Origin: Dimorphilus gyrociliatus | Taxonomy: Eukaryota > Animalia > Annelida | Length of the DNA: 45,833 bases | Assembly: GCA_904063045.1 (NCBI GenBank) | Contig: CAJFCJ010000066.1 | Span: 16,450 to 62,282 of the forward strand | Direction of reading: 5' to 3' | Part shown: positions 1 to 45,833 of the stretch, one piece after another | Layout: each line of letters starts with the position of its first letter | How positions within the stretch are numbered: the stretch's first letter is position 1 | Notes under the pieces: model-generated | Databases searched by the model: none | Seen by the model: the letters and a program-made list of their open reading frames with translations, nothing else | What the model was told of the DNA's origin: nothing | Program-made: the position numbers and the translations under genes

Positions 1-34
1 TATAATATTAAGACATATATATTAAATTAACAAT

Positions 35-73
35 GGGTACGGTTTAACCAGGGTACGGTTTCACCTGCTCCCC
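35..73 (-). mobile_element. Terminus of a Mutator-like element (GGGAGCAGGTGAAACCGTACCC end with subterminal repeats)
   Basis: Two GGGTACGGTTT(A/C)ACC repeats followed by TGCTCCC; the same end motif occurs at 40689-40763 beside MULE transposase remnants. Confidence 0.5.
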
Positions 74-366
74 TGTGTCTGGTATACATAAGGGATTGAT
101 AGTTTAACATAGGCCTACAGACCTTATTCTACAAGCAACCCTAAGCATATACTATATTTATATATTGTTGAGTTGGTATTTATCAAAAGAAATCACTAGT
201 GAGGCGAAAGCGTCCTTCGTCTTGACCGTTTAGGAGTTCGGTTATACAACATCATAGATTTTTTACTACCCATTGTTGTTATAAATCTCAAAGAGAGCTT
301 ATCAATGATATGCTAGTCCAAACCGGACATTAAATCACCCCTTATCTTAGATTCAGGGTGATTAGG

Positions 367-2175
367 GCAGAATATTACAGTTCAGTTCTCTTCATTTATG
401 TTGAGAACTTATACTTGTAAGGTTGGAGACAAAGAAGTTCAGAAATATTGAAAAATAGCAGACAGCTTTTTAGATGATAATTAAATCAAATTTTAATAAT
501 GTAAACATTATCATATGATATTAAAAAATCAATTCAATGTGAAGGTCAACCTATTAATAGCTATTTTGTAGACAAAAAAAGAGAAGGTGCAAATATTCAA
601 TTAAACCAATTCAAACTCGATAAACATCATATCCCTTATAGAATTTTGAAACATTAAATGCATGATTTTCCCTCTAATGATTATTCCTTTTCAAATCATT
701 GCTCCTTGTAAGTCAGTTGGTGATTTCCTATCGTATTTAATACAATTTACTAATGCCATCTGTTGTTGAGATATAGAACTATTTTGTATTGCTTTAATTA
801 TGAAATCTATTGATATTTTCACCACTTATCTTCTAGGACAAATCGTTAATTTATTCATAGAAGGCCTATATATCCAGGAAAACCATATGTCCTTACAGCA
901 GCAGTTCTTCTGTCTTGAATTTAGTTGTCCGAAATATTCACATTACAATTATTGACTTACTTTATAGTAAAGTTCAAATGAACATAGCAATTGTGGGACA
1001 TTTACTATAGGAGGCGCTGTAGCATAGCACGCTTTATCAACCTCTTCTGCTAGTATAAAAGGAATACAAATGTCTGCTATAATTACACTTACCCGAATAG
1101 ACGAAATCAGAAGAGAAAAAACATAGATAATCCAGAAGATATGGAATTTTACTACTTTATTCTTAGCCCTCTTAGCAGAAGTGTTCTTTTTACAGCCAAA
1201 ATTTTAGACATAAAACTGAACTTGAAGGTTGTAAGCCTTTTAAAGGGAGAACAAAAAAGTGAGGAATATGCCAAGGTTTGTATATTATAATTCTTATATT
1301 AATGAATCACTTTATTCTGTTTATATCTTGCTCTTTAGATAAATCCTCATTCTAAAGTTCCTACTCTTGTTGATGGAGATTTCGTATTGTCCGAATCAAG
1401 GGCAATCATGATCTATCTCTTTAACAAGCATGGAAAATCAAAGGATGATTATCTCTATCCTAAAGATTTGAAGAAGAGAGCCAAAGTTGATCAATTCCTT
1501 TATTACTCTGCATCTTCATTTGTTTCAGCTCTTCTTGGTTATTTTAGGATAGTATTCACTGGACAGAGACAACCAACAGAGGAAGAGAAAAGCAAGTTTG
1601 AAGGAGCATTGGCTGACCTTGATCGTATTTACTTTCAGAATTCTAATTTCCTTTTTGGTGATAAGCCAACATTAGCTGATTTTGATTTGGCAGCAACTCT
1701 ACAACAGATGGAATTGATCAAAGTTGATTTTTCAAAATATCCAAGAATTTCTAAATTTCTGAATGCAGTTAAAAAATCGGAGTTTTTTAAAGCTGGTCAA
1801 CAAGAATTTAAGCAAACTGCTGAAGCTCTGCAAAAACGTTAACACTAAATTCTGTTATGTAATTCTAAATTCAATAATTTGTCTTTTCTATTGTTTGTGT
1901 TTATTTCAAAGAAATACAGCAAAAATGTGCTAGTTGAGTTAGCAAGTTGATAAAATAGAAATATATTGACTTTTGATATGGAAAATATATCGGTTGTTAA
2001 GTGTTTTACAAATAGCTACGTGGCGTTTCTAGTTACGGATGAAATCATTCTGGAAAATTTATCATCTGAGCTACCATCTCAACTGCCTAAATTCTTGATA
2101 CAGATTATAAAGCAGAGCACCTGGCTAAAGGCTTTCCAAAAGTATTGATTTGAGCTATGTATATAGTCTAAAATT
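367..2175 (+). repeat. Left arm of inverted duplication containing GST copy 1
   Basis: Manual alignment to the reverse complement of about 10345-12223 across the 5' flank, CDS, intron and 3' flank; boundaries approximate. Confidence 0.9.
1141..1842 (+). CDS. Glutathione S-transferase, theta/delta-like, 212 aa (exons 1141-1275, 1339-1842)
   Basis: MEFYYFILSPLSRSV..INPHSKVPTLVDGDFVLSESRAI..GDKPTLAD; 63-nt GT-AG phase-0 intron joins the frames. Confidence 0.95.
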
Positions 2176-2249
2176 ATGATATTGGGCTCTTTTTCCAAAT
2201 TCCATAATACTAGAATTGCACAGGTCATTGGATCCAGATAGAAATGCAT

Positions 2250-2440
2250 AGTGTGCACTTAGATATAAGGATGTGTCAGTATATAAAGGTACTTCAGAAA
2301 GACTCCTATTTCGTAGAGTTAGTTTTTAGCACTTTAGAAAGAATTCCATTTCGTAGGAAATAGACTCTTTGATCATAACAGATGGTGGCTACTTGGGAAT
2401 TAACAAAGAAACATGGAAAAGATGCATGTCAAAGTTGTTA
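2250..2440 (+). repeat. Dispersed degenerate repeat with ACTTTAGAAAGA-based subunits (family also at about 12720-12830 minus and 41655-41825 plus)
   Basis: Shared GTGCACTTAGATATAA, repeated ACTTTAGAAAGA..TATTTCGTAG, and AAATAGACTCTTT. Confidence 0.6.
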
Positions 2441-3249
2441 TATCTTATTCAATACCAGATGCTGAAGATGCAGACTTATTTTGCAGTAGCACATATTGGC
2501 CACATGGCCTTAATCTGAACATTATATTTTATATGTGTCATACAGCGGTCTTTCATATTTTTGTTACTTGTGAATTATGAGATTGTTAGATTTGAACTTT
2601 GTAATCCTTTGACCCGTTGAACCCAAGCTTTGGAAAATGTATAATAGGAAATGCATTTCCCAAGCTTGTCAGTTCAGTTCTTTAACTGTTAGCTGGCTGT
2701 TTGAACGTGCTTGTTTAGAACTAGAAACTCATTTACCCAATACATATTCTTTGTACGAAATACTGGCATTTTGGTGATTAATTTCTACTGAAATTACATT
2801 TGCTATGACCGTTTGTGGATGAACTTTAAAGGTTATATTCATTTGAGTACTTTTGGCAAATTGGTAAATGATTGGGAAGGACGAATACTGTTCTGAAGAA
2901 GCAGACATTTCTATAATTACAATACAAAAAGGTACAAATATGTCGAAGTTGACAGTCCGTAATTCAACTTTGAGAAATGACATTTTGGTATATGAAAGTA
3001 ACAAAATTAGAGCAAAGGAAATAGATGAGTATCTCTCTATAATAAATGAATTATTGTTGAGAATTAAAGGTAGTGCTGCCAAAGTTGATAGTAATAGCTC
3101 TTTGAAGTATCAGTCATCAACTGGGGCAACTACAATTTTGTTTTGATTGTGAAAAATAATTGTGAAGCTTTTTGGACAGAGATTTCTGTGATAAATGTTT
3201 GGAAAATTTATTGGAAGAAAGAAAAAAAAAGACCTTGACAGTATTCATA

Positions 3250-4120
3250 TTATTTGTTGAAAGTGATTGCTTTTTGAAAACAATGTCTACTGGCCAATCA
3301 TTCCAAGATCCAGACAATAATGGTTGTTGATCATTGAGTAAGGTAAATAATTATTATAAGTCGTATGCTATTTCCATCCTTTCTCATCTCAACATTCTTC
3401 AATTACAGCAGAATTACTAAAACATCAATCAATTCGCTTGCTTCACTAAATGCTCTGGACTCTTCACCTTCAGCATCAACTTTCATCATAGCACTTTTAA
3501 ATGATATTGATTCAATCAAATCATCTATTGGTTCAATAACCCATCTACTTCTTCGACATTAAATACGGTACATAGACCTAAGTTTTGCTCCAATGTTAAT
3601 AAATCCTGCATTTGGAGTTTTCTTAAGCAATTTTGATAAAATATCAAAACTGTCTTTATCGTATTTATGTCTTTTATTTCACTTTAATAATCTTGATATA
3701 ATGGATTCATTGTGGAGGCACATTTTAACCATCTTCGCCCGAATGAGTGGTAAGCATTGATATACTTCAGTGCAAAGTATTAATGTGAAATTCTTACACC
3801 AGGGGGCTCTCAAATTTATTCTAGGCTACAATTATAGCTAGCGGATGCATACATCAGAAATTGACAGGGTGTTGTTGAAAACGGCCACAGTTTTTCCAAA
3901 ATGATCAAATTTTTCCATTTCTATATCAAAAACTTTTCCAAAGAATGGAATCTTTGTTCCATTTCCAAAAGAAAACCAAATTATAGAATAGGTGTGTTCT
4001 TTCCTATTTTTTTCTTACAGTTTTATTTAGGTGTAGGAAGTAATCATTATTCAAATCAGACAACTTATGATGATCTTGAGGTGAACTTGATTATTCTTAG
4101 GTCTTCAGTGCAGTATCTTT
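3250..4120 (-). pseudogene. FkbM-family SAM methyltransferase pseudogene
   Basis: Minus-strand fragments CLPL..MCLHNESIISRLLK*NK..GFINIGAKL, VIEP, IDDLIESISFKSAMMKVDAEGEESRAF, WNDWPVDIVFKK; TGA at 3679-3681 plus frameshifts; limits approximate. Confidence 0.7.
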
Positions 4121-4523
4121 CTGAAAATATAGAAGGACAACCTGATTTTTTGGGCGATGAATCATCTAGAAATTTGTCAATGAACTAGAAGTATATTTTC
4201 TAGCTATTCTAAAAGATTGCCCTCTATCATTTCACATGCCATAATGCCTCCATCTGTTGTAGGCTGATATTCTCCTTCCATTATTCCAATAACTAAATAT
4301 GTGATGATTTGTGAATGAACAAAAGAATAGAGGCCTATTGTTTTCACAGAAGGAAGATACTGGCATTGATTAATGAAAAATGAAATAGTAAAGACATAAA
4401 GAATTCATTGCCTTCAATCATTCAGCAGATAATGATAAATGCAAATGTTTATTGATAAAAACTATATAGGGGAAAAAGTTTTTGTTTATCTCTCTTTTCC
4501 AACAATATTGGAATGAGGTGGAG

Positions 4524-6071
4524 ATGTTGAAAATGATATTCACTTTGATATTTACAACAATATTATTTACGTGTAACGCCTACTTTGAACGTTACATCAA
4601 TTCAATGGAATTAAGATATCATAATAGATACAAGTTTTAGCAACGACAAAATTATATTCATCTTGCGTTGAGTGGTTTAAAGATAACAATCAACACTCAC
4701 CCGAATACGTTTACATTGCCGATACATTCAATTCTTGGTATGAAGATGTTGCAAAAATAGAATCCGGATCTGAATGCAAATCTTCAAGTGGCAATTGTAA
4801 ATTGGCTTTTCAAGATACTCTACACTTTATTGATGAAATGTGGAAACCAACTGCCAATGATTTAATAACTTTTATAATGGTTGAAATGTTTAAAAAGTAC
4901 ATTATACAAGAAATACAAATTAATATCAGCCGTTAGAAAATGATATTGATAAAATAACTGTTTTAAATCAAGATAATGCAATATTTATCAATGTCAATCA
5001 AACATCTAATTGGACTAGAATCTTTACAAAATTAGAAACAAAATGGCTGAAATTTGTTATTGATGAAAAAGATGGAAAATTTATTGGAATCTATGAGATA
5101 AAAGCTTTTAGCCATCTTCCAATAATGAAACAGTTTAGATGCCATAAAGAATCCAATTCTAAAGTCATCACTTTGGATTTTATGCCGGGTTTGGCAAAAT
5201 ATGTCAAATATACGCCTACATCAATGGATTCTTGCAATACGAAAAAGAAAATTTATCCAATAGAGTGTGTTTAAATTTCTTTAGTTTTCGTTTTACATTT
5301 TCTTTTAATAATTTCAGAGTTAGTTATCTAATGGCTGAAAGATTGAATGAGTACAACATTTATCTTCGTTATCAAGAAATTACTATAAGATGCTCCGATG
5401 GGAAAAGTGATAACGTTCTGGCAACGTTGCGTCTAAAGAACAATGTTACCTATTCATTCTTAAACGATAATATTACGTGTTTTCAAACATATTCTGATTG
5501 TTCATGCAAAAATCATGGAAACGATTCTATTAAATATTCTGTTCATGAAAATTCACAGCATTTTCCAATTTTGGAATTATGCATTGGTAAAAGATACGAA
5601 GATGTTAAATTGGATTTTGTGGAGATTTTAATTTCTCATCTACATCTTGTCTCATTTATAGAGTCAAAATCATCTTCGAATGAGATAATTGTTGATAATG
5701 ATATGTCTACTTGTTCAGCTGACTTTCATTCAAATATCGTTTCTCTACATCAAGTTGCAAATAGTTCGATGAAAGTTTCAATTTGGTTCAAAAATCAAGG
5801 AAATCTAATCAACTGTAACGATTTCAATGTTTTTAAACAAGAGGAAGACAGGTGTGGACAGAATTCACTTAAACAATGTAAATGGATCAATATGGAATAT
5901 TATATTCATGGTCCGCTGTTTGTTTGCGATTATCATTGCGATTATGGAAGAATTCACCAAGTACTCATTAGAAAAGGACAACAAATTTTCGCCAATAGCG
6001 AATATATTTGCGAAGTATCAACATTTCTACTTGAAACAAATTTTCCAAATAACCGTCAAGATTACTCTTAA
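4524..6071 (+). pseudogene. Secreted discoidin/F5-8-like protein with Cys-rich C-terminus; two frameshifts (about 4637 and 4932); intron 5265-5317
   Basis: Signal peptide MLKMIFTLIFTTILFTCNA; WKPTANDLITFIMVEMFKKYIIQEIQI; ORF 5232-6071 supplies the last exon. Confidence 0.6.
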
Positions 6072-6499
6072 ATGAAGAGTCAATCTCTTTTGCAATGAAT
6101 TTGATAAAATGTTTAATTTATCAATTTTCCTTCTCTTGACATATTTTATTTACAAATAGAAAAAAAATTCCTTAATAATAAAAAAGACAAAATTGATTCA
6201 AAAAGTTAAGGTCAATGTCAGCAATATATAATATATCATGCTCTTGTCAATCCATGGAGGATAGGTCAGCAACTCTCTTTTGCCAACAACAACAATGATC
6301 CTCCTTTCATAGAATGTTCATTAGAAGAGGAGCAAAAAAAAAGAAAAGTCCAAAAGTATTTCTAAATAATACAGTGTCCCAGAAGTGCAAAAAATTGACA
6401 AGTTCTACATTTTAAAACCATATAACCATATAACCCTGTTTGCTAATATAAGTCAATGTGATTTTATAAATCAAAAACACAATTGAAAAGGATCTTGTA

Positions 6500-7942
6500 A
6501 TGTTTGTTAATTCACTAAAGAATATATCAATTAATTGTGTGAGTAATAATTTATGCTCTATCGTGGAATTCTGCAAGAAAGAAGATATAAAAATACCTTT
6601 TAAGCTGAGCAATGAAATATGTGAACATTTCTAAACTGATAATAAATCATATTTATATGGAAATGTTAGTCAATTTTCCTATAATGTTTTACCTTTAACT
6701 TCTATCACAATAGACAATAGAGAAGGGATCAGAATTGAAAATTTAAAGTTTTTGAGAGGCCATCCATTAAAAACATTGACTATTTATAATGGTTCATATG
6801 ACGAGTTACCAATCAGTTCAAAAATTGAAAATTTGAAATTAGTAAGCACAAAACTGACTTCTAGTGTCTTTAGTCAATTGGAGAAAGATTTGCAGGACTG
6901 TGTTTGCCTAAAATCAATTACAGTAACACAAGCAGCCGATATATCTTTTTCTTCTTTTAAGAATTTATGTAATGGATTAAAATGGGCAAATTGTTCATTA
7001 GAAGAAATTAACTTTTCAAATTGTGAATTATCAGAAGAAAAAGGAAACCTTCTAAGTAATCTATTAACAGAATATACAACTCTAAATGCTATAAACTTAA
7101 GTTATAATCAACAATTAAATAATGAAATTGAAAAAATATTTAGTGGATTAAAATCATCGTCTCTGTCTTTGCAACATATTGATTTGTATAATTGTAAGTT
7201 ATCAGAGAAACACAGCTTTTGGCTTGCAGATTTATTATTTGAATGTAAAGGATTAACTTATTTAGATATTGGTAACAATAATGATATGATGAAAGGATTT
7301 GAAAAAATATGTAATGGATTAAAATCATCGTCAAATACATTGAATCTTTTAAATTTTGCTTTTTGTGATTTAATTGAAGAGCAAGCATTTTGGTTAGGTG
7401 ATTTACTCTTTGAATGCAAACTATTGAGTTGTATATCATTTAATAATAACAGATTTATGAAAAATGGATTTCAGAGTATATGCAAAGGATTAAAATCATC
7501 GTCGTCATCCTCTCTACAACAAATTACATTGTTCCAATCAAATTTAACTGAAGAACATGCATTTTGGTTGGGTGATCTCCTATTGGAATGTACAAGCCTT
7601 CAAATAATAAATTTAAACTATAACACAAATATGGAAAAAGGATTTCAAAGTATATGCAATGGACTAAAATTTTCGTGTTTCATTTTGAAACATATTAATT
7701 TCTCATTTTGTGATTTATCAGAGGAACAAGCATTTTGTTTAGATGATTTATTATCAAAATGCACAGCTTTAAGACATTTAAATCTGTCTTTTAATTGTAA
7801 TATGAAAAATGGATTCAACAGAATATGTTCTGGATTAAATTCTTCCCATTTCACTTTACGACACATCAGTTTACTTCAGTGTTCTTTGTCAGAAGAGCAA
7901 AAGCTTTTGTTAAATAAATTCCCATTTACAATACAACTCTAA
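6500..7942 (+). pseudogene. Ribonuclease-inhibitor-like LRR protein gene with one in-frame TAA at 6632-6634
   Basis: ATG 6500 is in frame with ORF 6752-7942; N-terminal VNSLKNISINCVSNNL; alternating 28/29-aa LRRs. Confidence 0.75.
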
Positions 7943-8806
7943 AATAGAGAATATTGGACACTCTGCCTTATATTTTTTAATGTCTTATCTTCCCTTTTGT
8001 TAAGCTTTGCACTGATTTCATAAAGTTCTAACATAGAATGTTTGAAATATAAATAAACTCTTTCCTGTCTTTTCTTTATATATGCACAAAAAATAATCAA
8101 TGAAATATATATTTTTCATGGTGTAGTACTGACTTTTTCACTTGCTACTATAGAAAAATAGGAAAGTTTAGTGAATAATTTAGTGTAAAAATTCCAAATT
8201 TCTATTTTTTGCTATCATTCAAATATTCAAAGTGAAGAAATAATGAATCTGCTTTTGTTCAACATCTTCGTTTTCTCTTCAAGTATTTTCTCTTTCCTTA
8301 ACACACCAAATATATTTCTAGCAAATCTGAAAATAAATTCTCTTTTCAAATAATATTTTAAATGTTGGAATGAAACAATTTATGCAAAACTTGAAAATTT
8401 TGGAAATGGAGAAATCAAGTGCTCAGATAGAAGTGATGGATTAAATTGTCATTCGCCCAATTATAATGGTGAAGATGCCAAAAAAAATTGTCTTATGTAG
8501 TTAATTTAGGTCAGATTGGTATGACTTACAACAAGCAAATGCTGTGAAAAAATAAGCTTAATTCAACAATTTCACAAGTCTTTGACAGTTTATACAGGTT
8601 ATTTACCTTTGCAGACAGAATTATAATTTGAAAATAAGAGTATGTAGTCTTAACATGGTAAATGATACTTTCCCATAACAATACTATTTAAGAGTTGTTT
8701 GATGACATGGTGTAAGATTCTTCTACTAATCCAATATAAAATTATATTATTATAAAATTTCCTATTGAATAAATGCAGAATATTTTTACTATAACTTCAT
8801 AATAAG

Positions 8807-9727
8807 ATGGAGAATGACACTACTCTTTTCATAGCTGATTTGAATTTAAATTTTTACAAGCCATTTTTTATTTATGTGTCATTAGTTATAATTATTGGTA
8901 TACCTTCAAATTGCCTTATTCTATGCTTTTATGATTTCAAGAAAAAATTTTCTCCTTATGACATACTAATAAAGACTATGGCAGTTATTGATATTCTAGT
9001 ATGTGGAATATGTGCTCCCTGTGAAATTCTTCTTGAAATAGGTTTTATTAAAAATGTTCTCATATGTAAGATGACTGTCTTTCTCTATAATTCAATTTTA
9101 GTTACCTCCCCAATGAGTTTTCTAGTTGTTGCTGTTGAAAGATGGTTTTGTATTTGTAGGCCTCTTAAAATACTCGATCGAAAACACGTAAAAGTAGCAT
9201 TTCTATCAATTGCATCATTTGGTATTGTATCCGGTACATTCAATTGTATCAAGTATACAATCAAACTTGGCAAAAGATTTGATGGCCATATATCAAATAG
9301 CTGTTATCCTGCAAGTGGAGTCATTGACAATATTCACAAATATGCAATTCAATGTACATATATAGTGGCTATAACTGTGAATTATTCAATGTATGGTCTA
9401 GTCTATAGGGCTATCATTTTAAGACGTCTCAGGTTAAAAAAGACTAAGGGAAATGGAAACAACTCAAAAGATTCCTTAAAGAAATATGGTCAAAAGTTGA
9501 AAACTGTAACTATGCTGTTTGGCATTACAACAATATATATATTCAGTTGGTTTCCACTTTTACTAGAAGCTTTTGGCATTATGCCAAAAAATATTATTTT
9601 GAATCAATTATATCTAATTAATAATTTTTCAAATTTTTTTATATATATCATATTCCAAGAAAAATTTCGAAAGAATATAGCGAAATACTTTTTTGGCAAA
9701 TATCAAGCATCAATCACAGCAGAATGA
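8807..9727 (+). CDS. Orphan rhodopsin-family (class A) GPCR, intronless, 306 aa
   Basis: Seven hydrophobic segments; GIPSN (TM1), AVID (TM2), VAVERWFCICRP (TM3), SWFP (TM6), NNFSNFFIY (TM7). Confidence 0.9.
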   Translation: MENDTTLFIADLNLNFYKPFFIYVSLVIIIGIPSNCLILCFYDFKKKFSPYDILIKTMAVIDILVCGICAPCEILLEIGFIKNVLICKMTVFLYNSILVTSPMSFLVVAVERWFCICRPLKILDRKHVKVAFLSIASFGIVSGTFNCIKYTIKLGKRFDGHISNSCYPASGVIDNIHKYAIQCTYIVAITVNYSMYGLVYRAIILRRLRLKKTKGNGNNSKDSLKKYGQKLKTVTMLFGITTIYIFSWFPLLLEAFGIMPKNIILNQLYLINNFSNFFIYIIFQEKFRKNIAKYFFGKYQASITAE

Positions 9728-10024
9728 ACGTATCACTGTAAAAATGATGATTGAGTATCAGAGGCAAATTTTTGTGGAATTATTTAACTAGTAACAAGAA
9801 ATCAAAATAAAGACACTAAGCAGTGTAGACTTTTTTTTGTTATTCTTCTTTTGAAATCACTGAATTCAGTTAAATAAAGTTATTGTTCTTATTAAGAGAT
9901 AAATATCCATTTTTCAAATCATCTTCTTAATTTAAAACTTTTTCGATATTATAATCAGGGAAAATTAGATTGTCAATTGTAATTTTCCGTTCAATTTATC
10001 ATTGCGGTATATCACCTGAAATAC

Positions 10025-10195
10025 AATTTCGCTACAAATCACCTTGCTAGTACTTTCAATAGTCAGTTGACCATTGAAAATATTCAAATAATTTGCAACC
10101 TGCTCCGATTCACTTGAAATTGTGTATAAAGATCTAAATCTAGATCTAACCGAACTGAACCAGTGTACAAAATTTGAGCAAATTCGGCCAAACGA
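10025..10195 (-). repeat. Non-autonomous repeat, homologous to 44900-45060 (+)
   Basis: Shared GGTTCA..TTAGATCT..AATTTCA..ATCGGAGCA.GTTG..TCAATGGT..GGTGATTTGTAGCGAA. Confidence 0.55.
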
Positions 10196-10214
10196 TTCTG
10201 GAGCAATGGAGCTT

Positions 10215-10311
10215 TGAAGTTGATAGCTTTAATATGTTTTAAAACCGTTTGTTTGAAATGAAATGTACGTCCTTGAAGATCAGAATTTGGATATTCCTCT
10301 TTAAGTGACAT
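10215..10311 (-). mobile_element. Mutator-like transposase fragment
   Basis: EYPNSDLQGRTFHFKQTV matches the MULE P..GC.FH..Q motif. Confidence 0.55.
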
Positions 10312-10344
10312 ACATATTTGTATAGTTTAGTATTGTGGAATTTG

Positions 10345-12223
10345 AAATTCTATTATTTTAGACTATATACACAGCTCAAATCAATACTTTTGGAAAGCCT
10401 TTAGCCTGGTGCTCTGCTTTAAACAATTTTAAATTCTTCTCTGTAAAATTTTTAACCATAATTTGGGCAGTTGAGATGATAGCTCAGATTATAAACTGTT
10501 CAGTAATATTTCACAAGTAACTAGAAGCGTCTCCTAGATATTTGTAAAACACATAACAACCGATGTGCTTTCCATATCGAAAGATATCGAAAGTCAATAT
10601 ATTTCTATTTTATCAACTTGCTAATTCAACTAGCACACTGTTTGCTTTATTTCCTTAAGATAAACACAAATAATAGAGAGGACAAATTATTGAATTCAGA
10701 AATACAGAAAAGAATTTAAAGTTAACGTTTTAGCAGAGCTTCGGTAATTTGCTTAAATTCTTGTTGACCAGCTTTAAAAAACTCTGATTTTTTAGCTGCA
10801 TTCAGAAATTTAGAAATTCTTGGATATTTTGAATAATCGACTTTGATCAATTCCATCTGTTGTAGAACTGCTGCCAAATCCAAATCAGCCAACGTTGGCT
10901 TATCACCAAAAATAAAACTAGAATTCTGAAAGTAAATACGATCAAGGTCAGCCAATACTCCTTCGAACTTGCTTTTCTCTTCCTCTGTTGGTTGTCTCTG
11001 TCCAGCGAAAACTACTCCAAAATAGTCAAGAAGAGCTGGACCAACTGCAGATGCAGTATAGTAAAGGAATTGATCAACTTTGGCTCTCTTCTTCAATTCT
11101 TTAGGATAGAGATAATCATCCTTTGATTTTCCATGCTTGTTAAAGAGATAGGTGATGATTGCTCTTGATTCGGACAGTACGAAATCTCCATCAACAAGAG
11201 TAGGAACTTTAGAATGAGGATTTATCTAAAGAGAAAGATATAAACAGAATAAAGTGATTCATTAATATAAGAATTATAATATACAAACCTTGGCGTATTC
11301 CTCATTTTTTTGTTCTCCCTTTAAAAGGTTTACAACCTTCAAGTTCAGTTTTACGTCTAAAATTTTAGCTGTAAAAAGAACACTTCTGCTTAAAGGGCTT
11401 AGACTAAAGTAGTAAAATTCCATATTTTCTGGATTTTCTTTGTTTTTTCTCTTCTGATGCCGTCTATTCGGGTAAGTGTAGTTATAACAGACATTTTTAT
11501 TCCTTTTATACTAGTAGAAGAGGTTGATAATGCGTGCTATGCAACAGCGCCTCCTATAGTAAATGTCCCACAATTGTTATGTTCATTTGAACTTTACTAT
11601 AAAATAAGTCAATAATTGTAATGTCAACATTGTGGATAACTAAATTCAAGATGCAAGAACTGGTGCTGTAGGAACATATGGTTTATCTGGAAATTTAGGC
11701 CTTTCATATGTAATGAAAATGTATTTTGTATATAAGATAAGTGGTGAAAATATCATATAATTCATAAAAGAAACAATATAAATTAATTCTACATTTCAAC
11801 TACAGATGGCATTAGTAAATTGTATTAAATACGATAGGAAATCACCAACTAACTTACAAGGAGCTATTAGTTAAAAAGTAATAATCTTTCGAGGTAAAAT
11901 CATGCATAAAATATCTTGAATGTTAAAAATTTCTATAAGAGATATTATGTTTATCAACTTTTCATCATGTTAATTGAGGATATGCGCCTTTTTTCCATTT
12001 GTCTAGAGAGCAGCTATTAATAGGTTGACCTTGACATTGAATTGATTTTTTAATGCCAGATTCTACAGTTTCAGTGAAATGTTTACATAATTGGAATATG
12101 ATTTAGATGTCATCTAAAATGTTTCTTTGCTATTTTTAAATACTTCTGAAGTTCTCTTGTCCTCAACACTGCAGTTATAAAGTTTAAACAAAAATGAAGA
12201 GAACGTGCACTGCAGTATTCTGC
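10345..12223 (-). repeat. Right arm of inverted duplication containing GST copy 2
   Basis: Reverse-complement homology to 367-2175; boundaries approximate. Confidence 0.9.
10722..11423 (-). CDS. Glutathione S-transferase, theta/delta-like, 212 aa (exons 11423-11289, 11225-10722)
   Basis: Same exon structure and 63-nt intron as copy 1; 26 of 212 aa differ by manual count. Confidence 0.95.
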
Positions 12224-12382
12224 TTTACATTACAAATAAAATCACACACAATATTTTAGACATTTTTGTTCCTTTTTTCAAGTGAGTTGAAAAATGACTG
12301 GTAGATCGCCACCAGACTGATTATTGAGCGGCCTGGTGTACTAATAACTCCCGCCTAATTTCACTATAAACCTCACTTGAAG

Positions 12383-12589
12383 GGATGGGGATGCGAACGT
12401 ACCCATGGCGGGTTGAAGCCTACCTTAATATATCTGAAATTGAGTGTAATATCTGTGTTTTTTATATTCCCTAACCCTAAATTGGAGCCCCCCTAACAAT
12501 AAATTCATTCAAATATTCAAACTAACCCTTTCCTAAAATGTTTTCATGGTTGGAAATATTTACTAACAGGTACGTTCGCACCCGACCCC
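12383..12589. mobile_element. MITE with GGG..TGCGAACGTACC terminal inverted repeats and 8-9 bp TSD (Mutator/hAT type)
   Basis: GGATGGGGATGCGAACGTACC ... GGTACGTTCGCACCCGACCCC flanked by direct repeat CACTTGAAG (12374-12382, 12590-12598). Confidence 0.8.
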
Positions 12590-13399
12590 CACTTGAAGGT
12601 GATTAATATAGTCCAATTTCTTTTAAAATTTGTACAGGGCTAGATCTCAGGATTGGGGTTAGTACAACATCTAACACTGTATGGAAAACATTTAAGACCA
12701 ATCACTTTGCTCTTAAATGCATCTCCTTTATTAATTCCATAGTAGCTCCATCTGTTTGGTCAAAGAATCTATTTTTTACAAGATAAATTTCTTTCTAAAG
12801 TTCTATCATTCTAATTCCTACAAAATAGATGTTATTCTAGAGTTCATTTCATAAAATTGACAAAACTCTAATCTGCTAAACATATGAAAATCACAAAGAA
12901 ACTTAAATATTTGCTGTTTTTTCCAGTAGATCAAATGCAGTTATTTAATACCATATATCAACAATCTTTGATATTTTCTTCATGATAAAGCAGTCCATAA
13001 TCCTAACTCAAAATTAGCAAAAAGCTTTTTTGGATTGGAATAATTTGTAAGTGTTTAAATTTCCTAAAGAATGTAACAAAATTTAGCTTTCTGTATGCTT
13101 TCTTCTACTTTGATGTCATGAAACTAAATCTAATCCATCTTTGCAAAATATTCTATTTTTCATCTTAACTAACTTCAATTTCAACAGATAATAGACATAT
13201 ATACTGTAAAAAATTGGTTATATACTGCAAAAGTAAGTTAAAAAATAGCTGTAAAGGTCAAGGTTATCACACCAAAATTAAGTAAAATTACAAATAATTA
13301 ATTAAATGTATAAGAAAGAATGAGAAAAAGTTGAAGGAAGAAAATTAGAGCTGAAAGATTAAAGTAGCAGACAGTCTTCAATGTTATCAGTTTTTTTGA

Positions 13400-13994
13400 T
13401 AACTGAAAATGTTCTTACATTGATATCATTATGTGATTTGTTATCTAGTTCTGAAGAAGGATGTTTATTGCAAGAGCAAGGCGCATTTTTGGTATTTGTA
13501 TAATAATAAGTCTATTTGGATCCATAACCCAGATAAAGAAAAAACACTGTTCACTGGGAAAATTTTCTATTTGAATGATTTAGATAATGAAAGAGAATTA
13601 CAGACAAACAAGGTATTTTAAATATAAAATTCAGAAACTAATTAACAAAACTTAAGAATAATTTTGCAAACAGACAGAGTAAATTTACTGATTTGGATTC
13701 AATGAAATTATGTATCTTGTGTATGCCAGAAAAATGATTTACTAATACAATAAGGTCATTAGTATCTTGTAAAATTTTATCTCAAGTCTTGAATAGAACT
13801 GCACTTATATATTCAAATATTCCAAACGAAAACTGCTCCATTAATACATTTTTTGACTCTATTGAAGTTGTTAAGAATTATGAATTGGAAACTCATAAAT
13901 TTACTACTTGTAGACTTATTCATACTAATGTCACCATTATTCAAGATCTAGTGGCTAATACGGATAAAATAGTTGCTGTGAGAAGCCATAAATT
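13400..13994 (+). pseudogene. Possible type II membrane O-fucosyltransferase-like gene fragment running into the gap
   Basis: Hydrophobic anchor RRIFGICIIISLFG, then FTNTIRSLVSCKILSQVLNRTALIY resembling the N..R....LA..LNRTL motif; stops and frameshifts. Confidence 0.3.
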
Positions 13995-14905
13995 NNNNNN
14001 NNNNNNNNNNNNNNNNNNNNNNNNNNNNNNNNNNNNNNNNNNNNNNNNNNNNNNNNNNNNNNNNNNNNNNNNNNNNNNNNNNNNNNNNNNNNNNNNNNNN
14101 NNNNNNNNNNNNNNNNNNNNNNNNNNNNNNNNNNNNNNNNNNNNNNNNNNNNNNNNNNNNNNNNNNNNNNNNNNNNNNNNNNNNNNNNNNNNNNNNNNNN
14201 NNNNNNNNNNNNNNNNNNNNNNNNNNNNNNNNNNNNNNNNNNNNNNNNNNNNNNNNNNNNNNNNNNNNNNNNNNNNNNNNNNNNNNNNNNNNNNNNNNNN
14301 NNNNNNNNNNNNNNNNNNNNNNNNNNNNNNNNNNNNNNNNNNNNNNNNNNNNNNNNNNNNNNNNNNNNNNNNNNNNNNNNNNNNNNNNNNNNNNNNNNNN
14401 NNNNNNNNNNNNNNNNNNNNNNNNNNNNNNNNNNNNNNNNNNNNNNNNNNNNNNNNNNNNNNNNNNNNNNNNNNNNNNNNNNNNNNNNNNNNNNNNNNNN
14501 NNNNNNNNNNNNNNNNNNNNNNNNNNNNNNNNNNNNNNNNNNNNNNNNNNNNNNNNNNNNNNNNNNNNNNNNNNNNNNNNNNNNNNNNNNNNNNNNNNNN
14601 NNNNNNNNNNNNNNNNNNNNNNNNNNNNNNNNNNNNNNNNNNNNNNNNNNNNNNNNNNNNNNNNNNNNNNNNNNNNNNNNNNNNNNNNNNNNNNNNNNNN
14701 NNNNNNNNNNNNNNNNNNNNNNNNNNNNNNNNNNNNNNNNNNNNNNNNNNNNNNNNNNNNNNNNNNNNNNNNNNNNNNNNNNNNNNNNNNNNNNNNNNNN
14801 NNNNNNNNNNNNNNNNNNNNNNNNNNNNNNNNNNNNNNNNNNNNNNNNNNNNNNNNNNNNNNNNNNNNNNNNNNNNNNNNNNNNNNNNNNNNNNNNNNNN
14901 NNNNN
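13995..14905. other. Assembly gap (911 N)
   Basis: Run of N. Confidence 1.
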
Positions 14906-15523
14906 TGGAATTGAAGAATTGTGGATAAAAATCAAAAAATCCTCCTGTGGACTTATAAAGGAGAAACCGTAGTTGCAACTCAATAATGAGGAGTTGGCCA
15001 GGGTGTGAAAGATACTATTTACTATTGCAAATGTGACTCACATTTTCATAAATTGATTGATTGCCCCAAGAGAAAAGTTCAACCTATTTAAAGACGTAAA
15101 GCCCGAAAGTAAAAGACCTAGAGGCACGTGACCTGTTTTAAAATGTTCCCTTTACCCTCAACCCTATTGCTAAGCATTGATATAAAATAGTATTGAGTTA
15201 AGTGTACAGTCTTCTAAAAAGTGTTTAAAAGTAACTGAAATGGACAGTAATAAACTGATAATTTTATAGAAAACTTTATGTTAATTATAGAACAATTTTT
15301 TCCCAAATGTGGGTCATCATCTCCAATAGTTCCAATTCAATACTATCTATCTTTAATGAAAGAAGTCTGAGGAAATCATATATCAGAGTATATAGAATAA
15401 TTTTCAATATACACAAAATATTCTCAAGGTGACCTACTAGAGTGGTTGTCAACATAGGAATAATTTAATTTTAATATTTGAGTTTCAACATTAAAAATTT
15501 CAAAGTTCTATTTAACATTACTA

Positions 15524-15680
15524 CCTTGATTTTTCTAAATACAGCCTGAGACCAATGAAATAGACATCCACTTATTTCTGCATTTTCACAAACAGACAAA
15601 ATTGCTTTCCAATTGCCTTTTCAAAATCAATTACAAATTTTTTTGGCTGGTGATTATTTGTTAATTAACAAACTGTCTGA
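15524..15680 (-). mobile_element. Mutator-like transposase exon remnant
   Basis: QPKKFVIDFEKA..WKAILSVCENAEISGCLFHWSQAVFRKIK with a frameshift, flanked by AG and GT. Confidence 0.85.
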
Positions 15681-15869
15681 AAAATTTACAAAGAGTAATT
15701 AAATAAAGAATTACTTTAAAAGCCACTACGCACTAGTAAATCCTTTCCTTTTTGACTACCATTTTCTATAATTTCAAATTTAGAGGAATCAAAAAATTTA
15801 ATTTAAAATTTGTATATACAATACTGTTCTTCTTAACATGCATTAATCAGATATACTCCCTCCTTATAT

Positions 15870-16800
15870 ACTGATGCCAAATTTACTAACTCAATCAATT
15901 TGTTGATGCATATAGCATGTTGTTCATCTATATTTTATACAAAACTATTTTTAAATGGCATTTTGACATTCTTAAACAGACTGAGCAAAGACATTTGTCA
16001 GACGCTGTTTAAAGAATTACCAATATTACCAACAACGAAAAAGGTAACATTAGCTAATTTTTCAAGAAACATTGACTTCATTATCTCTTCATTTATATAT
16101 GGAATATCTTTAAAATTTTGTTCCATGACTTCTTAATAGTTAGTAGTGTCTTTTTTAACATTTTTTAAAATGATAAATATGCATAACTTCTAAGAATCAA
16201 TACATCCTTCACTGTGTGCCCATTTGTAAAGAAGATATGTAACATGTAAACTTTTCCCCATACCAGGCTCTCCTTGTATTAGAATCTTTTAAATCCTTTA
16301 TGAAATATTTATAGAAATTTTCGTAGTCATAACCTGTTGCTTGTAATTCAGAATTAAAAACATCACTATTTGCTAACCACTCTTGTTGTAGAAAGAAGTA
16401 ATGGAATTATTGTAAATTCATTTTTTCTATGTTCTTAAGTATCCAAAATCAATTGCCTCCATATTTTGTGTATATTAAACAAATATAAGACTATCTTGAA
16501 GGTCAGAGAAAATTGCCCAAGTTTTCTTAAATTCATACAGAATTCTTCTTTTTCTGAGTAGTATTGATATTTTAGATTATCTGTTTGATTATTATTTAAA
16601 ATTCCGAAAGAGATTGCAGTCTTGAAGAAAATGCCTCAAAGATGCAGGATCCCTAAGTACATTTTCTATATCTTTTTTGTAGTAAATAAGGCATAACTTT
16701 TCCTTTGTGCTAAGTTCTTTTAAATTCATATTTCTTTTGAATAATCTAAGGTACGACATAACTCATTTTGTCTTATGTCATTTACACATACAGTTACACT
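15870..16800 (-). pseudogene. NACHT-domain (NLR-like) pseudogene with possible death-fold N-terminus
   Basis: ILIQGEPGMGKSLHVTYLLYKWA (Walker A, about 16250-16290), then LCIFIILKNV and KLANVTFFVVG at the Walker B position; many stops and frameshifts. Confidence 0.75.
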
Positions 16801-17383
16801 GAACAAGCAGTGGTAGATATCAAATACCTTTTTGAGAAATATTAGAAGTGTTTTGAAATTTGCAGCTTATTGCAAAGCAACTTACTAATATTATATTTGC
16901 TCTTTTGAAATTACAATGAATAAATTTGAATTTATAAAAAGTTAGGAACATGTAGAAAATGGGGGAGAATCTTCATTAAAGGTGGCCATAGGTTTTATTG
17001 AAAAACTCAAAATGCTGCAGAGAACTAATCAAAGATGTACATGAAAGATTGGAATGGCATAAATATATATAGAAGCCAAATCTTACAGGTTCAACAACCT
17101 CGTCCTGTAAATAGACCAACGATGTGTCTTACAGCTTTAAATTGGAACACATTACTCACCTGATCCCTGAAATATGAAAAGATAGCAAATAAATGAGGTA
17201 TTCTGAGCATTTGAATTAGAAAAAATATCACTATGTTATATCTGGTAAAATGAACCTGAAAAGCTTTGAACTATTTTCAATAAAACTAAAATGTTTAGCA
17301 GATTGTTTACCCCAAAAGAATCAAAACTCTTTTGTCAAGAAACCTATTAATATTAAAAATTGTTCATAGTTGTCAAAGAGATC

Positions 17384-18329
17384 ATGAAGGGTTCAACAAT
17401 TGCTATTTTCACCTTACTTTTTCTGAGTTTTGGTTAAATTTCCCTAAAATTAATATTTTCAACTAAAACTTATATGTTTTTTTCGTTTACAGTTAATGTG
17501 GTTCATTTACAAGGTTTTCGATTAGAGGTTGAAATTCCTGCTCATATTTTGGAAGATGTGGAAGATCGCATAATCATTTTTAGGCAAAATTCTGGAGCTC
17601 CAGTATGCAGGTTGTTTTTAAATATAAATACCTAAATTATGAATTTTATCAATCTAATTTGTTGGATAGCTTTTCACTTACAAAACCAGATGGAACTTTG
17701 GTGACACAAGGCACAAAAACTGTAAATAGTGCCTATGTACCTCACACATTGAGCGGCTCCCTGTTTTCAGGGATCACTGAGGATTATATATTGACTTACA
17801 CTTTCAATTGTCAGGGTGCAGGGGAGACAGTGGAATTTGAGATGCGATCATGTGTTAACTCAATTGAAAGTATGCAATATTATTGTTTATTTTTTAAATA
17901 TTACCAAATGTCTATAATATTTCTTTAGGTTTTGGTAGTTCTTCTCTACCTGCAACCTTTAATATCGGAATAGATGTTTCAGCTTTTCAAGCTCCACCAA
18001 TTACAGTTCTTATTAGAGGCAGTTCTGGTAGCGCTACTTGCACGTAATTATTTCAATAAAAGTTTTTGTATTTTTTAATATTCATCATCATTTACTTATC
18101 TCTTATTCTCTATTTCAGAGTAGCTGAACCAGATCCTTCTATAGCTTCCATTAATAATAGGGGACCAGAAACTTTGATACAAGGTGCAATGGAAATTGCA
18201 GTGACTAAAGATTGTTCGGTTGACTCTCTTTTCCTTGTTTCAACATGTACAAAGAACGGAAAAAACTTTGAAAATGAAATTCCTATATACTTTACACCTA
18301 GTACAATTTCACCATGGGCTATTCTGTAA
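17384..18329 (+). CDS. Uncharacterised secreted protein, 230 aa (exons 17384-17432, 17493-17610, 17670-17869, 17929-18043, 18119-18329)
   Basis: Signal peptide MKGSTIAIFTLLFLSF; four GT-AG introns give one continuous 693-nt frame ending at TAA. Confidence 0.85.
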
Positions 18330-18494
18330 AAGATTAAAAAAAAGGTAATTTGAAATTTCTTCTAAATTTTCAGATATTCTTTTATCACCACAATTACTTT
18401 TTGATACTAGAATCTCAGAGGAGTTTTATTAGATTTTTCATCAACAATCTTGGCATAATTTACTGATTGGAATAGAAAGAGAGATTGACAAAAA

Positions 18495-18749
18495 GATAGC
18501 AAAACATAGCGATAATTTGAAAAGATTTTATCAGAAAAAAAAATTGACTGATAAAGTAAGAATAGTTTGACTATTAATAGACAGGAGTACTAGTAGTCAA
18601 ACTACTGAAAAACCAGATGTAAATTCCATTTTCAATACCAAAATTTTGTCTTGAAATTTCTCATTTGTGGACGTTTTCTGTCGCATCCGATAGCAAAACA
18701 TAGCGATAATTTGAAAAGATTTTATCAGAAAAAGACAATTGACTGATAA
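18495..18749 (+). repeat. 60/61-bp direct duplication (18495-18554, 18689-18749) flanking an 11-bp hairpin and a truncated MITE end
   Basis: GATAGCAAAACATAGCGATAATTTGAAAAGATTTTATCAGAAAAA..AATTGACTGATAA occurs twice; TAGTTTGACTA/TAGTCAAACTA at 18563-18573/18594-18604. Confidence 0.9.
18638..18688 (-). mobile_element. Truncated terminal 51 bp of the GGATGCGAC MITE
   Basis: Exact reverse complement of 27523-27573. Confidence 0.9.
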
Positions 18750-18995
18750 TGGTATCAAGAAGAAACTGGTATATAAAAAAGTACTCTTGGTATAAAATTT
18801 TCTACTTAATTAGTAGATTAAATACAAAATATTTTCAGGAAATTTTGCAATCAATGAATGATTCTACTCCAAGAAAAGTTGTTCTAGATTTTGAAAAATA
18901 CCGTTGGAAAGTAATCAAGCAAATTTCAGCAGATGTTAAAGTCCAGGGGTGTGGATATCATTGATCTCAAACAGTGATTAGAAAAATAAAAGAAT
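18749..18995 (+). mobile_element. Mutator-like transposase remnant (mirror copy at 27216-27462, minus)
   Basis: STPRKVVLDFEKYRWKVIKQISADVKVQGCGYH*SQTVIRKIKE; W codon changed to TGA. Confidence 0.85.
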
Positions 18996-19679
18996 AAATT
19001 TCAACACTCTTGTATAAATATATAAATAGTAAAATATAAGAAAACAGATTCTTGGCTATACAACAATATTTATTAAGAAGAAGGATGGATGGAAATATTC
19101 AACAAAAGCCTTGATCACAACATGATCACAAAAAGTTCATTATATGATTTAAATGCCGAATTGCAAAGGGAATCTGATTTGATATACATCTTGTACAACC
19201 TACCTATATATATTATTTTACTCTAAACTACTATAGGCCAACTACATATGCTGTCTAAAAACCAATTAGGAAAACACATTAACTCTTCGCCAAGTTATCA
19301 TTCAATTAGTTTTCATAAAAGACAAACATTTAGGAATATATCTATAAAAACTTTGAGATAAACTGTTACTAAAGGTAAACATGAATCAAATTATTCACTT
19401 AGTGAAAAGTGTAGTTCAGTTTGTTAACATAGCAAAAAATGAGTAATAAACATCATTTCTCCACCAAGACCAATGAATCTCCAATTGGTTGTAACAATGA
19501 AAGAGATGAAATTAATGGAGATTTTACGAAAGGGATATTCAAGAAGATTTTTTAAATTTGGTAAATACCTTAACCCTACATCCTATAATTTCATTTATAA
19601 AGTATTTATGGTGAAAACATTATAAATACAGTTTCCCTTTGCATTCAATTGAGCAGCAATTTAATGACAATTTTCATTT

Positions 19680-21191
19680 CTAAACTTGAACAATTATGAG
19701 TAGCAAAATAAACATTAAGTAGAAAAGACTATTGTCAAATTTCATTGTTTGTGATGCGCCATCTAAAAGGAAGAAAACATGAAATGTGCATTATGTAAAG
19801 CAAAGATGGTTTGTGTGTTTGAAAAAACTCACTAGCTGATAAAGATATGCTTTTGGTTAATTTATTCTTTGTACCACGAATCTCATTCCAGGCAGTACAT
19901 TTGTATTCATCAGTAGATTTTTCAACCTTCATTTTGGTGTTTGTTGATAGAATTTTATCGGATGATTTCTTGAAAAAAAGTAGGATAATTAGATTTTGTT
20001 GCAATTAGAAAAAAAGAAACATTTTTCTATTAATTACTTTTCTCCATTCGTATTTTGGTGGTGGATTTCCTACTGCTGAACAGGAAAGTTCTATTTCAGT
20101 CTTGCCAATTTCAGAACTAATATTTATGTCATTTACTTTATCTGCAGAAAACAGAATCTGTACTCAACAGTTCATTCAATCATTTAAAACTTACAAAGAA
20201 CTTGAAATTTTATAGGTTGACTTTTGAAGTGTAAAGAAGATTTTCCATCTGTTCGATGTAAACTCAGTTGACAATAGATATTATTATCATTCATTTCCTT
20301 AGAAGCACTAAGATTAGCTTTAAGAGTTATCAATCCATCAATGAAAATGACTTTACTAAATTTATAATGTATTTTTTTGTCATTTAAAAATATCTGAAAT
20401 TCAGAGTGTCCTGATCCCCAATAATTGAATTCGCACGAAAACATGAATTCTTCACCTTCTTCAGGAGAAAAATCTTTTGGATATTCTATGATTCTTGGAA
20501 TTGAATCTGTATTTTGTTTTTTGAGAAAAATCAAATTTAACCTTAGTGAAGATATTAGTTGGTAAAAGAAAAACTGTTACCATAAATGGCTATTCCTGTT
20601 TCTACAGAATCAGTACTAGTTCCATCAGCAATAGAAGCTTTAATTCGCATGCCATCAGTCTATTTTTATTTATCAATGTTTCAATTATTTAAGTTTAACA
20701 AGAAAAAAAACCCAGGGAAAGTATGAATCATTGATTACTCACTTTTTGTGATTTGTCTACAGTAAATGTATAACTGGAACTTTCTAAACCAGGTGTTGCT
20801 GTCCACCTATTCTGGAACTTTGATTCAAAGTTTGGAGTTTCATACATCAGTTCTGAAGTATTATTAAAAAGATTTTCCAATCGAATCTTTGCTTTATCTA
20901 ATTAGAAAACAAAGACACTGATAATAAATTGAATGAAATTCTAAAAATAGAATATTTACTAGTGAGAGTATAAGTTACACTTATCTTATCTCCAAGTTTA
21001 AAAGCTTTGTAAGTAGGAGAAGAGTAGAATTTGACTGAAATATTACCATTGCTTTTTTATTCATTAAATGAAACCAGTACTGAAATAGTTCAAATAAATA
21101 TAAAGATACCTGCAGAAGAAGAGATGACACTACTCAGTATACAAATTGTAGAGATGAGTATCCCACAGATGTTTGTCCTTATAACCACCAT
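19680..21191 (-). CDS. Predicted GPI-anchored three-Ig-domain protein, copy L, 341 aa, 8 exons (mirror of copy R)
   Basis: Signal peptide MVVIRTNICGILISTICILSSVISSSA; splice sites conserved with copy R; exons 5-8 appear identical to copy R. Confidence 0.9.
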
Positions 21192-22914
21192 ATTTTTATA
21201 TTATTGATTTTTTCTGGAATGTTGGAAAATTGATGAAATATTCTGTTCATTTTATGAAATCAATAGTTTGTTATTAAGGGTTTTGAGGTTGAAAATAATA
21301 GAAATGTAAATTTCTATTTGAATGAGGGCAAACTTTTATTGTTGATGAGTCAAAACATTGCTATTTTCATGTTAAAATCCCCCACTCATTTTTATTTCTA
21401 TGACACATATTCAATACAATTATTATGATGACTTTATCTTTTTGTTAAATCACCTATTTTTTATTTGTGTCTAGATATTCTGAGAAGAGAATCTAATGGA
21501 GCAAAATTTGTAAACTAGTAGAGGAAACTGGTAATTAAACTAATCAAAATATACTATATAGGCATATATAGTCGGTAAAAAATGTCCAAAAATTTATGAT
21601 TTCTCAACTTTAATTCTAACCTCTAACTATATATCTAGTATAGGGCAGTAGATATTCACTTTTCGTCAATTAGATATTAGTACACAAGTATATATAGATC
21701 AAATCAATAGAAAGCAGCTACAGTTTACCTGAGATATAATTTAAGATATCATCTGTTACTGTTTCATTTTTAATTCTTACCTTTACAATTGTTTAAGCTG
21801 TTATTCTTTTGATTTCTCGTCACACTTTCAAAATGCTACAAATAGCCTGTATTCCAAGATAAAGAAGGAATGACACAAATGTGCTGTATATAAAGGGTCA
21901 CATGTGTCATGCCCTCTGTAAAAATCAATAGGTGAATGCTCTAGCATTCATGTTTATTTTTAGTAAGAGTATATGGTCAAGTTTGCACTGTTGAATTTAA
22001 CATTATAGTACTGCTCTTGCTTGGCCAATGTTATAGCATTTTCTTCCTGTAGGTTTTTTAGAGGTAGATGTATAAGTTGCATCAAGTATTATAGTTCAAG
22101 CATCAAATATAACCAAAGTTGTACATTATTTAATAAATAAAGTTGAAAATTAATAGAACACAACGTTGCTTTCTTAATAGCTCATTTTGTAATAAATCAA
22201 TTAACAAACTAATAGCGATTATTACCATTCATGTGTAGGCATTAATAGGTTAAGTTTATGATTTTGTAATTGTTAGTGTACTAAGTAGTAATTTATATAC
22301 AAATATTTACACATAATACTCTCATATTCTTATATTTTGTGTTTTCTATTCTATAAAATCCATTTTAAAATAACAAATGAATTGTCTGTTAATGTTTTAT
22401 GGAAAAGTTGTGATATTTCTTCCGAAATCTCAGTTTAAATTGCCCATTCAATACGAAAATTGTTAAGGGGATGGCTATAAAATATGCTTTGTAATATCCT
22501 TGGTTGTGATTCATTGTACAGTGAACATAGTGTTTGTACAAGTGAAAATGGTGGAGAATATATGTTGTTTGTTTATCATGTCAATAATAGGACTATTCAC
22601 CTTTCACCTAGGTGTAATTTTATCCAATTATTATTAAATGGAATTGACAACTACTAGATTGTAAGTTAAAATATTGTTGATGCTATGATTTTGAATGAAT
22701 TGCTGTACTGTTTTTTCATTATGATTATGTCAACTAATGAGAAATACTGCAAAATTAAAGATTTATTCACTATGCTTAAAATGTTTTAGAACAAGTTATA
22801 CCTTTTACACTATAAAATAAATGTTTAATAAAGTATTACGTCATTGTTCGTTTGTTTATTTAGATATTTATATGATTGTCAAAGGTGCTCAATTTCTGAA
22901 ATTTTCATATTTGT

Positions 22915-22937
22915 ATATAATATATATATATATATGT
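22915..22937. repeat. (AT)n microsatellite
   Basis: Direct reading; limits approximate. Confidence 0.8.
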
Positions 22938-23930
22938 AGTCGATGAATGAGTAGCGAGTGTAGGTTAAAGCTATTTCCACCAACTTTACTTAATATACAC
23001 ATTAAAGATTTAAGGTATATACTAGTAAATATAGCAGTAATAATAAGTAATAACGTGTCGAAATAATAAAGGGTAATTAAATACAGTTAGGTTTAAAAAT
23101 ATATGTAACGTAAAGTAATTATAAAATAACGTAAAGGGAATTTGGCTCACTGCCAAATTTAGGCGATGTACCCATCGACTACATATATATAGATTATCCT
23201 CCAACTGCTCAACTGAAATTGTCCTTAAAAAAGAGACAGGGATCCATACTTGACTTTTATAGAGAGTGCAATAAAATGGGATTAGATGAGATAGACGAAA
23301 CGCTAAATTATACTTTCAAAATTTGTATCTATATAAAAGAAGATTTATGGTGTTTTGGATTATCATCAAACTAATTGAAAATCTCTACTAGAATGCTGTT
23401 TTACTTATAAATATTCAATATTTATGAAATTTTGTTAACCATCTCCTTCACTATTCAATACATGTTCCGATTTAATTGCATCTACATATTTAAATATATT
23501 TTTTTTATGCTGTTTTGGATTAATTGGCATAATACTCAATATTATTTTACCCTTATCTTTCATATTGCTGTTATGAAGAAGATGGATAAGATCATTTATA
23601 TTATGATGTCATTCTCTGATCTTTTTGTCAATTTATTGGAAGTATAATATAAGAAACAACTTCCATCTTAACTTGTTGCCATGACTATAATTTTTGTTTT
23701 AAATGTGAATTGAATATTTAACATGATATTTTTTACTGTAAATCTCATTTTTGATTATTTTCTTTATTTACTAAATAAACAGATAAGGCCACAGTTAACT
23801 TCCCTGGAAACCCAAAACAAATGAAACAAAGTTGTAGTTTTCCTCAACATCAACTGATGCATAAGAACAACCACCATAAATCCTATTAAATCAAGATGAA
23901 GGGACTCTTCTTCACCCAGAAGGAGGAAGT

Positions 23931-26900
23931 TGTACAACTTTGGTCATATTTGATGCTTGAACTATATTACATGATACAACTTATACATCTAACTCTGAAA
24001 ACCTACACAAGAAAATGCTACATCATTGGCCAAACACAGGGCTGATTAGTCAGCTTGAAGGCTTATCTTTAATTACCAGGTCATCTTCCTGCTTGCTTCA
24101 GTATTATTATTTTGAATAAACTGTTTTAATTTAAACAATTGTTTAAAAGGTTCTAGTAGAACCACTATTGTTGTAACTTGCATAAGCATAAATAATTTTA
24201 AATTCAACAGCATAAAACTTTTGCATATACTCTCACTAAAAATAAACATGAATGCTAGAGCATTCACCTATTGACTTTTACAGAGGGCGTGATCACCACT
24301 AACACGTGACCCTTTATATACAGCGCATTTCTATGATTCACTCTTTATATTGGAATAAAGTATATTTGTAGCATTTTGAAAGTGTGACGAGACATCGAAA
24401 GAATAACAGCTTGAATAATAGTAAAGGTAAGAATTAAAAATGAAACAGTAATGGATGATATCTTAAATTATATCTCAGGTAAACTGTACCTGCTTTTAAT
24501 TGATTTGATCTATATATACCTGTGTACTAATATACTGTATAATTGACAAAAAGTGAATATCTACTGCCCTATACTAGATATATAGTTAGAGGTTGGAATT
24601 AAAGTTGAGAAATCATAAATTTGTGGACATTTTTTACCGACTATACACCCCTATATAGTATATTTCGATTAGTTTAATTACCAGTTTTCTCTACTAGTTT
24701 ACAAATTTTGCTCTGTTAGATTCTCTTCTCAGAATATCTAAGATGTAAAAAAAAAATAGAAGATTTAACAAAAAGATAAAGTTGTGAAAATAATTGTATT
24801 GAATATGTGTCATAGAAAAAAATGAGTAGGGGATTTTAACATGAAAATAAGAATGTTTTGACTCATCAACAATAAAAGTTTGCCCTCATTCAATTAGAAA
24901 TTAACATTTCTATAATTTTCAACCTGAAAACTGATAATAACAAACTATTGATTTCATAAAATGAACAGAATATTTAATCAATTTTTCATCATTCCAGGAA
25001 AAATCCATAATATAAAAATATGGCGGTTATAAAGAGAAATATCTGTGCGATACTCATCTCTACAATTTGTATACTGAGTAGTATCATCTCTTCTTCAGCA
25101 GGTATCTTTATATTTATTTGAATTATTTCAGTATGGGCTTCATTGAATGAATAAAAAAGCAACGGTAATATTTCAGTTAAATTCCACTCTTCTCCTACTT
25201 ACGAAGCTTTTAAACTTGGAGATAAGATAACTGTAACTTATAGTCTCACTGGTAAATATTCTATTTTTAGAATTTCATTCAATTTGTTATCAGTGTCTTT
25301 GTTTTCTAATTAGATAAAGCAAAACTTCGATTGGAAAATCTTTTTAATAATACTTCAGAACTGATGTATGAAACTCCAAACTTTGAATCAAAGTTCCAGA
25401 ATAGGTGGAAAGCCACACCTGGTGTAGAAAGTTCCAGTTATACATTTACTGTAGACAAATCAAAAAAAGTGAGTAATCAATGATTCATACTTTCCCTGGG
25501 TTTTTTTTTCTGTTAAATTTAAATAATTGAAACATTGATAAATAAAAATAGACTGATGGCATGCGAATTAAGGCTTCTATTGCTGATGGAACTAGTACTG
25601 ATTCTGTAGAAACAGGAATAGCCATTTATGGTAACAGTTTTTCTTTTACCAACTAATATCTTCACTAAGGTTAAATTTGATTTTTCTCAAAAAACAAAAT
25701 ACAGATTCAATTCCAAGAATCATAGAATATCCAAAAGATTTTTCTCCTGAAGAAGGTGAAGAATTCATGTTTTCGTGCGAATTCAATTATTGGGGATCAG
25801 GACACTCTGAATTTCAGATATTTTTAAATGACAAAAAAATACATTATAAATTTAGTAAAGTCATTTTCATTGATGGATTGATAACTCTTAAAGCTAATCT
25901 TAGTGCTTCTAAGGAAATGAATGATAATAATATCTATTGTCAACTGAGTTTACATCGAACAGATGGAAAATCTTCTTTACACTTCAAAAGTCAACCTATA
26001 AAATTTCAAGTTCTTTGTAAGTTTTAAATGATTGAATGAACTGTTGAGTACAGATTCTGTTTTCTGCAGATAAAGTAAATGACATAAATATTAGTTCTGA
26101 AATTGGCAAGACTGAAATAGAACTTTCCTGTTCAGCAGTAGGAAATCCACCACCAAAATACGAATGGAGAAAAGTAATTAATAGAAAAATGTTTCTTTTT
26201 TTCTAATTGCAACAAAATCTAATTATCCTACTTTTTTTCAAGAAATCATCCGATAAAATTCTATCAACAAACACCAAAATGAAGGTTGAAAAATCTACTG
26301 ATGAATACAAATGTACTGCCTGGAATGAGATTCGTGGTACAAAGAATAAATTAACCAAAAGCATATCTTTATCAGCTAGTGAGTTTTTTCAAACACACAA
26401 ACCATCTTTGCTTTACATAATGCACATTTCATGTTTTCTTCCTTTTAGATGGCGCATCACAAACAATGAAATTTGACAATAGTCTTTTCTACTTAATGTT
26501 TATTTTGCTACTCATAATTGTTCAAGTTTAGAAATGAAAATTGTCATTAAATTGCTGCTCAATTGAATGCAAAGGGAAACTGTATTTATAATGTTTTCAC
26601 CATAAATACTTTATAAATGAAATTATAGGATGTAGGGTTAAGGTATTTACCAAATTTAAAAAATCTTCTTGAATATCCCTTTCGTAAAATCTCCATTAAT
26701 TTCATCTCTTTCATTGTTACAACCAATTGGAGATTCATTGGTCTTGGTGGAGAAATGATGTTTATTACTCATTTTTTGCTATGTTAACAAACTGAACTAC
26801 ACTTTTCACTAAGTGAATAATTTGATTCATGTTTACCTTTAGTAACAGTTTATCTCAAAGTTTTTATAGATATATTCCTAAATGTTTGTCTTTTATGAAA

Positions 26901-27573
26901 ACTAATTGAATGATAACTTGGCGAAGAGTTAATGTGTTTTCCTAATTGGTTTTTAGACAGCATATGTAGTTGGCCTATAGTAGTTTAGAGTAAAATAATA
27001 TATATAGGTAGGTTGTACAAGATGTATATCAAATCAGATTCCCTTTGCAATTCGGCATTTAAATCATATAATGAACTTTTTGTGATCATGTTGTGATCAA
27101 GGCTTTTGTTGAATATTTCCATCCATCCTTCTTCTTAATAAATATTGTTGTATAGCCAAGAATCTGTTTTCTTATATTTTACTATTTATATATTTATACA
27201 AGAGTGTTGAAATTTATTCTTTTATTTTTCTAATCACTGTTTGAGATCAATGATATCCACACCCCTGGACTTTAACATCTGCTGAAATTTGCTTGATTAC
27301 TTTCCAACGGTATTTTTCAAAATCTAGAACAACTTTTCTTGGAGTAGAATCATTCATTGATTGCAAAATTTCCTGAAAATATTTTGTATTTAATCTACTA
27401 ATTAAGTAGAAAATTTTATACCAAGAGTACTTTTTTATATACCAGTTTCTTCTTGATACCATTATCAGTCAATTGTCTTTTTCTGATAAAATCTTTTCAA
27501 ATTATCGCTATGTTTTGCTATCGGATGCGACAGAAAACGTCCACAAATGAGAAATTTCAAGACAAAATTTTGG
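23931..27573 (+). repeat. Right arm of large palindrome (partner 18638-22125)
   Basis: As for the left arm; carries an extra segment of about 150 bp near 24040-24190. Confidence 0.97.
25020..26531 (+). CDS. Predicted GPI-anchored three-Ig-domain protein, copy R, 341 aa (exons 25020-25101, 25177-25251, 25314-25468, 25552-25630, 25705-26016, 26070-26173, 26243-26378, 26449-26531)
   Basis: Seven GT-AG introns give a 1026-nt frame; D2 FSCEFNYWG..IYCQL, D3 LSCSAVGNPPPKYEW..YKCTAWN; ends in hydrophobic LFYLMFILLLIIVQV with no cytoplasmic tail. Confidence 0.92.
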
Positions 27574-27729
27574 ATTGAGAAATGGTTGGGCAGAAGAAAA
27601 CAGTAACTGATTTGTACTTAAGAGGGTCTCCCCTAAGGGTTAGGGATAATGGAAAAGATTAGGTACAGCTAAGGGCTGGGTTACGGTTAGGGTAAAAGCA
27701 CTCATTTATGGACGTTTTCTGTCGCATCC
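27523..27729. mobile_element. Complete 207-bp MITE, 29-bp TIR (1 mismatch), 3-bp ATC flanking duplication
   Basis: GGATGCGACAGAAAACGTCCACAAATGAG ... CTCATTTATGGACGTTTTCTGTCGCATCC; ATC at 27520-27522 and 27730-27732. Confidence 0.9.
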
Positions 27730-27959
27730 ATCCCAGAGTTATTGCTACAACTCATAATAAATGAAGTCGAAGTTGTCTGAAAAGGGAGCTTTATGCAAAT
27801 TATGCATTATTGGGTGTACAATGTTGTGTTGGAATTGTAGAAATTTCCTTCTTGTCCCAACCATAGTCATCCTTACCACTCATTTAATAATGCATCAAAG
27901 AACTGATCCAAATAGAAATCGATCTCCAAGAGTCAAACTATGTAAAATAAGATAATGCT

Positions 27960-28330
27960 AGCTGACAGGATGTCGACATCCCATCATACAAACTTGGTAG
28001 CAAATGTGGATTCTTCTTGATAACCTCAAAGCAGTTCTTCTTAATTTTTTCCAACAGTTCATCCTCTGACTAGAACTGTGGGCTATCATAGACCATTGTT
28101 TTGGTTGGGTTTCACATATTCTCAATTGGGCTCAGGTCAGGGCTCCTTGCTGCCTAATCAATGGGCTTGACGTTCTCTTTAAAGGCCCGTTTTTGTTCTT
28201 CTTGCTGTATGACAACCAGCATTGTCTTGCTGGAAGGTGTACTTCCTGCCCATTTTTGCTACAATCTCTTCCTGACATGAAGAACATTTTCCACAATGAA
28301 GGAGCTGTAGTTTTCTGCATTTAATCATCT
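27960..28330 (-). mobile_element. Tc1/Tc3-like transposase remnant
   Basis: YTFQQDNAGCHTARRTK and RSPDLSPIENM* with frameshifts. Confidence 0.85.
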
Positions 28331-29118
28331 CTTTATCCTCAAGACTTCAAATACACTGTCCGAAATCGTCAATCCTAAAGTCATTTTTTTTAATATTATG
28401 TCAATTTATCTCTTTTGCTATATAAATTTAGACCAAAAAGACTACTTTACAGTGAACAAACAATTTTAACCATTAATTAAAATTTGGCCTATAAGAATTT
28501 ACAGTATTATTTTCAATTACAACTCTATTAAACATTTTCTAAGCTTTAACTTGAATTCAAGTCAACTTTAACAGAATTATAACTTTGTTCAAGCCTCATA
28601 TTAATATATACATACTACTCAGCTTGAACTGGCTTAACGCTATTCCTCTTAACCTTGACCCTGAGTGAAACATATTTCGAGATTATTCGTTATTATAGTA
28701 AATCAATGAATATATGTTTATTTTTTATATTATTATTTTATAGAACTCAGTGCTATTTTACTTTGTAAAATCTTTCGAATAATCATCCCAAGACTGTTGA
28801 TGTCATTCATTTGCAATAGGAGTGAATTGTCGGAAAATAGATGTCTAGTGAGCATGTGAAATTTCCTTGTTTGTGGCTATTGTAAAAGTATTAATTGAAA
28901 TTTTTAATTGAGCGATATTAGAGTGAGTATGTTAAATAGAAAAAAAAACCTCATAAAATATATCATCCATCACAAATTTACCATTTAAAGAGAGCTTGAC
29001 ATTATGCAATTCCAATAGTACTTTTGAAATGAATTTTGAAAACCTAACGGAATGATATTATTTCTTTTCAAAAGGCCTATAAAATGTGCAACTAGAAGAA
29101 AAATGAAGAAAGAAAGGT

Positions 29119-31389
29119 TTAGGTTAAGGTAAATGAAAAATATTTTATTAACATTTCTTTTGATTTTCTTCTTCGACTGATTTTATTAAATTCAATCTGT
29201 TTTGAATAATTCAAAAAGTTGAACAATGACAATTTTAGAGGAAATATGAAAATTATAACAAACTTTTCCAGCATTTCAGTTATCGTCTTTCATTCTAATA
29301 TTCGTTATTAATGAGAGAATACCTGTAGGTTTTTAAATAATTAAGAAACTAATAGTAAAGGACTTATTGAGCTTATGCGCATGCGCAATAATTTCAAATA
29401 CTTACCTAAAATTGATATTGGTGTCCATATGCCAATATTTGTAAAAGCTAGAATAAACATACTAACTTTGAAGCTGACTGATGATTTGGTTTTCTTTTGT
29501 GAATGTTTTGCCACGGACCTCTTTATAACGATAACAATTTGAGTATAAAGAACACGGATTACAACTCCTGATAACAGCATGTAGACACCAAAGGAGAAAA
29601 ATGAAAATATCCAACCATTAATTCTTTCACTCCTTATAAAGATATTAAAACAAATTGGCGTTTGATTATGAATGTTCTAAGAAGAAGAAGAAGAAGATCA
29701 TGATGATATTTTCTCAATAAAAATCTTACCTTGTTCCAAATTGGTGGAAATACAGAGATACTCAAACACAAAAACACCATTGTAAACGTGACGTATTTTT
29801 TATATTTCACCACAAGAGACTGCTTTAGGGGAAATACAACGGCTTCGTATCTTTCAACGGTTATTAGGAGCATACTGGTTGTTGAGAAAACTGTTGAAAA
29901 CGTTAGTAAAGTACCTATAATTGTACAAAATGGATTATTTTTCCATTTATTATCATTTTCCAAGTAATTCCCCAGGAAATAGGCGTCAACTATTGCAATT
30001 GATAAAACATAAAATGAGGTTAAAAGGTCACTAAAACATAATATTCTTGTAAGATGCTCAATTTTGAAATACAACCAAATAATCCGTAAAACCAATAGAT
30101 GAACTTTTTAAACAGTGAACTAATCAAATCCGAACACGTAGTGAAAATTGATGAAGATGGATGACAAATTATTCTCTTATCAATATATCTCCACAATTGG
30201 CAACATAAATTAAAACTTTCTCCAAACACGTACTGAATTGATAAAAATCCTTGTACCATATTTGAAATTTGATCATTCTCTATTATCGTCCTATTCATAT
30301 GAAGAACGCTTAGACGAGTCGTTTTTGAAAATGTACTCTGGCCAATTGTTTTTACGAAGCAGTCGGCCATTTTTAAAATATTTAAATTAGGTGTATTACT
30401 GAAAATGTCTAAATTTAGAAATTGGATATTTGTTGATGAAATATCCAAATAGTTTAAGTTGGTTGATTGGAGATTAATTAGGAATGATAGAGATTTTATA
30501 GGACTATTTGATAAGATTAGTTGTTGAAGGATTAATAGAGTAGTATTGAATAATAGATCTTCGTTAAATGGTTTATTTCTTTCCAATGATAAATACGTTA
30601 AATGAGGAAGATATTTCAACATATTTTCATTTAAAATCCAACCATTTTTCATGATTAAAACATTTAAATTTAAATTTAACGTTGAAAAGTTAAATAAATT
30701 TGAATATTCAGTTAAATTTGATATTGTAATCTTCCTAAATTGAGCAATGTCAACACTATGAAATATTGAATTATCTATTGAACTTGATTTGAATGAACAA
30801 TTTAATGAAAATACGTCGGTTTGTTTACAAAATTTAGATAGTTTTTCGGGTAGAATTGGAATTTTACTCACTGTCTGTGAAAGTCTGTAATAGTGACAAC
30901 GGATGTTGGCAAATTTCGTCACTTCCGTCATAACAATTCTTTTCACTATCGCAAACCTGATACTTTTTTATGCATTGATGATTGTTACACAATCTGTTTG
31001 GAAAGTTTCAGACAAGTTATTATCATTGTTCGCTTTATTCCATTTGATTCATTTACATTTCATCCTTGCCGCAAATTTCTATTGCTGAAGAAAAGTGGAA
31101 AAAGGATGATAAGAAACTGTAAAGACGGAACAAAGTATGACAAACTGCAATATTTTTCGTCCGAACCGTCCGCGCAATCCATTTGGCGATTGCAAACTAA
31201 AAGATAATTTATCCTTTCGCTATTATCGTAGCATAGGAATTGATATTGATAGTTTTCTTGGCAATTTTTCTCATCTTCCTTTAAATGACAATCAAATCTT
31301 CCGTCACAGACATACGCCATATTTATATACGTTCGTTCACTTTCGCACAAAAATGAACTATTGGGCAAAAGTGATATTTTCCAATTCAA
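29119..31389 (-). pseudogene. LDLa-LRR-7TM receptor (GRL101/RXFP-like LGR) C-terminal part, with several frameshifts
   Basis: LDLa [46 protein letters not shown]; LRRs; hinge LCCQL..TCSDLI; FSDLL; ITVERY; TM7-like FVIIFIFPL. Confidence 0.85.
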
Positions 31390-31399
31390 AAGCGAAACA

Positions 31400-34300
31400 A
31401 TTGGTTGCCTTTGAGGATCTGTTAGGTTTTGTTTTCTTTTCTTTTATCTATTTTCGTATTGAATATATTTCTTTTTTAAAACTCAACCCCGTTTTCTTTG
31501 ACAAACAATTCTATTTGTTTTTCTACTTGCGCAGTTTATACCTTTTATATAGACTTTCTTCTCTAAACCATTGGATGAGTGAACGGTATAGCATAGGCTT
31601 GATGAACACTGTTCAGTTTGGTGAATTCTACCAAGGAATCTCTTTTTAGCTCCGTACTTCTGAGGCTATTTTCATACAGATTAATTGATGATTTAATCAG
31701 TCATTTTTTTTACAATTCTTACTCACCACTCCAAATAAAAACTTGGGTAAATCCAAACTAATATCACTGGATGTTGTTAAAACAGTTACATTCTTTACAT
31801 TCTTTCTTATTCTAAAATCTAAATTAAAAAGTGTTTTTTGAACGCGAAATTTTGAAAGTTTAAAAATGTTTTTGCATTACGTTGATAGGCTATTGCACGT
31901 GAATTTGTATGTCTCTTCTTCTCTAATCTTATTTTGAAAATACTATCTAAGAATAGGATTATAAACGACTGATGAAGAGACGGAAAATCTGCCATTGTCA
32001 TTTCATTGTTGACACATTTTTCACCAGCTTCAGAGGGAGAAATTAAATACCTTTCGGATAATAGAATATAGCAAGTATGGTAGATAATCACTGCATTATC
32101 TCCAGTACAATTTACACTCGGAGACAGTGAACAGCTGATTAAGAACGGAAATCTATCTAACAAATTCCGTCTACAAACAATACGGAAATGTTTCTAAAAT
32201 AAAGATAATAAGATGACCTTCCGCCTACTTTGCAGTTTTAACTGTACATTGTCGGAAATTCTTTGCAGTTTCCGGGCATAGCATAGTTTCTAATGTTTTA
32301 CTTTTCTTGGTGTCTTTTTCAGTTGTTACAGCGTCTTCACGACCTCCTTTCCTTATTATCATTCCGTAATTAAACCCAAAAAATGAGCATATTTTCATAG
32401 TTTCTTTATTAAGCATATATTGAAAATTCAACCAGTAATCATTAATAAAAATTTGCGGTATGCCTGAAAAATGTTTCAGCTCTTTTTCTCTTTTAAATTG
32501 GTAATAGAAATACAAAGATGGCATCTTTTTATTATTTTTTAATCCAAAGGCTAAGAAAACAAATTGATAGAGAGAGAAAAGTTTATTTTCTATTTACTAT
32601 GCTCAATTGAGCACTGCTCACTGACTCATATTATGGAATTTCTCAACGCAAATTGGTCGAACAAGCCGCAGTTGCAATACTTTCTTACGTCTTAAACTTC
32701 TTGTAATATTGCATAGAGAGTTTTTATTGCAAATTTCAACATGATATATACCCTGCAACGGTAACCGGAAACGGAAGTTCTATTTTAAAAAAAACAAACA
32801 AAAAATATTTATAACAATACAAATTACTCTTTTGTAAATAGTTGTGTAACTGCAATAGTCCATTATTGAAGATATAGCTTTACCTATAAGCTCACACAGT
32901 ACGGATGATCTGTCCAGTACATAACGTACAAAAGGATAGACTACACCTGCAGTCTTTGAATTGAAAACATATAAATTCTTTAATGATTTTATATAGGATG
33001 GCGGAACGTGGTCGTTTGCAACTTTTGTTACTGCAAATTCTGCAATTAGAGGAGGAATTGTTTAGAATTAATTCACTTAGTGTTAGGATTGTTTATCTTT
33101 CTCTCTCTCTCTCTCATTTTAACCTTTTAAATCCTCAAGCCTACATAAAACAGAATGATAAAATTTCTTTGATGGTTCAACTAATGATATGTTAAAATCA
33201 TCATTATTCCATATGGCATAAATGAACCGTCTCATCTGAAATACTTTAATTTTGTGATTGATAAATAATGACGCTTCGCATAAATTCCTTTTATCTTCTT
33301 TTCTTTTAAATACTTTAAAAATTGTTCCATTTTTTCTGGCAAACAAGTTATACTTGTCTCCACTTAAATGTATTGCGTAATGATCTAAAAGAGTTCAGGG
33401 TAAACACTCTCTGTGAACTGTCTTTTTACCTATTTGGTTTAATAAGTGTAGATATTTACAGAGTACATGAAGTTTAAAGCATTTTACTGATAGTCCATTT
33501 GTCACTGTTACACTCCTACCAACACTTTTTTATTGGGAAAAGAAGAGAAATAAGGGTTAAAGTCTCTTTTTTTAGTTAAATGCGTAAAAAGTAACTATAT
33601 ATACATAGTTCCAAGATAAAAACTTTGAATTGCAGATGATAGCAGTTGAGCATTGTTTACTTTTAAGCATTGAATTGTGAAATAATCGTCAAAACCAAAC
33701 GCTTTACATACATTTTTAATTATATCAAAATATTGAAATTCTAAATCTAAACATTGAAAATTCCTAGCAGACGTTTCATTTTTAAATATTGTTTGCAATA
33801 TTCCAATAGCGAATTTGTCGGCATTTTGAATGATGTCATATGACCATTCAATATCCTTCAATTGATAAGAGACAGTCGCTGTATAAAAAATATCCATCAT
33901 CTTCCTCAATTTATTATAAAGATAATTGAGTACCGTTTTCCACTTTTGGTAGACAGATTGCTTGTACAACTAGAATTTTTCTCCCTTTCCATCCATTTTC
34001 AAATTGGCAATTGGCGGTGAATCCGTTTTCCAAGACGCAATCCGTGATTATTTCGTACTTAAACTAACCGAAAACAATAACAAAAATACGAAATTATTTG
34101 CCTTTCTGCAAAAACAATTTTTTAAAAAACAAAAAAACTAATTATTACGCCCTGAGTCTTTTCTTCTCCTGTACAGCTTGCTAGACCACTTCCTCTTCCG
34201 GTATAAAGTTGGCAAAAGTATAAACATGCAACATATTCTCCGATCTTAATATCAAAGATTTCTGTATAGGCCTTTAAAGATTTCGAAAGAAGATAAAAAC

Positions 34301-35282
34301 TGGATGAATAGCTTTTCTTTACGAGGAAAGAGTAGATCAATCTGGTTTGTATCACTTTTAAATCTAAAATTCATTATTATATCTCATTAAACATTTGCCA
34401 TCTGACATTTAGACATACCGTCTAATTCTTGATAGGTGCAAGTTTGTATTGTATTATTCGAATTGTTTGTCAATACGTAAATGTCATTACTGTGTTTGGT
34501 GGAACGTAACGATATTAATCTTGTGGAATTAATCTTTCTTTTCATTCTAGACGGTAATTGTTTTATAGAAAACAATGATTTTTTACATAAAATATCTTTT
34601 AAATTGTCATTCCTTTGAAAATTGTAAATGAAACCACGAAATCTCATTAATAGTCCATACACATTCTTTTTAATAGGCTGACCAAAAATATCTGTTTTTT
34701 TAAAAAAACAAAAAACTAGGTCATTGATAAAAGCAAACTGATAACATACAATTTATGTTCTTCTTAAAGCATTTTAATAATAAGACCCTATTTCTTGTAC
34801 AGGTTCTTTTAGGACTAAAACAAAGAAAAGAAAAACAATCAATCAATCATCTATCCATCTCTCTCTCTCTCTCTCTCTATTCAAAATTTAAGATATTTAT
34901 ACAATGTACAACATTTTCCATCATTCAACAGCTTTACAGTGACGCATTTTCTCCTTCTCCTCCAATTTGCAGAAGACTCTGGTGGAAGATTTCCATCACC
35001 AGTTATTGCAAACAGCGGGTCATAGCCCATTTTTCCACAGAGAATATGGTGTTTAGTAGATGTATCCACAACGTATAATTCTTTATGGGAAGTGAAATTT
35101 TTAAGCAAAAGTATTCCCAAAGCGTAATTATCTGTTTCATCCGTTAGGCGAAGAATTAATCTCTCTTCTGATATTTTGCCAAAGTTCTTATTCAGAATTT
35201 GTAAAAAGAAGAAGAATAAAACCAAACAGAATTGAAAGAGATAAAAAGACTTTCTCTTCTTGTTATCTTTCTCATAAAGCAT
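31400..35282 (-). CDS. Multi-exon ectodomain region: signal peptide, SRCR-like and C-type-lectin-like modules; probable 5' part of the receptor gene
   Basis: MLYEK..FYLFQFCLVLFFFFL; LRLTDETDNYALGILL..ILCGKMGY; NVCKAFGF; KICSFFGF..LCPETAKNFRQC; HTCYILL..SEAGEKC; exon boundaries only partly resolved. Confidence 0.55.
34856..34879. repeat. (CT)n microsatellite (another near 33099-33116)
   Basis: Direct reading; limits approximate. Confidence 0.8.
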
Positions 35283-35379
35283 ATTTTAAAATAATGATAA
35301 TGATGACGATGATACTCAAATCATTTATTATTTTGAATTTGAAATAAAAGTCTTAAATAACATTATTATTAACAAACAA

Positions 35380-35383
<4 letters not shown>

Positions 35384-35410
<27 letters not shown>
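35384..35410. repeat. (AT)n microsatellite
   Basis: Direct reading; limits approximate. Confidence 0.85.
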
Positions 35411-35414
<4 letters not shown>

Positions 35415-36327
35415 TTCCGCCATCTTGGATTGGTAATCTAATTCTTTTGATTGAAAAAATAATGTTACAATGAGATATATTAAAGTTTTTAAATTCAAGT
35501 GCAAAATGTTATATATAAGGAAAAAACAACGCATTCTATTAGAATGGGGCCAACAGGAAATGTCCCCTAGAGAGATATTGAAAAATGATTTGGAGGAGTT
35601 CTTCACGCCATTCACTTCAATGCCGGCTTCTTCCGATTCTCTTCTCCTTCGTGGAGAGATAGATTTACAGAAATGAAATAAGTTCCATTCATTGGAGCGA
35701 CACAGGCTTGATGAACTTTCACTACTCATAACGGATAATGCTGACTTGGCCAGTCCGTTGAAAGCTGAACTCTGACCTATAGAGTAATAGACCCCCGCTG
35801 AGCAAAACATTCAATTTGTTTCTATGATTTTGTTTAACTTAAGGCCTATTTAGCGAAGTAAATAAATGAAGACTGCGCTTGTTAGTTGATTCTTTTCCAT
35901 CAAGACGATTGTATGTTGTAATTCCAAAATTTCTACCAGTTTTCTCTAGAATAACGCTCTAAAAGTTTTAGATACAGTCGTTGTCACTCAGCCTTATTTA
36001 TTTGAAGACAATTATCGGACGTATTAAATAAATTCCAACGATTAATGTCAACATTTGTTCATTTGACCTAAATTTGAAAAATGGAAAACTGATCTTTAAA
36101 TCTCTATTGCAATATGAATGAAATCTTTCATTTTATTCATTCATTTCCAAAGGTTTCGGTGAAATTTATAACATTTTTTCAAAGGTTACTATGCATTTCT
36201 TAACAGTTTTTTCTTTAATTATGCAATACATAACGGCTTTAGATTTGTATGTAGTGTGTTTTCCTTTTTTTTCCCATTTCCAGTTTGCTATATTGTTGGT
36301 TATCTTGGTGTTTTCTAATCGAAAAAT

Positions 36328-37674
36328 ATGATTACAAATATTGTGACGTCACTATTTATCTTAACTTTAATTGATTGGTCAAGTGGATTTAATTTGAAAA
36401 CTGTTAACATTGCTTTTGAACAATTTACTAAACAATCAACAACATTTGAACAACATATTAGTAATTTTACTGTGAATGGAATTTTTGATCCTCGATTCAA
36501 ACCAAATGTTTGTAGTCAGACAACTACTGAACAAAATCCATGGTTAATTGTTCAATTTGAAAAAGCTTATATTATTCAAGCAATGCGTTTATTGAACAGA
36601 AATAATAATCATCATGAAAAATTAAATAATTTATCTATAAAAACAAAATTATCAAGAGATATTTCAATAACAAATTTTGAGTCATTTCAACTTTTTAACT
36701 TTATTGAGAAGTTTTTAGTTTCATCTGGTTCAAAATCTTTTAAATGTAAAACAAAACCTCATTATGCAACAACTGTTCTGTTTTATATCAATACTTTAAA
36801 TCCATTAACTTTATGTCAAATTGAAATGTGGAATTTGAAAAATTTAGCTAAACATAAAGTAGCTACTTCTAGTAGTTTTATTGGTAATGGATATCCTCGA
36901 AATGGTGTTGATGATCTGGTATGTGCTATATTTAATGTTGATGGTATTGCTTGTACACATACATCTCTAGAGAATCTTCCATGGTGGAAAGTCGATTTAG
37001 CCAATGAAACTATTGTTTATGCAATTTCAATGATTGGAGATCTTGAACGTCCCGGTAGATCAATGAATGCCTATATAAGTGTTACAGAAAATTCTACTAT
37101 TCCAGTATTAAATATGCCTATATTGTGTGCAAGTTTTAACGATATTTTACCTAATTATTCAACAGTAAGATGTCCAAAATTGACAATTGGACGTTATGTA
37201 TCAATCATCCTCAACGCAAATACAGTCCTCACTGTATGTGAAGTTGATGTTTTTGGTGCAAATACTAATGATATTATCATGATTTATTCAATTTTTGTAA
37301 ATGGTACTGACTACCATCATCTTAATACTCGATTTGTAAAGGATTGTAATGGACATATAAAAGCTACTACAAATATATTAAAAGAGAACATCAATCATTT
37401 TAGGATTGAAATCAAAGGTGTTGGAATTGAAAATATATGCCAAAAATATAATATTATGCCAGTGACAACTTTCCAAATTGGAGATAGAAAATATGACGAA
37501 TTTTGTAAACTAACCAATGTAAACAATGGTTATTTTATAGAAAGAGATATGTATGATAAATGTTCATATTCATGCACTTGTAAAAGTCATCTTTGTCATT
37601 CTATCTCTCTGTATGATATCTCAAAATTCGAATCACTTGTCAAAGAAATATTTGTGTTTCTATACCCTAACTAA
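36328..37674 (+). CDS. Secreted tandem F-type lectin (FTP/fucolectin-domain) protein with Cys-rich C-terminal domain, intronless, 448 aa
   Basis: Signal peptide; two repeats NIA..QST..A..G..CSQT..NPWLIVQF..L.LCQIEM and NLA..SS..GVDD..CTHT..PWWKVDL..LTVCEVDVFG. Confidence 0.9.
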   Translation: MITNIVTSLFILTLIDWSSGFNLKTVNIAFEQFTKQSTTFEQHISNFTVNGIFDPRFKPNVCSQTTTEQNPWLIVQFEKAYIIQAMRLLNRNNNHHEKLNNLSIKTKLSRDISITNFESFQLFNFIEKFLVSSGSKSFKCKTKPHYATTVLFYINTLNPLTLCQIEMWNLKNLAKHKVATSSSFIGNGYPRNGVDDLVCAIFNVDGIACTHTSLENLPWWKVDLANETIVYAISMIGDLERPGRSMNAYISVTENSTIPVLNMPILCASFNDILPNYSTVRCPKLTIGRYVSIILNANTVLTVCEVDVFGANTNDIIMIYSIFVNGTDYHHLNTRFVKDCNGHIKATTNILKENINHFRIEIKGVGIENICQKYNIMPVTTFQIGDRKYDEFCKLTNVNNGYFIERDMYDKCSYSCTCKSHLCHSISLYDISKFESLVKEIFVFLYPN

Positions 37675-38124
37675 TACTTTTTTCCCAATAAAAATAAGTC
37701 ATCTTTGTCATTCTTTGTCACTGTTGTAAACAAATCACAGGGAAAACGGCATCTATTATGTCACTTGAGAAGACAATATGAAGATACAATTCACAATTCT
37801 TTAATATTCTTAAATGTATAACTTAACATATAAAAACAAATTTGAAATATTGATTGACTAAACAAGTCTGTTCATGTTGATATTTTCTTAGTATAAAACA
37901 ATGAATAAATAATTTGACTGATACATCAACTATAGAGATAAAATATTTGTAGTTTTTATAATTAACAAACACTACAAACGAAAGAACTCTTTGCGTTGAA
38001 TTTGGAATGAATTCCATTAATTAATCAAATCATATTAGATATTGAGAGGATTTAGTCAGTCTATGGATTATCTATAATGAAAATATTTGTTAATATTTTT
38101 ATAGAAGACAGTTATAATGGTTAC

Positions 38125-38495
38125 CTGAAGTTTCCTACAAACAGGTTGAGTACAGTGAAAGACCCATCCTTTAACTGTAACCTTAGGATAAACAGATGAC
38201 AAGGCTCTCCAAATACCTCTTTCCAAATCCACAACAAATTTCATTGGTATATGTTGATTGGTCAGCTTTATTGACTGTTTTAAAATTTTTAATATTTTTA
38301 TAATTTCAAATTGAAAAGCATTGATACCTTAAATAGTTTCTTATAAGCTGTCTTTTTCTTGGAAGCCATTAATGCAAACAGTAGGGGAACTTGTGTCATT
38401 CCTTGATGTTTTTTAGTGAATTCATGAACTGTGAACAATTGGTAAAATGGATCTCTGACACATTTGAATATACCATGAATAATACCATAATTATA
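38125..38495 (-). mobile_element. Mutator-like transposase remnant with a 53-nt in-frame intron (38275-38327)
   Basis: IHGIFKCVRDPFYQLFTVH..QVPLLFALMASKKKTAYKKLFK / SIKLTNQHIPMKFVVDLERGIWRALSSVYPKVTVKGWVFHCTQ. Confidence 0.88.
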
Positions 38496-38685
38496 TCCAC
38501 AAATGAGAAATTTTAGGACAAAAATTTGGATTGAGAAATGGTTAGGCAAAAGATAACAGCAACTGATTTGTACTTAGGAGGGTCTCTTCTAAGGGTTAGG
38601 GGTAATGGAAAAGGTTAGGTACAGCCAAGGGCTGGGTTAGGGTTAGGATTAAAGCACTGATTTGTGGACGTTTTCTGTCGCATCC
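38496..38685. mobile_element. Diverged copy of the GGATGCGAC MITE, left terminus truncated
   Basis: Colinear with 27540-27729. Confidence 0.88.
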
Positions 38686-39057
38686 AATGACAAGGATGAC
38701 ATTTGTACAATCTCTATACTTTATCTTTAAAAAATTCACCACTCTAATTGATGTTCCTGTGAAGATTTACATGGACACAAAGATATTTACATTCAATATC
38801 CGAATTGTTGTGAGTATGGGTAAAATATCTTCATCACTTAATTTGTATGCAATATTTCGTGTTTTAGAAGTATTCACCATCACAGATATTTGTCAATATG
38901 GTCTGTGATACTGAGTATAACTGGATTTATATTGTGTAAAGAATTATTCTGATCCTGGGGCTCACTTGGTAATTCATGCAACAATCTTCTTTCCTCTAAA
39001 TCCAACCATGCCAACTGTATCGTAAAGATAGATCTTTGACTGAAGTATTTAATATGT

Positions 39058-39395
39058 TTAGCCATCCAATGAAAAATCAAGATTCAAATTGTCAAGATCT
39101 GATTTTATGACAACATATCCCCTAATTGAATTTCTGCAATATGGGCATTTTGATTTTTCAAGGCTCGTTAGACATACCCTGCAACATATTACGTGATTGC
39201 AAGGAAGTAGTAGAATGTTTGCAATATGACTAAAACACAGTTTGCATTTTAGAATGTCATTAATATGATGATATTTTTTTGCTTCTTCATTCAATAATGA
39301 TTGTGAATCATTTTTGAAGTCTGACTAAAAAAGTGATTAGATTTAAGCAAAGTTATTTAAATTCAAATTCTTACTTGGCTTGATTGTTTCGACAT
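39058..39395 (-). CDS. Small IAP/MYLIP-type C3HC4 RING protein, 95 aa (exons 39395-39375, 39324-39058)
   Basis: MSKQSSQ exon, 50-nt GT-AG intron, then CKLC..LLLPCNHVICCRVC..KCPYCR. Confidence 0.7.
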
Positions 39396-40049
39396 TGCGT
39401 GTTTAATTAAATCAAGTACACAGTTCGCTTTATGAAATTGCAATGGTTATTCATTTTTGAGGTTTTACACATATTTGACAGTGGTTATAAACTCAAAATT
39501 TTTAGCCTACATTTCAAAGCAATTACAGTGCTTTCACTGCAGGAATACCCCAATAATCACAATAGGCCTCCTTTCATTTTATTTTTTTATACACAGAATA
39601 CCAAATGTTTGCTTAAGAATTTAAAATGAACCTTTGTGAAGTGGTACAATTGATAAATATTAAAATTTCCATTTGAAACGGTACCCTTGAAATTCTAGAC
39701 ATTTTATTTATTAATACTAAAGAAAATGGGGGCCGACAGAAAATGATTTAAAGAACATTTAATGATAAAAGATAAAAATATGAAACAAGTGAAATAAAAA
39801 CATTTAAAAAAAGAATATTATGGAGCATAAATACATGATGTTTGAACTAATAATTTCATCAGAAAAAAGCCCTCCAAGTCTACAATTTTCCCATATTTCA
39901 AATATTTTTTTCTCTATTTTGGTATACTGCTTTTTCTAGTACTTGATAATCATCTTCTTAGACATAAGCTTTTCATAGATAATAACTAAATATGCTTCTC
40001 TCTTCAGTTCATCAACAAACCAATAGAATGATCCTTTAGATGGTACTTT

Positions 40050-40330
40050 ATTATTCATTCTATTGTGTCATCCCCCCACATTGTTATTAGTCCTTATGGA
40101 CAGACCATATATAGACCAATTCTTTGGTTTCCATATGGAGTTCATAATCCTAGTAGACTTAAAATATTCCAACAAATCTGCAAATTTTTCTTTTTCTGTC
40201 AGGTGACATATTAATCTGTAAAATGATGGAGCAATGATATTAGCAGGTAGAAAAGGTAAGGCCATCAGCTTTCTCATGTCTCTCCAGTCCTCTCCTTCCT
40301 CCATATACTTTCCAGAGTAGCCAAGAGACT
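40050..40330 (-). mobile_element. Mutator-like transposase C-terminal remnant
   Basis: RKLMALPFLP..LLEYF..WSIYGLSIRTNNNVGG*H. Confidence 0.85.
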
Positions 40331-40688
40331 TGAAAGAACATTCATTGTAAAGAAAAATAATTCAAAATGGCTGAAAAATATTTTTCAAATAAATTGGATT
40401 TTTTAACAAAAATAAATAACATGTAATCAAAATATTAAGACAACCTTAATCTAGATTTTATTACACATATGAAATGACCTCTTTTAAATCTTCTATGATA
40501 ATCTTTGCCCAAATATAATTATCAAAAAAAGCTTGACTTTCAAAGAAAATTCTTTGCAAAGTGAAAGTTAACTTCAGTTTCTTCATTTTTAAAATGGCTG
40601 TCATTTCATATTTCAACATTGCCTTTGTTTCTGTAGGTTTCATTATTATACTTCAAAATAATAAAATTAAAAAAAGCTATGTTTCTAT

Positions 40689-40763
40689 GGGTATGGTTTC
40701 ACTCAGTATGGGTACAGTTTCACTTGGGTTTGGTTTCACCTGGGTACAGTTTTACCTGCTCCC
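40689..40763 (-). mobile_element. Mutator-like terminus with four GGGTA(C/T)(A/G)GTTTCAC-type subterminal repeats
   Basis: Repeats at 40689, 40710, 40726 and 40742 ending in CCTGCTCCC; same end as 35-73. Confidence 0.6.
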
Positions 40764-41654
40764 TCTTGACCTTGACATTATCATTGTTTTCATTGTAAAG
40801 CCATTCAACTGCGTAATAATTCACTCTTTTTTCTTATATTTCTATTTGAATAAAAGATGGTTATATATTATATATATGGTTATGAGAAAGAATATGTAGT
40901 GAGTAAGTCAGTCCCAATCTAACAATACAGTTAAGACAAAAATAATTTGCCTACAATTGCAAAACAACAAATTACAAATATATTGACATTTTCTGTTGAT
41001 TCATTGATGTTTTCCTCCATGTATGTTTTCTGTTGACCCTGATTGCTGATGTTAAATCTATTCAAGCTTTACTGAGAATTAATATACAAAGGGTGAAAAA
41101 TACATTATCTTTTTAGGCTTAAAGCTGAGTGGCTCAAAAACAATTTAAATCAAGGCAGGTTTATTTAATTTAACAGCAGGAGAAAATGTCCAGAGTAGTA
41201 GAGAATAAGCTATCCTGCAATCTAAAAATGAAAATGTACCTGTCAACAATGCATGTGGCAAATCATTGACTTTATAAGAATTACTGTTGGTTGTTCCTCT
41301 TCATTAGTTTTCTGTTGAGAGGAGCTACAACTTTATTTCATTAACTTTGCGTTTTCTTGAGAGTTATCTTCAGTCTCACTAGTGGTTGGAGTTTTGTTTC
41401 TCTGTGTTGTCTGCCTACCAATACAGTAGGAAATTTTGATACAGACTGTTGATACCATGACATTCAAACAAATGTTTTCCCAGATTGATAGTGCCAATTA
41501 TAAAAAATTGTTTAATTCCAGGTATATTGGGTACCATGCTACTTTCTCTGCAATAGTTACCATGTTATCACATCTGGCTTGGTTCTGTTCTATTGAATTG
41601 ATGGCCAGTTTCATCTTTGAGTGTTCGTGAGCAATAACTTTCTTTATGTCATTG

Positions 41655-41825
41655 TGCACTTAGATATAATGAAATATCAATACTTAGACTTTAGATATAA
41701 GGGTACATTAGAAAGACTTCTATTTCAAAGGAATTCGAATGGTGCAACTTTAGAAAGACTTTTATTTCGTAGAGTTAGCTTTTGTACTTTAGAAAGAACT
41801 ATTTTGTAAGAAATAGACTCTTTTA
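41655..41825 (+). repeat. Copy of the ACTTTAGAAAGA repeat family with three tandem subunits
   Basis: Translates to TLERLLFQRN / TLERLLFRRV / TLERTIL; homologous to 2250-2370. Confidence 0.6.
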
Positions 41826-42829
41826 CTTTTCTCACTATATGCTACTGGTCTTATCCAATTTACTCCTTGTAGCATTTCTTGTTCCTAAACAGCTACATTA
41901 ACCCTAGGGCTAGCAAGTTTACAGTCTGTGTGCAACGAGGGGATTGCCAGTCTATTCTGATTGTGCTCATTTCTAACCGCCATGACCTAGCCCTATTACA
42001 AACAGAGGGAGCCACTCACTGAATATCCGAAAAAGCTAAGCTTGCCAAAATTTTCCCACTTATTCTCCTAATGAAGATGGGTCGAAATGTAGTAACTTAT
42101 ATTTAATTGAGTTTTTTCAGTGATAAACTATTTTTAAATTGTCTCCTCTCTCTCTCTACCTTTTCTAATGGATTCTAAAAGTACAACTAGATTGTCAAAA
42201 AAATGATATGGCCTATAATGAGAAATGCTACACATTTCTTTTTATCATCAATTAAAGACCAAATACCATACAATGATCATTTAGAACCAAGAGAACAATG
42301 CAAAGCCTACAATATGACACTAATGGAAATTAATAGTTTTGATGGGACACTTTTCCATTCTTCTTTCTTTCTTTCAGACTGTTTTTAGTCATAGCTCAAA
42401 ATGTTTTGTGCTCTTTGAGACAGATGAAGACAACATAAAAAATGATATCCAGCAGACAACTGAGAGTATGCGCATAGAATTAGGCTAGGGTTAAGAGGAA
42501 ACTCCATGACAAGCTATCTGAAGTAAAGTTGTTTCTTTACTCTTAGCATCATCTCCAACTTTAAAGGAAACACTTCAACTATTTGTAGGTATGTCACTAT
42601 GTATGTCAGAGCATTTCAAATAAATTTTATAGTTGTTCTATTGTATATAACAAAACACTAAAATCAAACTGAAAATTTTGCTTATTGTACAAAATTGGTA
42701 TTTAGTGACCTCTATTGTCTAAAATCAGAAAATTTTGCAACCTTGAATTCATTGATTTAATATGAATATCTTATGCTGGTATACATATTAAATGTGAAGT
42801 TAGTATATATTCAAATGAATAGAATTTGA

Positions 42830-43917
42830 TCGTACCGCAATCCTTTTCATCTGATCCATCAGAACAATTCATTATAAAATTACAAACAAATTTATAATTA
42901 ATTGTTTGATTTGTTGTTAAACATTGAAATCTCTTTTCTCAACAATCATTTTCATCTTCTCCCAATTGACAATCAAATATTCCATCGCATCTATAAATTA
43001 TATTTATGCATATATTATTTGTTTTACATTGGAAATAGTTTTGTCGGCAAACATCAAAGGATTTTGGCTATTTAATTAACAGATGAGTTCCATCTGTTGC
43101 AAACATAAACAAAATAACAAATGTTAATTTTTTTTGCTTTTTTTCAGTTAAAACAAACTTTCCAGTTGGTGACAAACTGTCATAAAGATGTTTGTACTGA
43201 GTTCCATTGGTTTTATATGTAAACTATACATGTCATACTTTGTTGTTGCGTAACTTTCATATAAACTGAAACATATCATTGTTTTAAATAGTAACCATAG
43301 TCACGTGATCATAAGTATTAACTTTTCAGTGTTAATAGTGTATAGCATAGAGCCAGGTTTGACTAGAAAATTTTCATTAATTTTATAGAATTCGTGTCTC
43401 TTGTTGAAAAATCCAGCATTCAATTCTTTGTAATATTTTGGGCAAATATCATTAAATTTCAATTCTCTATCATCAACTAATCCATGAGCATTAATTAAAT
43501 CAGCTGAGTAGTTACTTGATGTTACAATAGAATCCTTATTATTCTTTCTAATAGTCTTAAATTCTAAAAATAACTCAATTGCACATGAAATAAACTCTGG
43601 AATTTAGTCAAACCAAATGTTAAATTCAAAAATGTTGTTTCCTGTAATTTTCTTCTTGAATAGTGTCTTTGTGTTTCATAAATGAATTTTACAAGATTAA
43701 TCTTATTAATTGTTGGTAGATCGGTCAAGGTCAAATTTTTTCTCTCACAACTTCTTAAAGAAGATTTTCCATATTGAGACGTGCTATGAAAATATATATA
43801 ATAGCAAACATGTTCAAAATGTAAGAAAGCATTTCCGGTATAGGTAATAGCTATGAAAAAAGAAACAATTGAAGATATATACAGTATACAGTAATCCGCA
43901 TAAAAATTGGAACACAC
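42830..43917 (-). pseudogene. C-type lectin plus LDLa receptor fragment, paralog of the 29119-35282 gene
   Basis: FEHVCYYIYF..RSCERKNLTLTDLPT; FQCKTNNICINIIYRCDGIFDCQLGEDENDC*EKRFQC..VCNFIMNCSDGSDEKDC; TGA at 42939-42941. Confidence 0.75.
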
Positions 43918-44019
43918 TAAATTTTGTTAGTCCAAATTTAAAATAACAGTCAAAAATGTTTTTTCCCACGAAAATAGTTTTTTGTGTCTGAATGATATAG
44001 AAAAAGAGTAATATTTATG

Positions 44020-44600
44020 TACAGGAATTAGAAGTAGATGTAAGCATAACAACAATTCAGAGGGAGCTAAAAAGACAAAATTTTAAGTATAAATAAGTGA
44101 GACAAAGACCTGACCTCACATCCAACAATTACAAAGGAAGAAACATGTATTGCCTTAAAATGATCAGTGGTTAATCTAGACTGGTTTAAAGTAATTTTCA
44201 CCAATGAGGCTAACTAAGTGGCCTTGATAACTTCAGGACATTGACAAATCATAATTAAAGGACTTTAGGGTGACAAAAAATATGGGCAGAGGTGGAGTAA
44301 TGCTTGGGGGATTCATAACATCTGATGGAATATTTGAGATATAAAGAAAAAAACTGAATGCTGACAATTATAGCAGTTTTATTGTGGAAGATGTTCTGCC
44401 TGTAATAGAAGATATATCAGCTAAATTGGGGAGGCAGTGCATTCTCCAGCAAGACAATGCTGAGAGCCATACTGCTAGGACAACTAAAAGAGCCTTTCAG
44501 ATGAATTACATCCAGCCTCTTGATTGGCAAGCAAAGAGCCCTGACCTCAGCCCAATCGAGAATATGTGGCATCTCACCAAAAAACTTGAAAAAAAGCTGA
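44020..44600 (+). mobile_element. Tc1/Tc3-like DD34E transposase remnant
   Basis: GGVMLGGFITSDG; LQQDNAESH..SPDLSPIENMW with 34 residues between D and E. Confidence 0.9.
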
Positions 44601-44899
44601 ATATTCAAATTTTCATTTCAAAACATGTTAATTAATAGTAGAAAGATTCTATTTCATTAAAATCATTTGTTAAACGATTTTCCGTGCAAATCAAATATGC
44701 ATTTTCTACTTTTCTTTACAACTGTAATTGGTTTTTTTTTTTACAATATCGTATAAAGAAAATTGATATAAAGAAGAGTAATTAGCATCTGCCAATCACC
44801 AACTATCCTCACAACACTCACATAACACATTTACACCATTATCAAACCCACCGCCCCACAATACAAAATGTCATTTTGATAGCGATAGTCAGTTACAGT

Positions 44900-45135
44900 A
44901 CCGCTTCGCCGATTTGGCTAAAATTTTTTGCATAGTGGTTCATTTCAATTAGATCTGACCCTGTGTGAAATTTCATCAAGATCGGAGCAAGTTGAAATTT
45001 CAACTTTCGTCAATGGTAGAATTTCTTTACTGACCACCAAGTAGGTGATTTGTAGCGAATATACAGAGTGGGATTAAACTAGTATCTATCCTTTGATAGA
45101 GTAAGCTTTTCAGAGATCAGTCTGGTGGCAATCAA
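44900..45135 (+). repeat. Non-autonomous repeat (homologous to 10025-10195; tail similar to about 12300-12325 minus)
   Basis: Shared motifs including ATCAGTCTGGTGGC(A/G)ATC. Confidence 0.5.
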
Positions 45136-45303
45136 ACCAGCCACTTTTTCTCTCACTTGAAAAAAGAGCAGTTCCTCCAAAAAATATTGTGACATTTTAT
45201 TTGGAAAAGTTGTAAAACTACTGCAATACAGGTTCTCTTCGCCTTGTTTTTTGAAGATACAGTGAAAGCTTAGGCTAGGAACTGCTACTTAAGATAGTAT
45301 TTC

Positions 45304-45833
45304 CTATAAAGCTACAACACATTTTTGTTTTAAATAACCCCACAAACTATCTATGAGGTTGAGGTCTGGTGAATATGGAGACCAATCTAGCACTTGGATT
45401 CTGTTCTCCTCCAGTGTATCAATTGTTATCCTGGCAGTGTATGAAGGTGCACTATCCTGCTGCCAGATAAAGTCTTCACCAAATTTTTCCCTCAACATTG
45501 GAAAAATTGTCCCCTGAATGAAGTCAGAGTAAATTTCTTCAGTGATGTTAGAGGGAAGTCTTTGAATGAAAACTTCACCATCTGAGGATATACACCCCCA
45601 CAACATCACTCCTCCTCCACCAACAGGAATCTTATCCTTTAGAGTCGTGGCCTATCATCTAGTTGCCAAGTTAGTAGGTGGTCTGGACCATCTAGGGCAA
45701 ACCTAGACTCATTAGTAAAGATCACTCCACTGAAATTAATCTGTTGTTGGATCCCGCCACCTACCAAAACCATTCAAGTATCTTTAGCTCTAGTTGGCAA
45801 AGGGCAAATTTTTGGGAGAGTTAGATATCTTGC
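45304..45833 (-). mobile_element. Tc3-like transposase remnant, running off the window end
   Basis: VIFTNESRFALDGPD; GGGVMLWGCIS; WQQDSAPSY..SPDLNLID. Confidence 0.9.

Follow-up and report, generated by a model that had tools for sequence, protein, structure and literature searches.

In the reference assembly of the annelid Dimorphilus gyrociliatus, two head-to-head copies of an immunoglobulin (Ig)-type gene form the arms of a palindrome, identical toward their 3' ends and diverged toward their 5' ends, and the question is whether such a mosaic pair exists in the worm or was put together during assembly. The window analyzed here is a stretch of 45,833 nt from CAJFCJ010000066.1, a 124-kb scaffold of draft quality with an N gap at 13995-14905. 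D. gyrociliatus itself is a tiny marine worm, with a genome among the smallest in annelids.

The left arm (18638-22125, minus strand) is colinear with the reverse complement of the right arm (23931-27573, plus strand, bearing the right gene) and contains the left gene with its promoter region and 3' flank, a repeat remnant and an inner repeat fragment; between the two lies a spacer of 1.8 kb (22126-23930). The sequence-only reading had described these arms as mirroring about a coordinate sum of 46211 as far as the ATGs, and this is exact, the mirror being free of indels over 18638-21392 (2755 nt). Its report of no mismatch in the parts it compared of the outer 2001 bp is likewise true of the assembly sequence, and extends to the whole block: 18638-20638 equals 25573-27573 in reverse complement over all 2001 nt, with 0 mismatches. 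The block takes in the repeat remnant, the 3' UTR, exons 5-8 with introns 4-7, and some of exon 4; its identity was compared against contigs of 31-mers only. The innermost end of identity is the first mismatch, 20639/25572, within exon 4 (20581-20659). Inward from there, the 1364 nt that align over 20639-22006 include 96 mismatches (7.0% divergence), and windows of 200 nt give identities of 96, 95.5, 91, 93, 92.5, 93.5 and 88%, confirming the divergence that had been noticed toward the spacer. At 7% divergence, the probability of a mismatch-free run of 2001 nt is about 1e-63. The outer 57% of each 3.5-kb arm is identical between the arms, and homology ends on both sides, at 18638/27573 and 22125/23931. 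It is sound to argue from identical introns and dead repeats to recent copying or conversion.

Each arm carries one intact 8-exon gene. The coding sequence of the left gene (19680-21191, minus strand) consists of exons 1-4 at 21191-21110, 21034-20960, 20897-20743 and 20659-20581 and exons 5-8 at 20506-20195, 20141-20038, 19968-19833 and 19762-19680; that of the right gene (25020-26531, plus strand) consists of exons 1-4 at 25020-25101, 25177-25251, 25314-25468 and 25552-25630 and exons 5-8 at 25705-26016, 26070-26173, 26243-26378 and 26449-26531. Both frames are intact and encode 341 aa. The existing annotation gives the left gene as DgyrCDS14704/14705 and the right as DgyrCDS14706; all three of these protein models are truncated, the true product being 341 aa with a signal peptide. 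Public reads were examined as contigs of 31-mers, run X1 being DNA and runs X2, X3 and X4 RNA, and all seven coding introns are backed by spliced contigs from the three RNA runs. Right-type letters at the sites that differ between the arms are found in RNA contigs of X2, X3 and X4, and the left-type splice joint 20897 to 20960 in X4 only; both 5' types are present in DNA and in RNA, with the left copy weakly expressed and the right type the main expressed form. The right gene has a non-coding first exon on the plus strand (24360-24478, start approximate), with alternative donors after 24426 and after 24478 and an acceptor at 24998 as read from the sequence, and a TATA-like TTTATATAC at about 24312-24320. 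RNA contigs contain the first-exon joints that, on the scale of the left arm, run 21212 to 21780 and 21212 to 21728, 52 nt apart. The gene model and head-to-head layout proposed earlier are borne out, as is, on a heuristic reading, the GPI-type tail.

The product is predicted to be a secreted GPI-type surface protein, built in general like small adhesion molecules, with three Ig-like domains between a signal peptide and a GPI-type tail. On a heuristic reading it has an N-terminal hydrophobic core and a 16-residue hydrophobic tail which follows SANGAS and continues to the last residue. Domain 3 exceeds the Pfam cut-offs for Ig_2 (36.0 bits), Ig_3 (35.5 bits) and I-set (29.1 bits), and in the fold model of paralogue P0007 domains 2 and 3 have pLDDT values of 85-95. 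Domain 1 contains no cysteines and has no Pfam match, and its fold is modelled with low confidence (pLDDT < 50 at residues 51-104 of the paralogue). A Foldseek search with the P0007 model suggests a fold like that of the CADM/nectin-like, IgLON, MAG/siglec and ICAM/VCAM proteins (E-values 5e-8 to 2e-10; TM up to 0.47, for CADM1), but sequence identity to these structural matches is a mere 10-18%. The predicted signal peptide, three tandem domains and putative GPI-type tail are like those of the IgLONs, which are GPI-anchored. No sequence homology or orthology to CADM/IgLON-type families was found; domain 2, searched against 1.8 billion representatives, matched four protein clusters only, all from D. 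gyrociliatus. The gene family is species-restricted and multi-copy, with about five loci, and the nearest paralogue, DgyrCDS14818/9, has a DNA identity of 73% and a protein identity of 68%. The palindromic layout is not a family trait, each of the four other loci being a single gene.

The sequence-only reading saw in this pair two receptors with a shared stalk and different tips, and hence a candidate paired-recognition or allorecognition-like locus, in which the stalk would be kept identical while the N-terminal domain was under diversifying selection. The species-restricted, multi-copy family would suit such a role, as would the fact that the assembled genes differ in the signal peptide and domain 1 only, residues 104-341 including the tail being identical. 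The tips, however, differ little. Nine of the 14 residue differences between the left and right proteins are in the mature protein, and they are mostly conservative (Y/H, K/E, S/T, T/S, N/D, I/L, T/K, L/V and Q/K), with the N-glycosylation sites the same in both. The dN/dS is 0.62 for mature domain 1 and 0.66 for exons 1-4, not significantly different from 1 (Fisher p = 0.41), and introns 1-3 diverge as fast (4.5%) as exons 1-4 (5.1%). With the nearest paralogue as outgroup, 17 derived changes fall on the left gene and 6 on the right, a concentration on the weakly expressed copy. An excess of non-synonymous change or hypervariability in the distal domain, as would be expected of paired receptors or invertebrate allorecognition loci, is absent here, and so are different signalling ends in the two partners: these C-termini are identical and therefore without opposing signals. 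The single-gene state of the other family loci also speaks against the idea, which must be considered very improbable; nothing points to a recognition system at this locus or in the three-Ig family.

The surroundings of the arms bear on whether the inverted pair is real. At its inner end each arm has 71 nt (22055-22125 / 23931-24001) of a high-copy repeat, with a depth of about 3,500 versus about 90 in the flank, and the outermost 46 nt (18638-18683; in the right arm 27528-27573) are a very high-copy repeat, with a depth in X1 of about 25,800 versus about 90 and a consensus built from loose ends. This outer repeat runs on past 27573 in the right arm and is truncated at 18638 in the left; its consensus matches the reverse complement of 27574-27603 at 28 of 30 positions and 18608-18637 at 8 of 30. 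The left outer junction (18495-18637) consists of a second copy (45-61 nt) of arm sequence 18689-18749 and then 83 nt of unique sequence, which adjoins the truncated repeat. The only match of the repeat remnant was a sub-threshold one to MULE transposase (E = 0.07), and other ORF fragments gave no match. The spacer, outside its repeats at about 22800-23200, has a depth in X1 of 67-102, i.e., single-copy; its halves have no homology to each other, it contains no ORF of more than 71 aa, and no Rfam match to an RNA gene was found anywhere in the window. No 31-mer contig spans the repeats at 18525-18703 or 22906-23161. Each arm has its own sequence context at either end, and the left and right 5' types both exist and are expressed; an inverted pair is therefore probably real, and it is only the mosaic that is suspect. 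A missed-adapter or fold-back PacBio artefact is ruled out by the unique spacer of 1.8 kb and by the finding of both diverged inner arms in independent Illumina and RNA contigs; whole-genome-amplification chimeras were also rejected, plain DNA extraction being described in the assembly paper.

The reads hold about three gene-equivalents, not two. Word depths in X1 -- contig means, hence noisy, for contigs placed at 90% likeness or more, so that some depth may stem from other sequences -- are 93 for the left flank, 67-76 for the spacer, 79-136 for the left-type 5' part, 185-264 for the right-type 5' part and 189-210 for the reference-type 3' part (a 1042-nt contig at 189 and a 231-nt contig at 209.5); the two arms summed amount to about three times the flank. 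Since the identical block has about twice the flank depth in this independent DNA run, at least two copies of it exist. Inside the identical zone, however, X1 also has a contig with a T added after 20516 and a C after 20534, at a depth of 103 out of a total of 308, and on either side of 20639 the sequences fall into two abundance classes with a ratio of 2:1. The identical 2 kb stands for the assembly, but a diverged third class is present there in the reads. In X4 RNA, left-type sequence is at 24.8 versus 55 for right-type, and in exon 5 a variant with 10 differences in 193 nt is at 29.3 versus 56.5 for the reference (the exon-5 variant contigs carry 5 and 10 differences). X2, with very high expression of the right gene, yields one transcript of 1782 nt, of right-type/reference sequence, and lacks both the left type and the variant. 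The variant and the left type therefore occur together in two runs and are both absent in a third, with matching abundance (103 versus about 110 in DNA, 29 versus 25 in RNA); this match, with the co-occurrence and co-absence, suggests that the variant belongs with the left-type 5' part. The divergence of the variant, 5-7%, equals that between left and right in exons 1-4. It is not the nearest paralogue, which is too distant in DNA. A search for read-derived proteins in a large protein collection, made to phase the variant, returned only the NCBI models of D. gyrociliatus.

One way to explain two types is that the pooled culture carries diverged haplotypes at one or two positions, the palindrome or part of it being a product of mis-scaffolding of phased haplotypes. 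The use of pooled females, the merging of haplotypes and the small, gapped scaffold are all consistent with this, and the 2:1 imbalance in abundance could come from the frequencies of the haplotypes; the palindromes in the first Adineta vaga assembly (AV13) came from wrongly joined haplotypes (PMC8494291). But homology stops on both sides, and the copies are therefore in different contexts, unlike alleles; the depth of the left type is that of flank and spacer, the depth of the summed arms is about three times that of the flank, and genome-wide heterozygosity is 0.16%. This explanation is accordingly rather unlikely.

The preferred reading, with a probability of about 0.5, is that a species-restricted gene forms a young multi-copy cluster at this locus and that the left gene as assembled is a hybrid. 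The right-type gene would be present twice in 100%-identical copies, one by the left flank and one by the right, through an inverted duplication of very recent date that had its outer breakpoint within the repeat, at 18638; in addition there would be a single older left-type gene, 5-7% diverged from end to end. In the left gene of the assembly, the outer 2 kb would then stem from the second copy of the right type and the inner part from the left-type gene, the join having formed as the pipeline merged similar sequences like alleles or tandem errors. There would then be no real gene with a homogenized stalk and divergent tip, the perfect identity would reflect recent whole-gene copying, and the sharp boundary at 20639 may be such a join instead of marking where a conversion tract ends. 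The assembly was made from pooled females with PBcR, Quiver, Pilon, HaploMerger2 and SSPACE-LongRead, and among these HaploMerger2 is a tool that merges alleles, joins scaffolds that overlap and takes out "tandem errors" (steps B and D; PMC6668484). The hybrid is argued for by the 2:1 classes on both sides of 20639 and a variant as diverged as left is from right, by the excess of left-derived changes, and by the low heterozygosity and the 6.4% of read k-mers not in the assembly, together with the presence of HaploMerger2 in the pipeline. It is also argued for by a second outer junction, missing from the assembly, in an X1 contig (depth 119) that joins 18369 to 18871 via a 7-nt filler and whose flank 29-mer is unique in the window. 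As with the hybrid copies known from HaploMerger2 (PMC6668484), the sample was pooled and the tool the same, and a read class, seen in X1 and X4, is missing from the assembly in its zone of perfect identity; unlike such merge artefacts (PMC6668484, PMC8494291), the arms here have different contexts and both 5' types are expressed. Against a hybrid, contigs of 31-mers give no phase between the variant sites (20534 and below) and those that tell left from right (20639 and above), so that their linkage is drawn from abundances in only three runs. PacBio reads of > 5 kb ought to be long enough to sort out arms of 3.5 kb that have unique flank and spacer as anchors, and true differences would normally be brought back by Quiver polishing.

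The same numbers fit a correct assembly with a missing third copy. The outer 2 kb would then have been homogenized by one recent arm-to-arm gene conversion or copying template switch, with the inner edge of the tract between 20535 and 20638, and the third read class would be a further copy lost from the assembly, giving units A (reference 3' and left 5'), B (variant 3' and right 5') and C (reference 3' and right 5'). A single natural recombination event suffices for this, and it agrees with the indel-free mirror and abrupt change of divergence, with an identical block at twice and a left-type 5' part at once the depth of flank and spacer, with an assembly built on long reads and with a left outer junction that looks like a biological scar, complex and within a repeat. 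Yet the third copy, 100% right-type near its promoter, must be silent in X2, the three genes must be almost equally expressed in X4, and a whole copy plus both its junctions must be missing from the assembly. A real conversion tract is possible, but it is judged less likely than a hybrid left gene.

Near-identical arms maintained by arm-to-arm gene conversion are familiar from the ampliconic palindromes of the human and primate Y and X, which extend over tens of kb to Mb and are near-identical along the whole arm. As assembled, the present locus resembles them in its inverted gene-bearing arms, its unique spacer and its identical non-coding sequence that selection cannot explain, but its arms are short and only partly identical, and the reads suggest three copies. 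Drosophila Hsp70Aa/Ab, a small inverted gene pair in concerted evolution, is similar in being head-to-head duplicates a few kb apart with a homogenized tract and diverged flanks; here, by contrast, the identical tract spans 3' flank and a dead repeat and ends in the coding region. It is doubtful, though conceivable, that short gene-bearing palindromes in this worm are kept partly identical by arm-to-arm conversion, here with a tract ending in exon 4 of a species-specific GPI-type Ig gene, which would leave both products with the same domains 2-3 and anchor but let their first domains diverge freely. If the mosaic did prove true, it would be a compact, tractable example of such conversion, with the tract edge mapped inside a gene, in an inbreeding annelid cultured in the laboratory. 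At present the main value of the locus is cautionary: one copy of this Ig-type gene is probably missing from the D. gyrociliatus reference, and a gene model in that assembly may be a hybrid. The species-restricted three-Ig family to which the gene belongs may interest students of lineage-specific surface proteins.

An alignment of the two assembled arms, 18638-22125 and 23931-27573, agrees exactly with the inverted repeat described in the sequence-only reading. The arms mirror each other at a coordinate sum of 46211, without indels over 18638-21392, and the outer 2001 nt (18638-20638 on the left, 25573-27573 on the right) contain no mismatch, the first being at 20639. Inward of that point the arms differ at 96 of 1364 aligned positions (7.0%), with 5.1% in exons 1-4, 4.5% in introns 1-3 and 7.5-8.4% in the upstream region; at 7% divergence the probability of a mismatch-free run of 2001 nt is about 1e-63. 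The spacer-side last 71 nt of each arm and its outermost 46 nt are high-copy repeats. The window as a whole is AT-rich (G+C about 29%) and is a scaffolded draft, since a scaffolding gap, a run of 911 N, lies within it at 13995-14905.

Each arm carries one intact gene of 8 exons and 341 codons. The left one (19680-21191) is annotated as DgyrCDS14704/14705 and the right one (25020-26531) as DgyrCDS14706, both in CAJFCJ010000066.1 of GCA_904063045.1; they lie on the minus and plus strands respectively and are thus divergently transcribed. Each of the seven coding introns is confirmed by spliced contigs in three RNA runs, which also reveal a non-coding first exon that uses either of two donor sites. 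None of the three annotated models is complete, each being truncated or keeping intron 6: DgyrCDS14704 begins at Met70 and so misses the signal peptide and the first part of domain 1, while DgyrCDS14705 and 14706 run into intron 6 and end at 210 aa; the 341-aa product is backed by RNA contigs. For the adjacent annotated gene at 17384-18329 (plus strand, 230 aa), an intron at 18044-18118 is confirmed, RNA depth is low, and no Pfam family is recorded in the precomputed gene table.

The product begins with a putative hydrophobic signal sequence and a cysteine-free first domain, followed by domains 2 and 3 with one cysteine pair each (155/209 and 255/293); three N-glycosylation sites are common to both copies. 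It ends in SANGAS and a 16-residue hydrophobic tail that runs to the last residue, a predicted GPI-type ending. The Pfam profiles Ig_2, Ig_3 and I-set all match domain 3 above threshold, and in a full-length AlphaFold model of a paralogous protein, P0007, domains 2 and 3 have confident Ig folds; in structure this model matches adhesion molecules with three Ig domains (CADM/nectin-like, IgLON, MAG, ICAM/VCAM), at 10-18% identity.

A search with domain 2 among 1.8 billion representatives gave only four clusters, all of them from D. gyrociliatus. The relatives are 14818/9 (68% identity), 14401, 9217 and 4140, each at a single-gene locus. In DgyrCDS14401 (paralogous locus L004, 9735-13910) the Ig domains are followed at the C-terminus by an F5/8 type C (discoidin) domain in place of the GPI-type tail, and the annotated N-terminus of this protein, which resembles repeat sequence at window positions 27582-27656 and 38538-38615, is probably repeat-derived. 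Paralogous loci L002, L003, L004 and L005 are all no more than about 65 kb away from a scaffold end -- L005 less than 1 kb from its end -- which suggests that the family is located in repeat-rich, hard-to-assemble regions.

Reads were examined as Logan contigs (31-mers) from one DNA run, X1, and three RNA runs, X2-X4. Depths in X1 are 93 for the left flank, 67-76 for the spacer and 189-210 for the identical block; at sites where the arms differ, contigs with the right arm's letters (right type) have depths of 185-264 and those of left type 79-136. The arms lie in different contexts on both sides and therefore are not simple alleles; with a genome-wide heterozygosity of 0.16%, the flank and spacer depth is thus most likely the single-copy depth. 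A third sequence class, the variant, also appears inside the "identical" block, in an X1 contig with +T after 20516 and +C after 20534 (depth 103/308), and 6.4% of the read k-mers are missing from the assembly. In X4, exon 5 has the assembly's reference form at 56.5 and the variant form at 29.3 (10 differences in 193 nt), with right type at 55 and left type, about half of that, at 24.8 in the 5' exons. X3 shows right type only, as does X2, which yields a single 1782-nt transcript, right-type and reference, and among whose contigs neither left type nor variant was found. Most likely, then, the reads hold about three gene-equivalents versus two in the assembly.

We favor the possibility, at a probability of about one half, that the real genes would be two identical right-type copies and one left-type gene diverged along its whole length, with the assembled left gene being a hybrid. 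Variant and left type are equally abundant in DNA and RNA, both are absent in X2, and the divergence of the variant equals that between left and right. Because 31-mer contigs cannot phase sites 105 nt apart, we infer the hybrid from these agreements. The depths are also compatible with a correct assembly from which a third copy, with a variant 3' part and a right-type 5' part, was lost; that copy would have to be silent although it would share its promoter region, without differences, with the right gene, which is highly expressed, and we consider this the less likely of the two assignments. The assembly pipeline (pooled females, PBcR, Quiver, Pilon, HaploMerger2, then SSPACE-LongRead) could plausibly yield a hybrid left gene: besides merging alleles, HaploMerger2 joins scaffolds that overlap and deletes "tandem errors" (PMC6668484), and palindromes in the first assembly of Adineta vaga were artefacts from scaffolding phased haplotypes (PMC8494291).

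At the outer end of the right arm the repeat extends beyond 27573, with 28 of 30 positions agreeing with the consensus of many copies; on the left it is truncated at 18638, next to unrelated sequence, and a stretch of 45-61 nt from the arm recurs 194 nt further out. The left arm thus ends, on its outer side, at a rearrangement breakpoint that lies within a repeat. The outermost 46 nt (18638-18683 and 27528-27573) are the end of a very high-copy repeat, at about 250 times the flank depth, and the same end adjoins two paralogues, at L002 12050-12095 and L004 9683-9724. Further high-copy repeats in mid-spacer (22800-23200, depth up to about 4,800) cannot be bridged by short-read contigs from one spacer half to the other. 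One X1 contig, at a single-copy depth of 119, joins 18369 to 18871 via a 7-nt filler, AAATTTA, and leaves out 501 nt, among them the outer edge of the palindrome. This junction is missing from the assembly, and its flank 29-mer occurs only once in the window; the junction comes either from an alternative haplotype or from the outer end of a third gene copy.

Under either assignment, coding, intron and dead repeat sequence forming a block of 2 kb or more is present twice at 100% identity, which needs very recent copying or conversion; this part of the sequence-only reading stands, and the head-to-head pair of Ig-type genes is probably real. Its combination of a homogenised 3' part and a diverged 5' part in one gene is in doubt in view of the variant in the reads, and this mosaic, the most striking feature, may well be an artefact. 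The suggestion of a paired or allorecognition-like locus is not borne out. Of the 14 residues that distinguish the two proteins, 5 belong to the signal peptide and 9 to mature domain 1; most of the substitutions are conservative, and the assembled C-termini are identical. The divergence does not point to selection pulling domain 1 apart: dN/dS, at 0.66 over exons 1-4 and 0.62 over mature domain 1, does not differ from 1, and exons have diverged about as much as introns. When the changes are polarised against the nearest paralogue, 17 are assigned to the left copy and 6 to the right. The pattern resembles that of a weakly expressed duplicate under relaxed constraint, rather than that of a paired or allorecognition system, and the case is of a kind already known: a young gene duplication in inverted orientation, in which concerted evolution may have acted.
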